Positions 1-64,000 of a DNA stretch of 64,000 nt are shown here, in pieces. The notes beneath the pieces were generated by a model that did no database searches, was not told the DNA's origin, and worked only from the letters and a program-made list of their open reading frames with translations. Within the stretch, counting starts at the first letter, position 1; every line of letters begins with the position of its first letter. The position numbers were made by a program, and so were the translations under genes. The DNA is from a virus (Duplodnaviria > Caudoviricetes), in the IMG/VR virus record IMGVR_UViG_3300036713_000599. One strand, given 5' to 3'.

Positions 1-26
1 GCGGAAAGCCGCCTTACGGGACGTCT

Positions 27-419
27 GTGGCCGAAAGTGGTTTCAGGATCCTCGTCTTGACTGCTCGCGAGTTCCAACCAGAAAGCGTATACTTTCCCGA
101 CATTAAGGTTATTCACGCCCCTAATGACGACCATCCCAAGTTCGGCTCACTGACTAAGGAAAAACTTCGAGGTGCTGTAGGAGCAGCTCGTCAGGTAACC
201 GACGCCATCAAAAACGGCCAAAAGGTCCTGGTGACCTGTGCTGCTGGCCTCAATAGATCAGGTCTCGTATCTGGCATAGTCCTACACATGTTGTACGGAT
301 GGCCCGGGGAAAAGTGTGTACAAGTGGTCAGAGAGAAAAGAGGCCCCGTGGGAGACATGCTTCCTTTGTGTAATGAGGAATTTGTCCAAGTTCTGAAGAA
401 TCTCAGAGCCCGGGAATAA
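27..419 (+). CDS. Dual-specificity/tyrosine protein phosphatase (probably starts before the window)
   Basis: CX5R P-loop VLVTCAAGLNRSG; upstream acid loop APNDD; reading frame stays open to the window start. Confidence 0.85.
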   Translation: MAESGFRILVLTAREFQPESVYFPDIKVIHAPNDDHPKFGSLTKEKLRGAVGAARQVTDAIKNGQKVLVTCAAGLNRSGLVSGIVLHMLYGWPGEKCVQVVREKRGPVGDMLPLCNEEFVQVLKNLRARE

Positions 420-879
420 AATACTGCCGAGGCTGACTTAGAGTCGGAACAGCCTCTCCATTTTTTGTAGGCCGTTTACCTGCACCTTTCAACTTTTTCG
501 GCTTGCCTTGTTTTATGTCCTCGTACCGGAGACGAGAGCATTCCCAGTGGTAAGGGCCTTCAGACAACCCCACCACAGGGTCAGCTGCGCTCACATATAT
601 GGCTTGTCCACACCAGTAACAGATGCGGACGAACTTAGATCGCTTGACCTCAGTACGCCTAACCGGTCTATCAGCTTGTTCCTTGCCTGATTTTTTAGAC
701 CGCCGGTCCACGGGACTTCTGCCTCTTCGAGCCACTGCCAGTCTCCATACTCCTCGTCCGGTTTTCGAGACCGATCGTAGAATTTTACTGTCTTGAATTC
801 CTGATTCAGCGAGCGCCTTCGTTCGTAATGGTAACGATCCAGTAACAAGTATTGCTCTGCGGCCAAGGTGAAAATCCAC
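403..879 (-). CDS. Small putative Zn-finger protein (probably only the 3' part, about 403-650, is coding)
   Basis: CYWC...HWEC pattern followed by a basic tail; 5' part overlaps ORF 591-944, so the start is unclear. Confidence 0.35.
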   Translation of the reverse strand: MDFHLGRRAILVTGSLPLRTKALAESGIQDSKILRSVSKTGRGVWRLAVARRGRSPVDRRSKKSGKEQADRPVRRTEVKRSKFVRICYWCGQAIYVSAADPVVGLSEGPYHWECSRLRYEDIKQGKPKKLKGAGKRPTKNGEAVPTLSQPRQYFIPGL

Positions 880-944
880 CGTTGGCGGATAAGGCCGGAA
901 TCGGACAACTCAGACACTACCACAGGTTTTCGCAGAGGCGACAT
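591..944 (-). CDS. Hypothetical protein
   Basis: 117 aa with natural composition; starts 9 nt after the lipoprotein stop on the same strand. Confidence 0.55.
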   Translation of the reverse strand: MSPLRKPVVVSELSDSGLIRQRWIFTLAAEQYLLLDRYHYERRRSLNQEFKTVKFYDRSRKPDEEYGDWQWLEEAEVPWTGGLKNQARNKLIDRLGVLRSSDLSSSASVTGVDKPYM

Positions 945-953
945 GTCTGCAAC

Positions 954-1325
954 TTATTCCTCTTTTGGTAGCGGCTTACCTTCACATACAGTGTGGTCCT
1001 TTTCGCGGTACTCTTCAATCTTATCACATGAAGGGGTTTCGGACACACACCTGGGATTAACGAAGTACATGTGTGATGGATCCTGCAGTTCCCTGCACCA
1101 GTCGGCACATTCTTGGTTGGGTACTCCTTCGGGACCGGGAAGATCGGAGTTGTACACCTTCCGCCCTTCCTCGCAGTTGAGGCCTTCAGGGCCGATCCAG
1201 TGACACATGTTGTCGCACCAATCGGAGTCCGGTGGTGGGTTCGGTGGTGGTGTCCCTGGCTCTGTAGGCTTCGGACACCCTGCCACAAACATAACGAAGA
1301 GGGATAGGGTTGCGATTCGTACCAT
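954..1325 (-). CDS. Cys-rich lipoprotein
   Basis: Signal peptide with lipobox MVRIATLSLFVMFVAG|C; Pro-rich linker; 6-Cys domain; GGTGTA-N10-ATG motif at the start. Confidence 0.8.
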   Translation of the reverse strand: MVRIATLSLFVMFVAGCPKPTEPGTPPPNPPPDSDWCDNMCHWIGPEGLNCEEGRKVYNSDLPGPEGVPNQECADWCRELQDPSHMYFVNPRCVSETPSCDKIEEYREKDHTVCEGKPLPKEE

Positions 1326-1403
1326 GTTACGAAGATACACCAAAGGGGCAATAGTTTACCGAAAAATTGAGCAACGCGAATTCTCTTGTCACCTGCACAG
1401 GTT

Positions 1404-2234
1404 ATGGCAAAACGTGTTTTTGACACAGGACCTTTTGGGTACCGTCCTGATCCCCCCAAAGAGACGGGGGAACGGGCAGACTTCAACTTCAAAACCCAGC
1501 TGCAGCCTAAGCTAGCGTCGGTCCACTCTGGCGACGTGGATCTAAGGAAACATACTACATCGTCTAGCCAGTACCGCGCAGGTTCCTGTGCGGGTAACGC
1601 CACGGCAGATTCCATAGAGGTGCTCAATTCTATCGAGGGTAGGCCTCACAGAGAGCTGTCCCGGATGTTCGTCTACACCCTCGCCCGCAATTTCATGGAC
1701 GAGGACATGGACGGTCGGAGCGATATCAACAGGGATGAAGGCACATATCTTCGCCTGTGTTTCGAGGTTTTGAGTAAGTTTGGAATTTGTGAAGAGAGCC
1801 TATGGCCCTACGAATTGGACGCGTTCGGGAAGCCAAAGAATCTATACAAGCTTCCTAGCCTTAAGGCGATGCGGCGGGCGACCGGCCACAAGATCCACAG
1901 CTACTATCGGATTGACGAGAGAGGCAGTGACCGGTTGGATGCGATCCTAGCGGCTCTTCGGGCCAACCATCCGGTGGTTTTCGGGACACTTGTTGACAAG
2001 GACTTCACAAGAATGCGAGATATTGGTCCAGTGGATCACCCCGACGAGTCTCTCACTGTAGGCGGCCATGCAATGATTGTTGTAGGCTACCTCACAGGGC
2101 TCGGATTCATCGTAAAGAATAGCTGGGGGGAACGCTGGGGAGAAGACGGGTTTTGTGCCATGAAGCCGAGCTACCTCGCCTGGAAGAGGACCAGGGATAT
2201 CTGGGTTCCCACGAGAGGGCGATCATTTAAGTGA
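1404..2234 (+). CDS. Papain-family (C1A) cysteine peptidase
   Basis: QYRAGSCAGNA (oxyanion Gln and catalytic Cys), GGHAMIVVGY (His), IVKNSWGERWGEDGF (Asn). Confidence 0.9.
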   Translation: MAKRVFDTGPFGYRPDPPKETGERADFNFKTQLQPKLASVHSGDVDLRKHTTSSSQYRAGSCAGNATADSIEVLNSIEGRPHRELSRMFVYTLARNFMDEDMDGRSDINRDEGTYLRLCFEVLSKFGICEESLWPYELDAFGKPKNLYKLPSLKAMRRATGHKIHSYYRIDERGSDRLDAILAALRANHPVVFGTLVDKDFTRMRDIGPVDHPDESLTVGGHAMIVVGYLTGLGFIVKNSWGERWGEDGFCAMKPSYLAWKRTRDIWVPTRGRSFK

Positions 2235-2279
2235 CGATCCAAAGAGGATCAGGATTTAGAAAGTTGGAAGCAAATTTAC

Positions 2280-2309
2280 CCGAACTCCTTCAGCCAATGG
2301 ACGTAATAC
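2280..2309 (+). promoter_or_regulatory. Class A promoter motif CCGAAC-N14-GACGTAATAC
   Basis: Same bipartite motif and spacing as copies at 4561, 6488 and 16933(-). Confidence 0.7.
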
Positions 2310-2313
2310 TACC

Positions 2314-2946
2314 ATGACAACCGACTCCACAAAAAAAGTTATCGACCTTTTCCTGCGCACCGCTTCCGGCCTCCCTCTCGGGAAGACATAGGAAAACGGC
2401 AAGGTTCGCGTCCACCGGTACAGCAACCACTTCAAAGTACAAGACCTTGCCAACGCCGGCAAGCGGGGCAAGAAGGTTCGAGAAATGGCAATCATGCCGG
2501 CGACAGCCTCCATGGTTGAAGAGGCTGAGCTGATGGATCGCTACAGCAAGCACGTGATGCTCAATGCGGGCGGCGGCTACGACTCGATCAAGAGATTCTT
2601 CGATGACATCGAGGAATTCCAGATCAAGGAGACTTTGAAGCGGGGGATCGATACCCGTCCCGGTAACCTTAGGAAGATCGAACTCCGATGGAAGTCGGGC
2701 GACGGTGAGCTTGACCTGACTGCCACGAATTTGGAGTTCCGTGTCCGCAGCAGTGTTCCTCTCAGGCACCCAGAGTCGGATGAACCTATAGGTAGACAAG
2801 ACACGTCTTATTGGTCTGCTAGCAAGCGGGACGCTGCGAAGTTCTACGGATGGCTCGACGCCAATGAGACAAAGGTCAAGAAAATGGGTATTCGAGAACT
2901 CCGTTCCCTTTGGAACAAGCTCAAGGTCAAGTACGACTACCATTGA
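2314..2946 (+). pseudogene. Hypothetical gene interrupted by in-frame TAG at 2389-2391 (210 codons if read through)
   Basis: ATG 2314 follows a class A promoter; frame is open from 2314 to 2946 except for one TAG (MTTDSTKKVIDLFLRTASGLPLGKT*ENGKVRVHRY...); downstream part is track ORF 2485-2946. Confidence 0.65.
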
Positions 2947-2952
2947 GGCGAT

Positions 2953-3324
2953 ATGTACGATTACAACAGAATAGCCCAGTCCCTGAACCTACAGCATAAG
3001 ACGATCTGGGAAGTCAAAGTCCAGTGGGCACACGACATCCTTTCTTCTGTGAGCGAACTTGCGAGACGTCTTCCTGGGACAGGCACAGTGTCCCACAACT
3101 CAGGCAGTGTCGCTTTGCTCGAAGTCAGGGGCTATGACAAGTCCGATCTGGAGTGGACCGCGAAAGTCGAATTGGAGTGGAGCCGTGACACGCTCGTGGC
3201 CGAGGTCCTGTTCGACCATGTCATGAGAGGAAGGTCTTCTGCCAGAGACAGATTCGACGAGACTGCCGAGGCAATGGAAATTGCTGAGTTCTGTCTCAGT
3301 AGTTTGAAAAAATTCATAGGATGA
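2953..3324 (+). CDS. Hypothetical protein
   Basis: 123 aa, 6 nt after the previous stop; N-terminus MYDYNRIAQS resembles that of ORF 11478. Confidence 0.7.
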   Translation: MYDYNRIAQSLNLQHKTIWEVKVQWAHDILSSVSELARRLPGTGTVSHNSGSVALLEVRGYDKSDLEWTAKVELEWSRDTLVAEVLFDHVMRGRSSARDRFDETAEAMEIAEFCLSSLKKFIG

Positions 3325-3456
3325 AAGAGCCGCCCCGTCATCGCCGGTAAGGCCAAGCGAATTTACCTGAAGTCCGCAAGGCTCTCTGGGGCAGCACTTC
3401 TGGTCACCAAGCTATTTAGCGGTTTCTTGCGGCGAGGTGGCTCCGCCCTCCTTTTT

Positions 3457-3462
3457 GGTGTA
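3457..3462 (+). promoter_or_regulatory. Class B motif GGTGTA exactly 10 nt before ATG
   Basis: CCGCCCTCCTTTTTGGTGTA-N10-ATG; near-identical to the element before 13759(-). Confidence 0.65.
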
Positions 3463-3472
3463 GCACACCAAC

Positions 3473-4165
3473 ATGTCGATTTTAGCAGGCACAAAGATCA
3501 CACAAGAAATTGAAAGGGGTCGCATTTTCGTGGATCCCTTCGAACCAAAACATATCAACCCGGCCTCTCTCGATCTGACCCTTGGGTCGAAGGTATCCGT
3601 CTACAAAAAATGGACTTCCCTTATCGGAGCCGACACGTGGGACAGAGATCTCCTCGGCCCTTATGACGGTTCTACTCTCCAAGTCACGACAATGGATGCG
3701 CTCGATGTGAGGCGTGAGAAACACGAAACGAGAGAATTCGAGATCGATCCCAAGAAGGGTTGGCTGATCAACCCTGGCGTCGGCTACCTTATGCACACTC
3801 ACGAACGTGTTCGAACAGACCATTACGTGCCCATCATCGACGGAAAATCCTCTGTGGGTCGACTTTTTGTCAGCATCCACGAGACAGCTGGCTTTGGTGA
3901 CCCCGGCTTTGACGGACAATACACGTTGGAGGTTACGAGCCGGTTTCCTGTCCGGTTCTACCCGGGTATGCGGATCTGCCAAATACGTTTTCACAAAATT
4001 GAAGGCACCCCTACCTTGTACAACGGGCATTACACAAAGGAGCGGGCAGCGGGACCGGTTTCCTCTGCAATTCGGAGCAGCGCCTTTCCCAAAGAGGCTG
4101 TTCCGTCAGATTTCGATGACAAGGAAGAAGCAAAAACCAACCCCTTCAACGGGGGGAGGCTCTGA
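3473..4165 (+). CDS. dcd: dCTP deaminase
   Basis: INPASLDLTLG, DGKSSVGRL, AGFGDPGFDGQYTLEV and GMRICQIRF motifs. Confidence 0.92.
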   Translation: MSILAGTKITQEIERGRIFVDPFEPKHINPASLDLTLGSKVSVYKKWTSLIGADTWDRDLLGPYDGSTLQVTTMDALDVRREKHETREFEIDPKKGWLINPGVGYLMHTHERVRTDHYVPIIDGKSSVGRLFVSIHETAGFGDPGFDGQYTLEVTSRFPVRFYPGMRICQIRFHKIEGTPTLYNGHYTKERAAGPVSSAIRSSAFPKEAVPSDFDDKEEAKTNPFNGGRL

Positions 4166-4192
4166 CCTTCTTCTTGTGGCTCCTCTCTGGTG

Positions 4193-4558
4193 ATGGACCG
4201 ATATCTAATTCACCAGATGCAAATGGAGCTAGGCATCACATCCGAACGACTCCAACAAATTCGAGAACTCCCCTTTGCTGCCGCTTGCAAGGCCCTTGAG
4301 CAACTCAAGGAGGATGTCCGCAAATCCTTCCGTAAGCTGGCTCTGAAGTACCACCCTGACCACAATCAAGACGATCCTGCGGCCGAGAGTAAATTCAAAA
4401 TCCTCGTATTGCTCGCGACCAAGGTCAAAAATCTTCGGGTACAAAAACCCACTACCCGTACCTACGTGGTACACGTTACCCACATAGGTATACCTAGGGC
4501 GAACATTCCCCCCAAAAGGGCCTATAACGCCCGTCGGGTAATTTTTATCCGGCCTTAG
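4193..4558 (+). CDS. J-domain (DnaJ-like) protein
   Basis: [26 protein letters not shown] with intact HPD; no Zn-finger or substrate-binding domain. Confidence 0.85.
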
Positions 4559-4560
4559 TC

Positions 4561-4590
4561 CCGAACATACTTCCAACGACGACGTAGTAC
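4561..4590 (+). promoter_or_regulatory. Class A promoter motif CCGAAC-N14-GACGTAGTAC
   Basis: Intergenic; followed by GGAG Shine-Dalgarno and ATG 4608. Confidence 0.7.
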
Positions 4591-4607
4591 GGGAAAAGGA
4601 GATTCCC

Positions 4608-5069
4608 ATGCAAGGATGCGCTGACCCTACATTTGGATTGCCGTCACAGATCTTGAACCTGTTGAACTTTCTAGGCTCAGTGGAACCGGTGTTCGCGGAC
4701 TGGAACGGTGACACATACGACATATTGGTGGAAACAGAAGCCCATGAGGGGGCGGCGATCGTTCGGATCTATCACCCACAGTGGAAACATCGCTGCCTCC
4801 ACTTCAAACTTTCCGAGAGCTACGAAAGGCAAGAAATCGAGGTCCTCTGTTGGACAGCATCGCACCCAACAGAGGACTGGATCAGCTGTAGCGAAAAGTT
4901 TCCCTCAGAGATGTACAAGTTCGGTGATTTTGGAGCAGTGGTGAACCATTTCACGACAATGGGCTACAAGTACTACAAAAAGCTACGTGAAGACGAAAAG
5001 GAAGCCCAGAGGATGGCCCGTGAGGCGATGAAGCAACCTGAGTTAAGGATGTTTCGGGGAGAGCGGTAG
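4608..5069 (+). CDS. Hypothetical protein
   Basis: 153 aa; GGAG SD and class A promoter upstream. Confidence 0.7.
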   Translation: MQGCADPTFGLPSQILNLLNFLGSVEPVFADWNGDTYDILVETEAHEGAAIVRIYHPQWKHRCLHFKLSESYERQEIEVLCWTASHPTEDWISCSEKFPSEMYKFGDFGAVVNHFTTMGYKYYKKLREDEKEAQRMAREAMKQPELRMFRGER

Positions 5070-5247
5070 CTCAAGGCTTCTTAAGTCTGAGAGAGTCATC
5101 GAAGCTGAGGACACCTGCCAGGATTAGCTTTTGGACGGCGATCCTGACCTCTTTCTGGGTCATCCCTAGAGGGGGAGACTTTTCAAGCTCTCTCGGTAAA
5201 CAATCCCCGCCCTAAAGGACGGGGCTTCCGCGCCAGAGAACGGTGAA
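5066..5247 (+). mobile_element. Non-autonomous IS200/IS605 (IscB-type) remnant: structured omega-RNA-like segment plus right-end hairpin
   Basis: Subterminal hairpin CCCCGCCC-TAAA-GGACGGGG at 5205-5224; bases 5205-5247 match 15267-15309 at 37/43 nt; no nuclease or transposase ORF. Confidence 0.6.
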
Positions 5248-5296
5248 GTCGGAGTTCGTTCCACGACCGAGAGGATTGATTGTTCTTGCTTGGTCA

Positions 5297-5614
5297 TCAC
5301 ACCAACGTCCTTGGAGCCTTCGACGGTGAGAGCCTACGGCCCATAGAAGGCGTTTTCTTGATGGACCTCCACTTGGGTACACTTTCGATTGGTTCAACGC
5401 TCAGAAGGCGTCTGGGAGGGCCGCCAGAGGCATCCATCCCAGTGGCCTTGATCCGGAACCGGCAGTCCACACGGAGTTCTTCGATCCGACCACCATTTGT
5501 CCGGACGATCCTGAACCTCAAAGCCAAAGGGTCTCCGACACGAAGAGAGTCCGGAAGATCTAATTTCACCTGAGGTTGTCCTTTGATTTCAAGAAGTTTC
5601 ACGATGCTCAGCAT
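5297..5614 (-). CDS. Hypothetical protein
   Basis: 105 aa; GGAGG SD; GGTGTA motif upstream on the minus strand (5649-5654). Confidence 0.6.
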   Translation of the reverse strand: MLSIVKLLEIKGQPQVKLDLPDSLRVGDPLALRFRIVRTNGGRIEELRVDCRFRIKATGMDASGGPPRRLLSVEPIESVPKWRSIKKTPSMGRRLSPSKAPRTLV

Positions 5615-5680
5615 TTTACCTCCGAAGAACGGTTAACAAAAACCTACCTACACCGTTCATTATGGTGTATGCTGCGAAAC

Positions 5681-6361
5681 ATGGCTACCAGGACTCGTCA
5701 TTCTTCCCGAAAGGGAAGCCAGAGCACAAAGCTTCAAGGTGTTCTGCGAAAGAAGTCCAACTGTCCAGACCAGAGTTTTTTCTCTGGATGCCGTGCCGAC
5801 GATCTGTACCTCTGTGAAGCCAAGGAGCCAATGGACCGGCAAGCATCATCAGACAAAAAGGGTCCGATGATGACTTCATCCCATGAGGATGGCGGACGAA
5901 GTAAGGGAATGTGGGAGACAGCCCTTTCTGCTCTTCTACTCCAAACACAACTTGGATCTGTTAAACTAGGAACTCTCTTTCTAAGAGAGGGTTTCTTTCA
6001 TGTCTCTGTAAAGAGACATGTTGATCTAAACCTCTTCTCTTTAGGAGAAGAGGTAGTTTGGAAGATCTTTCCGAAGTCTGGAACCCCCAAAATTGATACC
6101 ACTAACCCCATCAACATCAACCTCAACAACACGATCAATATCAAAAATAAAAACAACGATACCAAGAACAAAAACAACGAAAAAAATAGTACGAACGCTA
6201 GTGAGAACGATACGAAAAATACAGATGTGAACAATATGAGAATGAACAACAAAATGAATCAAGATACAGTGAACGAAGTGAACAATCCAACGAACAAGAA
6301 TCTACTGACACATGAAGCTGCTCTTTTGAAAGTTGTGTTGACGAAAAAAGGGCACAAGTGA
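5681..6361 (+). CDS. Hypothetical protein with Asn-rich low-complexity C-terminal region
   Basis: GGTGTA-N11-ATG; contains DRQASSD; 26 Asn in 66 aa (6104-6301). Confidence 0.45.
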   Translation: MATRTRHSSRKGSQSTKLQGVLRKKSNCPDQSFFSGCRADDLYLCEAKEPMDRQASSDKKGPMMTSSHEDGGRSKGMWETALSALLLQTQLGSVKLGTLFLREGFFHVSVKRHVDLNLFSLGEEVVWKIFPKSGTPKIDTTNPININLNNTINIKNKNNDTKNKNNEKNSTNASENDTKNTDVNNMRMNNKMNQDTVNEVNNPTNKNLLTHEAALLKVVLTKKGHK

Positions 6362-6487
6362 GATGAAGTGTGCCCAAAGGTTACTATTTTCCTCTTGGAG
6401 GAAAAATGACAAACAAGCGAAGGAGTTCTTGACCCTTCCTTGTTTTTCGGGTACAACAAAAAAACTTAGGGTAGGGGAAAGATTCTA

Positions 6488-6517
6488 CCGAACCGTTTCA
6501 AGTCCATGACGTAGTAC
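6488..6517 (+). promoter_or_regulatory. Class A promoter motif CCGAAC-N14-GACGTAGTAC
   Basis: Directly upstream of sigma-like gene 6551. Confidence 0.7.
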
Positions 6518-6550
6518 GAGAAACGGACCCTGAGCGAAAGGTTGTCGTAG

Positions 6551-7486
6551 ATGGCTGTGTACTACGAGTGGGTGGTTCAGTACCAAGGATCTATCCCGTA
6601 TGAGGGAGAATGGCCTCTCGGTGTTCCCTCGAACTTCGAGGAACTTCATAGAGAATACGGTGGCTTTGTTGCCTCAAGGGTTAGGAGATACAACAAGGTA
6701 GAAAGGAACTTCGAAGACCTTCTTCAGGAGGTGTGGGCACATCTGATACATGTTGACCTCTTGGAAAAATTCAAAAAGTCTGGAATGGGGAAGCTTCCGT
6801 TAACGATGACTGCAAACGAAGCCTGCAGCTTTCTGGGTATAACGTTCCCTCAGTGGGTCAGAGTCTTAGAAAATAACGACTTCGTGAGCCACCTCGATGG
6901 GTCACGTTTCAGTGAGGAAGCTGTTTTCCTCACTGAAGACGTAGTGAACCTGGATAACTGCTTTTCTCCAGAATGGGGTGGGAACCAAAGCCCTTGGGTG
7001 AACAGAGGAAAGAGGACCCGTCCTCGTATGACAGCAAAAGGCTTCAAGGCGTATTTAGAGAGAGCGGTTTCGAATGCCTTCAAGAACTTCTGTCGGACAA
7101 AGGATCGCAGGCACAAGGATCATCCGATTTCTCCTTCATCGCATCTTGCCCCGACATCTGCGGGCGAGTATCGCCGCTCGGTTAACTTAGAGAATCAGTC
7201 TTCTTGGGAGGATGGTATTGCTGCCGCTATGACCCTCGACCAAGAAGACGCTATTGATCTGGCTCGCCAAATTCGTAAGGCCAGTATTGACCCTGAGTCC
7301 AACGACGGTGCAGAAATCCTCGACCTTCTTTTGCACCAAGGGCGTTCGCGCCATGACGGCCCTCAACGGAACATCGACACCATAATTCTCTTGGGACAAG
7401 GATACAGCCTCTCAGACGCTGTGAAGAAGGCTCGTGCTAGGTCCAGGGACCGTGTTAAGCGGCAGCAACAGGCCGTACTAGGATGA
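6551..7486 (+). CDS. ECF/sigma70-like factor with an HTH inserted in region 2
   Basis: FEDLLQEVWAHL and FKAYLERAVSNAFKNFCR resemble ECF region 2 helices; inserted MTANEACSFLGIT resembles an excisionase-type HTH. Confidence 0.6.
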   Translation: MAVYYEWVVQYQGSIPYEGEWPLGVPSNFEELHREYGGFVASRVRRYNKVERNFEDLLQEVWAHLIHVDLLEKFKKSGMGKLPLTMTANEACSFLGITFPQWVRVLENNDFVSHLDGSRFSEEAVFLTEDVVNLDNCFSPEWGGNQSPWVNRGKRTRPRMTAKGFKAYLERAVSNAFKNFCRTKDRRHKDHPISPSSHLAPTSAGEYRRSVNLENQSSWEDGIAAAMTLDQEDAIDLARQIRKASIDPESNDGAEILDLLLHQGRSRHDGPQRNIDTIILLGQGYSLSDAVKKARARSRDRVKRQQQAVLG

Positions 7487-7526
7487 TACTCCTTCTATGG
7501 TCTCCTAGGGCTTAGGAGACACCTTC

Positions 7527-8372
7527 ATGCAGAAGCTAGCGACCACCCAAATCAAATTGGCTCACAAGGCTAACATCACGGCCCGTAAGATTTACGCATC
7601 CTTGCCTTTTGGTTACCGGTTCGGTGCGATGATGGAGATCTTCTCTGATTCGTATGCAGGGATGAAGGATATGCTGGCCCGTGTCCTTTATGCGGAATTT
7701 CTGAAGGCTGGTGTTCCAGGGATGGTGGTAGGTGGGGTACCTGGAGAGGAGCTTCGGGACAAGGCGATCGAAATGGGTCGGAACGCTTACCGCCTTATCC
7801 CAAAAGGATACGGTAGTCAATTTGCTCGGAAACTTCTTGGGATGGTTCGGAACAAACTTGCGACCGAGGACTTGACCCAGGAGTTTTTGGGCGAGTTGAT
7901 GCTGATGGTCACCGAAGGCAAGCTTAAGATCAACGGTAGTAGTGCCAAGAGTCTGAAGGGGGCCGAATCTTTCACTCTGACGTTTGTTTCCCGTCGCGTC
8001 ATCGATTTTCTTCGGAGCCGGGGTCCAAGAAACCAGGAAGTTTCCATCAGTCCTGGTGGATCGGACGAAGAGGCCCCTAGATTCGAGATTGAAGATCCTC
8101 GAAGTGTGTCGAATATTCTCAACCGAATAACTCCTGGCGAGGAGAAGAGGTTGATTGCCGACTTAGGCAAGATTGACCGACGAAATCCTGAACGTCCTCT
8201 GCAGTATGTTCAGTTCAAGATGGAAGGTATGACCAACCAGCAGATTGCGGACGAGTGGTGGCCCCACCAGCAGGTCAACAAGGGCTCGATGTCTGATTGG
8301 GTGAAGAGACATCTTCCGGACATAAAGGCCGTCTTCAGTAAATATGTCTGGTCTATGCGTGAGGTGGTGTAA
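7527..8372 (+). CDS. Sigma70-like factor
   Basis: EDLTQEFL...VSRRVIDFLRSR (region 2-like); KMEGMTNQQIADE...SMSDWVKR (region 4-like HTH). Confidence 0.55.
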   Translation: MQKLATTQIKLAHKANITARKIYASLPFGYRFGAMMEIFSDSYAGMKDMLARVLYAEFLKAGVPGMVVGGVPGEELRDKAIEMGRNAYRLIPKGYGSQFARKLLGMVRNKLATEDLTQEFLGELMLMVTEGKLKINGSSAKSLKGAESFTLTFVSRRVIDFLRSRGPRNQEVSISPGGSDEEAPRFEIEDPRSVSNILNRITPGEEKRLIADLGKIDRRNPERPLQYVQFKMEGMTNQQIADEWWPHQQVNKGSMSDWVKRHLPDIKAVFSKYVWSMREVV

Positions 8373-8381
8373 GTTCCCTTC

Positions 8382-9947
8382 GTGGAACAACTTAACACCA
8401 TTATCTGTGGCATCACCCTCGAAGTACTAAAAACCCTCCCCGACAATTCTGTCGACGCTGTTGTGACCGACCCCCCTTATGGTCTCGGCCAAAGGAAGAT
8501 TTCGTCGGAACAGCTCGTTGGGTTCCTGCAGGGAGATGGTCTTGACACAGGGGGAGACTTTATGGGGGCTAAATGGGAGATTCCTTCTGTCCTCGTGTGG
8601 AAAGAAGTGTACCGAGTTTTGAAGCCCGGTGGTCACGTTTTGTCGTTTGGGGGAACGCGGACAATAGATCTCATTAGCTTGGGTCTTCGGGCAGCTGGTT
8701 TTGAATTTCGCGATTCGATTTTGAACATGTACGCTTGGTGTTATGGGTCAGGTATGCCAAAATCTGAGAACATTTCCAAGCGGATAGACAAAAGAGCGGG
8801 TGCTAAAAGGGAGGTTGTCGGTAAGAGCCCTTACGCGGCCCGTGCAAATAAGCACCCAAGAGCTATGTCTCCAGGCGACCTTCCCAGGAAGGTTGAAGAC
8901 ACGAGGGAGATCACAGCTCCTGCGACTCCCGAGGCTAAGCTTCACGAGGGTAAGGGTACGGGACTCAAGCCTTCTTTCGAGCCCGTCGTGCTTTTCCGCA
9001 AACCCTGTGAAGGCACCACTACGGACAATGTCTTGAAGTATGGGACAGGTGCTCTCAATATTGATGCGTGTCGAGTTAAGCATTCAAACAAGAAGGATTT
9101 TGAGAACCACAAGTCCCAGGTCGACGCGGTCAGAGCCAAGGGCGGAGTGCGGGACGGATCTTGGAAGAATGCTTCGGACCTTTCTGGGGCTAGTGAGGTG
9201 ACTTCGGCCGGTCGGTGGCCGCCGAACATGACGCTGACGCACCATCTAGATTGTCGGAAGGTTGGGAGTAGGAAGGTGGACGCTCCCGTCATTAATCGGT
9301 TTGATGACGGAGCCAAGCCTTTTGGTGGTGGGGCCGGCCACCAGTACACCTCGACGCAGACGGGTGATGCCGACGGGAAAGAAGACATCATTGTCTGGGA
9401 TTGCGTTGAGGGGTGCCCAGTCAGAGAACTGGATGAACAAAGTGGTGTACTGACTTCTGGTACAGGCGCTGTGAAGAAGGCTTCTGCGAGAGGGGGGAAA
9501 CGTCAAGGGGTTGTTTATGGGAAAGAGACTCGACCAGAAAACACGCCGAATATTGAGTATGTGGGTTCTGGTGGAGCTTCTCGCTTCTACGGCCAGTTCC
9601 AGGACTCCGGGGCACCCTTCCGGTACGTCACCAAACCTTCGGCCAAAGAGTACACCCTCAACGGGCAGATCGAGAATACGCATCCGACCAAAAAACCAAT
9701 AGATTTAATGCGTTGGCTCGTTAGGCTCGTATGTACCAAGGGAGGCACGGTTCTTGATCCTTATTGCGGGTCAGGGTCAACTCTTCACGCAGCCTGCGAG
9801 GAGGGCATGAACTACATCGGTATCGACAAGAACGAGACTGCTTGCAAGATTTCTCGTGATCGGATGAACATTGTCTCAGGTAGGGAGGAGGCACGTCGTG
9901 ACCAAATGGATGTTTTTGACCTTATGATGGGGCTAGACGATGAGTAA
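8382..9947 (+). CDS. N6-adenine/N4-cytosine DNA methyltransferase (beta class)
   Basis: VVTDPPY catalytic motif near the N-terminus; HPTKKP and VLDPYCGSGST SAM-binding motif near the C-terminus. Confidence 0.92.
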   Translation: MEQLNTIICGITLEVLKTLPDNSVDAVVTDPPYGLGQRKISSEQLVGFLQGDGLDTGGDFMGAKWEIPSVLVWKEVYRVLKPGGHVLSFGGTRTIDLISLGLRAAGFEFRDSILNMYAWCYGSGMPKSENISKRIDKRAGAKREVVGKSPYAARANKHPRAMSPGDLPRKVEDTREITAPATPEAKLHEGKGTGLKPSFEPVVLFRKPCEGTTTDNVLKYGTGALNIDACRVKHSNKKDFENHKSQVDAVRAKGGVRDGSWKNASDLSGASEVTSAGRWPPNMTLTHHLDCRKVGSRKVDAPVINRFDDGAKPFGGGAGHQYTSTQTGDADGKEDIIVWDCVEGCPVRELDEQSGVLTSGTGAVKKASARGGKRQGVVYGKETRPENTPNIEYVGSGGASRFYGQFQDSGAPFRYVTKPSAKEYTLNGQIENTHPTKKPIDLMRWLVRLVCTKGGTVLDPYCGSGSTLHAACEEGMNYIGIDKNETACKISRDRMNIVSGREEARRDQMDVFDLMMGLDDE

Positions 9948-10560
9948 ATTGGATCTTTCCTCTTTCGCGTACGTACCGATCGACAGTGACGACCCCAACA
10001 AGATCTACAGCAAACCCTTCTCTGTTTTGGATATTGTTGGGAATGTGTGGAACGTTGTGACTAACAGGGAGTGGCTTGTCGCAGTGAAGGGGAAGGCTGT
10101 TTACGGTCGATGGAAAGGCGGAGAGAGTCAACTCAATGCCGTGCTGAAGTTTGTCCAGTCAAACAAGATCAATCCTCGTCGTATAGCTGTCACCAAACTT
10201 CAGGATCTGGTGACAAAGAGTAGGACAGGTGTCTTCAAGTTCCCCCGGGAAGAGAACCAAGAGGGGGATGGTCGAGCTGTTGTTCAGTTAAGTAAGCTCG
10301 CTACCGTCCTTGAGGCATGCACGAAGGAGTACCTTGAGGTGTGGGATGCGTCTACCACGGCCAACTATTTGCCCTGCGTTGGCCTCTCGGAGCCTGGTCG
10401 ACGAATGTTCCTTATGGGGTGGACGGGAAGTCTTTTGACGGCTGAGGATTTTGACGTGGATGGTGAATCTGAGAAGTCCCAGCCCACTGTCCAGGCGGTT
10501 GAACAACAGGAGTTTCCCGAAGGTATGGACGCGTTCGATATCATGATGAGTCTTGAATGA
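9940..10560 (+). CDS. Hypothetical protein
   Basis: 206 aa, overlaps the MTase stop; C-terminus MDAFDIMMSLE. Confidence 0.75.
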   Translation: MSKLDLSSFAYVPIDSDDPNKIYSKPFSVLDIVGNVWNVVTNREWLVAVKGKAVYGRWKGGESQLNAVLKFVQSNKINPRRIAVTKLQDLVTKSRTGVFKFPREENQEGDGRAVVQLSKLATVLEACTKEYLEVWDASTTANYLPCVGLSEPGRRMFLMGWTGSLLTAEDFDVDGESEKSQPTVQAVEQQEFPEGMDAFDIMMSLE

Positions 10561-10798
10561 GCCAAAGTTTTTTCGCACGCGTTAGCTTTTTGATGGCGTG
10601 TTCTCGTCTGAGGGCCTCTCCAAGGCTCTTTTGAGGTTCCCAGTGTACGAGACACCACGGTCCCTGCCCGCGCGTTCTGCGTGCACCTGAGCCGTTGTTG
10701 TGGGCTTTTAGTCTTCGGTCGATGTCGTTGGTTATGCCGGTATACAGGTGGTCGGTTTTTTGACTTCGGAGTATGTAGACTCCCCAGCCGGTTACCAT
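10541..10798 (-). CDS. GIY-YIG nuclease (small, stand-alone)
   Basis: GVYILRS...LYTGITNDIDRRLKAHNNG; ATG 10798 overlaps the upstream stop. Confidence 0.88.
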   Translation of the reverse strand: MVTGWGVYILRSQKTDHLYTGITNDIDRRLKAHNNGSGARRTRGQGPWCLVHWEPQKSLGEALRREHAIKKLTRAKKLWLIQDSS

Positions 10799-11421
10799 GT
10801 GAGGTTGCCTTCGTCTTTCCGCATACGGAGTTTGGATAGAATCCAAGGGCCGTGGACGGTGGAACAAAAAAGGCCGCCGGCCCACCTCTTCCGGTCGTAG
10901 TCGGACAAATCTTTCATGGCTCTGTCGCGTCGCATGGCGATGTTGTGTGCTGCCGCCCTGATCATATCGTCTCGGTACCGGCCCCAGTAGGGGGCGTGGG
11001 CCATAACCCAGACAGAATAGTCAACTTGCCCTTCTTCGTAGAATGGATCTCCCTCAGGAAAATCGTTTAGGTTCGCGTGAAGCAGCTCATGGCAGACTTT
11101 TTCGAGAGTCGTCCCTGGCCTGCCCTCAACATAGTCTTTACATAGCCGGATCTGGCCGTTGGATGGCTGGAAACTTGCGTTGGCTCCTGCCGCGTGAAAA
11201 GGGTCTTCGATGGGTAGGATGTTAGGAGAAGGTTCTTTCTGGAACGGTCCCAGGCACTCGTGTATGAAAACATAGCACTTGTAGGCAGACCTTTCGATAA
11301 AACGATCCCAGTTGTTTCCACAGATCTTGCTTTCGAAGAGTGTGGTGAGAGCGGCTGTCCGGGACTTAAGTAGCCGTCTAGAGGTGCTGTTGAGTTGTTC
11401 TTGGACTTCTTTGGGCAGCAT
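10792..11421 (-). CDS. Zincin-like HExxH metalloprotein
   Basis: LEKVCHELLHANL, downstream EEG. Confidence 0.6.
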   Translation of the reverse strand: MLPKEVQEQLNSTSRRLLKSRTAALTTLFESKICGNNWDRFIERSAYKCYVFIHECLGPFQKEPSPNILPIEDPFHAAGANASFQPSNGQIRLCKDYVEGRPGTTLEKVCHELLHANLNDFPEGDPFYEEGQVDYSVWVMAHAPYWGRYRDDMIRAAAHNIAMRRDRAMKDLSDYDRKRWAGGLFCSTVHGPWILSKLRMRKDEGNLTW

Positions 11422-11477
11422 ATCAACTCACATGGGGTACAAGAACTTCTTGTGCCCATCTTTCTATAGGAGATATC

Positions 11478-11720
11478 ATGTACAACTACGATCGTACTGC
11501 CAGTTCAGACGAACAGAAAGCTTCTGACCTTGTCAAGTTGGTTCGAGAGGCCGAGCAGCATCGCCGCAAGGCAGAAATGTCGCTAATAAAGGCCAAACTA
11601 GTGGTCAAGTCCTTGGACCCTGTGTTAGTCAAGGAATACAATAAGACGGTAGATCATCTCTCCAAGGCATCCAAAATGATCGACGATCTGTATCGGAAGG
11701 CGGTGGAGATTAGAGGCTAG
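11478..11720 (+). CDS. Small helical protein with DRTASSD motif
   Basis: GGAG SD; MYNYDRTASSDEQK. Confidence 0.7.
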   Translation: MYNYDRTASSDEQKASDLVKLVREAEQHRRKAEMSLIKAKLVVKSLDPVLVKEYNKTVDHLSKASKMIDDLYRKAVEIRG

Positions 11721-11762
11721 TGGTCTTTAATTTCCGCGATTCCGACTTTGTAGGAGTTTCCT

Positions 11763-12797
11763 ATGCCTAATGAAATGCCAGGGTCTGCCCGTTACGTCCG
11801 CACTAACCTTGCGACTCCTACAACAGGGGTCGGACTTACACCTACCTGGAGAGGACAGGCGATGCTTCCGAACACGTCGGTCCCTCTCTTACCGGGGGCA
11901 AGTTTTGATGCACGAGGTAGAGGTGCTTTCCCTTTGATGGTGCCGGGCAGGTTTCCCCGCGGTCCTCGTATTTCTGGGCAGCGTGGGACCTTTGATTTGT
12001 GGATCCGAACAGGAGCAGACGCCACGGCTCGCACTGTGGCTTATCTTACTGACGATCTTGCTCGGCTTTCGAATTTTATTGCGTTTAAGATCGATACGTC
12101 TAACCGGCCCCTCGTGGAGTTTCAGCAGGAGACAACTCCCCTCTCAGCTGCTACCGGGACTCTCATAGCAGTAGGTGCTCTTACCAACACGGAGACTGTT
12201 GTCGTTGACGGTAAAACCTACACGATCCAGAGCAGTCTTACTGATTCGGACGGGAATGTTTTACAAGGTGCCACAGTAAGCGATACTTTGAACAATCTTG
12301 TGGCGGCTATCACGCTCGGGCCAGGGAAGGGGACTCTGTACGCGGTTTCGACTACTCTACATCCAACTGTACTGGCGGCTCGTGGAGCAGGGGACACCAT
12401 GGTTGTGACTGCGAAGACTCTGGGTACTTCTGGTAACTCGATTACAACTACAGAGACGACTGTGAACGCGAGTTGGGGAGGAGCGACGCTCTCAGGTGGA
12501 GCTGGTACGACGACTACGCAGGCAGCAGTGACGCCAGGTGTCGGTTATCCTGTGGTAGGTGAGAACGTTCTCGTACATACCCAGATGAAGTGGGATACGT
12601 CGAATTTCGTGGATGGTGTGAGACACGTGTCTTTGGTGACAAACGAGGCACGTGTTCCTGATATTGACTGGTCAACAGATCCTACGTCTGCTTGGGCTCA
12701 CTTCGTCCCGACTCACCTGGTACTTGCGGGGCCAGCTCTAGGAGACGCTGAATTTAACGGTAGTGTGGTGGCAGCACAGCTTTCTGAGTCCCTCTAG
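11763..12797 (+). CDS. Putative virion structural protein
   Basis: 344 aa, Thr/Gly/Ala-rich beta-strand composition; segment ETVVVDGKTYT...TLNNLVAAI is typical of tail proteins. Confidence 0.6.
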   Translation: MPNEMPGSARYVRTNLATPTTGVGLTPTWRGQAMLPNTSVPLLPGASFDARGRGAFPLMVPGRFPRGPRISGQRGTFDLWIRTGADATARTVAYLTDDLARLSNFIAFKIDTSNRPLVEFQQETTPLSAATGTLIAVGALTNTETVVVDGKTYTIQSSLTDSDGNVLQGATVSDTLNNLVAAITLGPGKGTLYAVSTTLHPTVLAARGAGDTMVVTAKTLGTSGNSITTTETTVNASWGGATLSGGAGTTTTQAAVTPGVGYPVVGENVLVHTQMKWDTSNFVDGVRHVSLVTNEARVPDIDWSTDPTSAWAHFVPTHLVLAGPALGDAEFNGSVVAAQLSESL

Positions 12798-12834
12798 GCA
12801 GCACTGAATCCTCTTATTGATCGTGGTACGTACT

Positions 12835-12957
12835 ATGGCTGAAGAAAAAACCTGCAAGATCTGTAAACGTACTCGCCCAGTCACTGAGTTCGAGACCCGA
12901 AGAGGTCAACGCAAAAGCGTGTGTGTGAAATGCACACCTCCTAAAGGTAAGCCTTAG
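12835..12957 (+). CDS. 40-aa CxxC-CxxC zinc-finger peptide (not in ORF track)
   Basis: Translated by hand: MAEEKTCKICKRTRPVTEFETRRGQRKSVCVKCTPPKGKP. Confidence 0.55.
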   Translation: MAEEKTCKICKRTRPVTEFETRRGQRKSVCVKCTPPKGKP

Positions 12958-13042
12958 TCCTTGCTGCCAAGGGCTCGTCATTACCTTTTCGTTAACTGGT
13001 CTGGTCAGTGATTAAGTGTCTCAGCGAGATCACTGATTCTAG

Positions 13043-13288
13043 TTAGTGTGTTCTTCTGGCGGCACTGTGGAATATTTTAGCAAGGTCGTCTTCGTTCGGA
13101 TCGTTTTCCGAGTCTTCTCTTAACCTGATGGCGTCAACTGATCGGGCTATTTTACGATCGGTCACTTTGTGGCTAAGGTTGAACGCTTTAGCTACAGCGT
13201 ATGAGAAGTCGCCAAAGTCTTTTATGAATTCTCGGCACCATGGGTAGGGCTTACCTGTGGCCTTGCTCAACTTGCTCGCTCTGTTCAC
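13043..13288 (-). CDS. Hypothetical protein
   Basis: GGTGTA-N10-GTG places the start at 13288 (MNRASKLSK...). Confidence 0.6.
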   Translation of the reverse strand: MNRASKLSKATGKPYPWCREFIKDFGDFSYAVAKAFNLSHKVTDRKIARSVDAIRLREDSENDPNEDDLAKIFHSAARRTH

Positions 13289-13387
13289 ATTCCAAGTATA
13301 CACCGACGTATGGGTGTATACCACCTTCCCTGGAAGCAGTTTCTGGTTTTTAGTGGAGAAGGTTGTTGGTTTAAGTCCAACTAGGTA

Positions 13388-13759
13388 TTAGTCAATTGCC
13401 CCTGGAGTGCTCCCTTTTTCAGGTTCATCTAGCCTGGCAAGAAGCTTCGCGGGAAGATACCTCTTTTCTGTTTTCTGTCCCAATTCTTGTGCCAGTTTTT
13501 GGGCTTCCGTCATTCCTCCAGAGAACCCTAGATCTGCATAGAAAGCTCGAAGATCAGCAACCCTGGCCCAACAGAACCCAGCCTCCATACCTAGTCTTCG
13601 TTCTTCTGGGACGCGGTCGTCAAGCATCTGGGTGTATATCAGGTGTGATGCGTACGGTGCTTCCCCTCTTCTGAGGCTGTCTAGGCAACAAAGCCTAGTG
13701 TATCTTGTGTTTCGGGCGAAGTCTCCGCTGAGGGGCGATTCAATGATGACTCTCTTCAT
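13388..13759 (-). CDS. DUF4406/DUF7768-like (nucleoside deoxyribosyltransferase-like fold) phage protein
   Basis: MKRVIIESPLSGD...GEAPYASHLIYTQMLDD...G..W pattern; GGTGTA-N10-ATG. Confidence 0.65.
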   Translation of the reverse strand: MKRVIIESPLSGDFARNTRYTRLCCLDSLRRGEAPYASHLIYTQMLDDRVPEERRLGMEAGFCWARVADLRAFYADLGFSGGMTEAQKLAQELGQKTEKRYLPAKLLARLDEPEKGSTPGAID

Positions 13760-13996
13760 GTGACTTGTGTACACCAAAGGAGGGCGGGGCGGAATCGCCG
13801 GTTTTGTCCTCTGGTGGTTAGAAGAGCCGGCTTCTAACCAGACAACAGTAAGGTGTGTCCTAAGGCTGGTGGGTCGGTCTCTAGAACTGACTACAGGTGT
13901 CCGATCCGATCTCCTGTTTGGAGTCGTGTAGTGGTCAGGTTTCTTTCATTTGCCTACTGTAGTAGGATACTGTGCGAGTCCGAGTCTCGCTGGTTA

Positions 13997-15181
13997 TCAC
14001 GGAATAGCTCCACCGAGCAGCCCTTGTACGGCGGTCGCTAGTCGATCGATAGCGTCGTTGAGGTCAGTGGGGACAGGAGGGTTCCAGTTTGCTGGGGCTG
14101 TTGTCGTGTAGCCTGCTGTGTTGATGTAGGCCGCACCTGTCCCCGCTGTGGTGCCAGTGATGACATTGGCGTCGAGCCTCAGGGTCCCAGAAGCCCCTAC
14201 ATTGTATGCCTGGGTGCTGTCGAGATAGAGAGTTTTAAGGGAGACCTCTCCACCATTGCACACAATGCCAGCACCTGACCCAGCTCCGATTTCGAGTATG
14301 TGTGCGACATACCCGATGGTTGTCCCGCTGCCGATTCTTGCGATACCTATTCCAGTGCCGGTGATATAAATGTCTTCGGCCATGATATGAGTGTGGCCGT
14401 TCGCGACACTTGCGTCCCCTATAGCGTTACCGTTTTCTACGAAGGTCGAACGAACTTCGTAGATCAGAACACCCCCGGTAGCCAGGTTTGCACAACCTGT
14501 TGAACCCCCTGTGGCGTATACGGCCTGGGCCTCCACTCTCGTTGTCCCTGTCTGCCCAGAGGGCTTCAGGATTCCGTAGGGATTACCGGACGCTTCGACT
14601 GTGCCAATGTCTGTGTAGGTATCATCGGCAACGGTCAGGGTTCCTTGTAGGGTGATGTTGGGGGCGTACAGGTGCACCCAATCACTGAGAGTAATGTCTT
14701 CCGCGTACACGCCAGCATCTAGGCACGTAATCGAGAATTGGTTGGTTGAGCTTGGTGTTGCTGCTACAGCGGCGTCTTTGGCAGATGTTAGGGTGAGCTT
14801 CGCCGTGTCATAGCTCAATCCTGTGTTCGCGTCATTTCCATGTTTACCAACCCAGTACCGTTGGACGCTTGCGGGGAGCGAGCCTCCAGCAGAAGGTAGG
14901 AGAAGCCATCTCCCCTCTCCGGATTTGGTTGCGACGACCGTTGAGCCGTTTGGGGTTGCTGTTGAGGACCTGTCAACGTAGAAAGTCTGGTTTCCTTGTT
15001 TGACTGGTTTTCTAGCATTGTCCAGAAGACTATAATCGTCAACCTCTTCGAGGTCAGGAGGTGTATCTACCGGCTCAATCTGAGCTTCAAGTATATTGAA
15101 AGGGGCGTCCATCCGTCGAGTCAGGTCGGCGGGAACGAACGCTTCTCGGAGAACACGGCTTTTGGGATAGAGGTTCGGCAT
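13997..15181 (-). CDS. Putative tail spike/virion protein with pectin-lyase-like beta-helix
   Basis: YWVGKHGNDANTGLSYDTAKLTLTSA is a typical beta-helix entry motif; Gly/Thr/Ile-rich repeats. Confidence 0.6.
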   Translation of the reverse strand: MPNLYPKSRVLREAFVPADLTRRMDAPFNILEAQIEPVDTPPDLEEVDDYSLLDNARKPVKQGNQTFYVDRSSTATPNGSTVVATKSGEGRWLLLPSAGGSLPASVQRYWVGKHGNDANTGLSYDTAKLTLTSAKDAAVAATPSSTNQFSITCLDAGVYAEDITLSDWVHLYAPNITLQGTLTVADDTYTDIGTVEASGNPYGILKPSGQTGTTRVEAQAVYATGGSTGCANLATGGVLIYEVRSTFVENGNAIGDASVANGHTHIMAEDIYITGTGIGIARIGSGTTIGYVAHILEIGAGSGAGIVCNGGEVSLKTLYLDSTQAYNVGASGTLRLDANVITGTTAGTGAAYINTAGYTTTAPANWNPPVPTDLNDAIDRLATAVQGLLGGAIP

Positions 15182-15230
15182 GTCTCTTTTGCGAGGTCAC
15201 AAGAGGATTCTGGCGCAGGCGGCTAGACAA

Positions 15231-15309
15231 GTCAACTGCCTCGCCCTGAAGGGCGAGGCAGTTGACCCCCGCCCTGAAGGACGGGGTCTCCGCGCGAGAG
15301 ACCGATGAA
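15231..15309 (+). mobile_element. Minimal IS200/IS605 (IscB-type) element: left-end hairpin fused to right-end hairpin
   Basis: Perfect 16-bp stem GTCAACTGCCTCGCCC-TGAA-GGGCGAGGCAGTTGAC (15231-15266), then CCCCGCCC-TGAA-GGACGGGG...ATGAA. Confidence 0.7.
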
Positions 15310-15405
15310 TTTGGTTGGTGTGATGTACGGGAAGAAGGTCGACAAACCTAAGGCTCTTTGAGAATTTGGTCCGATTCGAGGAAGATAGGAGGAGGTCCCT
15401 ACTTG

Positions 15406-15783
15406 CTACTTTAGGGCGCGTCTACCTAGTGTCACGAATTCACCTAAGGACATTCGCAAGGCTTCTTGCCGTTTCTTGATACGATCTGAAACAGCCCTGA
15501 GTTTGGGAAACTCTTTCTTGTAGAAATCGCTGATATTGTAGTCTATGTCAGGCACTGATCTCACATATTTTAGAAATTCTTCGGCTTTCTTTACCTTCTG
15601 TTCGAGCATCTCTTTACCGTCTGAGCTTGCGGTTCGATCAGGATCAAGCCTGTCTGCGAGATCGTGTAGTTTTTCTGCTACGACCTCTCTGCTTGGTCTT
15701 TCGTACGAACTGACGAATTCTAAGACATTCTGGATCTCTGTCTGTAGCTCTTGGGGAGATGCTATCTTTTTCATGTAAGCCAT
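15406..15783 (-). CDS. Hypothetical helical protein with DRTASSD motif
   Basis: MKKIASPQEL...DRLDPDRTASSDGKE. Confidence 0.7.
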   Translation of the reverse strand: MAYMKKIASPQELQTEIQNVLEFVSSYERPSREVVAEKLHDLADRLDPDRTASSDGKEMLEQKVKKAEEFLKYVRSVPDIDYNISDFYKKEFPKLRAVSDRIKKRQEALRMSLGEFVTLGRRALK

Positions 15784-15806
15784 GGGCTAAAAAATGTTTA
15801 TCACGG

Positions 15807-15835
15807 TTGACAACTGTATTTTCTGGCGGTATAGA
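15807..15835 (+). promoter_or_regulatory. Sigma70-like promoter TTGACA-N17-TATAGA
   Basis: Perfect -35, 17-nt spacer, 4/6 match at -10; points into the non-coding structured region. Confidence 0.5.
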
Positions 15836-15899
15836 TAGAATTGATAGGAAGTGGAGTCAACGATAACCAAGTTGGCGTCATTTTTCATCACAACCGGTA

Positions 15900-16177
15900 G
15901 GAAACATATACGGTGTTATTATCTCGGGGTGCCGACAGGCTCCGCCCCCTGCGTAAGCGGCTTGGGCGGAAATAAATCGATAATGGCTTAGGTCGCCCGA
16001 CTAAACCGAAGCCCTCAGCTGGGAAGAGACAAGGTGCTCAATACGGGAGCGAGCCCACACCCAGCACACCCTTGGTTGGTTTTTTCTGGCCTCGTGGTGC
16101 CCGTTGACGGCTCGGAAAGACGAGCACTTGAGCATACTTGGAGTTCCGGTGTGGTTCGATTCCACCTATGCTCTCCT
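15900..16177 (+). ncRNA. Divergent tmRNA-like structured RNA (5' end uncertain)
   Basis: H-type pseudoknot followed by AATAAATCG, further hairpins and pseudoknots, a long-range helix, 3' T-arm GTGG-TTCGATT-CCAC; acceptor stem non-canonical. Confidence 0.55.
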
Positions 16178-16227
16178 AGAACCATTTTACCTCATAGAGA
16201 TAAAATGGTGGATCGGACAACGACTCT

Positions 16228-16503
16228 TTACGAGGAGCTTGTAAAGACACCGCGCACCCATGAAACTACTAGGGCTAGGAGACCTCCTATGAACACGGCG
16301 TTGAGGAACAACAAGCCTCCCATGTCGTGGTGAATGAGTCTCCCGCCCCAATGTAGGAGGCTGGGGAGGCGGCTGACATCTGGCTGGATGGACAACTCCG
16401 TCTCTAGCTGAATTTGAGGATTTGCTAGGAGATCCACGACGGCGTAGACGAGGATACCTATAGTGTTGATTCCCCAGAGGAGCAGGAACTTTTTGACACT
16501 CAC
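16228..16503 (-). CDS. Small 2-TM membrane protein (holin-like candidate)
   Basis: Two hydrophobic segments in 91 aa. Confidence 0.55.
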   Translation of the reverse strand: MSVKKFLLLWGINTIGILVYAVVDLLANPQIQLETELSIQPDVSRLPSLLHWGGRLIHHDMGGLLFLNAVFIGGLLALVVSWVRGVFTSSS

Positions 16504-16535
16504 GATCTATCTGTTCGATAAGTGGACCACAAGGA

Positions 16536-16916
16536 CTACAGTACAGGTTCATTGTCTTTTACGAGTTGCCCGATCGTTTTGGCGAGATAGTCTGCTACCT
16601 TGGAGGGATGCCCGCTCTTGGCACGAACCTTCTTGGCACCGAATAGGTTGACCAATGCCTTGGCTTTGACCTTTGTGGCGGGATCTTGGTCGAAGTCCAC
16701 CATGAAGACAGCACGGTTGTTCATTGCTTGTGCGCCTGTCGATCCATAGGACTTCGGTAGATTGATAAGAGTGACTGCGACATTTGTTGATCCGAAGCGG
16801 CTGTCCACTTCGACAAACACTTGTCGATCTTCGACATTAAGTTTTCTTTCAAGCTCTTTTTTGAAGTCTTCGGCACTCATGGGTTCGTCGGCAGATGTTT
16901 TGTAATAGTCGTTCAT
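16536..16916 (-). CDS. Hypothetical protein
   Basis: GAGG SD; class A promoter at 16933-16962. Confidence 0.7.
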   Translation of the reverse strand: MNDYYKTSADEPMSAEDFKKELERKLNVEDRQVFVEVDSRFGSTNVAVTLINLPKSYGSTGAQAMNNRAVFMVDFDQDPATKVKAKALVNLFGAKKVRAKSGHPSKVADYLAKTIGQLVKDNEPVL

Positions 16917-16932
16917 TTTTTAACCTCTGCGT

Positions 16933-16962
16933 GTAATACGATCTGAGTTCGCATATGTTCGG
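16933..16962 (-). promoter_or_regulatory. Class A promoter motif CCGAAC-N14-ATCGTATTAC
   Basis: Reverse-complement copy with identical spacing, upstream of 16916. Confidence 0.65.
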
Positions 16963-16976
16963 TTGTGGTTGTGAAT

Positions 16977-17438
16977 TTATCTGAGCGTGTTCGAGGGCTG
17001 TGTGTCTGGTACAGGTTCTTCGTCCGTGTTCAACCCGTCCGGTAGATCTTCCGAGAACGTGTTCCGCCTTTTTCGTTCGATGGCGAACGCGACGCGTCGG
17101 AAGATCATGGTTGTGTTGGTGAAGTTTTTGACGATGAAGTCCTCTGCTCCGAGTCGGATCATCCGGAGAGCCAGTTGCAGGTCGGTCGTATTGCTGACCA
17201 CTACAATAGGTATCTCCGGGTATGCGTTGTGTAGTGTCAAGAAGGTGTCGATACCGGACGAGTCAGGTAAATGTAGGTCCAGGATGACGCAGTCGAACAC
17301 GCCTCGCTCCAGGTAGTCACGAGCAGACTGTAGGTTACCTACCTCTCGGAACTTGGCCTCAGAGATGTAATGCTCTTGAAGGGCGAACACGAGGAGTTCT
17401 CGGTCAACGGAGCTGTCTTCGACGATCAGGATGTTCAC
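16977..17438 (-). CDS. Response regulator receiver (CheY-like)
   Basis: ILIVEDS, VILDLHLPD (phospho-Asp), IVVVS, DFIVK. Confidence 0.92.
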   Translation of the reverse strand: MNILIVEDSSVDRELLVFALQEHYISEAKFREVGNLQSARDYLERGVFDCVILDLHLPDSSGIDTFLTLHNAYPEIPIVVVSNTTDLQLALRMIRLGAEDFIVKNFTNTTMIFRRVAFAIERKRRNTFSEDLPDGLNTDEEPVPDTQPSNTLR

Positions 17439-17713
17439 ACGGCCTCCTCTATCTTTTTGACAGGAACGTGCCCTTTTGGCCCTTCAATGACACCATCTTC
17501 GATCGGCCACCCTTTTTGTAGCGCCAGTGCGTCGATATCCCGTCCGCGGACAACAGCACTTGCGATGTCTTTGGCTTGGCCACTTGAGAGCCCTGTCTCC
17601 TCACGGATCATTTGAACAAGTCTTTTGACTTTGTTTTCTTTCTTTTCTTTTGGCTGGTATTTAAAGGCTTCTTTAAGGTATCTTTGGACGACACGTGCGG
17701 TAATAGATCCCAT
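17435..17713 (-). CDS. Small protein with N-terminal ITARVVxRYL motif
   Basis: MGSITARVVQRYL; stop overlaps the REC start; alternative start at 17728. Confidence 0.7.
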   Translation of the reverse strand: MGSITARVVQRYLKEAFKYQPKEKKENKVKRLVQMIREETGLSSGQAKDIASAVVRGRDIDALALQKGWPIEDGVIEGPKGHVPVKKIEEAV

Positions 17714-17829
17714 GCTTACGTCATACATAGGTAAATTTTCGGCAGTGTCTTAGGTTTGGCCGCAGTTCAGCAGACCGGGGCACTGATTTCTGTGGCCGGG
17801 TGCTGCAGGCTTGAGCTTTACCAGACAGA

Positions 17830-18270
17830 CTAGGAGGGTGTGTAGGGAGGGGGCGTGCTTCTGTGGGGTAGTAAGGTGAACTGTAGCCACAGGTAGTGGA
17901 GTTTTCGGGCTAACCTCAACAGCTTCGGGAAACCTACAGGTTTTCGCACGAAGGCGTTGCATCTGCACTCATATGCTTTCTGTACGTCCTGAGGGTGTTT
18001 GGAATTGGTCAGGATGACAACAGGTATCAGGTTGATGTCGGGGTCGGCGTCTTGTCGGATCTCTTTGAGTACTTCAAGTCCACCTACCTTGGGCATATTT
18101 AGATCAAGTAGGACCAGTTTTGGTTTTTTGGGCATCCCTCTCAGAGTTTTAAGCGCAGCTTCCCCGTCCGTTGCAATCGTTATTGACGGCATGTGTGTAC
18201 AGGCATCCCTGAAAGCTTCTGTGAGAAGCTCGGCATCGGTCGCATTATCCTCAACCAGGAGTATGTCCAT
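17830..18270 (-). CDS. Rcp1-like single-domain response regulator
   Basis: DILLVEDN, LVLLDLNMPKVGGLEVLKEIR, IPVVILTNS...DVQKAY...NAFVRKP: Rcp1/phytochrome-partner pattern. Confidence 0.92.
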   Translation of the reverse strand: MDILLVEDNATDAELLTEAFRDACTHMPSITIATDGEAALKTLRGMPKKPKLVLLDLNMPKVGGLEVLKEIRQDADPDINLIPVVILTNSKHPQDVQKAYECRCNAFVRKPVGFPKLLRLARKLHYLWLQFTLLPHRSTPPPYTPS

Positions 18271-19348
18271 TTTCGACCCTAGGTAGTGTGAAATGGAATT
18301 TTGTACCTACCCCTGGTTTCGACCAAGGCCAGATTTTACCTCCGTGTTGCTCTATAACGCGGCGCGCGATGGCGAGACCGATCCCTGTGCCAGGGTACTG
18401 TTCGATCGTATACAGGCGTTGAAAGACACCGAAGATCTTGTTTTTGTGTTGCATGTCAAAACCGATCCCGTTATCGCTTACAGTAATCTTCCACAAAAAC
18501 GGGCCGTACGGTTCCACTTCTATTTTGATGTGAGGCGGTTCGTTTTTCCGTCGGTACTTGATCGCGTTCGAAAATAGATTCTGAATAACTTGGGCGACCA
18601 TACTACGGTCACCATGGATGAGAGGCATGTCGCCCGCTACTTCGATGCGTGCCTTAGATGTGTCTATTTTTCTGACTAGTGACCGTTTTGCTTCCTCAAT
18701 GGCAGCCCCTAACGGGAAAGGCTCGAAGGGTCTTTCTTGGCCTGCCTTCGAAAAGGCCAGAAGATCGTCTAGCTTTTTTTCCATCTGTTGTGAAACGGTC
18801 ACGATCCGGTCTAGAAAATGACACCCTCGTTCGTCTAGGGCGGACTGGTACCTTTTTTGTAGAAGGGTCGCGAATCCTGCAATCCCGGTGAGAGGCTCAC
18901 GGAGGTCGTGTGACACCAGAGACGTGAACTGAGTGAGAGCCTGGTTGACCTCTTGGAGCTTGTGTTGGTGTTCGACGGACTCTGAGATGTCTCTGGTAAT
19001 TACGACGGCAGTATTGTTCGAAGATTTTCCCATATGGGCTTGAAAGTGCTCCAAAGTACCGTTCTTTTTAGGCACAGAGTAAGACAGTATCGCACTCTCT
19101 CCTGTTTCAATGACTTTGCGGACAGCTTCTGTGATCTTGTTCGCGACGTCTTCAGGTAACAGGTCTCTGACATTTTCGCCTATGGGTTTGTTGGTGGAGG
19201 TGAACAGGTACCGCCCTTCTGCGTCGATTTCCGACACAGGATCAGGAAGGGCTTTCATGATACCGTGCAACCTGCCTAGAACTCTCCCTCTCGGGCACTG
19301 GTGTTCGTTCTCACACCTTGGTGGAGTATTTGGGATTATTTGTGTCAT
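18251..19348 (-). CDS. PAS-HisKA-HATPase sensor histidine kinase (Cph1/BphP-type kinase module)
   Basis: SHDLREPL H-box, QNLFSNAIKY N-box, DNGIGF G1, IFGVFQRL...PGTGIGLAI F/G2; one PAS, no GAF/PHY. Confidence 0.93.
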   Translation of the reverse strand: MTQIIPNTPPRCENEHQCPRGRVLGRLHGIMKALPDPVSEIDAEGRYLFTSTNKPIGENVRDLLPEDVANKITEAVRKVIETGESAILSYSVPKKNGTLEHFQAHMGKSSNNTAVVITRDISESVEHQHKLQEVNQALTQFTSLVSHDLREPLTGIAGFATLLQKRYQSALDERGCHFLDRIVTVSQQMEKKLDDLLAFSKAGQERPFEPFPLGAAIEEAKRSLVRKIDTSKARIEVAGDMPLIHGDRSMVAQVIQNLFSNAIKYRRKNEPPHIKIEVEPYGPFLWKITVSDNGIGFDMQHKNKIFGVFQRLYTIEQYPGTGIGLAIARRVIEQHGGKIWPWSKPGVGTKFHFTLPRVENGHTPG

Positions 19349-20316
19349 TGGCTGTTACTTGGTGGTGGTGTGGTCTCGATTGGTGCCGTGATGGTGGTTT
19401 TTTTGTTGGTGTTGGCCGCGAAGTAGGTCGCAGCTGCTGTGGCAAGTACGCCGAACAGAGTTAGGGCGGCGATAACTACCTTTACCCACAGGTCCATCTT
19501 GGTTCGCATTGTCTGGTTGTGTTCCTTGAGCACCGTCATACCTGTCTCAGTCACTTCGTCGTGTAGACCGTCGACGTTGCCTTCGAGAACACTGATCCGG
19601 TGGTCCAGGAGGTCAACCTGGGAACGCATACTTGGGCGATTACTGTGACCTCGCAACAGTTCTTTGTCCAAGAGTGTGACTGTTTTGATTATTTCGTCTT
19701 GCTGTAGCCCTTGTTTGGCGATCTTGAGGCTGATGTCTTGCAGTGCTGAGAAAGTCTTTCGGGACAGATCTGCCACAGCTGAGGTGGTTTCAACTTGCAT
19801 GTCTCGAATAGTGTCGGCACTGGCCCCCCTCTTTTGGGCTTTGTTCATCTTTAACTTTGTGCTAGACACTCGACGAAAACTATCCGCCTCTGTGGGTTCT
19901 AGTCTTACATTTCGTTTGTGTTTTTCGATGGCGAACACGATGCGTCGAAAAATGTCTTCTTCGTCTGTGTACTTTTTTAAAATGAAGTCGGCGGCCCCTG
20001 ATTGGATCATTTCGACTGCGAGGAGCCGATCCTTGTTGTTGGTCATCACAATGAACGGCACATGGGGGTACTGGTCGTATAGTTTTTTGAATGTTTCTTT
20101 GCCGATCGAATCAGGCAGATGAAGGTCGAGTACAACACAGTCGATTGTCTCAGTGTCCAGGATATGAACAGCTGCCGCCAGGGACGGTGCTTCGTACAAA
20201 GTTACCTCTCCTCGGAATTGTTCTTGGAGCAGGTACCGTAGGATTTCTCGGTCCGGGGCTCTGTCTTCTACGAGCAGTATGTGTTGCATTTCAAGTAATA
20301 TGGGCCACAAATGCAT
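19345..20316 (-). CDS. Receiver domain fused to coiled coil and C-terminal TM helix (likely start 20289)
   Basis: ILLVEDR, VVLDLHLPD, FILKK; then heptads and WVKVVIAALTLFGVLATAAATYFA. Confidence 0.85.
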   Translation of the reverse strand: MHLWPILLEMQHILLVEDRAPDREILRYLLQEQFRGEVTLYEAPSLAAAVHILDTETIDCVVLDLHLPDSIGKETFKKLYDQYPHVPFIVMTNNKDRLLAVEMIQSGAADFILKKYTDEEDIFRRIVFAIEKHKRNVRLEPTEADSFRRVSSTKLKMNKAQKRGASADTIRDMQVETTSAVADLSRKTFSALQDISLKIAKQGLQQDEIIKTVTLLDKELLRGHSNRPSMRSQVDLLDHRISVLEGNVDGLHDEVTETGMTVLKEHNQTMRTKMDLWVKVVIAALTLFGVLATAAATYFAANTNKKTTITAPIETTPPPSNSQ

Positions 20317-20723
20317 TTGCGACGACCAGAGGAGCAGTAAGAGTTCGGGTCTTTTGTTGCGGCTGGTATACAGTGTAGAGATACCGAGGTAACACGGTTA
20401 CCGGTAGGATCAGATGACGGCTTTCTACGAGAAGGCAGTGTTGGTGTCGGATTTAGTGATTAGGAGGTGTAGCATGGTTTGGAGATTTTCCAGTTTTGTT
20501 GGATTTTTCACTGTCAGGGTCCCAGGGCAAGAGGATCAGAAATATTCTGAGTTCTGTGAGGCTGCGGATGCTGTTATCAGGTCTAAGAAATATACGATGC
20601 TTTTCGATCCGTGCGGTGATCTTATGTTGACCAAAGGATCCCCCTCTTGATTGCTTGTGTGGAGCTGGTTGTTCCGGGGAGACGTACGAGATCTTGTTCT
20701 GGGCTTGATTCCTGGTGAAAATA

Positions 20724-20960
20724 ATGTCGAAAAAACTAGAAAGACCGGTTATCCGGGTCACCTCTGAGGAAGGCTTTCCAGGTTCCGGTTCTTGGCGTAC
20801 AGAATGTCAGTGTAATCCGGGTTGTGTTGAATACAGGTGTCTTAGTTGTAGGGAGGTGTGGTGTAGCCGTCCCAGTAAGGGCCCGTGTCCCAAATGCGGA
20901 CACCATAAATTTGTGTGGTGTAATTACACAGAATGGTGTAGATCACATGAAATGACTTAG
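20724..20960 (+). CDS. Small Cys-rich zinc-finger protein
   Basis: CLSC...CPKC plus extra Cys. Confidence 0.5.
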   Translation: MSKKLERPVIRVTSEEGFPGSGSWRTECQCNPGCVEYRCLSCREVWCSRPSKGPCPKCGHHKFVWCNYTEWCRSHEMT

Positions 20961-21088
20961 TGGTGACGTGTTGGTAAACTGTCCCTCTGGTCCTAGAGGG
21001 AGTTGAGTGGGGCTCACGCCCTGCTGTTCCTGTTTCACCTCAACGGTCCTGGTCGATGTTTGGCGTCAATGTGCGAGAGGAATGATGT

Positions 21089-23202
<2,114 letters not shown>

Positions 23203-23236
23203 CCTTCGCGTACCTTCTTGTTGGAACGCTTGGTAG

Positions 23237-23629
23237 GTGGATAATCGTCTCTTCAAAGTACACGGTCAGCGGCTACACGGCCTTCGTCGCCAGGATCTTC
23301 CCGAGGTGGCTAGGGCCATTGTGGCTGTTGTTCGTAAACAGGCCCAAGCATCGCGTGAGAGGTACCAGGGCGTCGGCTACGTACGTCTGTCGGGCTCTGG
23401 TATAGACGAGATTGTCCTGGCATCGGACTGGGATCTTGTCACGCCGTTCATAGAGGACGGCACATTTAGCCCCCTCACATACCCAACAGGGTCGTGTTTC
23501 GGGTACCTTGATCCAGACACACACTTCGACGGCGCGACGCTAGATCGAAAGGACTGGTATTTCTATCAGCGTGTTTTGGGTGTTCTTGAGCAAATCTTCA
23601 CTGACAGTTACCCTGTTCCCAACACATAG
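23237..23629 (+). CDS. Hypothetical protein
   Basis: 130 aa, co-oriented within the operon. Confidence 0.6.
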   Translation: MDNRLFKVHGQRLHGLRRQDLPEVARAIVAVVRKQAQASRERYQGVGYVRLSGSGIDEIVLASDWDLVTPFIEDGTFSPLTYPTGSCFGYLDPDTHFDGATLDRKDWYFYQRVLGVLEQIFTDSYPVPNT

Positions 23630-23638
23630 GAGACTACT

Positions 23639-23866
23639 TTGTCTGACAATAAAAATTCCCACCTCGCCCCTGGACTGAAGCTGCCTCAACCTCCGCCGCG
23701 GGAAGACAACAAAAAGGTTGTTAACATAAAGTGTCGCAATAAGGGCTGTGATTCCATGACTGCGGAAATTCTTGAGATTCCTGGAAATGGCCACCAGAGA
23801 GTATATCGCTGCACGGAGTGTGGTCACCCTATCGCTGTAAATGTGGGCGGAGGGGTTAATTTCTAA
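23639..23866 (+). CDS. Zinc-ribbon protein
   Basis: CRNKGC...CTECGH; GGAG SD before TTG. Confidence 0.7.
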   Translation: MSDNKNSHLAPGLKLPQPPPREDNKKVVNIKCRNKGCDSMTAEILEIPGNGHQRVYRCTECGHPIAVNVGGGVNF

Positions 23867-24663
23867 TGAGAGAACTAGATGTCGAGACGTTGAAGGCGTT
23901 CGAGGGATTTGTCGCTAAGCATATCCCTGGGTTTGAGGTAAGGTACAAGGACGAGTCGTACCTAATGGCCATTTTGGGAGTCCTTGCTGCACCTTTCAAC
24001 AGGGACTTTGCGACAAGATACACAACCACTTGGGGCAAGAGGGTGTACTTCCCTAGTAGGGAATTTTATCGTGTCGACCCCTCTCGGAGTTTTCGGATTC
24101 TTGCTCATGAATTCGTACACTTGTGGGATAGCCAGGAGCACTGGTACTTTAAGTTATCTTACATGATGCCACAACTCCTGGTATTGGTGCCTATCTTGGT
24201 GCTCATGTTCTTGCTGGGGACGTGCTCTTGGATCCTGGGAGTTCCGATCATAGGGTATGTCTTAGGCGCTGCCTTACGTTCTGTTCACTTCGCCCTTTTC
24301 TGGTTCGTCTTTGGTGTGTCGGTCATAGGGACGGGTATAATGTTGGTGTTTTTTGGTGGGTGGTTACCCCTTGTGGTAGGGTTAGTTGCTCTCCTCTGTT
24401 TGTGCCCATGGCCTTCCCCTTGGCGCACTAAGTGGGAGCTTAGGGGTTACGGGATGAATGTCGCATTGGCCCGGTGGTTGTACGACACCACTTCTGCAAA
24501 GCACTTTTTCAGCATTGCCCGCCACTTCACTGGTCCGAATTATTTCTACATGTGTCGATCCTTGACTAAGATCCTGGCGGCGTTGGGAGACTACACACCT
24601 AGGGACGGCGTTCCCAGGGACGAGCCATATCAGAGAGTCCGTGCATTCCTCAGAGGTTCTTAG
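23866..24663 (+). CDS. Membrane-embedded HExxH metallopeptidase-like protein
   Basis: ILAHEFVHLWD followed by 3-4 TM helices and ELRGY (third-ligand-like Glu). Confidence 0.65.
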   Translation: MRELDVETLKAFEGFVAKHIPGFEVRYKDESYLMAILGVLAAPFNRDFATRYTTTWGKRVYFPSREFYRVDPSRSFRILAHEFVHLWDSQEHWYFKLSYMMPQLLVLVPILVLMFLLGTCSWILGVPIIGYVLGAALRSVHFALFWFVFGVSVIGTGIMLVFFGGWLPLVVGLVALLCLCPWPSPWRTKWELRGYGMNVALARWLYDTTSAKHFFSIARHFTGPNYFYMCRSLTKILAALGDYTPRDGVPRDEPYQRVRAFLRGS

Positions 24664-24665
24664 TA

Positions 24666-24848
24666 ATGTCAGATTCTCTTGGCTTGGTACGATGCCTTCG
24701 GTGTAGAAGCACTTTAGACAGGAGCGGTAAAGAACCCCACCGGCTTGTCTGTTCAGCCTGTGGACAACATTTTTTGGTGGTGTTGCAGCTAGTCCCTGTA
24801 GACGCTCCAAAAGAACCTCTTCTCTTGGAAGATATTGATGCTCAGTGA
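24666..24848 (+). CDS. Zinc-ribbon protein
   Basis: CLRC...CSAC. Confidence 0.65.
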   Translation: MSDSLGLVRCLRCRSTLDRSGKEPHRLVCSACGQHFLVVLQLVPVDAPKEPLLLEDIDAQ

Positions 24849-25776
24849 TGTTCAGGAACAGAGTGAGGGTGTTCGGCTCCTTAGGCGGGTCGTCGATGGG
24901 AGTATTTCCACTCCCTTGCTCCTTGTGGGTGATGAGGGCGTAGGCCGTCGGTTTTCTGTCATCTCGGCAGCGAAAGAGGAGTTTTCCGGCGGGAACGCCG
25001 ATAGCGACCATTGTTTCAGGATTTCCAAAGAGGCTCATCCTGACCTCATTACCGTTCGCTCCGACGACAAAGGCATCGGTGTAGATACTATACGAGATGT
25101 TGTACGGCTGTCGAGTTCGTTTCCTTCAATGGTTCCTGTACGTTACGTTGTCATCGACGGTGCTGACACGATGACAACCTCGGCGTCAAACGCCCTCCTC
25201 AAGACTCTAGAGGACCCTCCGCGTTCCACAAGATTCTTTCTGCTCGCTTCTTCGTTTGAGTCGGTTATCCCAACTATTCGTTCTAGGTGCGGTCTCGTAA
25301 GATACCGATCTTTATCGGAAAAATTTATTCTTAGCTTCTTGGGACGGCACACGGACGACAACACTAAGGCACTTGTCTGCACTCGTCTCTCAGAGGGTTC
25401 GGTTGGTCGAGCCTATCAAATTCTTGCATCAGGTCGACTGTCCCTTCGGACAAAAATGTTTACCCTTTTGGAGCTGGGTTTGGCTGGAGACATATCACCT
25501 CTGTTTTCGACTATAGATGATGTCGAGAATGACCTGGATCAAGGGCTCCGTTTCCTGGGGCAACTCATCCGAGATTTGGTCATCCTCCCTTACGCTCCCG
25601 ATCGAGTTTCCAACTTGGATATTCAAGATCAGCTAGCTCTCTTTCGCGACCGGCTGGACGAAAGGTATCTAAGCAGGTTGGTCGCAGGGTTGAGTCATCT
25701 CCGGAACCAGATGAGGGGGAGTATTCACCTTCCCTTCCATATCAAGACTTACCTAGTCTCTGCCTTTGGAGTGTGA
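24838..25776 (+). CDS. holB: DNA polymerase III clamp-loader delta' subunit
   Basis: HPDLITV, IGVDTIRD, IDGADTMTTSASNALLKTLEDPP, IPTIRSRC; degenerate Walker A. Confidence 0.9.
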   Translation: MLSDVQEQSEGVRLLRRVVDGSISTPLLLVGDEGVGRRFSVISAAKEEFSGGNADSDHCFRISKEAHPDLITVRSDDKGIGVDTIRDVVRLSSSFPSMVPVRYVVIDGADTMTTSASNALLKTLEDPPRSTRFFLLASSFESVIPTIRSRCGLVRYRSLSEKFILSFLGRHTDDNTKALVCTRLSEGSVGRAYQILASGRLSLRTKMFTLLELGLAGDISPLFSTIDDVENDLDQGLRFLGQLIRDLVILPYAPDRVSNLDIQDQLALFRDRLDERYLSRLVAGLSHLRNQMRGSIHLPFHIKTYLVSAFGV

Positions 25777-25779
25777 TTA

Positions 25780-26748
25780 ATGGTCGCTAAGCCTCGACCA
25801 GGGCCTTTTCGTGTCTTTTTTGGGGACGAGGCGTACCTCCTTGATGAGATCTTGGTGAAGGCGAAGAGCCAACAGGATCGAGACGTGACTGTCTTTGACG
25901 GTAAGGATAAGGGTACTACAGGGAAGGACATTGTATCCCTGTGTGAGATGCCCAACTTCGCTGGTCAAGATAAGGGTGTTGTTGTCGATAACGCCCATAA
26001 GTTAAAAAAACCAGAGCCTCTTCTGGACTTTATCAAAGGGTGGGACGTCAATGACGATTCCGTGGTTCTGCTTATCATCGCTCGGGCAAGTAAGATTGGA
26101 TCGTGGATCAAAGCGGCTGCGGATTTAGGTGTTGTTCGGGAATTTCAGCAACCAAAACCGTGGAAGCTTGAGGAGCGTGTTGCTCGAATTAAGAGGCAGG
26201 CTGACAAGGTCGGTGTACGGTTGGATGACGACGTGCCCGAGCTTTTGATCAAGATCTTAGGTTATGACTTACGGATCATTGTTAATGAGCTGAATAAGCT
26301 GCACTACCTGGTGGACGGTGAGACAGCGAATCGAGATCACGTGCGACAACTCGTACCTTTTCTGTTTCCTGTTGAGCCTTACCAGGTAGCAGAGGCGGCT
26401 CTTAGTAAAAAGCCTGACAAGGCTATGACCTTGCTTAGTTTCGTCTACCGCAACCTTGGGGCAAGTGCACATGTTCCTGTAACGTACGCACTTTTGCGGC
26501 TCTTTGAGAGAGTTCTTCTCGTTCGGGACATGTCGGATCGCGGGGACTCTACTAAGGTCATCGCGGAACGGTTAGGGATGCATGAATTCGCCCTAAAGAA
26601 GAACCTTTTGCCTATGGCTCGTCTACACCAGGTGAGCGAGCTGAGGGCTAAGATGCAGACAGTATGTAGATTGGACACACTGGTAAAGGGGCCGGCTCGA
26701 TCTAAACGAACTCAGGTCGAACTGGTCCTTTTTTCTATCGCCTCGTGA
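25780..26748 (+). CDS. holA: DNA polymerase III clamp-loader delta subunit
   Basis: FFGDEAYLLDE, LGYDLRIIVNELNKL, MHEFALKK, ELVLFSI: HolA pattern; adjacent to holB. Confidence 0.8.
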   Translation: MVAKPRPGPFRVFFGDEAYLLDEILVKAKSQQDRDVTVFDGKDKGTTGKDIVSLCEMPNFAGQDKGVVVDNAHKLKKPEPLLDFIKGWDVNDDSVVLLIIARASKIGSWIKAAADLGVVREFQQPKPWKLEERVARIKRQADKVGVRLDDDVPELLIKILGYDLRIIVNELNKLHYLVDGETANRDHVRQLVPFLFPVEPYQVAEAALSKKPDKAMTLLSFVYRNLGASAHVPVTYALLRLFERVLLVRDMSDRGDSTKVIAERLGMHEFALKKNLLPMARLHQVSELRAKMQTVCRLDTLVKGPARSKRTQVELVLFSIAS

Positions 26749-26760
26749 GGAAAACCCCCG

Positions 26761-29700
26761 ATGGAGATTGTCAAAACGCGTCAACTGTCTCAGGTCCGAC
26801 TCAGCGAGAATTTTCTCGCCCCTTATCGCCAGAAGGGGGATGTCTTCGAAACGTTGTTGGCAAGGTCAACGTATTTGACCAAGTACTCCAGAGATAAGGA
26901 GGGGCCGTTATCGCACGAGTGTTGGACAGATACAATCAAACGAGTCGTGGAAGGAAATGTTAATCTCGCCCCTGGTGTGAGCGTGGAGGAGGCTCAGTTA
27001 CTATTTCACTTATTCTGGACAGGACAGGCTATGCCTCCAGGCCGTGGCCTGTGGACGGGAGGGGTCGAAGGTATCCCTGCGGACGCTCGTTATAATTGCT
27101 GGTTCACAACTCTGCGGGACATTGATGACTGGTGTTGGACGGCTAACCAGCTTATGCTTGGAGGTGGTGTAGGTGTCGGCCTAACTGAGATCGATTCTCT
27201 GCCGACGGTTTCAGAGGGAAATGCTCGTTTCGCAGTATGGTGTCGGGACAACCACCCCAATCTCGGAGAAGTGGACCCTAACGGTCCTGAGTTCCTTAAT
27301 GGCCAGACTCCTGTATTTAAGTGCGAGGATTCCCGTGAAGGGTGGGTCGCATCTTTTCGGAATGTCTTGGACTCAGCTTTCCGCGGCCAGGACTTGATTG
27401 TCGACGTGTCCGAGGTTCGGCCCAGGGGTGAGCCGATTAAGACATTCGGCGGAACCGCCTGTGGTCCGGGCCCTCTTGTACATCTCCTTCGCTCTTCTTG
27501 GGATTATATCCGGCAGGCGAGAGGCCGCCGATTGTCGTCGGTAGAGGCCCTTGATATCACGAACCACGTTGGTTTGTGCATTAAGGCAGGAAATGTCCGT
27601 CGTTGTCTACCTGGGAACACTTTGGTACACACAGAGACAGGCCTTGTGCCTATTAGGGACGTCAAAGTAGGAGACAAGGTAGCTACTTCTGGGACTAGGA
27701 GTGAGCGTTACATGCCTGTGACAGCCCACATGGATCAGGGGAGGCAGCGGTTGGTGGAGATCGAGAACCAGATGGGTATTTTTCGGTGCACGGGTAACCA
27801 CCTAGTTGCTGTGATGACTGGCATCGGCACGTACGAGTTTAAAAAGGCTTCCGAACTGAAGCCTGGGTCGAGGATGGCTTTTGTTAACCATGACATCCCA
27901 GGAGATGTCACCGAACTCCCGTCTTGGGGGTATGACTGTTCTGAAGATTCAACCGCCTGTGCCGACATCTCGGTTCCAGAATTAACTTCAGAGGTTGCTT
28001 GGTTCTTGGGGTATTTTCTTGGGGGCGGTTACGTTAGAGCTGACCATAAAGAGAACGGGTTCAATGCTGAAGTGGTTATGGCTGTGGCTAACGACGTTGA
28101 TGCTGCGGCCATTGTGGATCGACTGGATTCTGTGTTCTCTGCTTTTGGTGTGAGCACTAGTAAGACTCATCCGAGTAGCTGTGATGACAGCTGGGAGGTT
28201 CGAGCCACGTCCAAACAGTTGGCTCGGTACTTCTGCGAGAACTTCAAACAACCGGAGACAGCCACTAAGGTGCCTGAATGCGTTCTTCGTGGCACTCTTA
28301 GAGTTCGGGCAGCATTTCTCGCGGGTGTCTTGGATTCAGGTGGTCACAACAATAAGCCTGTGGTTTTGTGTGCGTCTGTGTACCCCACTTTCTTGGAGGA
28401 GCTACAGTCTGTTTATGCCAGTATTGGAATCCCTACCAGGCTTAAGTTGAACCGTCCCGAAAAAGACACTTGGCAGCCGATGTGCCATTTAAGCCTCGTG
28501 GGGACAGAGGCCGTGAGCTTCTTCGGGGAAAAAGTCCAGTCTTTTGTTTTTCGTTCGAACAGCAAACAGGCGACAACCCACTTGTTTAGTAGGCTCGGAG
28601 GGGACACAAAGGGACTTTGTCCTATCGAGGTCCTAGAGGTTCGTGATTCTGAGATTTTTTCCGACACTTATGATATTGAGGTTGCCGGAGCTGAGGAGTT
28701 CGTGGCATCCGGTTTGCTCGTACACAATTCCGCTCTCATTACGTTAGGTCATATTTCTGACCAAGAATTCCGTGATGCGAAGAAGGACTCTGCTGCCGTG
28801 ATGAGCCATCGTCACACAAGCAACAACTCTGTAGCTTTCCAGGACTGGGATCAGCTTAATAATTTTGACTGGCGTGGGTTGGTGGCTGATAACATTGATT
28901 TCGGTGAACCAGGGATCTTGAATTTACCCCTTGGTCGTCAGACAGATCCTGGCGTAAAGGGTGTGAATCCGTGTTTCAGTGGGGACACTCGCATTGCTGT
29001 AGCTGATGGCCGTGATTCTGTTACCATCCAAGAACTCGCTGAGGCAGGGGTTGACGTTCCTGTTTATTCTGTGAGTCGCCAGACAGGCAAAGTGGAGATC
29101 AAGATGGGTCGCCATCCTCGCATTACTGGTTTTGGTAAGGAGTTGTTGCGTGTCTGGTTGGACGACGGTGGTTACTTGGACACCACACCTGACCATAGTT
29201 TCCTGCGGCTCGACGGCTCAAAGGTTAGTGCGTGTGACCTGGTACCTGGAGACAGCCTTCCCAGGTTCACTGCCACGGGAGAACATGTCCATTGTGATAC
29301 CCGGGATCCCTCTGTAGAGGCGACACCCAAGAGCCAACTAGTCGTCCCAGTTCTTCAAGAAGACAACGATTCTGCTTCGGTGACTAAAAAGTGTGAGGTG
29401 TGCGGGACCCTGTTCGAGACTCTCCGTGGGTTTAGGGAGAGATCTTTTTGTTCTGATACGTGTGTGAGCGCATACTCTAATCACGAAGACCGGCTCTCTG
29501 CTCCTAAGATCGAATCAGAGCAGGCACGTGTTTGTTCTGGTCTTATGTTTGAGTTAGGTCGAGACCCCAGCCATATCGAATGGTCTCATGCCTGTGCGGT
29601 CGAGGGTGTGGCTTACCACCTAGGCCTGGCTTCCAGTTTCCGACATTTTAGGGAGGTCCTTTCTGCAGGGGCTGCCTACAACCACCGTGTTGTAAAGGTG

Positions 29701-30696
29701 GAGAAACTTCCCGGAGAGCATACGGTCTACAATATAACGGTGGACGACCACCACACCGTGGCTGTGATCACTGAAAGTGCTCTTAAAAAGGACGGGGTTC
29801 ACCACACTGGAGTTTACGTAGCACAGTGTGGTGAACAACTTTTGCATGACCGTGAGGCGTGTAACTTGGCAGAAGTTTTCCCTGCCAAGTTTGGGGCGGG
29901 GACCGACCCTATCACTGTATTCCGGCTTGTGACTCGTTATTGTCTGAGGCAGCGCCTTACTCCACTTTCCGACGAGAGGAGTCATGCTGTAGGTAAACGT
30001 AATATGCGTGTGGGCGTGGGCCTTGGAGGTATTTGCGACTTTGAGTGGACCCCTGAGCTTCTCGCCAGGTGGTTCGGTGCATGTCGTCGTGAAGCTGATT
30101 CGTATGCTGAGGAGCTTGGTGTGAGCAAGCCCATAACAGTGACGACAGTTAAGCCTAGTGGTACCATTTCTTTGGTTAACAGTTCCAGTCCTGGTGTACA
30201 TGCTTCGCACTCTCCTTACTACATCCGTCGCGTTCGGATTGCGAAGAATGATCCAATGTCGGCTGCGATGGCAGAGGCTGGCGTAACCTTCGAAGAGGAC
30301 TTGTGCGACGAGACCCACAACACCTGGGTGTACTCCTTCCCCATGAAGGCGGACAATCCGAAGGTCACTAAGGAAAGTGAGACACTTCGTGATCAATTTG
30401 AGCGCCAGGCGACCATCCAGGAGTGGTGGGCAGACAACGCGGTGTCGAGTACCATAAACTTCGATGCTGAGACCGAAAGGGAGGAGCTTGCAGCATGTTT
30501 CGAGGAGTTCGTCCCTCGCCTTAAGTCTACTGCGGTACTTCCTAAAGGTCATGGGTACGTCCAGGCCCCATACGAAGCTATTGACGAGGCGACGTACAAG
30601 GAGATGGCTCGCGGCATCAATCACGACAGTAAACTTGTGGGCGGTGGGGATATCGAGGTGGAAGAATGTGAGGGAGGCGTGTGCCCAATACGCTGA
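26761..30696 (+). CDS. nrdJ: Class II (AdoCbl) ribonucleotide reductase NrdJ with two inteins (651 aa after splicing)
   Basis: MPPGRGLW, GEPIKTFGGTACGPGPL, GNVRR|SALI, NP|CGEQ, ACNLAEV, TTVKPSGTISL, C-terminal CEGGVCPIR. Confidence 0.93.
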   Translation: MEIVKTRQLSQVRLSENFLAPYRQKGDVFETLLARSTYLTKYSRDKEGPLSHECWTDTIKRVVEGNVNLAPGVSVEEAQLLFHLFWTGQAMPPGRGLWTGGVEGIPADARYNCWFTTLRDIDDWCWTANQLMLGGGVGVGLTEIDSLPTVSEGNARFAVWCRDNHPNLGEVDPNGPEFLNGQTPVFKCEDSREGWVASFRNVLDSAFRGQDLIVDVSEVRPRGEPIKTFGGTACGPGPLVHLLRSSWDYIRQARGRRLSSVEALDITNHVGLCIKAGNVRRCLPGNTLVHTETGLVPIRDVKVGDKVATSGTRSERYMPVTAHMDQGRQRLVEIENQMGIFRCTGNHLVAVMTGIGTYEFKKASELKPGSRMAFVNHDIPGDVTELPSWGYDCSEDSTACADISVPELTSEVAWFLGYFLGGGYVRADHKENGFNAEVVMAVANDVDAAAIVDRLDSVFSAFGVSTSKTHPSSCDDSWEVRATSKQLARYFCENFKQPETATKVPECVLRGTLRVRAAFLAGVLDSGGHNNKPVVLCASVYPTFLEELQSVYASIGIPTRLKLNRPEKDTWQPMCHLSLVGTEAVSFFGEKVQSFVFRSNSKQATTHLFSRLGGDTKGLCPIEVLEVRDSEIFSDTYDIEVAGAEEFVASGLLVHNSALITLGHISDQEFRDAKKDSAAVMSHRHTSNNSVAFQDWDQLNNFDWRGLVADNIDFGEPGILNLPLGRQTDPGVKGVNPCFSGDTRIAVADGRDSVTIQELAEAGVDVPVYSVSRQTGKVEIKMGRHPRITGFGKELLRVWLDDGGYLDTTPDHSFLRLDGSKVSACDLVPGDSLPRFTATGEHVHCDTRDPSVEATPKSQLVVPVLQEDNDSASVTKKCEVCGTLFETLRGFRERSFCSDTCVSAYSNHEDRLSAPKIESEQARVCSGLMFELGRDPSHIEWSHACAVEGVAYHLGLASSFRHFREVLSAGAAYNHRVVKVEKLPGEHTVYNITVDDHHTVAVITESALKKDGVHHTGVYVAQCGEQLLHDREACNLAEVFPAKFGAGTDPITVFRLVTRYCLRQRLTPLSDERSHAVGKRNMRVGVGLGGICDFEWTPELLARWFGACRREADSYAEELGVSKPITVTTVKPSGTISLVNSSSPGVHASHSPYYIRRVRIAKNDPMSAAMAEAGVTFEEDLCDETHNTWVYSFPMKADNPKVTKESETLRDQFERQATIQEWWADNAVSSTINFDAETEREELAACFEEFVPRLKSTAVLPKGHGYVQAPYEAIDEATYKEMARGINHDSKLVGGGDIEVEECEGGVCPIR
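27604..28728 (+). mobile_element. Intein 1 in NrdJ (375 aa) with degenerate LAGLIDADG domain
   Basis: Starts CLPGNTLV, ends GLLVHN, +1 Ser; motifs LGYFLGGG and FLAGVLDSGG. Confidence 0.92.
28972..29826 (+). mobile_element. Intein 2 in NrdJ (285 aa), non-canonical Ala-Gln C-terminus
   Basis: Starts CFSGDTRI; block F VYNITVDDHHT; ends VYVAQ; +1 is the catalytic Cys of NPCGE. Confidence 0.88.
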
Positions 30697-30823
30697 AGTG
30701 GTTGTCCCAGGCGACCGCATCCTTCGGTCCGTGACGCAGAGACCGAAGCGATCCCAGAATTCCAAGGCGCATCAAAGCACCAAATAACACACAACCTGGC
30801 CCCTCTTGGTGTAATTAGAGGGG

Positions 30824-32746
30824 ATGGACCTATTCGATCAGCTCGACCAAGAACGAATCGACGAGCTTGGGGCCAACATCTCCCAGGCTCGCCACGACTA
30901 CTACAATAATCAGCCTAGCGTCCCTGATGAGTTGTACGATGCTTGGGTTGACGAACTGGCTGAACTCAAAGAGAACCATCCGGTTGTTGCTGCAGTGGGT
31001 GCCCCTCCGGTGTCGGACTGGCCCAAGGTCAACCATACTGTGCCTATGGGTTCCTTGTCGAAGGTGCAGACCATGGACGAGATGACCTCTTGGATACAGA
31101 AAGTCAGCAGAGAGAAAGGTACTGCGTCATACGAGAAACTGCTGGTCGCTGAGAAGCTGGACGGTATCAGTGTGTCTCTCAGGTACGAGAAGGGGAGGTT
31201 TGTTCAAGGGCTTACGCGGGGTGACGGTGAGACCGGTGAGGACATCACCCCCAACGTGGCTCGTATGAAGAACGTGCCGGCAAGACTCCACGAACCTGTT
31301 TCCGCCACCTTCCGTGGCGAAATACTTTTGTACAAGGATGACTTCGTTAAATACTTTCCTGGTATGCAGAATCCCCGTAACGCTGCTAGTGGAACAGCTA
31401 AGCGGCTCGACGGCTCCGGCTCAGAACACCTTACCGTGCTCGTGTACCAGGTACTAGAGGGCCCTGACTTAGAGACAGAGGAAAAACAGTTCGAGTTCAT
31501 TAAAAAGGTGGGACTGAAAAACCCCCAGTATTACATCACGGCTATGGCTCCAGGTATGCGAACCCCTCACGATATATGGGTGGATTACCAGCAGTCTGTC
31601 CGTGAGGCGCTCCCTTACGAGATCGATGGGCTTGTGGTTCGTGTTAATGATATGCCCCATCAGCTGAGTTTGGGTGAAAAGAACAACCGTCCTATTGGCG
31701 CGGTTGCTTTCAAATTCAGTATGATTACAAGGGAGACGGTGTCAGTTGCTCGGATTGATCAGGTTGGAGGTACTGGCATTATCACACCGGTGGCTGAGTT
31801 TCGCCCTATCCGCCTTCTTGGTGCCGAAGTTTCTCGGGCTTCTCTCTATAACCAGAAATACGTCGAACAGATTGGATTCGACGTAGGTTGTCGCATCCTT
31901 GTCGGCAGATCAAATGACGTGATCCCGAGAGTTGCCTCTGTTGTCCGTAGAACAGGAGCAGTGTCCCAACCTCCGACTCATTGTCCTGAGTGCGGTACCC
32001 CCACTGAGAGGAGCGGGGAATTTATTGTCTGTCCGAACACAGGCGAGTGCCCTGCTCAAGTCGAGGGCCGCATTCGACAGTGGATCAAGGAGCTAGGTAT
32101 TCTTGAATGGGGTCCGACTCTGGTGTCGAGGGCCGTATCCACAGGTTTAGTTAAGTCAGTTCCCGATCTGTATAGGCTCCACCAGCGGCAGGTACAGGAC
32201 TTAGAGAGAATGGGCGCTGCGTCTGCGAAAAAGGCCGTTGAGCAGCTTTGGGTGGTCACACCTCTACCACTGGAGCAGCTCATGGGCGCTCTTGCGGTGC
32301 CTTTGTGTGCCACGAGTACGATGCAGCTTCTTGTTGACGCAGGGTACGACACTGTACACAAACTAAAGTCTGTTCGAATTTTGGATCTGGAGAACATTCC
32401 CGGCTTTGGTCCTAAGAGAGCACAATCCTTTAGAAGATGGTTAGATAGTAACGAGGCCGTGTTGGACGACTTGGTTGAATTAGTTGGGGTCAAGGAGCGG
32501 CCTGTGGGCGCCCTTACAGGTAAGACTGTCTGCTTTACAGGGGCGTCTTCGGTGAAGCGGTCCGACCTCATACGGTTGGCTGAGGAGGCAGGAGGGACTG
32601 TCAAGAAGAGTGTGGTCAAAGGCCTGACTTATCTCGTCATGGCAGATCCAAGTTCTAACTCGTCCAAAGCAAAAGCCGCACGTAAGAACAAAACTGAGTG
32701 TATTTCGGAAGAAGGTTTTCTGGAGATCGTGGGGACCAATGGCTAA
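30824..32746 (+). CDS. ligA: NAD+-dependent DNA ligase
   Basis: AEKLDGIS, RGDGETGEDIT, NPRNAASG, YEIDGLVV, C4 Zn finger, HhH and BRCT (GKTVCFTG). Confidence 0.95.
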   Translation: MDLFDQLDQERIDELGANISQARHDYYNNQPSVPDELYDAWVDELAELKENHPVVAAVGAPPVSDWPKVNHTVPMGSLSKVQTMDEMTSWIQKVSREKGTASYEKLLVAEKLDGISVSLRYEKGRFVQGLTRGDGETGEDITPNVARMKNVPARLHEPVSATFRGEILLYKDDFVKYFPGMQNPRNAASGTAKRLDGSGSEHLTVLVYQVLEGPDLETEEKQFEFIKKVGLKNPQYYITAMAPGMRTPHDIWVDYQQSVREALPYEIDGLVVRVNDMPHQLSLGEKNNRPIGAVAFKFSMITRETVSVARIDQVGGTGIITPVAEFRPIRLLGAEVSRASLYNQKYVEQIGFDVGCRILVGRSNDVIPRVASVVRRTGAVSQPPTHCPECGTPTERSGEFIVCPNTGECPAQVEGRIRQWIKELGILEWGPTLVSRAVSTGLVKSVPDLYRLHQRQVQDLERMGAASAKKAVEQLWVVTPLPLEQLMGALAVPLCATSTMQLLVDAGYDTVHKLKSVRILDLENIPGFGPKRAQSFRRWLDSNEAVLDDLVELVGVKERPVGALTGKTVCFTGASSVKRSDLIRLAEEAGGTVKKSVVKGLTYLVMADPSSNSSKAKAARKNKTECISEEGFLEIVGTNG

Positions 32747-34892
32747 TCTGGAGACAATTGATGGTAGGATCCGAAAGGTGATTTTCCAGAGCGGTGATTT
32801 TTACATTCTCTCATTTTTCTCTGAGGACATGGGTGAGCTGGTAGCGAAGGGTAATATTTTTGGCCTAGTTCGTGTTGTATCTGATATCACCATTCGGCTT
32901 ATCGGTAAATGGGTGCGTCATCCGAAGTACGGTCGCCAATTGTTGATCCGAAACTGGGAGCCTTGGGCAAGGTACCCACAAGAAGTCCGGTACTTCTTGT
33001 GGAACTGTGTAGACGGCTTCAGTGATTCCGAGGTTTTGCGGAATATTAGCAAGAAGGGCCCTGAGGCCTTCCAGACGCTCACTGAAACGCCAAATGCGTT
33101 ATTGGACGCCCAACCACCCATTGGTGAGCCTCGGGCTGTTCAGGCGGCCATTCTAGGTTGGGGCGGGGCATTGTCTACAAGGAACCTGTCGACTCTCCTC
33201 CAGGCGGGTGGTGTCCGGGGGGACGAGATTCAGCTCGCCATGGCTAGGTTTGGGCAGAACACCGCGTCAGTTATTAAGGAAAATCCTTACCGTCTTTTGG
33301 AGGTCATGGATGACTTTTCGAGAGTCGACAAACTGGCGATGAAGCTCGGCTTTAGTATGGGTTCTCCGGAGAGGCTCCAGGGTGGGATCCTTTTAGCCCT
33401 CCGTGAGCGTTCGAAACAAGGCCACCTCTTTTTACGTCGGGGGGAACTCAAGGAGATTGTGCCGGCAGTTTTCTCTGGGTACAACCTGATCCCTCCTAGG
33501 GGGGACTACCGGGAGGCGATCAAGAAGCTTGTTGAGTCTAAGGGTGTGGTATTGGAGCCCGGGGTAGGTATTTATCTTGACAGTCTGCATTTCTATGAAA
33601 GGGAATCGGCTGCACGTATCCGAGATGTTCTGAAAGAGGAAAAGGGTGATCTTAGAATCAACATCCAAAGCTTCATCGCAGACTACGAGCGGTCCAATAG
33701 GATGTCGTTGTCGGATGCTCAGAAGGAGGCCGTTGAAAAGCTGGATCGGAACAGAATCCTCGTCCTTACAGGCCTCCCTGGCACCGGGAAAACAACCTGT
33801 GTCCGGAGCATTGTGCGTCTGTTTGAGACCACAGGGTTGACTTTCACGCTTATGGCCCCCACGGGTATTGCTGCGAAACGTCTCTCCTCTGTGACAGGGC
33901 AGCCTGCATCGACTATTCACAGGGCCTTGCGGTACGACGGTAGTTCTTGGGGCCATAATTCGGACAACAGGTATGTTGTTGACGCTGTCATCGTTGACGA
34001 GATGAGCATGGTGGACCAGGAATTGTTTTATCGGCTCCTGTCCGCACTTCGTCCCGATACATATTTGGTTCTTGTCGGCGACGACGCCCAGCTCCCTTCT
34101 GTGGGGCCCGGGAATGTGTTGAGAGAACTGGTGGCTTGCGAGGACGTGCCGAATGTGAGGCTTACTCAGATTTTTCGGCAATCCGAGAAGGGAGAGATCG
34201 TTAAGAACTCTCACCTCATCAATAAGGGGGAAATGCCGGTCCTCCAAGGACCTAAGGATAAAACGGAGTTCCATTTTGTCCCTATGGACGACGAGGACAG
34301 AATCCTTTCTTTTGTTGTTGCTATGGCTTCGAAGCTCAAGTCCCGTAACGACAACTTCCAGGTTCTTAGTCCGAAATACGAAGGACGTGTAGGTGTCAAC
34401 ACGCTCAATGAGAGGCTTCGGGATAAGCTTAATCCCAGAGGACCCAGGGAGTGGAAGCAGGGTGAGCAGCATTTTCGTACTGGTGACAGGGTCATGGTCA
34501 TTCAGAATGACTACGATCTTGGTGTCTATAACGGGGACATGGGCAAGCTCGTGAGTATTAGTCGCGAAAGCCTGTCCGTTCGTATACACGGGCTAGGAGA
34601 GAATGACCTAGACACAGAGATCACTTTTACGTATCGTGCGGCCGAACAAAAGCTTCGCCTCGCCTACGCGATCAGTGTTCATAAGTCCCAAGGCAGTGAA
34701 TTCAACCACATTGTACTACCGATCACACGGAGTCAGGGTAGGATGCTTCAACGGAACCTGTTGTACACTGCGGTCACTCGTGCACGCAAATCTGTGTGGC
34801 TTATCGGAAGCTCCTCTGCTGTCCAGATAGCCATTGACAACAATAAGGTTGTTCGAAGAAATACCGTCCTCCGGGATCTCATCTCGGTGTAG
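32739..34892 (+). CDS. recD2: RecD2-family SF1B helicase
   Basis: GLPGTGKTT, VDEMSMVD, GDDAQLPSVGPG, LTQIFRQ, LAYAISVHKSQGSEF, LLYTAVTRA. Confidence 0.93.
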   Translation: MANLETIDGRIRKVIFQSGDFYILSFFSEDMGELVAKGNIFGLVRVVSDITIRLIGKWVRHPKYGRQLLIRNWEPWARYPQEVRYFLWNCVDGFSDSEVLRNISKKGPEAFQTLTETPNALLDAQPPIGEPRAVQAAILGWGGALSTRNLSTLLQAGGVRGDEIQLAMARFGQNTASVIKENPYRLLEVMDDFSRVDKLAMKLGFSMGSPERLQGGILLALRERSKQGHLFLRRGELKEIVPAVFSGYNLIPPRGDYREAIKKLVESKGVVLEPGVGIYLDSLHFYERESAARIRDVLKEEKGDLRINIQSFIADYERSNRMSLSDAQKEAVEKLDRNRILVLTGLPGTGKTTCVRSIVRLFETTGLTFTLMAPTGIAAKRLSSVTGQPASTIHRALRYDGSSWGHNSDNRYVVDAVIVDEMSMVDQELFYRLLSALRPDTYLVLVGDDAQLPSVGPGNVLRELVACEDVPNVRLTQIFRQSEKGEIVKNSHLINKGEMPVLQGPKDKTEFHFVPMDDEDRILSFVVAMASKLKSRNDNFQVLSPKYEGRVGVNTLNERLRDKLNPRGPREWKQGEQHFRTGDRVMVIQNDYDLGVYNGDMGKLVSISRESLSVRIHGLGENDLDTEITFTYRAAEQKLRLAYAISVHKSQGSEFNHIVLPITRSQGRMLQRNLLYTAVTRARKSVWLIGSSSAVQIAIDNNKVVRRNTVLRDLISV

Positions 34893-34901
34893 ACTTGGTT
34901 C

Positions 34902-35255
34902 ATGTCAAGTAAGTTGACCCCTGAACAAGAGTCTAGGATCAAGAATCTTAGTGAAAGTATTTCAGAAGAAAAGCTAACTGTTGGTTTTTCTATCGAAAAT
35001 CGAGACACTAGGGGTTCGAAGAAGTGGTGTATGGTGTCTCGTACGATTAGTCTACGAGACAAGGGGTACACCTTTGGGGACTCTCGAATCCTTTCGTGCC
35101 TTTTGGGTAAACGTGTGACGGCTGAGGTTCTTCGTGATGCTGTGGTCCGAGGCCTCCTTTCTGGAGGCGAGGCTAAAGCGGAACTAGAGAGCGCTTTTTT
35201 GAAGTACGACACAGACATTGCAAGGTTTATGGGCGAGGAACATGGATCCAAATAG
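34902..35255 (+). CDS. Hypothetical protein
   Basis: GGTGTA-N10-ATG; 117 aa. Confidence 0.7.
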   Translation: MSSKLTPEQESRIKNLSESISEEKLTVGFSIENRDTRGSKKWCMVSRTISLRDKGYTFGDSRILSCLLGKRVTAEVLRDAVVRGLLSGGEAKAELESAFLKYDTDIARFMGEEHGSK

Positions 35256-36279
35256 AGTCAGACAGATCCTGGATCGGTTGCCGCAGCTTGTGGTTGAACT
35301 TGACCCTGACCCTGTGACAAGAGGTCCGGCCCATCTTCAGAAGGCTATTTTCACCACACGGTCCTACCTCAATGAGACAGGTGTTCTGATCCAAGAAGTT
35401 CTGAGGTACTTGGGTGGGCTGGAAGGTGAGCTGGATGCCAGAGAGACACTTTTTCAGATTCGTTCGGATGAGCTAATGGCTGAGGACGACAGAGTCACAA
35501 GTCGTCCGTCTATTCGTGATCGAGAGGCTATGATCAATGTTATTGAGCGGGAGGCCAGGGCTGAGATTTTAAGGCTACGTCAACGTGTGCGCGAGGTACA
35601 GTCTATTGAGAAGGCCGTTCGGCACCGACACCGGGAACTGGAACACACAATGTCAGCCATACGGCTTCAGCGTGGTTTGATCCAGACTGAGGTGAAGACC
35701 GGCTCTTTTTATGGCGATGAATCGAACCCAGAGAACGGTACCTGGAGCCACAAGCAACCTAAGAAGGAACCGGAGTTGGACGAGTCTTCTTTGGAGAAGA
35801 TCTTCAACTCTACACTGGAGGAGGATTCCCCAGGAGACAAGGAGTCTGTTTTAGGGGCTAACGATCTTACGATTCTTGATCGTGATCGGCGCAGAAAAGG
35901 TTCTTTTGCAGAAAGGCCTGTGGCTGAGGCACCTTCTCAAGGAGAACACAGGGGGAGTCTTATCGACTTTCTGGATAAGGTTGATCTTGGAGACGACGTC
36001 AGTCTTGAGGACGATCCTCTGCCTGCACCTAGTGAGAACAAGAAAAGTACCAAGAAAAAAGAATCTAAGTCTAGTCTTGTTCAGCAGGATCTGGGTCAGT
36101 TTGACAGTGATGCGACTCTGGGTATGGGGGAGGATGTTTTGGAGGAGGTGTCCGAAAAATCTCTTGGAGACGGCAAGACATTTGATACAGAAGAGGTGGA
36201 TCAGGACATCGTTAACTTTCTTGATAGCGACGACGACGACGATGACGTGGACTTGTTGAACATTTTTGACGAAATCTAG
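35242..36279 (+). CDS. Coiled-coil protein with long acidic tail (possible recombination mediator)
   Basis: Helical N-half, Asp/Glu-rich C-half; directly upstream of SSB. Confidence 0.7.
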   Translation: MDPNRVRQILDRLPQLVVELDPDPVTRGPAHLQKAIFTTRSYLNETGVLIQEVLRYLGGLEGELDARETLFQIRSDELMAEDDRVTSRPSIRDREAMINVIEREARAEILRLRQRVREVQSIEKAVRHRHRELEHTMSAIRLQRGLIQTEVKTGSFYGDESNPENGTWSHKQPKKEPELDESSLEKIFNSTLEEDSPGDKESVLGANDLTILDRDRRRKGSFAERPVAEAPSQGEHRGSLIDFLDKVDLGDDVSLEDDPLPAPSENKKSTKKKESKSSLVQQDLGQFDSDATLGMGEDVLEEVSEKSLGDGKTFDTEEVDQDIVNFLDSDDDDDDVDLLNIFDEI

Positions 36280-36370
36280 TCGGAATTGGTGTATCTAGAC
36301 AGAGTCCTTGTTTGCGTGGCCCATCCCACGGACATTTGTTGGGCCGCACAACCTTCACATGGAGAGAAAA

Positions 36371-37219
36371 ATGACTGACGACGACATTTTTGGCGGTTAC
36401 GGGGAAGACGTGGGTCTTGGAGAGGAAGACAGGAAGTACGCGAAATCTGACAGGAAAGAAAGGTTCAAGGGCGAGAAAGATCGTACGTATCGAGTAGCTT
36501 TCGTGTATTTTCACCCGATTAATATCACAGCCATGAGATCGGCCAAGAAGAAGGATCCTGGTATTTCTGGCGAAGACTTGTGCAAGATTGGTGAAGATGC
36601 GCTGAAGAAACGTGCTGAGAGCCTGAACAAGTCCGTCGATGAGCTGGAGGACTGGGAGGTGCTGGATACGAGCCAGATTCAGTTCCGTAAGGTAGTAGCC
36701 CACTACAAGGAGGGTGTGGGCTACGCGGTGTCTAGGTTGGGGCTCGACGGCAAAGAGGCCGATAAGGTTTGGGAGCAGATGGGCGATCCCAAGACGTATT
36801 TCACCACTGTCCTGTTAATTTACCCCACCAACAAGGACGGGGACCTGGACAAGAGTCGCCTTAAGGATGGTTGGGACGTAAAGCCTTGGCGTTTCCCTCC
36901 TCGTATCTACGGTCGTCTACACAAGGTCGCCGAAGGGCTTAGATCGAATGGCCTGAGCGTCGCCTCCCAGGATATTCTGCTCACGTGCGAAAATACGGAG
37001 TACCAGAACTTCCAGCTGGATGGGGCCGGCAAGGCTTTGTGGGTCAAGAATGAGAAATTCAGGGACATGGTTTTGGAGGCGGCCTGTGGTTTGTACAAGG
37101 AACTCCAACCTTTCAGAGAAATGTCTACCGCGGATCTGAAGATCAAGCTAGGTATCAACGATTCTGTCGGAGAAGACGTCTCGGACGAAGACTTCTCTGA
37201 CATGTTGGATAACGTGTAG
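36371..37219 (+). CDS. gp32-like single-stranded DNA-binding protein (putative)
   Basis: Aromatic-rich core, acidic tail EDVSDEDFSDMLDNV, position before RuvC/RecA. Confidence 0.6.
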   Translation: MTDDDIFGGYGEDVGLGEEDRKYAKSDRKERFKGEKDRTYRVAFVYFHPINITAMRSAKKKDPGISGEDLCKIGEDALKKRAESLNKSVDELEDWEVLDTSQIQFRKVVAHYKEGVGYAVSRLGLDGKEADKVWEQMGDPKTYFTTVLLIYPTNKDGDLDKSRLKDGWDVKPWRFPPRIYGRLHKVAEGLRSNGLSVASQDILLTCENTEYQNFQLDGAGKALWVKNEKFRDMVLEAACGLYKELQPFREMSTADLKIKLGINDSVGEDVSDEDFSDMLDNV

Positions 37220-37220
37220 C

Positions 37221-37895
37221 GTGATTTCTCTTGGCCTTGACCCGAGTCTGACCGGCTTCGGTTGGTGTGTGCACAGGTCGGATGTTGTCGGTCCAGCTCG
37301 GGTCATCGCCAAAGGAGTGTGGGCTACGCCTGCGAGCCAGGTGTTTGTCTGGCGGTACATGTTCCTGCGGGATTCTGTGGACAAACTCGTGGGCACGTAT
37401 CCTGAAATTGATGGTGTTGGGGTAGAGTCTCCACCTTTCGGAGAGATGTGGAGCGAAGGCCTCTATGGGCTTTTCCTGTATGTCGTAGAAGCGCTTTTTG
37501 TGCGGAGAAAAGATGTAGTATTTTTCGACCCCCAGACACTAAAGCGTCTTGCTAAGATGGATCCGAAGGTTCGGAAAGGTACGATGGATAAGCGGGATAT
37601 GGTTGAGGCAGCTAAAGCGGACACTCAGGTGAAGCGGTGGAACCACAATGAGGCTGACGCGTACCTACTTGCTCGATCAGCAGCCCGTTTCTGGGAATAC
37701 CAGCGTGGCTTGTTGGGCCACGAGGAACTAACACCTTCTGAGGCTCTCACGTTCTGTAGAAGTCGCGTGTTCCAAAAAGGGCCGCGTGCCGGAACTGTGG
37801 AAAAGAGAGGGTTAATTTTCAAGGAGGACGACCGATTTTTTCGGTTCTCGGTCCTCGATCCAAATGATGTTCTGACTGGAGTTCGTTTCGAGTAG
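37221..37895 (+). CDS. RuvC-like Holliday junction resolvase
   Basis: SLGLDPSLTGFG, VGVESP, GTMDKRDMV, HNEADAYLLA. Confidence 0.85.
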   Translation: MISLGLDPSLTGFGWCVHRSDVVGPARVIAKGVWATPASQVFVWRYMFLRDSVDKLVGTYPEIDGVGVESPPFGEMWSEGLYGLFLYVVEALFVRRKDVVFFDPQTLKRLAKMDPKVRKGTMDKRDMVEAAKADTQVKRWNHNEADAYLLARSAARFWEYQRGLLGHEELTPSEALTFCRSRVFQKGPRAGTVEKRGLIFKEDDRFFRFSVLDPNDVLTGVRFE

Positions 37896-37919
37896 AAAGG
37901 AACGACCAGAGAGGTTTAC

Positions 37920-39329
37920 ATGAATCCTCCTAAGAAGGCTCCTGTTAAGAAGGCGGCCACGACGGCTCTCGCCAAAAAGACGGTGAGTACGAAGGTCGCC
38001 AAGAAGGTTAATAAGAAGTCGGAAGGGTTGATGGCTGTTATCCAGGCGTCCATCCTCAAGGACACTGGAGAGAAGCCCGTAAAGGCGTCATACAACACTC
38101 CGACACCTCACGTACCGTCAGGGAACTTGTTCCTTGACCACACTATTGGCGGTTCTCTCACTCTCGACGGCAAACATCGTGTCTGCCCTGGATACCCTAG
38201 ACGTCGGGTGACTGAGATATTCGGGGACGCCGGGTCTGGTAAGACAACGACAGCCCTTCAGGCTGTTGCGGAGGTCCAGAGACTTGGCGGTACCGCGATG
38301 TTTTTGGACTTTGAGCAAGCCATTGATCACAAATACGCGAAAGCGATCGGGGTCAAGTTTGATCAGTCTAAGCTCCTTCTCTACGGTCCTCGGACTTTGG
38401 AAGAGGGGTTCAAAATGATGTTCTTTGGTATCATGGGTGGTGTCGATCTGATTGTGATCGACTCTGTGGCCGCCATGACTCCCAAGAAGGAGTTGGAGAG
38501 AGATATCGATGACGAAGACCTCGTGGGTATCCAGGCTAAGAGGATCTCCACCTTGATGAAACGTGTGATCAATTCATGGTTACACGATCCTGCTGCGGTT
38601 AAGAGAAACGCGGAAGGTACTGCCATTCTCTGTATAAATCAGGAACGCAGTGCCATCGGAGGTATGGGTTCTAGCAAAAATACGGCAGGCGGTAAGGCCC
38701 TGAAGTACTACGCGTCCGTTCGTATGAACCTGTACAAGAAATCCGTAGAGTATGTGGAAAAGACGGACCCTCTCACAGGCAAAAAAAAGAAGTTTCCGTT
38801 CGGGACGCACACTGTTTGCAAAATGGTCAAAAACAAGATGGATTCTCGCCAGGGTCAGGAAGCCGAGTTATTCATCCGCTATGGTCACGGTATCGATGAG
38901 CATTACTCGGTCATTGCTGCTGCAACCAGCCATGGCATCGTGAAGAAGAAGACGGGTGGTATCTTTGATTACGGCCAGACGTCCATTCGCGGCCGGGAGA
39001 AGTTTCGTCTGTGGCTCAAGGAACATCCTCAGACTTTCCAGAAAATCAAGGAGGACGTCCTCAAGGCATTGGATGCGGCGGTCAGAGAGGTGGATTCAGT
39101 GGATGAGGACGAAGACGAGGACGACCTCACTTTGATGGCTGTCAAGGAGTTTGGTGAGGAGGATTCTGGAGACTACTCGGACACAGCGGAAGAGGAACGG
39201 GAGCCTGAGCAGGAGGTGACTCTTGATCCTGAGGAGATCGGTCCGGAGGAACCAGAGGACGATGCTCCCGGTACCATTGAACCACCAAAGGACGTCAGTG
39301 AGACATCTGGCGGTTTGAACGATGATTGA
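37920..39329 (+). CDS. recA: RecA/UvsX recombinase with acidic C-terminal extension
   Basis: GDAGSGKTT, DFEQAID, VIDSVAAM, GGKALKYYASVR, KNKM. Confidence 0.95.
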   Translation: MNPPKKAPVKKAATTALAKKTVSTKVAKKVNKKSEGLMAVIQASILKDTGEKPVKASYNTPTPHVPSGNLFLDHTIGGSLTLDGKHRVCPGYPRRRVTEIFGDAGSGKTTTALQAVAEVQRLGGTAMFLDFEQAIDHKYAKAIGVKFDQSKLLLYGPRTLEEGFKMMFFGIMGGVDLIVIDSVAAMTPKKELERDIDDEDLVGIQAKRISTLMKRVINSWLHDPAAVKRNAEGTAILCINQERSAIGGMGSSKNTAGGKALKYYASVRMNLYKKSVEYVEKTDPLTGKKKKFPFGTHTVCKMVKNKMDSRQGQEAELFIRYGHGIDEHYSVIAAATSHGIVKKKTGGIFDYGQTSIRGREKFRLWLKEHPQTFQKIKEDVLKALDAAVREVDSVDEDEDEDDLTLMAVKEFGEEDSGDYSDTAEEEREPEQEVTLDPEEIGPEEPEDDAPGTIEPPKDVSETSGGLNDD

Positions 39330-40560
39330 GTTCGAGATCAGAAATTTTCAGTCGATCAAACATACTCGGCTGAAAGTGGAGGGATTTCTCGCCCTTACCG
39401 GCCCTTCGAATATCGGTAAGAGTGCCATCATTCGAGCAATTCGGTGTTGTCTCACAGGTGCCGCGGGCACTGACTTTGTTCGACATGGGCCGGACTGTCC
39501 TCGTAGGAGAGGTAGGAAGAAGTGTAAGTGCTATGCTTCGGTGAGCATCAAGTTACCTGGTATGGTGGTGTTGTGGGAGAAAGGGGATGCAGTCAACCAG
39601 TACAAGGTGTGGAGGGGTGAGGCCTCTGAGCCTGAGGTCTTCAGTGCTGTGAATCGAGGGGCTCCTGAATTTCTTAGCCCAATGTTCGAGCCCGTTAAGA
39701 TCGGGGATAAACGGGAACTGGTGCAGGTAGCGGAACAGTTTGAGCCAATTTTTCTCTTGAAGCATAGCGGCAATACAGTTGCTGATGTCTTGAGTGATGT
39801 CGCCAACCTCGACGAAATTAATAAGGCGATGTCGTTGGCAACTAAGGATAGAAAGAATGCCGTAAGTACACGCAAGATCCGAGAAAAGGACATGGCTCGT
39901 CTTGACCAGGATCTAGTGAAGTATAAGGGCCTGGACGGAGTCGTACAGCGTGGGATTGAAGTGGAGGCACGCTACGGGGCCATAGAAGTGGCCCAGAATA
40001 AGCTTTTGGAGCTGGACAGGTATCGGAGCGTCTTAGGCAAGGTACTGCTTTCTGTTCAGGCTCTGAGCGACGCTACTAAGCCGCCTGTACCTGATGCCTC
40101 GAAGGTGCGGGAGGCTGCTTCTAGAGCAGCCGATTCCGACAGGTTTCTACAAAAGCTCCGTTCCATGGCTCCTGAAGTCCGTAGACTTAAAAACATCGGT
40201 CAGGTCAGGGACGTCGAAAGCAAACCTCTTCGTGAGGCGTATACCAGATTGGCCCAGCTAGACGGATGGGTCCAGAGGCTTCGGTCGTTCAAGAAAAATT
40301 CTTCTGAGATTGAAATGGTTCGACAAAAGATTGTACCGGACAAGAAATTTGTTGAAGAGGCCCTTGTTCGTCTGAAAAAAGTCGATTCTCTTTTGAGGAG
40401 GCATACTTCCGTTCAGGAGGAGATTTCCAGGCTGGGGGCGGAACTGAAGACAACCTTGGAGAGAGAGCAGGCCATAGTTCAAGAGTTTCGTGATATGGGA
40501 GTATGCCCTGCTTGCTCGCAGCCTGTCACAGCTGACCATTGCTTGAACCTTGGGGGTTGA
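39322..40560 (+). CDS. SbcC/Rad50 N-terminal half (Walker A, coiled coil, terminal CxxC hook)
   Basis: IRNFQSIKH, GPSNIGKSAIIRAI, C-terminal CPACSQP; no Walker B. Confidence 0.88.
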   Translation: MIEFEIRNFQSIKHTRLKVEGFLALTGPSNIGKSAIIRAIRCCLTGAAGTDFVRHGPDCPRRRGRKKCKCYASVSIKLPGMVVLWEKGDAVNQYKVWRGEASEPEVFSAVNRGAPEFLSPMFEPVKIGDKRELVQVAEQFEPIFLLKHSGNTVADVLSDVANLDEINKAMSLATKDRKNAVSTRKIREKDMARLDQDLVKYKGLDGVVQRGIEVEARYGAIEVAQNKLLELDRYRSVLGKVLLSVQALSDATKPPVPDASKVREAASRAADSDRFLQKLRSMAPEVRRLKNIGQVRDVESKPLREAYTRLAQLDGWVQRLRSFKKNSSEIEMVRQKIVPDKKFVEEALVRLKKVDSLLRRHTSVQEEISRLGAELKTTLEREQAIVQEFRDMGVCPACSQPVTADHCLNLGG

Positions 40561-40561
40561 C

Positions 40562-41536
40562 ATGGGTCGCCTGTCCTTCATTTTCCGTACCGACGTACAC
40601 GTAGCTGACCGAAATCCTGACTCGTGGAAGGCTGATTACCCTGCGGAGGTGTGGTCAAGTTTGGAACAGATCGGGGATTTGGCTAGAAAATACAAGACGG
40701 ACGCCGTCCTTGATGGAGGGGACTTCTTTCATGTCAAGGCTTCAACTCGCAACAGCCATGGTTTGGTGGCTCGGGCAGCGTCGATCCATTCAGCTTATCC
40801 TTGTCCTGTCTACCTGAACATTGGTAACCATGATGTGGCGTACAATAACCTGGATACTCTTGAACGACAACCACTCCAGGTGTTGTTTGCGGCTGGTGTT
40901 TTTCAGAGGATGTCTGACAACACTTTTGAGAGCGGCGGGACCAGGGTTCGAGTAGTAGGGTTCCCGTATAATCCTGCGAGGGCTGTAGACGACTTCAAGT
41001 CCGTAGAACGAGGGGACGAAGATGTCTTGATTTTCGTAATACATGCTCTAGCCACTGAAAAAGTATCCTCGCCCGAGGACTCGAAAGACTTCTTTGGTGA
41101 GGCTGTTTTTGAGTACAAGGACTTCGTTTACGAAGGTGGCCCAGACGTCGCCTGTTTTGGGCATTGGCACAAGGATCAGGGAGTGGTTCGAATTGACGAC
41201 CGTTATTTCGTCAATCCTGGTGCTGTGTCACGGGGCTCTTTGAACAACGAGAACCTGAAACGTGTGCCCCAGGTAGCCCTCATAGAGATAGAAGATGGGA
41301 AAGTGTCTGTCGGGACTATCCCGCTTCGAGTGTCTCCGGCCAAGGATGTCTTTGACCTGGTTCGGAAACAGAGACGGGAGCAGGAGGGGGCTATCATCAC
41401 TCAGTTCGTGGAGCGTCTTCAGAAGGAGATGGGCGCTTCTTCTGATGGGGACGTGACCAAGACGATCGAGGGATTAGGCTTTGCTCCGGAAGTCCGTAAC
41501 CGTGCTTTGGGTTATCTGGAGAAGGCGAGGAAGTAG
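40562..41536 (+). CDS. sbcD: SbcD/Mre11 nuclease
   Basis: TDVHV, DGGDFFH, GNHDV, GHWHK, NPGAVSRG. Confidence 0.9.
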   Translation: MGRLSFIFRTDVHVADRNPDSWKADYPAEVWSSLEQIGDLARKYKTDAVLDGGDFFHVKASTRNSHGLVARAASIHSAYPCPVYLNIGNHDVAYNNLDTLERQPLQVLFAAGVFQRMSDNTFESGGTRVRVVGFPYNPARAVDDFKSVERGDEDVLIFVIHALATEKVSSPEDSKDFFGEAVFEYKDFVYEGGPDVACFGHWHKDQGVVRIDDRYFVNPGAVSRGSLNNENLKRVPQVALIEIEDGKVSVGTIPLRVSPAKDVFDLVRKQRREQEGAIITQFVERLQKEMGASSDGDVTKTIEGLGFAPEVRNRALGYLEKARK

Positions 41537-42454
41537 ATGTACGTTTCGTACTCGGGTTTTAAGTTATTTAGTTCGTGTGCCTACGCTTATTGGCACCAAT
41601 ATGTCAACAAGACGGAGCTAGACGAACCTGACGACAGAAGCGGTTCTTTGTATGGTTCGATTATTGGGATAATTTTTGAGGATTTCTACAACGAGGAAAT
41701 GTGGCGCGACCCGTCCACAGTGCGGGAAAACCTCTCTCAGAAGGTCAGACACACAACAGATAAGGTTATTCGACAGGAGACCTCCCCCTCTTGGAGAGGG
41801 GCTGGCGGGGTAATCAGGTGGCGAGGCGAAGGGAAGGACCATAACCCTAAAGGTATGTACTCGAACAAAGAGGAGCTGATCGAGGACATTCGTAAATCGA
41901 TCCCACAGGGGCTAAAAACTATTAAGTTTGGTCGCTTTCTCGGCCCATACGCTCGGGCAGAGGTCCGGTTGGATCAGATCGTCCAAGGGCACAAGATCGG
42001 CGGTAGGGCCGATTTCATTATCCATCGCATCAAGCCTCATAACGATATCGTTATCATTGACGGCAAGGGCTCGAAATGGGGTGGTAAGTACGTAGACCCG
42101 CGACAGCTCTATTGGTACGGCATGTTGTACCAATTACAACATGGTCGGCTGCCAGACAAACTTGGATTTTTGTACTGGAGGTTCCCTCCCCCTCGCAGTA
42201 TAGATTGGGTGGAGTTTTCGGAGGCAGACACCGAGAGTTTGTTGGAGGAAGTCCTTTCGGCTATCGACAAGATCGAGGAGTTCTCTTCCAACATACCGGC
42301 GGGACTGGACTTTGTCGATCGAATGGATTGCGCCAAGAGACTATTCAAGCCCAAAGCCAATGAAAATAACTGTAGGTTCTGTCCGTACGCAACCCCCTCC
42401 TTGTGTACTTGGGGCGCGTCAGTTGCTCGGAAGATAAAATCTAAGAAGCCGTAG
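41537..42454 (+). CDS. PD-(D/E)XK (RecB/Cas4-like) nuclease
   Basis: SYSGFKLFSSC, GRADFI...IIDGKG, QLYWY, CRFCPY...C. Confidence 0.85.
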   Translation: MYVSYSGFKLFSSCAYAYWHQYVNKTELDEPDDRSGSLYGSIIGIIFEDFYNEEMWRDPSTVRENLSQKVRHTTDKVIRQETSPSWRGAGGVIRWRGEGKDHNPKGMYSNKEELIEDIRKSIPQGLKTIKFGRFLGPYARAEVRLDQIVQGHKIGGRADFIIHRIKPHNDIVIIDGKGSKWGGKYVDPRQLYWYGMLYQLQHGRLPDKLGFLYWRFPPPRSIDWVEFSEADTESLLEEVLSAIDKIEEFSSNIPAGLDFVDRMDCAKRLFKPKANENNCRFCPYATPSLCTWGASVARKIKSKKP

Positions 42455-42474
42455 TGGCGGTGTAGGAGACTAAC

Positions 42475-42756
42475 ATGGCGACAATCACTCAGTTGAAACA
42501 GCGTGTCGAGAACGCTCTTGCTCGACACGCAAAGGTTAACCGGAAAAGGGATGAGTTGAGAGGTCAGTTAGAGGCCAGGAAGAAAGAGTTGGTCGAGATC
42601 GGTGAAGAGATACAGGCAGCTGGATTTGACCCTCGGCAACTCAAGCAGCAGAGAGATCAGGCCCACGAAGACCTACAGGAGCTTCTCGTCTCGTTTGAGC
42701 AGGACATGCAGGAAGTGGAGTCAGCTCTTGAAGAGTTCGAAAAGGAGAAGAGTTAA
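42475..42756 (+). CDS. Small coiled-coil protein
   Basis: Heptad-rich 93 aa; GGTGTA-N10-ATG. Confidence 0.75.
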   Translation: MATITQLKQRVENALARHAKVNRKRDELRGQLEARKKELVEIGEEIQAAGFDPRQLKQQRDQAHEDLQELLVSFEQDMQEVESALEEFEKEKS

Positions 42757-44016
42757 ATGAAAATTAAGGTGGAGAGTAAGACCCTCAATGAGGCCCTTGG
42801 GGTCGCTAGTCTGGTTCCGCCCACGACGATAGTTTCGTCGTCGAATTCAGCGTCTGGGCAAGGCTCTGGTTATCTTTTTGAGGTCAAGGACGGTAAGTGT
42901 TCCATCCATAGTCGCGACCAGACACACCGTGTGAAGGTCAACGTCCCTATCCTTGACGCTGAAGGAGACGGGCTCTTTATTTGCCCTTTGGCTATTGTGG
43001 GAGGGCTTAAGTACTTGGATGGTTGGATTGACATTGAGTTTGGTCACAACAAAGATGAGGATTTATATTGGCTGAAGTACACAACAGAAGGGGGAGCCAC
43101 CTCTGAGGTCTCGACCTTTGACCCTCGTTTAATGAAGACAATAGACGATGAGATCTCTGGTGACACCTACGAGGTTCCTTCTGCCATTCTTAAAGATGCT
43201 CTGGTGTGTGTCAACGCTCATGTTGCGACCGCGAACAACGACAGAGTGGGTGAGGTCTACAAGACGCTCCAGTTGTTTGATGCCTCACTTAGTGGCGGCG
43301 ATGGCACTATGTACGGGGCCGACAATATTCGAACATGTTACTACTACTCTCCTACCTTGTGTGGTAAGGTGTTCTCCATCAATACTCGCCATGTTGGTTT
43401 GGTGACTTCTTTCCTGTCCAAGTTCAACGGTTCGGCGATGAAGATCCATATGGGAGAGGCTGTTCGGTTTGTCGAAGCTCCGGATGGATCAGCAGTAGGG
43501 TGGGCCGGTTCAGTTGAGGAACATAAACGGTTTCGGTACTACGCGTACAAGAATGACAGGTATGTCCTGGCGATTCCCAAGACAGAGTTGGTCCGGGCTG
43601 TCAAACATGTGAGTGCGGGCAAGATCGAGAAGATTCGTGTCGAGTACAATCACGAGAACAGGTCTCTGCAGTTTCATGCTAGAGGTCCGAGTGGTTTGAT
43701 TTCCTCGACCCCTGTCGTCACTACCCCTCTTACCGAGGACGACGAAGAGTTTGGTGGCTTGGATGCTGATTCTAAGTCTTTCGGGGCCAACATTTCCACC
43801 GATCACATTAAGGGCATGATCGAACCTGTGAGAGGTCACCAGGTTATCCTTCGGGTGTTTATCATGCCGGAGAGTAAAAATCGCCGTGAGATGGCCCTTT
43901 TCAGGACGGTGGAGGAGTACCATCTCAACGACAACGGTAAGGAAGTCATTTCCGATGATGAAGGCGAGGAGGCCCACCTGTGTCGAGTAACGAGGTATGC
44001 TCCGTCGATGGGCTGA
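42757..44016 (+). CDS. Sliding clamp (DnaN beta-like)
   Basis: MKIKVESKTLNEAL resembles the DnaN N-terminus; 419 aa; repeated helix/sheet pattern; clamp-loader genes in the same block. Confidence 0.6.
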   Translation: MKIKVESKTLNEALGVASLVPPTTIVSSSNSASGQGSGYLFEVKDGKCSIHSRDQTHRVKVNVPILDAEGDGLFICPLAIVGGLKYLDGWIDIEFGHNKDEDLYWLKYTTEGGATSEVSTFDPRLMKTIDDEISGDTYEVPSAILKDALVCVNAHVATANNDRVGEVYKTLQLFDASLSGGDGTMYGADNIRTCYYYSPTLCGKVFSINTRHVGLVTSFLSKFNGSAMKIHMGEAVRFVEAPDGSAVGWAGSVEEHKRFRYYAYKNDRYVLAIPKTELVRAVKHVSAGKIEKIRVEYNHENRSLQFHARGPSGLISSTPVVTTPLTEDDEEFGGLDADSKSFGANISTDHIKGMIEPVRGHQVILRVFIMPESKNRREMALFRTVEEYHLNDNGKEVISDDEGEEAHLCRVTRYAPSMG

Positions 44017-44654
44017 GACAGCGTGTGCGTGCTGCGTCAGCCGAGAGTGTTCGGCTGACGACACTTCGCGACCGTCTTCAGGCCGAAAGAGACGCTAGGC
44101 AACAGGAAGTCGCTGAATTGACTGTCGAAATAGACATCCTGTCGAAGGTTGGGGAATTGTATCAGGTTCTGATGGACACTCTCATCGTGAAACAGATAGA
44201 GGCTGTCGAGGGCCTGGTTACAGAGAGCTTCCAGACAATCTTTGATGATCAGGACTTATCTTTCGAGTCCGAAGTGAGCCAGAAGTATGGCAAGGTGTCG
44301 ATCGACTTCTTTGTGCGCAGTGGGCCAAAGGACAATCCTCTCTCGCATCGCGGTAGGCCCCTTGAGTCTTTTGGGGGCGGCCCCACTAGCATGGCCTCGC
44401 TCATCATACGCTTGCTCACTATCGTCCGACTTAAGCGACACCCTTTACTGCTACTAGACGAGACACTTTTGGCTATATCGGACGAGTATGTTGCAGCCAC
44501 CAGCCAACTTCTCCGAGAACTTTCATCTAAGATGGGGCTGGATATAGTTCTCGTCACACACAAACCCTCATTTGCTGAGCACGCTGATCAGGCGTACCGG
44601 TGTTCTCGTGTTGAAGAAGGTGGCACGGAACACCTGAAGGTTAAGAGGCTCTGA
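43980..44654 (+). CDS. SbcC/Rad50 C-terminal half
   Basis: Coiled coil, signature SFGGGPTSMAS, Walker B LLLLDET, H-loop LVTHK. Confidence 0.88.
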   Translation: MSSNEVCSVDGLRQRVRAASAESVRLTTLRDRLQAERDARQQEVAELTVEIDILSKVGELYQVLMDTLIVKQIEAVEGLVTESFQTIFDDQDLSFESEVSQKYGKVSIDFFVRSGPKDNPLSHRGRPLESFGGGPTSMASLIIRLLTIVRLKRHPLLLLDETLLAISDEYVAATSQLLRELSSKMGLDIVLVTHKPSFAEHADQAYRCSRVEEGGTEHLKVKRL

Positions 44655-45274
44655 TGAGCGACCGTCAAGTTATCAAGGCACGTATCAGGCAACTCTTGTG
44701 TGAGGAATTGGACCGACGTGTGGACGAGGCCCAACAGAGAAGGCCTCGTTTGTGCGCGCATAACAGGGTTCAGTCGCTGGATAGTCGTAAAGAGATCTAC
44801 GGTGAGGTGAACGATGCTTACAATCGGATTGCTGTTGTTGGAAGCAATGTTCCCGTCAGCGAGACGATCGGGCTTTGTATGTTGGGCGCATCCGATATCG
44901 AACAATGGAAGGGTGCTGTCTGTGAGGACGACATGGACGCCATGAGGTGCCCGTATTTCTCACCGACAAAGACAAAGGGAGACATATGGGACGACTTCTG
45001 CCGGGACATATCTGACGCAGGCTGGGTTAGCCAGAACATGCCGGCGATCAGAGAACTCCTGTGGGTTGTGGGTGACCACCCTTTGGGCCTCCCATGGTGG
45101 AAGGATCTGTGGTACCGGTGGGTGCTTCGGATCAAGGTCGTTCCAGCTTTGCCTGTGTCTGATCCCGATCTTCTGCCTCCTGGTCTGGATGAACCACCAT
45201 TGTTGGAAATGCAGGATGGCGCAGGAAGACTGGTCCAGATTCGGAGGTCGAAGGATGAGGACGTCTGTTCTTGA
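44654..45274 (+). CDS. Hypothetical Cys-containing protein
   Basis: 206 aa; TGATG coupling. Confidence 0.7.
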   Translation: MSDRQVIKARIRQLLCEELDRRVDEAQQRRPRLCAHNRVQSLDSRKEIYGEVNDAYNRIAVVGSNVPVSETIGLCMLGASDIEQWKGAVCEDDMDAMRCPYFSPTKTKGDIWDDFCRDISDAGWVSQNMPAIRELLWVVGDHPLGLPWWKDLWYRWVLRIKVVPALPVSDPDLLPPGLDEPPLLEMQDGAGRLVQIRRSKDEDVCS

Positions 45275-45851
45275 GATTATTTTGGAGGTGGACAGGGTCC
45301 GACGTCGGGCAGCACCGGCCGGATTTTCTCTTCCTGTGCTTTTAGAGTATACAGATGACCTTAAAAATGCCCCTTTCTTGTCGACGAACACGAGAGGGGT
45401 GTTCCTTCAAACTAGGTTATCCCGGGAAGGGGTTGTTCGGTTCGCCCCCACTCTTTGTCCTCCTGAGCAAGAAGGGAGGCTTGTGGAGGAACTGGTGAAG
45501 ACGCTTTGGGCGATTTCTTGTCGCGAAGGCTGGGCTAATCGGTGTAGTGATCTCGGTGAAGCTCAAGATGTCATGTTGTCTCTAGGTGAGACACCGAAGG
45601 CAGTGGTCGTACCGCCCTCTGTTCTTGAGCAAGCTTGTGGTGAGAAGATGACGATCGAAAGAGCGGAGCATCTGATGGCAATGCAGGGTTACATTGCTCG
45701 AACAAAGGAAGGTTTGTTGGTTCTGTCTGCGGATCTTCCTGAAGGCCGAGCCTTTTTGGCGTCAGGTACGGTTGGGGCTTATGTTCGATCACACAATCAC
45801 GTCGGTGTCTTGATTCGTAGGGCCGACAGGTCCTTGGTGTTAGTGGGATGA
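45255..45851 (+). CDS. Hypothetical protein
   Basis: ATG 45255 in frame with track ORF 45066; coupled to the primase. Confidence 0.65.
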   Translation: MRTSVLEIILEVDRVRRRAAPAGFSLPVLLEYTDDLKNAPFLSTNTRGVFLQTRLSREGVVRFAPTLCPPEQEGRLVEELVKTLWAISCREGWANRCSDLGEAQDVMLSLGETPKAVVVPPSVLEQACGEKMTIERAEHLMAMQGYIARTKEGLLVLSADLPEGRAFLASGTVGAYVRSHNHVGVLIRRADRSLVLVG

Positions 45852-46561
45852 GCTGGATCAATACATTCATTGAGTACGCCCACGAACAGCTGACTGGTAG
45901 AGAGCGTGAAGCTCTTTGGTCACGAGGCGTGAGTGATGACCAAATCAGACTGTACCAGATCGGTTACGTCTCGAACGGTCTTCCCTGTGGCCTCGAAGGG
46001 GCCGACGTTTTACGCGAAAAGTACCAAAATACGGGATGGTTACGGGATGTTTTTGTTCTGCCTTTGACCAACACTCTTGGGCAGAACAAAGGATTTCAGC
46101 TCCGGCACGTAGAAGAAGAAAAGAAGGGTTACTCTCATTTCTCTGTTTACGAGGAAGAGCCTGTTCTGTTCGGTCTTGGTCAGGCCATGCGTGCAGCATG
46201 GGAAACCAGGTGCCTGTGGCTCACGGAAGGTGTTTTCGACTTGTTTCCTATTCAGCGGGTGTGCCCCAACGTGATCCCAACATTGACCAACCATTTGTCT
46301 GCGGAGACAGCTCGTTGTCTTCGTAGGGTCGTAGACGAGCTGTGGTTGGCGTATGATATGGATCTAGCGGGAAGAAAAGCTGCTGCTCGTGTCATCAGGG
46401 ATTACAGTGGGCAATTTAGTCGTATACATGATGTTGTTTTTCCAAGAGTTCCTAAATTTAGGGGAGGTAAGGTGAAGGACCCTAATGAACTATGGCTCGC
46501 CTGGGGGGACAACAAAGTGCAGAATTTTATCCGTAACCAGCTAGGAGAGTGTTATGCCTAA
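45848..46561 (+). CDS. DnaG-type primase catalytic core (TOPRIM), no zinc-binding domain
   Basis: RGVSDDQIRLYQIGY, LWLTEGVFD, AYDMDLAGRKA, KDPNEL. Confidence 0.85.
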   Translation: MSWINTFIEYAHEQLTGREREALWSRGVSDDQIRLYQIGYVSNGLPCGLEGADVLREKYQNTGWLRDVFVLPLTNTLGQNKGFQLRHVEEEKKGYSHFSVYEEEPVLFGLGQAMRAAWETRCLWLTEGVFDLFPIQRVCPNVIPTLTNHLSAETARCLRRVVDELWLAYDMDLAGRKAAARVIRDYSGQFSRIHDVVFPRVPKFRGGKVKDPNELWLAWGDNKVQNFIRNQLGECYA

Positions 46562-47057
46562 GACTTGGGAAGACGCTAAAGACTTGGAACACATTGCCTC
46601 AGGCCTCATCAGTGGCTACCATCCGGAGATCTCCACAGCTCGTATCCTGTACTGCTTTGTGAGTGAGGCTGGTTCAAAAGGGGGCCGCAAGATCCCAGGA
46701 AAGGTCCGTAAGTTCAGTGGGTTCATGGAGTGGGTCCTAAATAAGGACTTTGTCGTTGAGGTTGCTCTGGACATGTGGCTTGAGTTCGATCAGCAACAGA
46801 AGACAGCACTCGTGGACCACCTGCTGGAGAGGTGTTATGGGGAGGAGAACGAAGACTCCGGGGAGATTTCCTGGAAGCTTCGCGAGCCGGATGTCCAGGA
46901 ATTCGGTACAATCCTAAATCGTCATGGAGCCTGGAACTCTGATCTGCATACGTTCGTGAGTATATCTAGAGAGGTTGATCTCGATCAGATAATTGAGGAG
47001 GAAGGTCAAGTTGATCAACTGGAAGAGGAGACGGTACAGGTCGAGAACGAGAGGTAG
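46554..47057 (+). CDS. Phage metallopeptidase-like domain protein (degenerate site)
   Basis: ARILYCF...DFVVEV...W...ALVDHLLERC...PDVQEF; HExxH is replaced by HLLER. Confidence 0.55.
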   Translation: MPKTWEDAKDLEHIASGLISGYHPEISTARILYCFVSEAGSKGGRKIPGKVRKFSGFMEWVLNKDFVVEVALDMWLEFDQQQKTALVDHLLERCYGEENEDSGEISWKLREPDVQEFGTILNRHGAWNSDLHTFVSISREVDLDQIIEEEGQVDQLEEETVQVENER

Positions 47058-47060
47058 CGT

Positions 47061-48509
47061 GTGTGGGATATCAAGTACAGGCCCTTGACATTTGACGACG
47101 TTCTAGGACAGGACGGTTCCGTCCAGGTTCTTAGAAACCGTGTGAAGAAAGGCGTTGCCCTAGACACAAGCTACATCTTCTCGGGTGGTTTTGGTCAGGG
47201 GAAAACTACGATTTCTCGCATCCTGGGCCGTGCTTTGTTGTGCCAAGACCCTCAGGAGGACGGTAACCCTTGTAATCAGTGTGACAACTGCAGGGCTATT
47301 TTGAGTGAAGCTTCCAATGCTTTCTTTGAACTCGACGCTGCTAGCAAAGGCACTATCGACAACATCCGTAAAATCGTAGATGACTTAGCCTTCGCAGTCC
47401 CCGGCGCGCCTAAACGGGTTTACATATTCGATGAAATGCATCGCATGTCGCGGGACTCGCAGGATATTTTGCTTAAGCCTCTTGAGGACAGGCGTCTTGT
47501 GGGTATTTTCTGTACAACAGAGCCATCTAAGATTCGGAGCACCATTCGATCAAGATGTGAAGAGTACCCTATCCGACGTATCCCTCGTGAGGCCATTCTT
47601 GAGAGGATGCAGGAAGTCCTGAGGAAGGAGAACGTTGAATTTGAGGATGACGCTGTGCTTACTGTCATCGATTACAGTGACGGGCATGTGCGGGACATCT
47701 ATAACCGTCTGGAGATGGTCGCCCAGCTTGGTAAAATAGATCTACCTACTGTGCGTGAGTACCTGGACTTGTCTCTCGTTTCGAGGTATTATGAAATTCT
47801 ACTCCTTCTTGGAGAACCTTCAAAGGTGATCACTTTGGTGGAGTCGGCCTGTGACCGTGTAGGTGTGGACGATGTGGTTACGGGCCTTGCTGAAGCTGCC
47901 ATGAGTTCGTATCGGCTGGCTCATGGTATTTTTGCTGAGTTTAGTCACGTGGATAAGGATTTGGCGAAGCAGGTCTATTCTGTCTACGGTGACAACGTCG
48001 TGAGGCTTGCTGAATTCTTTCTTCGGCCGGCTCGCCCAACAAAGGTCGGGCTAGTATGTGACGTGGTGAGGTGTGCTGGAGGCGTCCCCGAGGCCACATC
48101 CCAACAGTCTACTGCCCCTCCAGTTGTAGTGGCCGCCCCTGCCGTTCAAGTACCCGTACCGCAACCCTCGCAGACACCTGGACAGCTTTCGGAGCCTCCG
48201 GCTAGCATTGAACCGTCTGTGGAGACAGAGAGACAGCATCAACCTAAAATAGAGGTTAAGCTCTCGCCACCGAAACCGAAACCGTGTGACGAGGTTGGCA
48301 ACCTTGGTTCGAGCGACCCTTGTGCCCTCACCGAGATCGATAAGCGAGTCATCCCGTCCGAGGGCCCTCGCGGCGCTAACGGTAATGTCGTCCAGAAGGT
48401 GCACTTATTTAAGGGCGCTAACGGATCGAGAATGGACGAAATCCTGCCTTCTGAACAATGGGCTCGTGAGTTTTCCCGGTACTTCTTCTCTCCTAGAAAT
48501 GGTGTTTAA
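47061..48509 (+). CDS. dnaX: DNA polymerase III gamma/tau subunit
   Basis: KYRPLTFDDVLGQ, GQGKTT, CNQCDNC, ELDAAS, IFDEMH, TIRSRC; Pro-rich linker. Confidence 0.93.
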   Translation: MWDIKYRPLTFDDVLGQDGSVQVLRNRVKKGVALDTSYIFSGGFGQGKTTISRILGRALLCQDPQEDGNPCNQCDNCRAILSEASNAFFELDAASKGTIDNIRKIVDDLAFAVPGAPKRVYIFDEMHRMSRDSQDILLKPLEDRRLVGIFCTTEPSKIRSTIRSRCEEYPIRRIPREAILERMQEVLRKENVEFEDDAVLTVIDYSDGHVRDIYNRLEMVAQLGKIDLPTVREYLDLSLVSRYYEILLLLGEPSKVITLVESACDRVGVDDVVTGLAEAAMSSYRLAHGIFAEFSHVDKDLAKQVYSVYGDNVVRLAEFFLRPARPTKVGLVCDVVRCAGGVPEATSQQSTAPPVVVAAPAVQVPVPQPSQTPGQLSEPPASIEPSVETERQHQPKIEVKLSPPKPKPCDEVGNLGSSDPCALTEIDKRVIPSEGPRGANGNVVQKVHLFKGANGSRMDEILPSEQWAREFSRYFFSPRNGV

Positions 48510-50315
48510 ATGCAGGAAGATTGGGTTGTCCTTGAGCTTTCGCCTCGAAGTGAGGGCGAGGATCCCGACATACTCAGTCGGGGTATTCGTAATTCTCTGA
48601 AGATCCGTGATGCTGAGGTTTTTGTTCCGGCGACTGTGACGCAGGTGGGCGAGGATAGAGCAGTTCACTACTTGGTGGAGGGCTATGTTTTTGTGCGGTA
48701 TACAGGGAACCCGACCCCATTTTTTCGCTCGGAGGGTACCCGTTATGTCCAGTCTGTGTTGCGGGACGGAGAGGGGCGACTATCGTTGGTCGCCAACTCC
48801 GAGATTTTGGGGATGCGGGAGAAGCTTTATCGCGAAGTAGATCAGGGTATTGGTATAGGGGACAGGGTACTGATCTGTTCAGGACCTTACCAGAACATTG
48901 AAGCCACGGTCATTGAAGATATTCCCGAGCAAGGGAAGGTCCAGGTCTATGTCAAACTGAGAAGCAAGCAAACGATTCTGACCTTGCCTCGTCCTTTCCT
49001 CCAGGTTGTAGAGAGAACCCCCCTTTCCGCTTATTTCAGCCGTCTTACGGCCCTTCGGGGTTGGACTCGGCAAGTTCGTCTTATTTTCAAGTGGCCTGCT
49101 GATCGAGACAAAGTTGTTCGTTGTGGTTGGGAGACTCTGGAACTTTTGGACAACTGGGACGATTTTAGTTCTAAGCGAATTGCCTTCATAAAATCTTTTC
49201 ACCGAGACACTCGTATGGCTCTTCTGCGAGACAAGTTGGGTAAATTGTCTCAGTTGGATGAGTGGGTTCGTAGGTCTAGTTCGAGATTTGTTTTCGTTCG
49301 AGCGTGTTGGCGCAATGACCTGGACAGGTGTGCTCGAACGGTCCAGGACAAGCTTGTGGAGCTGTGTTGGTTTGACGATGTGTTGGATCGGATTAATTCG
49401 CTTCAAAAAGAAGTAGAGGTTCTGGCGCATCGTGTCGCCAAGAGAAGGAAAGGTGGAGGCGTGAAGGTTATCCAGAATATTTTGGTCGACGGCCACAATC
49501 TCGCTCACAGATGTTTCCATGCTCCAGGGATATCTGAGCTGAGAGACGAACAAGGACGCCCTACAGGGGCTATTCTGGGTTTTTTGCGTTCCCTATGTGC
49601 TCTTCGGAAAAGATGTCCCGAAGCTCGCGTATATGTCGCTTGGGACGGTAGCTCGAAGCGAAGGAAGGCTATCTACGGAGAATACAAGGCTAACAGAAAA
49701 CCCCCCCTCGAAGGTTTTGTTGCACAGGTGGACTACCTCAGAGCTATTCTACCTTTTTGCGGGGTCTGGCAGGCGGACAGTCCTGACGAGGAGGCTGATG
49801 ACATTTTGGCAGCCTTGGTTCGAGGTCAGTTGAGAGATCAACATAACCTGTTGTTCTCTACGGACCGTGACTTGCTGTCGCTCGTCACAGAGACGACATC
49901 TATGCTCCTGCCCGGAGCAGGTAGTCGTAAGGATGTCGTGCACGGTCCGGCGTCTATCAAAAAATCTTTTGGGGTGGCTCCTTCGACTATTTTAGATTTT
50001 CGTGCATTTTGTGGGGACACTTCTGATAACCTTCCTGGCGTACCCAGAGTGCCTAAAAAGGTCCTGTGTTCTTTAGTTAAGGCCTACGGTTCGATCGATG
50101 GTGTTTACGGTTCAGGGTTGGCAGGGGTCAGTAAAGGGCAATATGAGAGGTTGCGTACAGCCGAACCTCAGGTCAGACTAAATAGGGAACTTATGTCCCT
50201 CATAAATGTCGAGGTTTTTGTGAGGGGCCCGAGTGCAGACGCAGAGAAGGCTGCTCAGCGGCTACGAGAGGTCAACATAGACCCGACCCCGCTCCTTGGG
50301 GTTCTTCTCGGGTGA
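48510..50315 (+). CDS. NusG (NGN+KOW) fused to 5'-3' exonuclease/flap endonuclease
   Basis: N: WVVL...VFVP...GYVFV and GDRVLICSGPY KOW; C: LVDGHNLAHR, AWDG, YKANR, EADD, STDRD, GDTSDNLPGV. Confidence 0.85.
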   Translation: MQEDWVVLELSPRSEGEDPDILSRGIRNSLKIRDAEVFVPATVTQVGEDRAVHYLVEGYVFVRYTGNPTPFFRSEGTRYVQSVLRDGEGRLSLVANSEILGMREKLYREVDQGIGIGDRVLICSGPYQNIEATVIEDIPEQGKVQVYVKLRSKQTILTLPRPFLQVVERTPLSAYFSRLTALRGWTRQVRLIFKWPADRDKVVRCGWETLELLDNWDDFSSKRIAFIKSFHRDTRMALLRDKLGKLSQLDEWVRRSSSRFVFVRACWRNDLDRCARTVQDKLVELCWFDDVLDRINSLQKEVEVLAHRVAKRRKGGGVKVIQNILVDGHNLAHRCFHAPGISELRDEQGRPTGAILGFLRSLCALRKRCPEARVYVAWDGSSKRRKAIYGEYKANRKPPLEGFVAQVDYLRAILPFCGVWQADSPDEEADDILAALVRGQLRDQHNLLFSTDRDLLSLVTETTSMLLPGAGSRKDVVHGPASIKKSFGVAPSTILDFRAFCGDTSDNLPGVPRVPKKVLCSLVKAYGSIDGVYGSGLAGVSKGQYERLRTAEPQVRLNRELMSLINVEVFVRGPSADAEKAAQRLREVNIDPTPLLGVLLG

Positions 50316-50333
50316 GAGGGTTGGGAGTGAACC

Positions 50334-51017
50334 ATGGAGTGCGGTATGGCTGCAGGATATATCATTCCCATTGACCCCAACGAGCTTGCAAATCGATTCC
50401 CGTCATACGACCCCCGTGAAGAAGAGGACGAGGACGAGATTCCTGAAGAGTGTCAGGTGTCTGCTGAGGATATGTTGGAATTTCTTGGGGTCGGTGATGA
50501 TTTTGGGGAGCGCGTGGTCCCGTTACTCGACCGAATCCCGGAGAGGGAGGCAGACCTGATCGACTTGTACTTTACCAGGAGAAAAAAGCAGGCAGACATT
50601 GCTATTATGTTCGGTATCACACAGGCGGCTGTGAGTTATCGACTGGATCGAGGTATCCAGCGAATTAAGTTCTTGTTATCCATTCCCGATGTAACAGAAG
50701 AAGACCTTCGGCGGGACTTGCCTGACATTTTTCCACTGAAGGCGAAAGAAACTCGAAATATTGATGTAGATATACTCGTCGGCATGTGGGAGACCACTTG
50801 TCAGTCTGAGGTTGCCGCACGATTAGAGTTGACTCAGGGTAGGGTTCGTCACAGATTTTTTAAGGCTGTCAAGGCCCTCGAAGAGGCAGCCGGGAAGGAC
50901 TCCAGGTTCTCCCCGTATTTTCAAATCTTTTCGGCAATAGCTGGAAAAAACTTTAATATACTCAAAGAGGTGAAGCTCCCTCAGTGGGTTAACCGCGGGA
51001 TAGACGAGTGTGTGTAG
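50334..51017 (+). CDS. Protein with two sigma70 region-4-like HTH modules
   Basis: IPEREADLIDLYF...QADIAIMFGITQAAVSYRLDR and QSEVAARLELTQGRVRHRFFKA. Confidence 0.75.
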   Translation: MECGMAAGYIIPIDPNELANRFPSYDPREEEDEDEIPEECQVSAEDMLEFLGVGDDFGERVVPLLDRIPEREADLIDLYFTRRKKQADIAIMFGITQAAVSYRLDRGIQRIKFLLSIPDVTEEDLRRDLPDIFPLKAKETRNIDVDILVGMWETTCQSEVAARLELTQGRVRHRFFKAVKALEEAAGKDSRFSPYFQIFSAIAGKNFNILKEVKLPQWVNRGIDECV

Positions 51018-51171
51018 TGCTTCGTGGTGGTGTGCAGGTCTAATTTCTTTATGGGCTCTCAAGGACACACGAAACAGTCTCTTCATAGAACTTTAGGTTG
51101 GGCCTTGCTTCCTAGTGGTATCCATTGGGATGGTTTTTACTTATACCCGTGGATAAGCGGAGATCAATACC

Positions 51172-52074
51172 TTGTCTGCTGCCAACATTCGCTACCAAGA
51201 CTACCAGTACCAGCACCAGCTCGCCACAGGCAGTTGGCGCTGGACTACGCGTATGGACGTGTCGGGGTCTACGCCTTTGTACAGCGTTCGGGATATCGTC
51301 AGCCCTTATGGGATTTTGAGGGACTCTATTCCCATTCCTGGAGACGTGGTCGAGGCGATGAGTTCGTCCATCACCGAGATCCAGGCGAATTTCCCGCCGT
51401 CGATTCTAATCGGGCCTCCCTCTTCTCTCACCTTTGACGTAGACGAAGGTCGGGGGTACAGTTTACCTCAAGAGGTCGTGCTTACGAACGACGGGGTTTT
51501 CGGCTCTTTGTTGGGCTCATCTCTCGCGGCGTCGGCTACGTATGTCTCGGTTAGTCCTGCTAATGTGGGGAACCTTGCTGTAAATGAATCAGGTTCGTTC
51601 GAGGTGTCTGTTAATTCGACGGATCTTATAAACGCGAACAGCCCCTACATTGAGTCTGTTGTTATCCAGGACGCGAATGCGTCTAACACACCACAATCTC
51701 TGCCTGTGACTATCAATGTTCGGCCCAAGGCTACCATCTACGTGTCTCCAGTAGTACTGGCTTTCTCGGTCACGGCGCCGGTTACCGGACCATTCCCTCC
51801 AATTCCGAGTCAGCAGCTCACTGTCGAGAATACAGGGCCGGCTGACTCCGTCCTTGATTTCCAAATCCAAAGGTTGACTGGCCTTTCTGACGACTGGCTG
51901 TCTGGCTTTTCGCCTGCTTCGGGTACCCTGGTCTCCGGCGGCACTCAGGTGGCTAATGTTACGTGTGCTCCGGTTGTGGGTTTGGCCAGGGGAACATATA
52001 CGGAGGCACTTCGGGTTAGCGGGTACAGCTCTAATTCGTACGTTGATGTCCTCGTTCAGCTAGTGATTTCGTAG
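51172..52074 (+). CDS. Putative virion protein with Ig-like/BACON-like repeats
   Basis: Two beta-sandwich-like units (VSVSPANVGNL..., WLSGFSPASGTL...). Confidence 0.6.
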   Translation: MSAANIRYQDYQYQHQLATGSWRWTTRMDVSGSTPLYSVRDIVSPYGILRDSIPIPGDVVEAMSSSITEIQANFPPSILIGPPSSLTFDVDEGRGYSLPQEVVLTNDGVFGSLLGSSLAASATYVSVSPANVGNLAVNESGSFEVSVNSTDLINANSPYIESVVIQDANASNTPQSLPVTINVRPKATIYVSPVVLAFSVTAPVTGPFPPIPSQQLTVENTGPADSVLDFQIQRLTGLSDDWLSGFSPASGTLVSGGTQVANVTCAPVVGLARGTYTEALRVSGYSSNSYVDVLVQLVIS

Positions 52075-52082
52075 GAGCCTGC

Positions 52083-52370
52083 ATGAGTAATTTCAAACTG
52101 AGAAACATCGAAACTGGCGGAGCTACTGGCATGGACGCCCTTTTCGCCAATGAGCCTCAGATCATTAGTCCGGTCGGAGAATCGAAGCCGTCTCCGGCTC
52201 CTAGGCGAATTAAGGTTGCGTCCCTCTCTGGCCTAAAGGGTTTTACACGTGTGGCGTCGGACACTCTTGTGAACAAGGCCACGAATGACTTGTGGGCTCT
52301 TCGTGAGGAGGACGGCGCCTTTTTCATTGAACGCTTATTCCAAGACGACGGTCAACCGCTGAAGGGCTAA
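52083..52370 (+). CDS. Small virion-region protein
   Basis: GGAG SD; KVASLS and RVASDT motifs. Confidence 0.7.
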   Translation: MSNFKLRNIETGGATGMDALFANEPQIISPVGESKPSPAPRRIKVASLSGLKGFTRVASDTLVNKATNDLWALREEDGAFFIERLFQDDGQPLKG

Positions 52371-52375
52371 CGGTC

Positions 52376-53608
52376 ATGGGCACCTCGGCGAAAACAGCAG
52401 CTTCCAATAACGAGCCTCGCCAGGCTGAGAAGCGGGATATCCCCAAGGATCATCCATTTGACTCGAAGTCCCTAAAGCCGATGTCTAAGACATTGTGGGC
52501 TTGTAGTGTCGCTTTGGGACACGCTCTTACAGCGTACAGGCACTTTACGAGGCTTAAGTCTGCTACTGTTAGTCCGGACGGTCGGTTGGGTGGAAAGGGG
52601 TATATCCGTGAAATTCCTCAGGTCCGTAGGGATCTTTACGATGTTTGTGAGAAGCTTAGTGCTATTTCTGACACCCTTTTTGACGAGATCAGCGCACCTC
52701 ACTGGAAACCAAAGCTCGCCCTTTTAGACGACAATGAGCAAGAAGACGTCGAAAGGTTCATCGAAGAGTCTAAGAGTGTGCTCGATAATCCCGAAGGAGA
52801 GGTCGAGGAAGAGATTCTGGAAATTGAGCAGGAGAACGATACCAAGTCAGAGCTTCCTGGCGGAGGTGATGTTCCAACCGAGGCACCGTCGAAGGAGACT
52901 ATGAAGCAGGCGTCTGTCGAGGGAGTCTTGTCCCATTTCTTGGGCGAGGCTGCGGGCTCTGACGCCCAAACGGGCGGGCCTCGTGTAGACAACCGTGACC
53001 CTATGGGTGGCGACGGCCCCCACGGTTCATTCAATCCACAGGAAGACGCGACCAGTGACGACTGGGGGCTCGAAGGTGTGCGTGAGTACGACTATAAGGG
53101 TAGCGATATAGTCATTGCTGCCCAACAGTGGGCTCAGACAGTTCTCCCGTTTGACGATACTCCGACTGAGGCATGGGACTGGGGCCTCGGTTACGGTGCC
53201 CGAGGCCAAGGGGCTGGCAACTACGCCAACCCTTCTGGCGAGGGTGGTGGGAAAGGTATTTGGGGGCCCCGCAGCGGGCTTCCTGGTGACTTTCCTCAGT
53301 CCTCGGGAGACTCGGTCGCTCCTGTAGTCGATGTGAGCCTCAATGGGCGCAGGAGCGAGGCTGGGCTTCCAGGGGATGGTGATGACCCTGTGGCTCGCAG
53401 AGACGAGTACGAAGGAGCTAAGGGAAATCTTGTGCAGGCATCCGAGGAGTGGGCACGATCGCTTCCGGACGACATTTTGGCACTCGAAGAAACCGACACA
53501 GGCGTTGATACTGACATAGGCGTCGACACCGACACTGGTTACGTTTACGAGGATCTCTCAACCTCATGGATGCCACTGACGGCCCCTGGGACAACGAGGA
53601 CAGAGTAA
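52376..53608 (+). CDS. Acidic Gly-rich head-region protein
   Basis: 410 aa; helical N-domain, then disordered acidic region. Confidence 0.7.
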   Translation: MGTSAKTAASNNEPRQAEKRDIPKDHPFDSKSLKPMSKTLWACSVALGHALTAYRHFTRLKSATVSPDGRLGGKGYIREIPQVRRDLYDVCEKLSAISDTLFDEISAPHWKPKLALLDDNEQEDVERFIEESKSVLDNPEGEVEEEILEIEQENDTKSELPGGGDVPTEAPSKETMKQASVEGVLSHFLGEAAGSDAQTGGPRVDNRDPMGGDGPHGSFNPQEDATSDDWGLEGVREYDYKGSDIVIAAQQWAQTVLPFDDTPTEAWDWGLGYGARGQGAGNYANPSGEGGGKGIWGPRSGLPGDFPQSSGDSVAPVVDVSLNGRRSEAGLPGDGDDPVARRDEYEGAKGNLVQASEEWARSLPDDILALEETDTGVDTDIGVDTDTGYVYEDLSTSWMPLTAPGTTRTE

Positions 53609-55608
53609 TGGCAGGCGAACTTGGCGACATCGGCGGCTTCTTTAGGGAAGGCGGGGCCATCAATCTGGATTGGTTGGACGTGGACGAGGAGGAGTACCGG
53701 AAGCTCGATCGGCTTCCGAAGCAAAACCTCGACATTGTTCCTGATCTTGAGGCACAGTGGCGCCATGACGACACGCCCGCTTCCAGGCTTGTTCCGAATA
53801 CAGGGGGACCAAAAACAATGGTGGATCTCGGGCCTTCTGGACCTGTTCGGGAGGTCCCGGAGGATCTTGTCCGCGCGGCCCGTCTTATCATGGTGCGTAC
53901 GCATGACGCGAGGGCCATCTATGCGGCTCTGACTAGTCGATTTGATGCAGACACTCTTAAGCGATCAGCTTCTGTTTTAAGGCCGGTTTTGGCCGAAAGA
54001 GGACTACTCGGTGGTTTGTATGTGTATGCTTCCGATTTTCCGGACTGTGCTAATTCAAATACCAAGAAGTCCTCTGTGTTTGTGCGCAAGTATGCCCCTG
54101 GTGCTAAGTTTGTTATAGCCAAGAAGTCTTGCGTGGAATGTGTCCACAGACAAACCCTCCCTGATCGAACATCTCGCTGTGGTGTTTTTCACAAACAGGT
54201 GCTTGTGAAAGTGCCTTATTCCGATGAGCTTGCGGAATCTGTTGAGAAGTCACAGGAAGCTAAAGGTGTTACGGCTTCAGAGAAGTCGTCTGATCCGAAG
54301 CGTCGTATCCAACTCGCTATTCTAGGGCAGTCGCGTAATGCTTCGACTTTTACAGGTCGGTTGCAGCCTAAGCCCAAGAAACCTCTAGATAAGGTAGCGT
54401 CGGGGCAGATTCTTGCTGCGTCGGCTCAGCTTGCTAAGGAGAAGGAGACCAGTGCGGCGAAAAGTCTTGCTTCCGCTAAGGCCAGGCCTATTATTTCCCT
54501 TCTTCGTCGAGAGATGATCAAGGGTCGTGGTGAGGCGGAACTGGTACATTCTCTTAAACTTGCTTTCGGTAAGGAGGACCTTCAAGCTCTTCGGCATCAG
54601 TGGGAGCCCGTGTATCGTGAGGCTGGACTCTATGGGGCGGTCTATATCACACAAGGTAGTTTTAGTGATTGTCGTGTGGGTGCCGAATTTCTCAGTAAGC
54701 ACAGATCGAAGGTTCGTGCCGTTGTTGCTGGAGATAAGTGTTCCGGTTGTATTTTTGCTAAGGTCGGTCGGTGTCTTATGTACGGGCGTAAGCTTGTTGC
54801 TCGGAAAGAAGACATTCTCACGACTGAGACAGTGGCTGCCGTCATCGACGAGCATAAAATGGCTGGACATTTGCCAGCGTCTGTCGTAGCAGACGGTCAC
54901 CAGAAGTGGGGCTCGTCGCCCGCTGAACAGCTTAAGGCCATTCACAGGGTGGCTACGAATATTCAACCGACTGCTATGGCACCAGGGTTCCGAGGAGCCG
55001 TCGAGAGAGGGTTTTATGGTGGCCCTGGCGAGCAAATGACGAGCGACCTGACCAAGCGTGATATAGTCTTTGCGGCCAAACGGTACATGAACGAGGGGCT
55101 CTACGGTTCACAGTTGGCGACGGTTCTTAAGGGTCGCTTTGAAACTAGAGATCTGGCCGCCGCTAAAGAGGAACTGGCTGAGGCCCTCGCGGAGCAGGGG
55201 CTTCAAGGCATTAAGTACGTTGATCCTTCAGTTTATCCCGATTACGGGCATGGTTGTGCGACGGCTTCTCGATTGCTCCGACCTAGGGCGGCCGTTAAGT
55301 TCGCTAAGGTTGGCTCAGCTTGTGCCAGCTGTGTTCATCAGTCAATGCCGGGCGTGTGCTCTGTGTTGAATAAGCAGCTTGTGGAGGAACCGCCTTATGT
55401 GGATAAAGCTGCTGAACAGAAAGCCGTTTTGGAGTCCGGTAAGTCTACCGAAGTTAGGTTCGACCAGCTCACGCACAACGGCCTCTCTATGATGGAAGAG
55501 TACGAGCTTCAGCGTTCTGCTTCGGCGGCGTATACCATCGATCTGAATGCTCCTGGTGAGGCCCTTGATGTGGACATTGAGTTTGGGAACCAGGAGATTA
55601 AGTTGTGA
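53608..55608 (+). CDS. Protein with three repeated Cys4 modules
   Basis: TAATG coupling at 53608; three GL.G..Y....F/Y..C...C..C...C units. Confidence 0.75.
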   Translation: MAGELGDIGGFFREGGAINLDWLDVDEEEYRKLDRLPKQNLDIVPDLEAQWRHDDTPASRLVPNTGGPKTMVDLGPSGPVREVPEDLVRAARLIMVRTHDARAIYAALTSRFDADTLKRSASVLRPVLAERGLLGGLYVYASDFPDCANSNTKKSSVFVRKYAPGAKFVIAKKSCVECVHRQTLPDRTSRCGVFHKQVLVKVPYSDELAESVEKSQEAKGVTASEKSSDPKRRIQLAILGQSRNASTFTGRLQPKPKKPLDKVASGQILAASAQLAKEKETSAAKSLASAKARPIISLLRREMIKGRGEAELVHSLKLAFGKEDLQALRHQWEPVYREAGLYGAVYITQGSFSDCRVGAEFLSKHRSKVRAVVAGDKCSGCIFAKVGRCLMYGRKLVARKEDILTTETVAAVIDEHKMAGHLPASVVADGHQKWGSSPAEQLKAIHRVATNIQPTAMAPGFRGAVERGFYGGPGEQMTSDLTKRDIVFAAKRYMNEGLYGSQLATVLKGRFETRDLAAAKEELAEALAEQGLQGIKYVDPSVYPDYGHGCATASRLLRPRAAVKFAKVGSACASCVHQSMPGVCSVLNKQLVEEPPYVDKAAEQKAVLESGKSTEVRFDQLTHNGLSMMEEYELQRSASAAYTIDLNAPGEALDVDIEFGNQEIKL

Positions 55609-55985
55609 ACAGGATCACGGCTCGTGTCGTAGCTCGTTACCTCCTTGCCGGCCAGCAGCCGGGGCAGCGTCAACGTATTCGTGAAATGGCCAGGCCTATC
55701 AATAAACCGGAAGGTGTTGACCTCAGTGTGATCGAGGACGAGGGTCGGTCTAAAAGTGAGGGAGATGATACCACTAAACCAGACAAGAACGACATAACAC
55801 CGCGAGACTTATTTTATCCGCCGCTTCCTAAGAATACGGGTGTTCGCAATTTCGCTGAAACTGGAAAAGATCTCTCGGATACTACAGGGATCGAGAAAGA
55901 TAAAGGTTACGAGACGGTCGACAGTCTCAGTCAATACTTGATCAGAACAGAGGGTGGGGGAGAAGGTGGGCCGGAAGGGGTGTAG
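55605..55985 (+). CDS. Small protein with N-terminal ITARVVxRYL motif
   Basis: MNRITARVVARYL; GTGA overlap. Confidence 0.7.
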   Translation: MNRITARVVARYLLAGQQPGQRQRIREMARPINKPEGVDLSVIEDEGRSKSEGDDTTKPDKNDITPRDLFYPPLPKNTGVRNFAETGKDLSDTTGIEKDKGYETVDSLSQYLIRTEGGGEGGPEGV

Positions 55986-55987
55986 CT

Positions 55988-56635
55988 ATGGCAAATACAG
56001 CTATTACTGACGAAAAAGCTAGTGCGATTCTCGACGAACTTGAGGAGGCAGAGGCGTCTGACCCTGTTGAGCCCAGCGAGCATACTAAGCAGGTTGAGAA
56101 AACGGCTGCAGTGGTGCCTATTCAGACGGCCCCCAAGCGACGGAGAATGGCACCCCTCAAGGTGGATCGGCGTCCAGACTGGGATGCTGTCGAATACCAT
56201 CGTGAGATGCTGAAATGTCAGGCGGAGTTGTCCGACAATAGCGAAGTCGTCAAGGCTATCAGAGCGGATGCGTCCTCCCTCACTAAGCTGCGGGCGCTTC
56301 AAGAACAGATTGCTATGGCAGCGTCTAGTTTGGAGTTCCAGCAATGGGAGCTTCAAAAGCGTCGTAGCTCAGCTAAAGACACGGCTCAGATTATATCTCG
56401 GCGTATCTCGGCCCTCAAAGAGGTTGCGAACATTGAGCGAGAGATCTCTCAGTTTAGTGCCTCGACCTTGAATCTTAGGGATGAACGCCTTCAGAGGATT
56501 TTTGCTATGTTCCTTGAGGTGTTCCGTGATATACTGAACGAGACTTTGCCTGATGAACAGTTCGATCTTATCTGGAACAAGCTGGAAACTGCATTGGAGG
56601 GGTGGGAAAATAAGGCCGACGAGATACTGAGGTAG
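55988..56635 (+). CDS. Putative terminase small subunit
   Basis: All-helical 215 aa, 3 nt upstream of TerL (positional inference). Confidence 0.45.
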   Translation: MANTAITDEKASAILDELEEAEASDPVEPSEHTKQVEKTAAVVPIQTAPKRRRMAPLKVDRRPDWDAVEYHREMLKCQAELSDNSEVVKAIRADASSLTKLRALQEQIAMAASSLEFQQWELQKRRSSAKDTAQIISRRISALKEVANIEREISQFSASTLNLRDERLQRIFAMFLEVFRDILNETLPDEQFDLIWNKLETALEGWENKADEILR

Positions 56636-56638
56636 CTT

Positions 56639-59600
56639 GTGGTCGAAAAACGCAACAAGGGTGTAGCCTCGTTAGTTCGGACTGTCGGCCGTGAGGCTAA
56701 GCGGTCTCAGTCCAAGGTCGATTCGAGCGGGGCTCCCAAAATATTTTCGATTCTCGACTACATTGAGGCTCCTTGGGGAATTGGTATGAGCCTGTTCCCT
56801 GCCCAGAGGGTCATTGTTAAACTGTACTACAATTTGCCTCTTGACGAGAAATTACCTGAAGAGGACCATCGTCAGATTAAGATACGGGACATGTTCGGTG
56901 AGAAAGTTCTGTACACTCTCACTGAACGTGAGTACTTGACCTATTTGTATAACGAAGGTCGATGTAACATTGGTGAGCAGGACCACATGCGTCGAGAGTT
57001 GGTCCTTGCAGTCGGTCGCCGTAGCGGGAAATGTGTGTGCCATGATTCTTTGGTTTTGACGGACAAAGGGGTGTTCCAAATTGGTGATTTGGCTGAAGCT
57101 CATGAGGATGACTTTTCGTCATTTGATGTGGGAGTGGTCCAAGAGAAAAGTCGTCGAGCCAGGTCTACTCATTTCTATAATGGTGGCGTGAGGCCGATTT
57201 TTTGTGTGAAAAGCGAGTCTGGTTATTCTATTAAGGGTACAGGGAATCATCGCGTCCGAGTCATGTCCAAGTCAGGCCAGGTGGTGTGGAAGTACCTGGA
57301 CGACATCCGACCTGGTGACTATCTAGCGATCAACAGAACTACGGATCTGTGGGCCTCGGATCTTGTGGATCTTAGGCCATTCCATGACGTGGTTGGCTGC
57401 GAGGAATCGAGCCTGCCCGACCTTTTTGATGAAAAGTGGGGCCGCTTTTTTGGCTACTTGGTGGGTGACGGTAGCTGGAACTACAGTGAGAATCCTGAGA
57501 CACGAGAACGTCTCGGTGAGTTGTATGGTACCCTTTTCGGACTCCATTCGACCTGTACGGGTAAGGGGGTGGAGAATGCCAGGTGTGTTCGGTTTGACGG
57601 TGTGTACCAGTTCTTGGCTAGTCTTGGGTGGGTGGCTGGCTGTGAACGACATGCTAGGACGGTTCCTTGGGCAGTTCTTCGTTCTCCGAGGCATGTTGTG
57701 TGTGCCTTTCTGCGAGGGCTTTTTGAGACAGGCGGCTCAGTGGAGAGCGGGGGAAAACGTATTACATTTTCGACGGCTAGTTTTCGCCTAGTCCGTGAAG
57801 TACAGACCCTTCTTTTGAATCTAGGGATTGTTTGCAGTAGGCGGGTTCGTGAGACTGGTGGGTATCGTGCCGTCCTGAGTGTAAAAGGTTTGAGGTCGCG
57901 GCAACGGTTCGCTAAGTTTGTTGGATTTGACTCTAAGAAGAAACAAGACTTGTTGCTCGAAGCTCTTGAGTGCGCCCAGGAAGGGAATCCAGGTACTGTT
58001 GTGCCTCACCAGCACACAAGAGCCCGGGATTTACTGAATTCAGTCCCACGACTTGAGGGCAACAAGTCGTGCAGACGTCGCCATCTTCGACAAGCCCTCG
58101 GTAGTGTGATTGAGCCTGGTTCGGGTGGAGGCTCGACCTACTCTCGGATGTACGCAGTTGTCGAGGTAGCTAAAGAGCAGGGCGCTGGGAGGCGGGAGAT
58201 TGCCCATTTCGAAGAACTGCTTCATCAAGACTATTTTTTCGATCCTGTGGTATCCGTCGAAGAAGGGGAGGATCAGGTATACGATTTGGTTGTACCTGAC
58301 GGGAAGTCTTTTGTGGCAAATGGTCTAACCAACCACAACACAGCCCTTTCCGGTATTTTCGCAAGTTACGAGGTCTACAGGCTACTCAACTTGTACAACC
58401 CTCAGGAGTACTTTGGGCTGCCGAACGGTAACCGTATTCAGCTTATCAGTATTGCTACGGATAAGGACCAGGCAGGGTTGTTGTTCAATGAAGTGACTAG
58501 CCACATAGCGAAATGTGACTATTTTGCTCCCTACCTTGCGAGTAATACACAGGGTTGGGTAAACTTTCGTACACCGTACGACATCGAGAAATACGGCCCA
58601 AATATTCGACAGGAGGACGGTAAGTTTGTATCCCTCAACGGGAAAGCGTCTTTAAGGGTCACGTTCAAATCTTGTATCGCTAAAGGGCTTCGTGGATCGG
58701 GCAACATTGTCATTATTCTCGATGAGGTCGCCCATTTTCTAGACAAGGGCGGTAGCTCTGCAAAAGAGATCTACGAAGCGGTGACACCCTCGAAGGCTGC
58801 TTTTTCTAGGAAGGACCCCAAAACTAAACGTGCGTGGGTCGATCCAGATACAGGCGAGGTGGCCCCTGTTGAGTCCCGAGTTATTTTGATCTCTAGCCCG
58901 CTCGGCAAGTCAGGTAAATTTTACGAGAAGTTCCAACAGGCTATGGGTGGAGGTGAGGGTTCAGAAAATATTCTCGCCATCCAGGCCCCCACTTGGGAGG
59001 TCAACCCTACCGTTCCTTCGAGCGCCTTTCGGGAGGCGTATCACGCTGACCCTCATACGTATGCTACTGAATATGGGGCTAATTTCAGTGATCAGTCTGT
59101 TGGGTGGATTGAGCGGCAGGGAGATCTTCTGGCGTGTGTTGATCCCGAAAGAAGGCCTCTTTTGCGGGGGCGCCCTAGGGCACCTCATCAGATGGGTATC
59201 GATGTTGGGCTTGTGGACGACGGCACTGCTGTCGTCATTACTCATATTGAAGACGACAAGGTTGTCCTCGACTATCACGAGATATGGTATGCGGGAAAGG
59301 ATTGGCGGGAAACAAATCCGCATTTGGGTTCGAACTTTACGACGGATTATGCTAAGACTCTCAGTGACGTGGAGCGTTTGGACTTCGACGCCATTGCTGA
59401 CTGGATCTCTACCCTGTGTTCTCGTTTCCATATCACAGCTGGACTATTCGATCGGTGGAACGGTATTCCACTTGAGCAGACATTGCATAAGCGAGGACTT
59501 AAGCAATTTAATGCCCAATTCTTTACCAGAGACGCCACCTCTAAGCTTTTTCAGACGACCAAACTCATGATGTTTGACGAATGTTTGGATTTTTATGACT

Positions 59601-59956
59601 ATCCTGTCCCGGAGACAGGCCCCGAAGACGAACGGCACTCGGGCCTTATTCGAGAGCTTTTCTCTCTCCAGTCTAAGCAGATCAGTAAGAATGTTGTCGT
59701 CGTGGAGGCCCCGAAGCGGCGTGGGGCACACGATGACATGAGCGATGCTTTAGTCAGAAGTATTTGGTTGAGTGTGGAGGCCATGCTTAACTCCAAGCAT
59801 GCCTCTAGGGGACGTTCCAGTACGAATCGACTTCGTACTGTTTCTGCCATGACTCCGTCAAGATATCAAGCGATTAGGTCGAGACGTCGCGGTAGAGGAG
59901 ATCGTGTAGCTCCGACACCTCGATCGTTTGTCAGGGGAGGTTTTCGTGGCACATAA
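56639..59956 (+). CDS. terL: Terminase large subunit with intein (669 aa after splicing)
   Basis: Walker A VGRRSGK|T, Walker B IILDEVAHF, ISSP coupling motif, nuclease GIDVG and HDDMSDA. Confidence 0.92.
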   Translation: MVEKRNKGVASLVRTVGREAKRSQSKVDSSGAPKIFSILDYIEAPWGIGMSLFPAQRVIVKLYYNLPLDEKLPEEDHRQIKIRDMFGEKVLYTLTEREYLTYLYNEGRCNIGEQDHMRRELVLAVGRRSGKCVCHDSLVLTDKGVFQIGDLAEAHEDDFSSFDVGVVQEKSRRARSTHFYNGGVRPIFCVKSESGYSIKGTGNHRVRVMSKSGQVVWKYLDDIRPGDYLAINRTTDLWASDLVDLRPFHDVVGCEESSLPDLFDEKWGRFFGYLVGDGSWNYSENPETRERLGELYGTLFGLHSTCTGKGVENARCVRFDGVYQFLASLGWVAGCERHARTVPWAVLRSPRHVVCAFLRGLFETGGSVESGGKRITFSTASFRLVREVQTLLLNLGIVCSRRVRETGGYRAVLSVKGLRSRQRFAKFVGFDSKKKQDLLLEALECAQEGNPGTVVPHQHTRARDLLNSVPRLEGNKSCRRRHLRQALGSVIEPGSGGGSTYSRMYAVVEVAKEQGAGRREIAHFEELLHQDYFFDPVVSVEEGEDQVYDLVVPDGKSFVANGLTNHNTALSGIFASYEVYRLLNLYNPQEYFGLPNGNRIQLISIATDKDQAGLLFNEVTSHIAKCDYFAPYLASNTQGWVNFRTPYDIEKYGPNIRQEDGKFVSLNGKASLRVTFKSCIAKGLRGSGNIVIILDEVAHFLDKGGSSAKEIYEAVTPSKAAFSRKDPKTKRAWVDPDTGEVAPVESRVILISSPLGKSGKFYEKFQQAMGGGEGSENILAIQAPTWEVNPTVPSSAFREAYHADPHTYATEYGANFSDQSVGWIERQGDLLACVDPERRPLLRGRPRAPHQMGIDVGLVDDGTAVVITHIEDDKVVLDYHEIWYAGKDWRETNPHLGSNFTTDYAKTLSDVERLDFDAIADWISTLCSRFHITAGLFDRWNGIPLEQTLHKRGLKQFNAQFFTRDATSKLFQTTKLMMFDECLDFYDYPVPETGPEDERHSGLIRELFSLQSKQISKNVVVVEAPKRRGAHDDMSDALVRSIWLSVEAMLNSKHASRGRSSTNRLRTVSAMTPSRYQAIRSRRRGRGDRVAPTPRSFVRGGFRGT
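57032..58339 (+). mobile_element. Intein in TerL Walker A (436 aa, LAGLIDADG)
   Basis: Starts CVCHDSLV, ends NGLTNHN, +1 Thr; FGYLVGDG and FLRGLFETGG. Confidence 0.92.
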
Positions 59957-60191
59957 AACTCCGCTCACCTTTGCCGACAAGTCAATTCGTCAATTCGCTG
60001 ATAACATGTTTGGTGAATCTCTCATGATTCTGCCGGCCGACTATCTGTTGATGCGCACAGTGTTTCGTCATTTGAGGGGTACATGGGAGGCCGTGTTTGT
60101 CGGTGACGTGAAGCAGGTGGGTCTCCTTAGCAAGGTTGTTCAGACTTGGGGGAATAACAAGAAGGATCAGCGAAAGATACAGGTGGCTTGA
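59928..60191 (+). CDS. Hypothetical protein
   Basis: Fills the gap between terL and the next gene with overlaps at both ends. Confidence 0.55.
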   Translation: MSGEVFVAHKTPLTFADKSIRQFADNMFGESLMILPADYLLMRTVFRHLRGTWEAVFVGDVKQVGLLSKVVQTWGNNKKDQRKIQVA

Positions 60192-60709
60192 TGCCGGAGG
60201 TAGTTCGAGATCGGGATCTGATCATTTTTAAGAAGGGTGATGCGTATACTGTGGCAGTCAGTGGCGCTACTGCCCAGCAGGGTTGGGTCGGAGGCCAGGG
60301 CGGCCAATGGTTCGACTCTTCGTGTGATCGGTTCACCGTGGAGCTTACGGACGGTGCGGCTAACGGCTTTTTTCTGCGTGGTTCTGACGAGGATGGTGAT
60401 AAATACACTTCGATGACTCGGAATCAGCCCTATTATCGCTACTGTGTTTTCGGATTTGGTGGGTGGCTCGTGGCTACCCGATCTTTTGAGAGGTATACTT
60501 ACGCGAGTCGGCTTTCTGGTCCTCTTGTCGAGAATACTTATCAGGAGCAGGACGAGGTGGTTTTCTCTTTACGTGGGTTGTTCACAACAGAGGATGAGTG
60601 GACTCTGTCTGGTGACCCTCGTGCTCCGAACACTAATGTGGTTGGTGTGGTGGTCAAATCACCTTCAGATTTGACCGGCAACTATATCACCTTGCAGGTA
60701 AGGATCTGA
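60191..60709 (+). CDS. Putative head decoration/structural protein, paralog 1
   Basis: Shares DAYTVAV, GWVGGQG, GSDEDGD, GPLV and SLRG blocks with the next gene. Confidence 0.7.
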   Translation: MPEVVRDRDLIIFKKGDAYTVAVSGATAQQGWVGGQGGQWFDSSCDRFTVELTDGAANGFFLRGSDEDGDKYTSMTRNQPYYRYCVFGFGGWLVATRSFERYTYASRLSGPLVENTYQEQDEVVFSLRGLFTTEDEWTLSGDPRAPNTNVVGVVVKSPSDLTGNYITLQVRI

Positions 60710-61221
60710 TGGTTGAGATCTTCCGTTCTCGTGACTGCGTCGTCTTTTATAAGGATGATGCCTATACTGTGGCGGTCGACGACACGCTTGTGTCAGAGGG
60801 CTGGGTTGGGGGCCAAGGAGTCCAGTGGGTAGCCTCCTCTTCGGAGTTCACTGTGACTCGGTCTATCGGCTTCTTTGGTGGATTTCTTGTGTGGGGTTCT
60901 GACGAGGATGGTGACAGATATACGGCTGTCACTCAAAATCAGCTATATTATCGTTTCGCTACAATGCTTTCTGGGGCCTGTCTTATCAGCACCTCCACGT
61001 ATGAACAACATACGTGGTCTTCTCGTCAGGCAGGGCCCTTGGTACCTAACACCTTCGCTGCGAACCAGAAGTTGTACTTATCTCTCCGTGGTTACTGGAC
61101 CCCAGAGGATGAATTGTCGGCGTCAGGGCACCCAAGTGCTCCCGCCCCTCTTGCTGGTGTTGTTGCCCGACTACCCAAGGCCCAGAATGGTTGGTCCCTT
61201 GGGATCCAGACGGTGATGTGA
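60709..61221 (+). CDS. Putative head decoration/structural protein, paralog 2
   Basis: Tandem paralog of 60191-60709; TGATG coupling. Confidence 0.7.
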   Translation: MVEIFRSRDCVVFYKDDAYTVAVDDTLVSEGWVGGQGVQWVASSSEFTVTRSIGFFGGFLVWGSDEDGDRYTAVTQNQLYYRFATMLSGACLISTSTYEQHTWSSRQAGPLVPNTFAANQKLYLSLRGYWTPEDELSASGHPSAPAPLAGVVARLPKAQNGWSLGIQTVM

Positions 61222-61685
61222 TGTTGCGTAGGCCACAAGATCGTGCACACACACTCCAGGAAAAAGAAGACTTCGATCGTCGGCAGGCGAGGGAGATCCA
61301 GTCAGAAATAATCGAAATTCAGAAGATTCGGGGCGAACTGGAGTCCCTTGCTACCAGGCTGCAGGAGCAGTGCGACAGGTTGCGGACCCGTGTGCGCCTG
61401 ACTGCCAGCCTTGATGCGAATCCTGTGGTCACATACACGAACGCGAATATTCGTATGGCAGGCGTGGTTCTCCAGGTGTCGAGGCGTACGGCTTCCTTAG
61501 ATAGGGTTCTAAGGATTGGCGAGGCCGAGAAACGCGAGCAAGAACGGTTGGACGCTCAGAGACAGAGGCGCGAAGAACGGGTACTGCGAGAGGCTGAGAA
61601 CAGCCGAAGAATACAGGGGTCAGGCAACGACTTCGAGGAGTTGTTCGGAGACTTCGATTACGAGGAGGGCGTGAGTGATGCCTGA
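61221..61685 (+). CDS. Coiled-coil protein
   Basis: TGATG coupling; R/E/Q-rich helices. Confidence 0.65.
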   Translation: MLRRPQDRAHTLQEKEDFDRRQAREIQSEIIEIQKIRGELESLATRLQEQCDRLRTRVRLTASLDANPVVTYTNANIRMAGVVLQVSRRTASLDRVLRIGEAEKREQERLDAQRQRREERVLREAENSRRIQGSGNDFEELFGDFDYEEGVSDA

Positions 61686-63489
61686 TAACCCATACACCAA
61701 CGCAAGCCACACTCCCCGGTACTCTGCACAGACTAGGGTTCGGGCGACTCCTCAGGCACAGCCGTACGTGGCTCAGAAGTTCTCAAGTCAACTCACACCC
61801 AAGGAACGTTTGGCACGGCAACAGGCTAGGACGGCGAACTGTTTTGGTGGTGGGGGCTATTCCGGTGGAGGGATGGGCATGAACACCACCATGAGCGGAA
61901 ACAACAACTTCTTCTCTGTTCAGCTTTCAACAGACTTTTTGGAGCTGCCTCAATCTATTCGCGAGTGGCGGGAAATTTACCGTCATTTTTATAACAACGA
62001 CGAGATTGTAGGGCAGGCCATAGACCTACATACAGAACTTCCGCTTTCCAAGGTCCGGCTCACTCCTCCGAAGCCTCGCACGTGCCCTGAAGGTTTTGAG
62101 AATCCTCATGATTACGCTAAATACATCCTCAGTAGATTTCAGCGGATGTGTGACCGTGTTCGCCTTTTCAGTAACCTGATCACAATCGTCCACCATTATT
62201 GGTTGGACGGGGTCACGGCGATCTTTGCGGAAGATGGTGTTGTTGACGTACCTCAGGATATAGGGTACAGTTCACAAAAGAAGGTGAAATCCGTTCTGCT
62301 GGATGACGGCACACCTGTCGAGCAAGAGGAGTATGTTTGGGTTGAGAGATCAGACAAAGAAGACCAGGAATTAGCTTACTACCAGAAGCACTATCAAGGG
62401 TGGGAGAAGTTGATAGTGCTTCCGATCGATCAGGTCAAGATTACGACCTTTTCCTTCACGAATAAGACTAAGATGGAACTGATTCCTTCCGATCGCGATC
62501 GTCGTTTGGTTGAGCAGGCGTACGCAGGGGATCCGACAGCGGAGGAAGTACTTCAAGAGATCCCGGAAGAAGTTCGAGCACATATCGAGCAAAACCAGCT
62601 CATTCCTCTTGGGACTGACCCCGACGAAGGTAGCTTTGTGTACCTGCTCTCTGGCCGTAAGGGTGCCGACGATGAGCTAGGACAGAGTATCCTTCGGCGA
62701 TGTATGCGGACGTTGTTGTACAGAGACAAGCTTCGCCAGGCTCAGACGAGCATCGCTTCTCGGGCGATGACTCCGAAAAGGGTTGTGTGGGCGGAGGGCT
62801 TGAGTGACACCGACGTCGAGGATCTTCGTGAGCAGGTCGATTTGTCGTTGGTTGATCCTGATTACACTATTGTCGCTAACTACGAGATTCATTGGGAGGA
62901 GATGGGGGCTCGTGACCGTCTTCTGGACTTGAGTGTGGAGTATGAGCAAACAGAAAGACGGCTCATTACTGGGTTGGGTGTCACTGAGTCCCTTATGAGC
63001 GGAGAATCTCTCTACAGTGGTGACCGTGTGAAGTTGGAAGTTATCAACCAGCGGTATCTCCATCTACGTGATCGGGTCCAGGAGTATGTCGAGGACTTTC
63101 TCTTTAAGCCAGTGGCTAGACGGATGGGGTTTGTCGAGAAGGATAAGTGGGGCCAGGAAGTCATACTGTACCCTAAGTTAAGCTTCACTCGCCAACCACT
63201 CCGAGACAGCCAGGATTATTTTGACGCTATCTTTAACATGTACCAGAAGGGCTCGATCAGTGTGGATCTTGTGCTTGAGGCTCTCGGTATCGATCCGGAC
63301 GATACTCGCGTCAAGCTCGAAGAGGACATGCTTACGGTCAATGACGCCACCTTTAATGAGGTCCTGCGGGGCGTTTATTCTGAGGTTGGTCGTATGATCC
63401 CTGAGAAGACTGACGTGGTTGACAGGGTTGCCAAGTATATGGACCTGAAGATGAAAGAGGCCGGGGAGGAAGAAGGCGGTCGATACTGA
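61678..63489 (+). CDS. Portal protein
   Basis: YRHFYNNDEIVGQAIDLHTELP, G.SILRR, position downstream of terL, about 600 aa. Confidence 0.75.
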   Translation: MPDNPYTNASHTPRYSAQTRVRATPQAQPYVAQKFSSQLTPKERLARQQARTANCFGGGGYSGGGMGMNTTMSGNNNFFSVQLSTDFLELPQSIREWREIYRHFYNNDEIVGQAIDLHTELPLSKVRLTPPKPRTCPEGFENPHDYAKYILSRFQRMCDRVRLFSNLITIVHHYWLDGVTAIFAEDGVVDVPQDIGYSSQKKVKSVLLDDGTPVEQEEYVWVERSDKEDQELAYYQKHYQGWEKLIVLPIDQVKITTFSFTNKTKMELIPSDRDRRLVEQAYAGDPTAEEVLQEIPEEVRAHIEQNQLIPLGTDPDEGSFVYLLSGRKGADDELGQSILRRCMRTLLYRDKLRQAQTSIASRAMTPKRVVWAEGLSDTDVEDLREQVDLSLVDPDYTIVANYEIHWEEMGARDRLLDLSVEYEQTERRLITGLGVTESLMSGESLYSGDRVKLEVINQRYLHLRDRVQEYVEDFLFKPVARRMGFVEKDKWGQEVILYPKLSFTRQPLRDSQDYFDAIFNMYQKGSISVDLVLEALGIDPDDTRVKLEEDMLTVNDATFNEVLRGVYSEVGRMIPEKTDVVDRVAKYMDLKMKEAGEEEGGRY

Positions 63490-63510
63490 TTCTATTCGCA
63501 GGTAAGATCA

Positions 63511-64000
63511 ATGATGGATCTCAGGGCAAAGAAGACGGAGTCGGAACGAGAGGACGAAGAAGCGGAGCGTTTAATCCGCGAAAGCCCTAAGCAGAGGCCC
63601 CCTCGTCGTGACCGACGGCGAGAGCGTATGGATACTTCTGAGGGAGACAAAGACAGAGATCTTAGCCTCAATTACAAAGATGTGGGTGGTTCTGCCTGTG
63701 TGGTTCGCCATTTCGTAAATTCTACTTATCTGAGGGGGTTGGCGATGGGACGTAGATTAGAGAGAGATGCTGTATACCACGGGGTCGCACCTTATAAGGA
63801 GGACCCCGGCCCTTATCCAGGGTGGGGGCCTGCCCACCAGAGGGATATAGGGGAAAGGGATTTTCAGATTATTCTGAAGAGCGCAGAGAATTGGCTACAG
63901 GCTCCGGTGCTCTCTCGTCACATTGAGGGGATGTTGCCGGACACCAGACTTCGTGCGGCTCTCGACCTTGCTATTCAGGCAAGTCCTTATAATCGTGCCA
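63511..64000 (+). CDS. Hypothetical protein, truncated by the window end (not in ORF track)
   Basis: Translated by hand, open to the end: MMDLRAKKTESEREDEEAERLIRESPKQRPPRRDRRR... Confidence 0.7.
   Translation, partial: MMDLRAKKTESEREDEEAERLIRESPKQRPPRRDRRRERMDTSEGDKDRDLSLNYKDVGGSACVVRHFVNSTYLRGLAMGRRLERDAVYHGVAPYKEDPGPYPGWGPAHQRDIGERDFQIILKSAENWLQAPVLSRHIEGMLPDTRLRAALDLAIQASPYNRA

Follow-up and report, generated by a model that had tools for sequence, protein, structure and literature searches.

An uncultured giant phage from sediment carries a compact block of signalling genes that we lean towards reading as a functional, phage-owned branched two-component system, inherited vertically, in which one kinase would drive a membrane-bound effector receiver (REC1) while a second receiver (REC2) would act as a buffer. 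The window (the whole stretch of 64,000 nucleotides analysed here) comes from a 240,951-bp virus record, and its genes for terminase, portal, UvsX, clamp loader, RNR and ligase mark it as phage, in line with a first-pass annotation, made from the letters alone, that had called the block phage-encoded. Bacteria rely mainly on two-component systems for sensing, yet virus-owned, vertically inherited machinery of this kind is hardly described in the literature that we searched.

The cassette (16977-20316) consists of five co-oriented ORFs on the minus strand:

19345..20316, minus strand: REC1, receiver with coiled coil and transmembrane (TM) helix, 323 aa (Pfam Response_reg, 68.4 bits)
18251..19348, minus strand: sensor histidine kinase, 365 aa (Pfam PAS_4, HisKA, HATPase_c)
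17830..18270, minus strand: REC2, stand-alone receiver of the Rcp1/RcpA/BphR type, 146 aa (phmmer against PDB)
17717..17742, minus strand: weak copy of an ECF-like promoter motif, CCGAAA-N16-CGTA, overlapping the start of the small-protein gene
17435..17728, minus strand: small basic helical protein, 97 aa (no Pfam or PHROG family)
16977..17438, minus strand: REC3, stand-alone receiver, 153 aa, GTG start (Pfam, 73.7 bits)

REC1 and the kinase overlap by 4 nt, the kinase and REC2 by 20 nt, and the small protein and REC3 by 4 nt, with a single 101-nt gap between REC2 and the small protein; the description of five mostly overlapping genes thus held. The promoter motif, CCGAAM-N16-CGTA, occurs in 6 copies across the window (0.21 expected). 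The copy at 17717..17742 might serve the small protein and REC3 as a promoter of their own, but its function is uncertain, since relatives do not retain the motif upstream of the small-protein gene. Translation of the small protein may begin at Met6 (17713).

Catalytic integrity and branched architecture

To judge from its domains, the kinase is a class I HisKA-type sensor histidine kinase, with PAS_4 (residues 33-125), HisKA (138-204; 53.3 bits, cut-off 26.9) and HATPase_c (246-357; 93.2 bits) each above the Pfam cut-off. The phospho-acceptor H147, in the motif SHDLREP, is invariant across 10 aligned sequences, and so are N257/N261, D292-G296, F306/F309 and G320-G324 of the N, G1, F and G2 boxes. 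Response_reg was found in three ORFs (68-74 bits, cut-off 30.2), and the residue sets of REC1 (E17-D18, D64, T92, K114), REC2 (D8, D56, T88, K110) and REC3 (D8, D54, S82, K104) are complete. The H, N, G1, F and G2 boxes and the D/D/T/K sets remain invariant in orthologues down to about 45% identity, and all five genes are under purifying selection (pN/pS 0.25-0.31 against the orthologous locus L004, with synonymous sites saturated). All catalytic residues of the cassette are intact by these alignments, as had been proposed for the phospho-His and the three phospho-Asp/Lys sets.

The term "phosphorelay", used in the first-pass annotation, had to be abandoned. A search for the Hpt domain (PF01627) gave no match in the record of the window, nor in the genomes of three related phages, of which two are 94% complete or more, and the alignment of the 97-aa protein holds no conserved His or Asp. 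The cassette is therefore a one-step system, one kinase with branched receivers, and not a His-Asp-His-Asp phosphorelay. The kinase is the sole HisKA protein of the 241-kb record, and none of the receivers bears a DNA-binding output domain in Pfam.

On the input side, the CENEHQC segment noted ahead of the PAS domain lies at kinase residues 12-18 (Cys pair C12, C18). The Cys motif is kept solely in the nearest kinase subclade, and the alignment indicates that the PAS module was swapped between subclades; redox sensing, as suggested earlier, or metal sensing is not supported as a general input. The kinase has no hydrophobic segment by hydropathy analysis and is thus predicted to be soluble.

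A phage-only lineage and its cellular template

The PDB matches of the kinase include 8f71, HK853 and bacteriophytochrome kinase modules. Its core belongs to the same subfamily as those of Cph1-Rcp1 (Synechocystis), CphA/B-RcpA/B (Calothrix) and BphP-BphR (BphP modules, 1e-25 to 1e-28), and the gene order is the same, with an Rcp1-type receiver of about 147 aa directly after the kinase. REC2 is, from its matches, an Rcp1-type single-domain response regulator (phmmer against PDB: 5te9, 1e-24; 6xvu, 9e-22; Rcp1 1i3c, 4e-20; RcpA 1k68, 5e-19; alignment extending to residues 135-139), and REC2 or its counterpart directly follows the kinase in related phages as well as in most of the 80 cellular loci. 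Unlike those systems, however, the phage kinase has only 365 aa, and Pfam finds a single PAS_4 and neither GAF nor PHY before HisKA; absence of the PAS-GAF-PHY module rules out a phytochrome or bacteriophytochrome. The phage set also differs in its membrane-anchored receiver, small protein and third receiver, and in forming a virus-encoded clade of its own. Domain content, PDB matches, tree and adjacency all agree with the previous view of a Cph1/Rcp1-type pair with one PAS and without a chromophore module.

The order REC1 (REC-TM), kinase, REC2 recurs in at least 7 other giant-phage lineages (loci L004, L005, L007, L011, L012, L015/16 and L097, and two further contigs), genome context having been examined for a minority of the 119 metagenomic kinase homologues. 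This triad is often accompanied by the small protein, REC3 and a GroEL neighbour. One of the genomes (G003) is complete, with 437,331 bp and terminal repeats, and carries the cassette as exactly one kinase and two receivers; genome sizes in the lineage range from 180 to 450 kb. The kinases form a clade of 126 rows with no cellular member (FastTree 99, IQ-TREE SH-aLRT 100). REC1 and REC3 form a phage-only clade (support 100), the REC3 clade (100) being nested in phage REC1, and the phage REC2 clade (98) lies inside a cellular Rcp1-like group (95). The best of 580 cellular matches, from about 185,000 species genomes, reach 36-45% identity. One cassette member turned up in an NCBI metagenome-assembled genome, GCA_004196275.1, and looks like a mis-binned phage contig, though it may have a cellular carrier.

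Two-component genes are typically cellular, and the record is a metagenome assembly of about 50% completeness according to CheckV, so that one might think of a chimera with host DNA, or of a recently acquired host operon with no role in the phage. We regard this as extremely unlikely. Phage genes lie on both sides of the cassette, base composition is uniform across it and its surroundings with no break, and the block recurs across many independent assemblies, among them the complete genome with terminal repeats; a chimera is thus ruled out. Recent capture is ruled out by the phage-only clades (support 98-100) and by the low identity to cellular homologues, and the intact boxes and purifying selection speak against dead proteins. 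Phylogeny and synteny, two of the checks proposed in advance, gave the same answer: the cassette is an old, phage-only feature of the lineage, inherited as a block. LR745208.1 and Tunturi_5, the nearest deposited relatives by portal, lack the cassette, which is therefore dispensable for the wider group.

The likely evolutionary template, from the trees and gene neighbourhoods, is a cellular module made of a PAS/GAF kinase, an Rcp1-like receiver and a receiver-effector. In cellular loci the kinase is followed by an Rcp1-like receiver of about 150 aa and then by a REC-PAS-GGDEF-EAL, REC-GGDEF or REC-PAS-HK protein, and phage REC1 nests among these third-gene receivers, as REC2 does in its own cellular group. 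Such three-gene modules, for example L042, L044, L060 and L089, have in common with the phage a kinase and two receivers, one a single-domain protein and the other of the DLxLPD type. In the phage, by contrast, a coiled coil with a TM anchor stands in place of the enzymatic output, and the receiver-effector gene lies upstream rather than downstream of the kinase; identity does not exceed 45%.

The membrane-anchored receiver and the accessory proteins

REC1 is the most distinctive part of the cassette. Its receiver domain (about residues 11-135) is followed by a helical stalk (141-249) and a C-terminal TM helix (276-305), the AF2 model giving helices at 141-162, 167-223, 230-249 and 276-305. 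Residues 278-296 (Kyte-Doolittle 2.14) are the sole TM-grade segment of the cassette, and a stalk hinge motif, LDxELLRGHSNRPSMRSQVD, is conserved. The true start is probably Met10 (20289), because residues 1-8 are disordered in the AF2 model and orthologues begin there. The tail, conserved in 21 homologues, consists of the single TM helix and a short external segment, without a recognisable effector fold; profile searches gave no family match, and its family comprises only 22 clusters in 5.8 billion, restricted to the giant-phage lineage. REC1 is thus predicted to be held in the membrane by a single TM anchor, which in the phages has taken the place of the enzymatic domain of the cellular receiver-effector. 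The combination of helical stalk and C-terminal anchor may represent a new type of receiver output, even if the tail may be only a tether. The annotation of neighbouring genes disclosed no lysis gene or known membrane machinery adjoining the cassette; neither endolysin nor spanin was recognised among them.

REC3, which has a short acidic, proline-rich tail, shares 47% identity over 125 aa with the receiver of REC1 (E 1e-39) and falls in the same clade, confirming that the two DLHLPD receivers are paralogs; from alignment and tree, it arose inside the phages by duplication of the REC1 receiver. It has orthologues in L004, L015/16, L097 and one further contig, and is absent from several lineages that retain the triad.

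With three receivers for one kinase, two of them output-less, one might imagine, in line with an alternative offered in the first-pass annotation, that REC2 and REC3 mainly intercept phosphate from host kinases, or that the phage kinase mis-phosphorylates host regulators, host signalling being shut down or rewired. Rcp1-type receivers are widespread in potential hosts, which makes cross-talk conceivable. The receivers have, however, long co-evolved as phage-only clades with their own kinase, as fits an insulated cognate system, and the partner conserved best, REC1, is membrane-anchored and no free decoy. We find interference with host signalling distinctly improbable.

The 97-aa protein seems to define a new family. 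It has a conserved core (FKYQPKEKK...IRExTGxSRGxAEDIADAxVRGR...QKGWP...EGPxG), 16 close clusters of relatives and 55 representatives in 1.84 billion, and is confined to loci of the phage lineage. AF2 predicts a helix-Gly-helix core with good confidence (pLDDT 83.8 overall, above 90 for residues 30-97). Structure searches gave no significant fold match; the weak structural neighbours are mostly helix-turn-helix (HTH) proteins (GerE, AraC and TetR, TM 0.44-0.49), and MntR/FasR appear among the fold matches at low probability. Of 10 genomic contexts, 4 have its gene immediately ahead of a receiver gene, or 5 when a gene between the two is tolerated, and in 8 the triad is no more than about 4 kb away.

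A basic, helical protein with such neighbours, encoded next to receivers and with a phage sigma-like gene and the matching promoter motif near the cassette, could bind DNA or RNA polymerase under the control of REC3, or be sequestered by membrane-bound REC1; the circuit would then time phage gene expression, and the anchor would serve only for localisation. Against this stand the lack of a significant fold match or Pfam family, the occurrence of the protein without a neighbouring receiver and the absence of REC3 from several triad-bearing lineages, and we consider a transcriptional circuit unlikely.

A proposed circuit and its relation to known systems

The branched system that we favour would have arisen from one ancient capture of a cellular module of kinase, Rcp1-type receiver and receiver-effector, followed by vertical inheritance. 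The soluble PAS kinase would sense an intracellular cue in the infected cell, autophosphorylate on His147 and pass the phosphate to the receivers, the partners being assigned from gene adjacency only. The main output would be REC1, with its receiver on a long dimeric helical stalk ending in the anchor, and its phosphorylation would lead to a change at the cytoplasmic membrane rather than in transcription. REC2 would compete for the phosphate as a buffer or sink, or modulate the kinase, and REC3 and the co-translated 97-aa protein would form an accessory soluble branch. In HisKA kinases a Thr or Asn at position H+4 is needed for phosphatase activity. The H-box of the phage kinase reads H-D-L-R-E and presumably lacks this residue; a separate phosphate sink would therefore make sense.

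The assignment of partners, the cue, the roles given to REC1 and REC2 and the membrane step are our inferences; for that step, lysis timing and the exclusion of rival phages come first among the candidates. As the signalling block is intact and conserved and includes a membrane-anchored receiver, these phages probably monitor the infected cell's state and exert an effect at its membrane, implying viruses that decide during infection from an intracellular signal.

There is an experimental precedent for a stand-alone receiver that buffers beside a receiver-effector: the Detocs defence system, with its DtcA kinase, DtcB buffer receiver and DtcC receiver-effector (bioRxiv 10.1101/2023.01.24.525353). 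The phage cassette follows the same three-part logic, with a kinase, an output-less receiver and a receiver on a non-DNA-binding effector, and a minority of Detocs effectors are membrane-spanning (same source). REC1, with its conserved TM tail and no enzymatic domain, could be a further case. Here the kinase would respond to a rival phage or to a signal of host defence, REC2 would buffer leaky signalling, and phospho-REC1 would oligomerise in the membrane and permeabilise or arrest the cell, the outcome being superinfection exclusion or the abortive death of co-infected cells. Huge phages are reported to carry systems against competitors (Al-Shayeb 2020), which favours a conflict module, but two-component genes go unmentioned in that paper.

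The cassette nevertheless differs from Detocs in being phage-borne rather than part of a host defence island, and in having a PAS instead of a TPR sensor and no PNP domain. In PADLOC the receivers drew only weak hits to generic models (PDC-M60B/C, 20-30 bits) and the kinase drew none, the presence of Detocs models in PADLOC-DB 2.0.0 being unconfirmed. Among cells, the closest relatives belong to ordinary signalling modules whose output is c-di-GMP or a kinase, outside defence islands, and a lone TM helix makes a meagre killing effector. A conflict module of this kind is therefore, in our opinion, an unlikely reading.

Returning to the branched system, one might speculate further, though with doubt, that it is a private, phosphorylation-gated membrane switch, in which the PAS kinase gauges the energetic state of the cell or that of the infection and tail-anchored REC1, buffered by REC2, decides when the membrane is breached or sealed. 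Such a switch would set lysis timing or exclude rival phages, and the virus would be applying Detocs-like circuit logic to a decision of its own life cycle, and both the receiver output class and the small partner protein would be new. In any case, the stalk-and-anchor output and the 97-aa family extend the known repertoire of signalling parts. The cassette is compact and soluble except for one anchor, and offers handles for point mutation at H147, D64, D56 and D54.

Bacterial-type histidine kinases are kept in other phage genomes, such as the AgrC kinase within the agr locus of the Clostridioides difficile phage phiCDHM1 (PMC3901668) and those beside curli genes in pelagiphages (PMC9599517). 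Those papers describe lone kinases or quorum-sensing sets that have close homologues in the host, whereas the present cassette is a complete block of kinase and receivers, with a membrane receiver specific to the lineage, from an old phage-only clade. A membrane-anchored response-regulator output of narrow phyletic range, a rare kind, is also found in archaeal MetOD3 (PMC5847659). That output is chromosomal, whereas the tail of REC1 is, compared by description, a helical stalk with a single C-terminal TM helix confined to giant phages. A lineage of 180-450 kb phages has thus kept one kinase and its receivers over long evolutionary time, and has exchanged sensor PAS modules between sub-lineages and invented a membrane-anchored output of its own.

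Gene layout and kinase input

The first-pass annotation had described five co-oriented genes, and all five were recovered exactly as open reading frames on the minus strand, which confirms that observation in every particular.

Genes of the cassette (window coordinates; Pfam domains)
19345-20316, minus strand: REC1, receiver with helical stalk and C-terminal transmembrane (TM) segment, 323 aa, Response_reg
18251-19348, minus strand: kinase, 365 aa, PAS_4, HisKA and HATPase_c
17830-18270, minus strand: REC2, Rcp1-type stand-alone receiver, 146 aa, Response_reg
17435-17728, minus strand: small protein, 97 aa, no Pfam domain
16977-17438, minus strand: REC3, stand-alone receiver, 153 aa, GTG start, Response_reg

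REC1 and the kinase gene overlap by 4 nt, the kinase gene and REC2 by 20 nt, and the small-protein gene and REC3 by 4 nt; between REC2 and the small-protein gene lie 101 nt. The phospho-acceptor His147 of the kinase and its N, G1, F and G2 boxes are invariant in 10 aligned orthologues, and each of the three receivers retains its acidic pair, phospho-Asp, Thr/Ser and Lys, so that the catalytic sets are complete, as had been read at first pass. The paralogy proposed for two of the receivers also holds, REC1 and REC3 being 47% identical over 125 residues. The most likely start of REC1 is Met10 (20289), as the structure model leaves residues 1-8 disordered and most orthologues start there. The database gene call for the kinase (P0001, 335 aa) begins 30 residues after Met1; a start at Met1 is nonetheless supported, since the closest relatives conserve the first 30 residues, Cys pair included, in their proteins. 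For the small protein, Met6 is a possible start.

The kinase and REC2 form the same type of gene pair as Cph1-Rcp1 and BphP-BphR, which differ in carrying a photosensory module that is missing from the phage kinase. Indeed, the kinase was correctly described as lacking a GAF/PHY chromophore module, its Pfam domains being those listed, and neither GAF nor PHY was found in any of the five proteins. The sensor domain is PAS_4 in the window and its closest relatives and a different PAS at the homologous loci L005, L007 and L011, while the L015 kinase has two PAS domains and that of L012 none. As the sensor end varies and only the nearest subclade has the Cys pair, the cue likely differs between sub-lineages, and redox or metal sensing is not supported as a general input.

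Recurrence and descent of the cassette

The window covers bases 40097-104096 of a 240,951-bp IMG/VR virus record from sediment, rated ~50% complete by CheckV, and encodes a large terminase, portal, UvsX-like recombinase, clamp loader, ribonucleotide reductase, NAD ligase and Dda/exonuclease V-like helicase. A GroEL-type chaperonin and a DNA polymerase III delta-like protein lie to the right of the cassette, and a dCTP deaminase, a methyltransferase, a papain-like peptidase and a sigma-like protein to its left; GC is flat across the region (0.49-0.53). The full record has one HisKA and three receivers. Three DNA sequencing runs of sediment metagenomes are its possible source, and no RNA run is among those listed. 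A nucleotide search against GenBank phages returned a 222-bp match at 67% identity and nothing more. Portal comparison places two deposited phages closest, the uncultured LR745208.1 (485 kb) at 48% identity and the cultured Acidobacteriota phage Tunturi_5 (PMC11924767) at 38%; the match to the latter is the only hint at the host. Neither has a receiver or a kinase-grade HATPase_c match (LR745208.1 gives one of 23 bits, below threshold), and given this absence the cassette marks a subclade only.

The triad order of REC-TM, kinase and REC2 recurs in L004 (a 372-kb viral contig), L005 (452 kb), L007 (182 kb), L011 (437 kb), L012 (24.8 kb), L097 (51 kb), L015/L016 and two further contigs, and synteny is thus conserved across several giant-phage contigs. 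L004, whose proteins are 63-77% identical to those of the window, shares the small protein, REC3 and GroEL as well, together with four more syntenic neighbours. The record behind L011 (437,331 bp, with direct terminal repeats) is rated 100% complete and has exactly one HATPase_c kinase and two receivers. Since many phage contigs, one of them complete with terminal repeats, share the order of the cassette, it cannot be a chimera with host DNA. Between the window and L004, the five genes have pN values of 0.18-0.23, with pS saturated at 0.69-0.81, and are under purifying selection. That the cassette is an artefact or a passenger is, on this evidence, hardly credible.

More distant sets were also found. 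On the 402-kb viral contigs L008/L009 (7172-9543), genes for a 256-aa REC-helical-TM protein, a PAS kinase and a receiver of Rcp1-like type follow one another as in the triad, whereas the 101-kb contig L010 (7143-9417) has a 610-aa kinase and a receiver only. Identities are just 31-40%, and in the trees the kinases of both sets are placed among cellular sequences on long branches; they are either very divergent members or independent captures. The cultured 163-kb cyanophage Microcoleus phage My-WqHQDG (GenBank OR578706.1, 89498-90487) has a PAS-kinase-like protein, annotated as hypothetical only, with 30% identity across 91% of the query.

The origin of the kinase was examined against one genome per species from ~185,000 prokaryotic species. 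The best of its 580 cellular relatives are 36-45% identical over the catalytic core and scattered across unrelated phyla; phage-lineage homologues reach 50-76%. In a tree of 206 catalytic cores, a single clade (stem 0.36 substitutions/site, SH-like support 99) unites all 7 cassette-bearing phage loci and all 119 metagenomic homologues, and includes none of the 78 cellular sequences. A 70-row IQ-TREE analysis under a site-heterogeneous model gives the identical split (SH-aLRT 100). In the receiver tree, from which the out-of-frame rows L004_REC2 and L011_REC2 were disregarded, the phage REC2 clade (support 98) sits within the cellular Rcp1-like group (support 95), and a clade of phage REC1 and REC3 (support 100, stem 1.43) lies among receivers of cellular multidomain proteins. 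The REC3 clade (support 100) is nested inside REC1, and REC3 is thus a duplicate that originated within the phage lineage. Between the phage clade and the recent host capture that the first-pass annotation had left to phylogeny, the answer is an old phage clade.

Cellular loci explain its architecture. The kinase is almost always followed there by an Rcp1-like receiver of ~150 aa and very often by a third gene, with an N-terminal receiver fused to PAS-GGDEF-EAL, GGDEF or PAS-kinase. The phage cassette is this module of kinase, Rcp1-like receiver and receiver-effector, in which a helical stalk and a membrane anchor have taken the place of the enzymatic output and the gene for the receiver-effector has come to lie upstream of the kinase gene. 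Phage-borne kinases have a precedent in agrC of phiCDHM1 (PMC3901668), and kinases lie beside curli genes in pelagiphages (PMC9599517). Iyer et al. 2021 reported only a divergent receiver, never linked to kinases (PMC7824862), and the jumbo-phage survey of Al-Shayeb et al. 2020 nowhere mentions such a cassette; rare membrane-anchored receiver outputs are known from archaea (PMC5847659). The chemistry is ordinary signalling, but it occurs in a virus-only lineage, along with a receiver output and a small partner protein that are both new.

Several other reading frames deserve mention in their own right.

Other open reading frames of the window
21535-23202, plus strand: GroEL-type chaperonin (Cpn60_TCP1, 213 bits), divergent from the cassette and ~1.2 kb away
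23866-24663, plus strand: 265 aa, HExxH motif (AHEFVH), then several hydrophobic segments
26761-30696, plus strand: ribonucleotide reductase, 1311 aa
56639-59956, plus strand: terminase-like, 1105 aa

The chaperonin neighbourhood is kept in L004 (82% identity), L007 (60%) and a 133-kb ENA contig, and a 143-aa frame just upstream of the chaperonin (21089-21520) and two small ones downstream (23237-23866) are co-conserved with it. Neither Pfam nor PHROG has a family for the 265-aa protein, which could be a metalloprotease-like protein of the membrane. The reductase and terminase-like frames far exceed their PHROG profiles and match them in two separated stretches, which suggests inteins or other insertions. 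In the relatives L015/L016, L098 and the 133-kb ENA contig, genes of translation and RNA repair (EF-Tu, EF-Ts, RtcB and ClpP) lie near the cassette, as do thymidine kinase and HNH endonucleases.

The membrane-anchored receiver and proposed signal flow

After its receiver, the REC1 model continues with helices 141-162, 167-223 and 230-249 and a hydrophobic helix 276-305, whose hydropathy of 2.14 makes it the sole TM-grade segment in the cassette. The hinge motif LDxELLRGHSNRPSMRSQVD is almost invariant in 21 homologues. The tail family comprises only 22 clusters among 5.8 billion, every one with a receiver; it is absent from 80 cellular loci, no GenBank phage has the REC-TM protein, and no convincing match was found in Pfam, PHROG or the Atlas. 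In every context inspected, the REC-TM gene adjoins the kinase gene. An assignment to DUF7201 was rejected, the viral clusters of the Atlas feature search scoring 0.84, which is chance level, and a permissive Pfam scan, whose best matches were DUF7807 and DUF1515 at 12-14 bits, leaving it unconfirmed.

The phage-run phosphorelay proposed at first pass does not hold in the strict sense: no Hpt domain was found in four phage genomes, and the system is therefore a branched two-component system of one step. As a whole, we lean, at slightly better than even confidence, towards a reading in which the soluble kinase would sense an intracellular signal, REC1 would be the effector whose dimeric stalk turns phosphorylation into a membrane change, REC2 would be a competing acceptor that buffers or shapes the signal, and REC3 and the small protein would form an accessory soluble branch. 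Lysis timing and rival-phage exclusion would be the obvious candidates for the membrane event; Pfam and PHROG reveal no recognisable lysis gene near the cassette. A role as a sink or decoy for host kinases we consider improbable.

HisKA kinases use a Thr or Asn at position H+4 for phosphatase activity. The H-box of the cassette kinase, H-D-L-R-E, has neither there, which would make a separate phosphate sink useful. A buffering role for REC2 has an experimental precedent in Detocs (kinase DtcA, buffer receiver DtcB, receiver-effector DtcC), in which the stand-alone DtcB guards against leaky DtcC activation and some of the effectors span the membrane (bioRxiv 10.1101/2023.01.24.525353). This likeness is an analogy of circuit logic only and no family assignment. 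That the cassette is itself a Detocs-like conflict module is unlikely, as PADLOC models match the receivers only weakly and generically and the kinase not at all, and the kinase senses through PAS where that of Detocs has TPR.

The small protein and transcription

The small protein is as narrowly distributed as the REC1 tail: its family has 16 close clusters, with 55 representatives in 1.84 billion by profile search. It is basic, with three helices, a beta-hairpin and a final helix predicted (pLDDT >90 for residues 30-97). Foldseek found nothing in the PDB at E<=0.001 and no match among AFDB clusters, the best VIA-align wide hits (Z 5.8) were generic helical channel segments, and all Atlas matches fell below TM 0.5. 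Its alignment has no conserved His or Asp, and the protein is therefore not an Hpt. Helix-turn-helix regulators recur among its weak, non-significant structural neighbours. None of the three receivers has a DNA-binding output in Pfam. A transcriptional circuit running through the small protein is unlikely. The complex predicted for REC3 (residues 1-128) and the 97-aa protein scored 0.00, which speaks neither for nor against binding.

In 8 of 10 contexts, the small-protein gene and the triad are no more than ~4 kb apart, and in 4 of the 10 a receiver gene comes directly after the small-protein gene, a fifth having one intervening gene; the small-protein gene is found alone too. In relatives it is directly preceded by sequence that looks like tRNA T-arms in reverse complement (GGATTCGAACC-like), and this antisense tRNA-like sequence accounts for spurious N-terminal extensions in such database entries as P0148, P0151 and P0154. 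In the same four contigs, tRNA genes part the triad from the pair of small protein and REC3.

Antisense tRNA-like stretches before the small-protein gene
L004: 12420-12487
L012: 5610-5679
L097: 6930-7000
L011: 10720-10792

The window has six copies of the ECF-like motif CCGAAM-N16-CGTA where 0.21 would be expected by chance; a phage sigma factor probably uses promoters of this class.

Copies of the ECF-like motif
2280, 4561 and 6488, plus strand
16937, 17717 and 46148, minus strand

One copy precedes a gene (6551-7486) with a marginal match to sigma-70 region 2 (Sigma70_r2, 25.8 bits), a weak one overlaps the start of the small-protein gene, and another follows closely after the REC3 stop codon. 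Relatives do not conserve the motif upstream of their cassette genes. A looser form, found upstream of REC1 (20321-20347), does not exceed chance, with 10 sites where 5.2 are expected. Scans for sigma-70 promoters (1 site, 3.4 expected) and terminators (7, 5.7 expected) were uninformative. The most that can be said is that the genes for the small protein and REC3 may be transcribed as a unit of their own, apart from those for REC1, the kinase and REC2.

Among the longer members of the 97-aa family that were scanned, the extra-domain match of P0200 proved to be low-complexity noise, and only P0172 (423 aa, metagenomic) has a recognisable extra domain, an N-terminal Tad3 (type I Thoeris inhibitor, 86.5 bits). 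The join is either a fusion or a mis-call; if real, it hints at a link to counter-defence.

Follow-up and report, generated by a model that had tools for sequence, protein, structure and literature searches.

A tail-anchored response regulator with a phage-specific membrane output module, encoded with its predicted kinase in a huge phage

In IMG/VR, a linear virus record of 240,951 bp (put at ~50% complete) encodes a response regulator (hereafter RR) with a new, phage-specific membrane output module: an N-terminal receiver domain (REC) continues into a helical tail that is anchored by a single C-terminal transmembrane (TM) helix. This protein is best explained as the membrane-anchored, cognate output regulator of a two-component system carried by a huge phage itself. 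The stretch of DNA analyzed here (the window; 64,000 nucleotides) is part of that record and belongs to a huge phage, judged from the surrounding genes: neighbors encode GroEL, clamp-loader delta and delta′, an intein-bearing class II ribonucleotide reductase (RNR), NAD-ligase, RecD2 and RecA, and further nearby genes encode dCTP deaminase, a sigma-70-like protein, a DNA methylase and a papain-like protease. Base composition is uniform (~51% GC), and a scan for sigma-70 promoters and terminators yielded nothing above background.

The RR open reading frame occupies positions 19345..20316 of the minus strand (stop codon included) and stays open over 323 codons counted from the first ATG. The real start is probably M10 (20287..20289, beginning at 20289), since most homologues open with MRILLVED at this column; the product would then be 314 aa long. 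The public gene call P0001 (284 aa), which starts at residue 40 and cuts into the receiver, is evidently a mis-call. The receiver itself (residues 13–135; 19912..20280, minus strand) is delimited by Pfam, AF2, Foldseek and conservation. PF00072 matches residues 13–121 with an E-value of 7.4e-19 and 68.4 bits (cut-off 30.2), and in an AF2 model built on 33 homologues (mean pLDDT 79.6) this region adopts the (beta-alpha)5 fold, with five strand/helix pairs at pLDDT >90. When the full model was searched with Foldseek, receivers were the only matches (e.g., FixJ, PhoB, and NtrC/NtrC1; E ~1e-8 to 1e-6). The acceptor residue, D64, lies in the segment VVLDLHLPDS (20107-20136, minus strand); D64 and K114 are invariant among the 33 homologues, and E17/D18, T92, and F111 are at least 90% conserved. 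Because these residues are retained family-wide, the receiver should be phosphorylatable. The intact receiver that the first-pass annotation had noticed in this reading frame is thus confirmed by domain match, modeled fold and catalytic residues alike.

Downstream of the receiver, residues 136–276 are predicted to be helical (H141-162, H167-221, a turn, H230-251, and H260-271), and AF2 adds a helix at 276–306. The first part of the tail is modeled as a helical hairpin (residues 141–221; 19654..19896, minus strand) in which H141-162 packs on H167-221, at pLDDT 85–97 in both models. Two polar segments of the tail are strongly conserved. One, VETTSAVADLSRK, lies inside the hairpin (19750-19794, minus strand); the other, LDKELLRGHSxRPSMRSQVDLLxHR, spans the inter-helix turn. 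The most conserved motif of the tail, LDKELLRGHSNRPSMRSQVDLLDHR (residues 216–240; 19597..19671, minus strand), forms a helix-turn-helix junction in which L221, G223, P228, and M230 are invariant. It is followed by a variable coiled-coil spacer (residues 241–272; 19501..19596, minus strand), recognized by its heptad score, its low pLDDT and its differing length and sequence in alignment A1; heptad periodicity in the tail peaks at about residues 205–255. A conserved juxtamembrane-TM segment comes next, in which a basic stretch, MRTKMDL, leads into the TM helix (together 19417..19509, minus strand; hydropathy 2.14), the helix proper being WVKVVIAALTLFGVLATAAATYFA (residues 277–300; 19417-19488), and exactly one such C-terminal TM segment is present in all 33 members of the family. 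The polar, Pro/Thr-rich C-terminal end (23 aa; 19348..19416, minus strand) is probably periplasmic, since the receiver must meet a soluble kinase.

The first-pass annotation had described this tail as a long coiled coil with one C-terminal TM helix. Its helical character and single TM segment stand, but the first part is modeled as an antiparallel hairpin rather than as part of one continuous coiled coil. The broader observation, that the output is a helical TM-anchored tail and not a DNA-binding or enzymatic domain, is borne out by Pfam, by the AF2 model and by the TM segment in 33/33 homologues. A homodimer prediction for two copies of the tail alone (from the fused-tail alignment, A2) scored 0.08 against a mark of 0.42, a value that bears neither way.

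The stop codon of the RR gene overlaps by 4 bp (ATGA) the start of a gene for a soluble histidine kinase (18251..19348, minus strand; 365 aa), so disposed that the two genes are translationally coupled. Pfam identifies PAS_4, HisKA, and HATPase_c domains in the kinase, and the protein has no hydrophobic segment or TM helix; it is the predicted cognate partner that would phosphorylate RR. The 3′ end of the kinase gene is in turn overlapped by the gene for a single-domain receiver, REC146 (17830..18270, minus strand; 146 aa; Pfam 3.4e-20), for which a role as the second branch of the pathway or as a phosphate sink is predicted. Next come a conserved 97-aa reading frame (17435-17728, minus strand) and, preceded by it, REC153 (16977..17438, minus strand; 153 aa), a soluble paralogue with 47% identity to the receiver of RR. 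REC153 is accessory and is missing from some relatives. These three receivers (RR, REC146, and REC153) are the only ones in the 241-kb record.

The same order of genes recurs in related phages. In a word-indexed search with the tail alone as query, 33 proteins of 250–365 aa were found in which REC is the sole Pfam domain, and an exhaustive profile search of 1.8 billion representative proteins returned 60 proteins at E <= 1e-3; the RR architecture is common to ~35–45 proteins. Every fused form found joins the tail to REC and to no other domain, and all of the genomic contexts read for RR relatives are phage-like. Scanning 185,579 prokaryote genomes with a pattern gave no relative of the fused tail, and hence no pointer to a host, and tblastn against 50,697 GenBank phages gave nothing for the tail or for the stand-alone homologue P0065 (see below). 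Contigs of 372, 441, 182, and 155 kb all show the same succession of tail-anchored RR, PAS kinase, and REC. A soluble histidine kinase lies directly 3′ of RR in all six independent relatives examined (including L003, L004, L013, L014, and L041), and in the related phages compared no partner gene besides the kinase is conserved next to RR. REC146 is kept in L003, L004, L013, and L014 and is absent from L041, a 36-kb contig on which a divergent RR of 265 aa has just a PAS-less kinase core of 251 aa after it, with no further receiver. With the kinase as sole partner in L041, the invariant unit is the tail-anchored RR plus a soluble kinase, which in turn marks RR as the output of the pathway and not as an accessory.

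A tblastn comparison with four related phages found RR, the kinase and REC146 in 4/4 and the 97-aa reading frame in 3/4. It found no counterpart in those four phages of a reading frame at 16228-16503 (91 aa, with two hydrophobic stretches), to which the first-pass annotation had pointed as a small two-TM protein on the same strand. That reading frame exists, but it is also overlapped by a 121-aa reading frame in another frame, and for both reasons it is not counted as part of the system.

The tail has the layout of XhlA-type proteins, i.e., a cytoplasmic coiled coil with a single C-terminal TM helix, but a holin-like or XhlA-like identity, as suggested in the first-pass annotation, was not upheld by family searches. 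Only 3 of the 33 tails match XhlA (PF10779), the best with a non-significant E-value of 0.1; the 'hemolysin' family phrog_937 does not match the window tail and matches a few stand-alone homologues at E 0.003–0.05; and Pfam and PHROG scans of tails and stand-alone proteins returned no significant family and no holin profile. Nor was an endolysin found near RR. Matches below threshold, in tails or stand-alone proteins, were to the coiled-coil families DUF1664, DUF5798, DUF1515, FlaC, and phrog_2990 (the last at 1e-4 in a few stand-alone proteins). In the ESM Atlas the clusters nearest to the tail are viral DUF7201 clusters (26/30, score 0.90), and a look-alike cluster bearing XhlA comes no higher than rank 21 (score 0.88). 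Membership of DUF7201 (PF23831) was rejected; the resemblance is a language-model likeness only, and no part of the record is hit by the HMM even with E relaxed to 10.

Known non-lytic membrane anchors were looked for by profile and structure searches as well, and none was matched. A sequence profile search of the PDB with the tail returned coiled-coil noise, headed by the P22 gp26 needle (E 0.008). VIA-align with a tail-only model reached at best Z 8.1, a value under the noise level for helical proteins, its matches being helical hairpins such as those of Rrp47, Mediator, nsp8, and Snf7, and the same model had no match in BFVD at E <= 1e-3. As modeled, then, the tail appears to have no known fold, lytic or non-lytic, to which it could be assigned.

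Characterized proteins resemble RR in part. FrzS and AglZ of Myxococcus and the diguanylate cyclase DgcR likewise have an N-terminal receiver followed by a long helical or coiled-coil output segment, and the RR model retrieved DgcR and other REC-helix proteins, among others, in Foldseek. However, these three are cellular and lack a TM anchor, whereas the RR tail is the whole output and also occurs as a separate phage protein; moreover, the receiver of FrzS is degenerate, in contrast to the conservation of all phospho-acceptor residues in RR. XhlA of the Bacillus prophage PBSX shares with the RR tail a phage-encoded cytoplasmic coiled coil with one C-terminal TM helix, and its gene belongs to a lysis module together with those of a holin and an amidase. 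It differs in being ~90 aa long and in lacking both the G-x-G-x-P-S turn and a receiver, and its own mechanism is not settled.

The tail profile, in the search of 1.8 billion proteins, also finds stand-alone phage proteins of 115 to 170–180 aa, aligned over profile positions ~40–170 with E-values of 1e-8 to 1e-4. With the same layout as the tail, these proteins begin with two helices, turn at G-N-G-x-P-S-[LM], and continue through a coiled coil and basic residues to a C-terminal TM helix; as a family (A3) they partly overlap phrog_2990. An hhalign comparison of the fused tails (A2) with the stand-alone proteins gave 99.1% probability and an E-value of 3.8e-19 over 120 columns, a result that is partly circular because A3 was picked among the hits of A2; it equates the LDKELLRGHSNRPSMRSQVDLLDHR junction of RR with the G-N-G-x-P-S-L motif of the stand-alone family. 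A profile made from stand-alone proteins only also matches the window tail (E 5.1e-14, positions 21–139 of 141). These profile comparisons make the RR tail (residues ~179–303) a true homologue of the small tail-anchored phage proteins, which form an autonomous family. The two share a helix, the conserved turn, a coiled coil, a basic stretch and the TM helix, but the stand-alone proteins have neither the receiver nor the first helix of the hairpin, and a REC gene is paired with some of them only.

Such pairs are found in four independent contigs, where a REC gene (163–167 aa) lies directly upstream of the stand-alone gene and overlaps it in three: L006, L010/L011, L017 (a contig that also has a terminase), and a 4.3-kb ENA contig. 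They are a split form of the RR fusion. The REC proteins of the split form carry a C-terminal helix of ~40 residues that can be aligned with H141-162 of fused RR as far as residue ~175, and the stand-alone proteins align with fused RR from residue 179 onward. These complementary alignments put the split point inside the confidently modeled helical hairpin, between its two helices. We infer that the two proteins of the split systems would reassemble the hairpin, which in both forms would serve as the conduit from receiver to membrane. The GNGQPS pattern led to twenty further stand-alone loci, none with an adjacent REC gene. In a large aquatic subgroup the stand-alone gene is followed by a conserved 189-aa protein of 2H-SAK phosphoesterase type (PF22547; 1.6e-11 for the L029 copy), and the loci sit among glycosyl-, sulfo- and methyltransferase genes; other stand-alone genes come after very large, presumably structural, genes.

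The case for a role in lysis comes from one of the split systems. In L010/L011 the order is a protein with ETR1_N (ethylene-receptor-like) and PAS domains, a REC protein of 167 aa (REC167), the coiled-coil TM protein P0065, and a GH19 endolysin (phrog_181, E 5.5e-84). The ETR1_N-PAS protein has 3 TM segments and no kinase core. The gene for P0065 overlaps the start of the endolysin gene by 4 bp, no other gene for a small TM protein was found near it, and P0065 thus occupies the classical holin position. An endolysin is the neighbor in 1 of ~30 independent stand-alone contexts, which is about the chance expectation, so that the weight of this case comes solely from the gene overlap and from the lack of another holin candidate. 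The genes downstream of other stand-alone genes include no lysis PHROGs. A membrane protein gene beside an endolysin gene, as is characteristic of holins, is accordingly seen for the stand-alone homologue P0065 only and not for RR: there is no recognized lysin within 10 kb of RR in the window, L003, L004, or L013. Searches for Phage_lysozyme, Amidase_2, GH19, and SLT in the 241-kb record and in those of three relatives, all of them incomplete, gave nothing convincing, the sole trace being a sub-threshold SLT match ~100 kb away. To our knowledge there is no characterized precedent for a holin with one C-terminal TM helix and a 270-aa cytoplasmic domain.

If RR is the output of a self-contained pathway, the soluble PAS kinase would phosphorylate D64 in the cytoplasm, where the receiver and the helical region would both lie, leaving only ~23 residues in the periplasm. 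Phosphorylation would alter the alpha4-beta5-alpha5 face of the receiver; the change would pass into the conserved RxVR linker, then along the helical hairpin, and so reach the coiled coil, and the association of the TM-anchored tails in the inner membrane would be altered thereby. A cytoplasmic cue at the PAS kinase, e.g., energy or redox state, could in this way advance or delay permeabilization of the membrane. The first-pass annotation had likewise suggested that phosphorylation gates a membrane effector such as a lysis timer. The general part of that suggestion has real but thin support in the autonomous tail module, in its repeated pairing with a separate REC gene and in the single case of the holin position; against its lysis-specific part stands the fact that most stand-alone proteins are encoded outside lysis cassettes. 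That the controlled process is lysis timing, with the tail being holin-like or holin-regulating (antiholin/XhlA-like), is the best single hypothesis, unproven and held here only tentatively. Its more elaborate version, in which a phage His-Asp phosphorelay (in small phages REC plus a membrane sensor, e.g., ETR1_N-PAS) switches a new tail-anchored class of holin or antiholin and lysis is timed by a chemical or energetic cue, seems doubtful. The lysis inhibition system of T4 (holin T and antiholins RI and RIII) offers a functional analogy only: there, too, a signal adjusts the timing of lysis via a membrane holin, but the proteins have no relation to RR in sequence or architecture, and superinfection is sensed via a periplasmic antiholin rather than by His-Asp phosphotransfer.

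Some other phospho-switched membrane function is, as a class, about equally likely, and just as tentative. The tail-anchored module might organize or remodel the inner membrane, e.g., at an assembly or replication site, to keep out superinfecting DNA, or to control a membrane machine of the host, with the receiver as the on/off switch during infection. The region around the gene looks early or middle, with genes nearby for GroEL, the clamp loader, RNR and ligase, and the stand-alone genes outside lysis cassettes, which are the majority, include some after large structural genes or in surface-modification clusters. A turn motif conserved this strongly points to a specific partner, but only the kinase is conserved beside RR; the hairpin matches ESCRT-III/Snf7-type hairpins weakly (Z about 7, at noise level), and the structural matches do not rise above the background for helical proteins. 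A function unrelated to lysis would also leave the endolysin-adjacent cassette of L010 unexplained.

Two further explanations would make RR something other than an effector. Its tail might merely localize the receiver to the membrane, where RR would recruit the soluble kinase or drain phosphoryl groups from it and so tune signaling through REC146 and REC153, the real outputs in this case. Chemotaxis-type pathways offer known examples of sinks with several receivers, and here one kinase is shared by three receivers, one of which, REC153, is a close soluble paralogue of the receiver of RR (47% identity). In L041, however, RR is the only receiver beside the kinase and so is no mere sink there, and the tail is conserved beyond what an anchor needs (its four invariant residues being those of the turn motif) and forms a protein family of its own; with this minimal RR-kinase pair and a tail so conserved and autonomous, RR is unlikely to be a mere tether or sink. 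Alternatively, RR might be a decoy, a membrane-tethered receiver that titrates or dephosphorylates membrane histidine kinases of the host and so blunts envelope-stress or defense signaling. A membrane location would place the receiver beside host kinases, and kinase sequestration by non-cognate regulators is documented in bacteria (PMC10368727). Yet in all relatives examined the phage brings a kinase of its own that is translationally coupled to RR, which argues for a self-contained pathway; a decoy is the least probable of these explanations, very unlikely in our estimation.

Searching the literature turned up neither a response regulator with a membrane tail anchor nor a receiver encoded within a lysis cassette. 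What defines a response regulator is its output, and a tail-anchored helical module that is confined to phages, whether fused to its receiver or split from it, constitutes a new output class. Should the connection with the endolysin cassette prove real, this would be the first two-component control of lysis timing, bearing on the long-standing question of how lysis timing is controlled outside the T4 lysis-inhibition paradigm, and the tail, if this is true, would be a small, switchable membrane-permeabilizing part. For the biology of huge phages, the finding means that these viruses carry complete signaling pathways whose end point is the membrane and not DNA.

The gene for the tail-anchored response regulator (REC, helical hairpin, coiled coil and C-terminal TM) has the sequence CCGAAC-N18-CGT (20322–20348) immediately ahead of its first ATG, on the same (−) strand. 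The CCGAAC/CGT element has seven matches in the window versus 2.1 expected, and four other copies (at 2280, 4561, 6488, and 16938) have N16 spacing; because its own spacing is N18, the copy upstream of the regulator is only a weak candidate for a phage-sigma promoter.

On the (−) strand of the window, 16977–17728 carries a 97-aa ORF and a soluble 153-aa receiver, the latter closely paralogous (47%) to the REC domain of the tail-anchored protein. The ORF, for which no family match was found, is kept in three related phages and precedes the receiver both in the window and in L003, a contig with a relative of the fused regulator; the arrangement may represent a soluble second branch, or else a competitor. 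The first-pass annotation had also placed a small 2-TM protein at 16228–16503 (−). Two hydrophobic segments are indeed encoded there, in a 91-aa ORF with a GTG start, but its status as a real gene is doubtful: none of four related phages has a counterpart, and the ORF overlaps one of 121 aa that is read in a different frame. Elsewhere in the window, on the (+) strand, a class II ribonucleotide reductase gene (26761–30696) is interrupted by intein sequences (Intein_splicing, LAGLIDADG_3, and HINT matches).

In L041, which holds a divergent relative, the kinase adjoining the tail-anchored regulator (10816–11571) is a bare HisKA-HATPase_c core of 251 aa that lacks a sensor domain; its input must therefore have another source or be set by the level of expression. 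Many aquatic phage contigs carry the coiled coil and TM as a stand-alone gene (CC-TM), directly followed by a conserved protein of ~189 aa (L027:5046–5615; L029:1177–1743; equivalents in L019, L022, L025, L026, L030, L033, L034, and L037). The L029 copy matches 2H-SAK (PF22547, 1.6e-11), and it and the L019 copy retain two H-x-[TV] motifs; both histidines are gone from most others. Glycosyl-, sulfo-, and methyltransferases and a SET-domain protein surround this gene.

In some contigs, REC and CC-TM are separate neighboring genes. In L017, a terminase-bearing contig, two 2-TM ORFs of 50 and 57 aa (4539–5186) just upstream of the pair are possible holin-like neighbors. In L010, a small phage-like contig, a tightly packed block (5790–8391; also in L011) encodes, in order, an ETR1_N-PAS protein, REC, the tail-anchored CC-TM protein, and a GH19 endolysin. 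The first of these is ethylene-receptor-like, with three TM segments and a PAS domain and without a kinase core, and the block as a whole looks like a sensor-equipped lysis cassette.

What the first reader, a model, noticed from the sequence alone, without database searches (positions are those of the whole stretch)
48510..50315. NusG fused in frame to a 5'-3' exonuclease/RNase H-like FEN
Seen: one 601-aa frame with NGN and KOW at the N-terminus, a helical linker of about 150 aa, and a complete PolA-type 5'-nuclease (acidic active-site residues present). Known: NusG rides elongating RNAP, while FEN/T4 RNase H removes RNA primers and flaps. Inference: nuclease delivered to transcription complexes, for example to clear R-loops, handle transcription-derived primers or couple late transcription to replication. 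An internal GTG at about 49461 might also give the nuclease alone.
Basis: partly seen in the sequence, partly recalled or inferred. Interest (0 to 1): 0.7.

Follow-up and report, generated by a model that had tools for sequence, protein, structure and literature searches.

The report
Huge-phage NusG fused to flap nuclease
A giant sediment phage joins a copy of the RNA-polymerase-riding factor NusG to its only DNA flap nuclease in one gene. The gene probably also makes the free nuclease from a conserved internal start, so it gives a testable physical link between transcription and DNA replication that I found in no paper.

Summary
ORF 48510-50315 (601 aa) encodes a divergent NusG-type NGN+KOW module, a four-helix linker of about 145 aa with no relatives, and an intact PolA-type FEN with all its acidic residues invariant.

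It is not an assembly error. Contigs of three runs cover it with no differences. At least 53 clusters at 50% identity carry the fusion, on huge-phage contigs of up to 475 kb.

The scan has already reported this family on other DNA (e1-5376835, e1-5401117, e1-5368228). I found no paper on it.

New here:
1. The fusion is derived. Distant relatives keep NusG-like and FEN as adjacent, overlapping genes without a linker, and two lineages inside the fused clade have split again.
2. 32 of 33 fused genes keep an in-frame ATG/GTG/TTG at the FEN boundary (here GTG 49461). Its Shine-Dalgarno pairing and open mRNA match real gene starts, so the gene probably also makes a free 284-aa FEN.
3. The slot is constant: clamp loader, NusG-like, (FEN), sigma-r4 protein. 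One relative fuses a sigma factor to the same module.
4. The FEN ends in a conserved PIP-like tail, and the phage encodes its own DnaN-type clamp.

RNA polymerase binding and the nuclease's substrate at the polymerase remain inferences.

The parts
48510..50315 (+). Full NusG-linker-FEN ORF, 601 aa. Its ATG directly abuts the clamp-loader stop (TAAATG).
   Evidence: full-length relatives
48510..48839 (+). NGN domain (about aa 1-110). N-terminal W-V-V-L strand; invariant G58, Y59 and F61, aligned to the NusG 'PGYVFV' strand.
48846..49019 (+). KOW domain (about aa 113-170). The most conserved part of the protein, 68% mean identity to relatives.
49020..49460 (+). Four-helix linker (aa 171-317). 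Variable (27% mean identity) with roughly one recurrent Trp per helix (only W185 is near-invariant). No detectable relatives.
49440..49459 (+). Purine-rich SD-like tract inside the coding frame, upstream of the internal GTG. Anti-SD duplex -10.8 kcal/mol.
49461..50315 (+). Predicted second product: free FEN of 284 aa, starting at the in-frame GTG 49461 (V318).
   Evidence: inference, no protein data
49479..49970 (+). FEN catalytic domain (PF02739, aa 324-487).
49974..50201 (+). FEN H3TH/SAM-fold DNA-binding domain (PF01367, aa 489-564).
50271..50312 (+). C-terminal docking-type tail (aa 588-601, here ...NIDPTPLLGVLLG). Family consensus I-N-P-x-x-[IL]-L-x-x-F-F-G.
47061..48509 (+). Clamp loader (DnaX-like AAA+), the constant upstream neighbour.
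50334..51017 (+). Sigma-like protein with region-4 HTHs and no region 2, the constant downstream neighbour.
42757..44016 (+). Phage DnaN-type sliding clamp (419 aa), candidate partner of the FEN tail.
51110..51130 (+). Terminator-like hairpin after the sigma-like gene; possible end of the operon.
   Evidence: consensus match only

Best explanation
This is one gene with probably two products, in a conserved phage cassette: clamp loader, NusG-like, FEN, sigma-r4 protein.

The full-length 601-aa protein joins a divergent NusG-superfamily NGN+KOW module to the phage's only flap nuclease through a four-helix spacer of about 145 aa. The NGN domain is expected to sit on the beta' clamp helices and beta gate loop of the host RNA polymerase, which these phages reprogram with their own sigma factors. 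The full-length form would then hold an active 5' nuclease at transcribing polymerase on phage DNA. There it would meet the substrates that FENs cut: 5' flaps, nicks, and the RNA of RNA-DNA hybrids (primers, R-loops) where transcription meets replication and recombination intermediates. A conserved C-terminal PIP-like tail gives the FEN end a second handle for a replisome partner, with the phage's own DnaN clamp as first candidate.

A conserved internal ribosome-binding site and start codon at the linker/FEN boundary (GTG 49461) most likely also yields a free 284-aa FEN for ordinary primer removal.

Shown: the architecture, conservation, derived status of the fusion, the internal-start signals, and that this is the only FEN and only NGN in the genomes checked. 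Inferred: RNA polymerase binding, two protein products, the substrate, and the tail's partner.
For: Architecture and family.

Conservation: more than 100 full-length relatives at 45-70% identity; 33 distinct fused loci in IMG/VR; 53 of the best 150 cluster representatives carry NGN-KOW and FEN in one chain.

No error.

Derived fusion: linker-less two-gene forms with overlapping stop and start in L045, L047 and L048, L055/56 and L057. In the FEN tree the linker-less clade (93/91) is sister to the linker clade (92/95), with splits L040+L041 (98/97) and L036 nested inside it.

Internal start: an NTG lies 6-14 codons before the catalytic Asp in 32 of 33 fused genes (ATG in 24), against 48% and 12% of background windows. 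Among the 19 of those loci where the 'QN' motif was recognised, the homologous codon is ATG 10, GTG 5, TTG 2; the two exceptions have GTG two codons upstream, while GTG is only 32% of Val codons. Anti-SD pairing has median -5.9 against -6.2 at 172 real starts (p 0.47) and -3.1 in the matched control (p 2e-7). Local mRNA folding is -6.5 against -8.8 at true starts and -11.7 at other internal NTG codons. Split relatives start their FEN at this same place.

Link to RNA polymerase: all NGN domains contact beta' clamp helices and the beta gate loop (review PMC7819879). A sigma-70 r2+r4 protein is fused to this same NGN-KOW module (P0184). A sigma-r4 gene is always next door. Region-2 sigma hits (two over Pfam's cut-off) occur in 4 of 5 relatives, and no beta' subunit was found in four genomes 94-100% complete.

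Only FEN, only NGN, no RNase HI. The PolA has no 5' nuclease of its own.

Tail and clamp. The PIP-box definition and the C-terminal PIP of FEN-1 are from PMC3012046.
Against: There is no direct evidence that the NGN binds any RNA polymerase, and the host is unknown. The module scores far below every curated NusG, RfaH, LoaP and UpxY cut-off.

The ancestral state is two separate genes. Two lineages reverted to two genes. Two sampled lineages have no FEN between the NusG-like gene and the sigma-r4 gene. So the halves can work apart, and the fusion may only serve co-expression.

Gene order is shared by descent in related phages, so it is weak evidence of function.

The internal-start statistics count related sequences as independent and assume a canonical anti-SD. 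A Met or Val there could partly be a relic of the old FEN N-terminus.

The tail lacks the Gln of a PIP box and is not a canonical beta-clamp motif. No other ORF of the record shares it.

The Pfam search for DnaN missed the phage's real clamp. The negative search for a phage RNA polymerase is therefore weak too.
Confidence: 0.5

Rival explanations
1. Passenger fusion. The NusG-like part is a phage transcription elongation or antitermination factor that works with the neighbouring sigma-r4 protein. The FEN is the replication primer-removal nuclease. They are joined only because they were adjacent, translationally coupled genes, and the nuclease does nothing at RNA polymerase.
For: The two-gene state is ancestral and widespread. 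Two secondary fissions are tolerated. Some lineages have NusG-like and sigma-r4 with no FEN. The internal start would supply free FEN regardless. The linker is poorly conserved (27%).
Against: The fusion, with a spacer gained at the same time, persists through at least 53 clusters at 50% identity and down to 36% identity, with only two reversions. The linker keeps its length, its four helices and recurrent Trp residues. A stop codon upstream of a working internal start would be an easy mutation, yet it is rare.
Confidence: 0.28
2. Replication-coupled late transcription device, analogous to T4 gp55/gp33/gp45. The NGN holds RNA polymerase, the FEN with its C-terminal tail holds the sliding clamp or a nick or flap on replicating DNA, and the sigma-r4 protein holds the beta flap and promoter. 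Late genes are then read only from replicating phage DNA.
For: The order is constant: clamp loader, NusG-like, (FEN), sigma-r4, lying just before the late or structural genes. The phage has its own clamp. The FEN tail is PIP-like and conserved. A sigma factor is fused to the same module in P0184. Precedents: T4 (PMC2988020, PMC7892883) and Mu with the beta clamp (PMC12867686), titles and abstracts seen.
Against: There is no evidence for tail-clamp binding. The tail is not a canonical beta-clamp motif. Lineages without FEN keep the rest of the cassette. Gene order may be inherited rather than functional. FEN catalytic residues are invariant, which a mere adaptor would not need.
Confidence: 0.14
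3. The NGN-KOW module does not bind RNA polymerase. It serves as a nucleic-acid-, ribosome- or replisome-binding domain of the nuclease.
For: It is very divergent from curated NusG families. KOW domains also occur in ribosomal proteins (weak uL24 hits).
Against: The whole two-domain NusG layout and its signature strands are kept. The module is fused to a sigma factor in P0184 and always sits next to a sigma-r4 gene.
Confidence: 0.07
4. Artefact: an assembly or sequencing error joined two genes.
For: A few relatives have two frames. In L040 the break lies at an A7 run.
Against: Contigs of three runs show 0 differences. Dozens of independent assemblies keep the same open frame.
Confidence: 0.01

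Closest known systems
Specialised NusG paralogues (RfaH, LoaP, UpxY, ActX/TaA) and housekeeping NusG/Spt5
   Same: A two-domain NGN+KOW layout, signature strands and fold. It is encoded by a mobile element next to the genes it probably serves. NGN domains bind the beta' clamp helices (PMC7819879).
   Different: It falls below all curated family cut-offs. The KOW is followed by a covalently attached enzyme, whereas known paralogues recruit partners non-covalently. No recruitment site of the ops type is known here.
T4 RNase H, T5 D15 FEN and the 5' nuclease domain of bacterial Pol I; stand-alone phage FENs such as SPO1 gp32.85
   Same: The same Pfam domains and metal-binding acidic residues, 36% identity to SPO1-group FENs, and the role of sole primer- and flap-removing nuclease. 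T4 RNase H also has handles for the clamp and SSB (PMC3012046).
   Different: About 320 extra N-terminal residues of transcription-factor origin. No cultivated phage in GenBank matches at full length.
T4 late transcription (gp55 + gp33 + gp45 clamp) and the phage Mu late activator working with the beta clamp
   Same: Transcription factors of a phage are tied to the replication clamp. Here the genes for the clamp loader, an RNA-polymerase-binding factor and a partial sigma are contiguous.
   Different: The proteins are unrelated (NusG-type, not gp55). A nuclease lies in between, and clamp binding is not shown.
Genes with an internal in-frame start that give two products (T7 gene 4A/4B, from my own knowledge)
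   Same: A conserved in-frame start codon with SD and open mRNA at a domain boundary.
   Different: Here the two products would differ by a whole RNA-polymerase-targeting module. No protein data exist.
Torpedo 5'-3' exonucleases on RNA polymerase (Xrn2/Rat1, RNase J1; from my own knowledge)
   Same: The idea of a 5'-3' nuclease working at a transcription complex.
   Different: Those enzymes are unrelated folds that degrade single-stranded RNA. PolA-type FENs act on flaps and duplex or hybrid ends, so a torpedo role is unlikely.

Membership tests
NusG/Spt5 superfamily | NGN domain fold and sequence profile | tested here: met
   Family profile against the PDB: NusG 2lq8 at E 2.9e-9 over both domains. 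Foldseek probability 1.0 to NusG, RfaH and Spt5. 28 of 36 members hit PF02357 at E up to 1, best E 1.2e-5.
NusG/Spt5 superfamily | KOW domain after the NGN | tested here: met
   34 of 36 members hit PF00467 (best E 2.4e-6). The model has a five-strand barrel at 119-168. Match to the NusG C-terminal domain 2mi6, TM 0.80.
NusG/Spt5 superfamily | Binding to RNA polymerase clamp helices and gate loop | not testable with these tools
   The host is unknown. Only the signature strand (G58, Y59, F61) is seen conserved.
Housekeeping NusG (TIGR00922), RfaH (TIGR01955), LoaP (NF033641), UpxY (NF033644) | Score above the curated cut-off | tested here: not met
   28.4 bits against 135.7 for nusG; 20.1 against 144.5 for RfaH; 17.9 against 125 for LoaP; 22.9 against 100 for UpxY.
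PolA-type 5'-3' exonuclease / FEN | PF02739 and PF01367 above gathering score | tested here: met
   110.9 bits (cut-off 34.3) and 52.2 bits (cut-off 40).
PolA-type 5'-3' exonuclease / FEN | Metal-binding acidic residues | tested here: met
   D327, D379, E428, D430, D431, D452, D454, D503 and D506 are invariant in 36 sequences. Their mapping to catalytic roles comes from knowledge of the family.
PolA-type 5'-3' exonuclease / FEN | Flap and 5'-exonuclease activity | not testable with these tools
   Needs an enzyme assay.
Clamp-binding tail (PIP box Qxxhxxaa, as defined in PMC3012046) | Terminal motif with Gln, an aliphatic residue and two aromatic residues | tested here: inconclusive
   The 'hxxaa' half is present in 91 of 120 members, within the last 15 residues in 90 of them, but Gln is replaced by P/D/N. 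In this window the two aromatics are Leu-Leu.
Dual-product gene with internal translation start | Conserved in-frame start codon with SD and open mRNA | tested here: met
Dual-product gene with internal translation start | Two polypeptides observed | not testable with these tools
   No proteomic or ribosome-profiling data.

The most novel reading that the evidence does not exclude
The full-length protein is a physical bridge between RNA polymerase and the replisome. The NGN sits on RNA polymerase. The FEN and its tail sit on the phage sliding clamp at nicks and flaps. Together with the neighbouring region-4-only sigma protein this forms a NusG-based counterpart of T4's clamp-activated late transcription, and the nuclease licenses transcription only on replicating DNA.
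Probability: 0.14. Interest if true: 0.85.

Novelty: new variant of a known kind. Interest (0 to 1): 0.62.

Why it matters
NusG is the only transcription factor conserved in all life, and it is known to work by recruiting partners non-covalently. A natural NusG-family module welded to an active DNA-replication nuclease would be the first case of an enzyme covalently targeted to RNA polymerase by this route.

It offers a direct handle on how large phages manage the meeting of transcription with replication and recombination: R-loops, RNA primers, flaps and late-gene timing.

Nature has already provided the controls. The family comes as two genes, as a fused gene, and as re-split genes. The internal start gives a clean genetic way to separate the tethered enzyme from the free one.

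The module may also be useful as a portable tag for directing proteins to RNA polymerase.

Tried and rejected
- Complex prediction of the phage clamp (A4) with the FEN C-terminal tail (A5) gave no answer, score 0.00. It counts neither for nor against binding.
- The look-up of sequencing runs listed no RNA holder, so nothing can be said on expression.
- Pfam on the single sequence left NGN and KOW below cut-off. A family profile and a fold were needed.
- The linker has no relatives. The PDB profile gave only coiled-coil noise, Pfam gave nothing, and the Atlas gave TM 0.43 or less.
- hhalign of the linker against the unknown C-terminal extension of P0196 found them unrelated, probability 0.4%.
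- A scan of all ORFs of the 241-kb record for the tail motif found no other bearer.
- PF00712 did not find the phage's clamp, although a profile and a fold show it is one. Negative Pfam scans of these phages (RNA polymerase beta', T7-type polymerase, RNase H) are therefore weak. The PF00940 control rang nowhere.
- The 'shorter' search with residues 1-178 gave only one truncated protein. Split forms came from loci and from the exhaustive profile search instead.
- Sigma-70-type promoter and terminator scans around the gene were near the chance level.
- Five literature searches found no description of the fusion, and one further search call was rejected on syntax.
- A torpedo role on nascent RNA was considered and set aside, because PolA-type FENs are not single-stranded RNA exonucleases.
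- The idea that the NGN replaces sigma region 2 was weakened by region-2 sigma genes in relatives.
Full report
OBSERVATION.
The window lies in a 241-kb IMG/VR virus record estimated about 50% complete. It is a huge phage from sediment metagenomes. ORF 48510-50315 (+) is open for 601 codons.

The C-terminal half is an unambiguous PolA-type 5' nuclease: PF02739 at residues 324-487 with 110.9 bits and PF01367 at 489-564 with 52.2 bits. Nine acidic residues of the metal sites are invariant in 36 relatives.

On the single sequence the N-terminal NGN and KOW matches are below Pfam's cut-offs, so I tested them separately:
- A profile of residues 1-178 from 36 relatives hits solved NusG structures across both domains (2lq8, E 2.9e-9).
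- 34 and 28 of the 36 members hit KOW and NusG in Pfam.
- All 36 hit the nusG equivalog model over nearly its full length.
- An AlphaFold model of residues 1-318 has block pLDDT mostly 87-97 over NGN and KOW, with dips to 73 and about 80.
- Foldseek returns only NusG, RfaH and Spt5 chains at probability 1.0.

Between KOW and FEN lie four long helices, residues 171-314. They have no detectable relatives.

NOT AN ERROR.
Contigs assembled independently by Logan from three runs of two studies cover 48400-50400 without a single difference or gap at 20-36x depth. The samples may be the source of this record, so this tests the assembly and not the biology.

The stronger argument is conservation:
- More than 100 full-length relatives at 45-70% identity.
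- 33 distinct fused loci in IMG/VR, down to 36% identity, several on terminally repeated genomes of 412-452 kb.
- 53 of the best 150 representatives of 50%-identity clusters in an exhaustive profile search carry NGN-KOW and FEN in one chain.
- No cultivated phage in GenBank matches beyond the FEN half.

THE SCAN HAS SEEN THIS BEFORE.
Three earlier follow-ups on other genomes (e1-5376835, e1-5401117, e1-5368228) describe the same family and reach the same core reading. I re-derived that reading independently here and agree with it. Five literature searches and the NusG review PMC7819879 give no description of such a fusion.

CONTEXT.
The gene is the second-to-last gene of a + strand replication and repair block. 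The block holds an RNR with an intein, an NAD-dependent ligase, a RecD2-type helicase, a RuvC-like protein, RecA, Rad50/Mre11-like proteins, a PD-(D/E)XK nuclease, a clamp, a primase, a metallopeptidase and a clamp loader.

Its ATG abuts the clamp-loader stop codon (TAAATG). Eighteen bases after its own stop begins a sigma-like gene with region-4 HTHs and no region 2. Then come a terminator-like hairpin and unannotated ORFs leading to a portal gene.

This order is kept in about 47 related loci. ORF 42757-44016 is a DnaN-type sliding clamp: profile against the PDB 4.8e-7, model pLDDT 90.6, and Foldseek 1.5e-17 with TM 0.69-0.75.

The record and four relatives 94-100% complete have exactly one FEN and one NGN each, both in this gene. 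They have no RNase HI and no detectable beta' subunit. The record itself holds a family-A polymerase without a 5' nuclease. Region-2 sigma hits, two of them over Pfam's cut-off, occur elsewhere in four of five relatives. These phages therefore redirect a bacterial-type RNA polymerase, the enzyme that NGN domains bind (PMC7819879).

One caution applies to the negative scans. The Pfam scan for DnaN missed the real clamp, so the other negative scans are weak evidence.

NEW POINT 1: THE FUSION IS DERIVED, AND THE PARTNERSHIP IS OLDER THAN THE FUSION.
In the most distant relatives the NGN-KOW protein (about 165-230 aa, no linker) and the FEN are separate genes with overlapping or abutting stop and start. 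This holds in L045, L047 and L048, L055/56 and L057.

A maximum-likelihood tree of the FEN domains was rooted on FEN-only outgroups, which are long branches, so caution is needed. It places the linker-less two-gene clade (93/91) as sister to a clade holding all linker-bearing forms (92/95). Within the latter, fused L044 is basal, and two split lineages are nested: L040+L041 (98/97) and L036. The most economical history is adjacent genes, then one fusion that also gained the linker, then two fissions.

- L036 is a clean two-gene form with an ATGA overlap.
- L040 breaks at an A7 run and could be an indel, but its sister L041 is split as well.
- Two sampled lineages have the sigma-r4 gene directly after the NusG-like gene with no FEN (L059 and L060).

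The constant core is therefore clamp loader, NusG-like, sigma-r4, and the FEN is a frequent insert. One representative, P0184, is a sigma-70 region 2 + region 4 protein with this same NGN-KOW module at its C-terminus (143 bits), on a phage-like contig. That is a second, independent fusion tying the module to sigma-dependent transcription.

NEW POINT 2: A CONSERVED INTERNAL START.
Among 117 family proteins, the position two residues before the FEN's 'QN' motif is Val (53) or Met (41), with a few Thr, Ala or Ser, and never Leu or Ile. The background Met frequency is 1.7%.

At the DNA level:
- 32 of 33 distinct fused genes have an in-frame ATG, GTG or TTG 6-14 codons before the catalytic Asp (ATG in 24). 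Same-size windows elsewhere in the same genes have one in 48% (any NTG) and 12% (ATG) of cases.
- Among the 19 of those loci where the 'QN' motif was recognised, the homologous codon is ATG (10), GTG (5) or TTG (2). The two exceptions, this window and L002, have GTG two codons upstream. GTG is only 32% of Val codons and TTG 24% of Leu codons in these genes.
- Pairing of the upstream 15 nt with a canonical anti-SD has median -5.9 kcal/mol. That is the same as at 172 real gene starts of the same loci (-6.2, p 0.47), and far stronger than a matched control (-3.1, p 2e-7).
- The mRNA from -30 to +20 is as open as at real starts: -6.5 against -8.8, and -11.7 for other internal NTG codons.
- The split relatives start their FEN genes at this very place.
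- In this window the codon is GTG 49461 (V318), behind the purine tract 49440-49459, with a duplex energy of -10.8.

Two caveats apply. The sequences are related, so the p-values overstate the case. The signal could also be in part a relic of the former gene start. Even so, retention across 36-70% identity in an otherwise variable junction, with switches among the three start codons, argues for selection. I put 0.7 on a free 284-aa FEN being made alongside the full-length protein.

NEW POINT 3: A DOCKING-TYPE TAIL.
After a poorly conserved stretch, the family ends in I-N-P-x-x-[IL]-L-x-x-F-F-G. The strict form occurs in 91 of 120 members, within the last 15 residues in 90 of them. Here it reads ...NIDPTPLLGVLLG.

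The tail is kept by the separate FEN genes of the split forms and, more weakly, by the linker-less clade. It therefore belongs to the FEN and predates the fusion.

It matches the 'hxxaa' half of the PIP box that FEN-1 uses for its clamp (PMC3012046), but it lacks the Gln. A complex prediction with the phage clamp gave no answer (reported only as tried). The partner remains open.

MECHANISM.
I commit to the following, at 0.5 overall. The full-length protein rides the host RNA polymerase through its NGN domain and holds the phage's only FEN at transcribing complexes on phage DNA. The free FEN from the internal start does routine primer removal.

The likeliest substrates at the polymerase are the ones FENs cut: 5' flaps, nicks and the RNA of RNA-DNA hybrids (T4 RNase H, PMC3012046). 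These abound in a phage that replicates with RecA, RecD2, Mre11/Rad50 and a RuvC-like protein and has no RNase HI.

The main rival (0.28) is that the fusion only fixes co-expression of two neighbours that work apart. A more novel variant (0.14) is a T4-like device in which the FEN and its tail hold the clamp at nicks, and so bring RNA polymerase to replicating DNA together with the region-4-only sigma protein. The precedents are PMC2988020, PMC7892883 and PMC12867686.

An error is excluded. A torpedo role on free RNA is unlikely for this enzyme class.

VERDICT.
The feature is real and conserved, and I found it described in no paper I could search, although the scan has already flagged it in other genomes. 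It is a new variant of known kinds: a NusG paralogue carrying a covalent enzyme payload.

Noticed in passing
L054:3612-5237 (protein P0184): A 541-aa protein joining sigma-70 regions 2 and 4 to the same phage-type NGN-KOW module at its C-terminus. It lies on an 18-kb phage-like contig with a helicase and Ku. A sigma-NusG fusion is itself unusual, because sigma region 2 and NGN bind the same site on RNA polymerase.
   Followed up: partly
window 8382-9947 (+): A 521-aa ORF ends in ...QMDVFDLMMGLDDE. This looks like a canonical beta-clamp-binding motif (QxxLF type) followed by an acidic tail. It may be a client of the phage clamp. Its family was not determined.
   Followed up: no
L040:3660-3700: The NusG-linker/FEN split in this relative lies at an A7 run (GCAGAAAAAAATG). 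It could be a sequencing indel, a real fission or a slippery site. Its sister L041 is also split.
   Followed up: partly
L060:3501-4721 (P0196) and P0201, P0209, P0257, P0266: NGN-KOW proteins of 383-406 aa sit in the same slot between clamp loader and sigma-r4. They have a C-terminal extension of about 230 aa that matches neither the linker here, nor FEN, nor any Pfam family. It may be another payload on the same module.
   Followed up: partly
window 50334-51017 (+): The sigma-like protein has region-4-type HTHs, an acidic N-terminus and no region 2.
   Followed up: partly
window 26761-30696 and 56639-59956 (+); G000:C1:235294-237849: There is intein and LAGLIDADG content in the class II RNR and in a 1105-aa ORF. 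The family-A DNA polymerase frame (1395 aa) has its Pfam match broken in two, which suggests another insertion.
   Followed up: no
L055:2856-4004: An RRXRR-domain gene (HNH-like mobile endonuclease type) is inserted between the clamp loader and the NusG-like gene in one relative.
   Followed up: no
window 42757-44016 (+): The phage clamp is DnaN-type by profile and fold, yet the Pfam DNA_pol3_beta scan of the genome does not see it. This is a warning about negative Pfam scans in these phages.
   Followed up: yes
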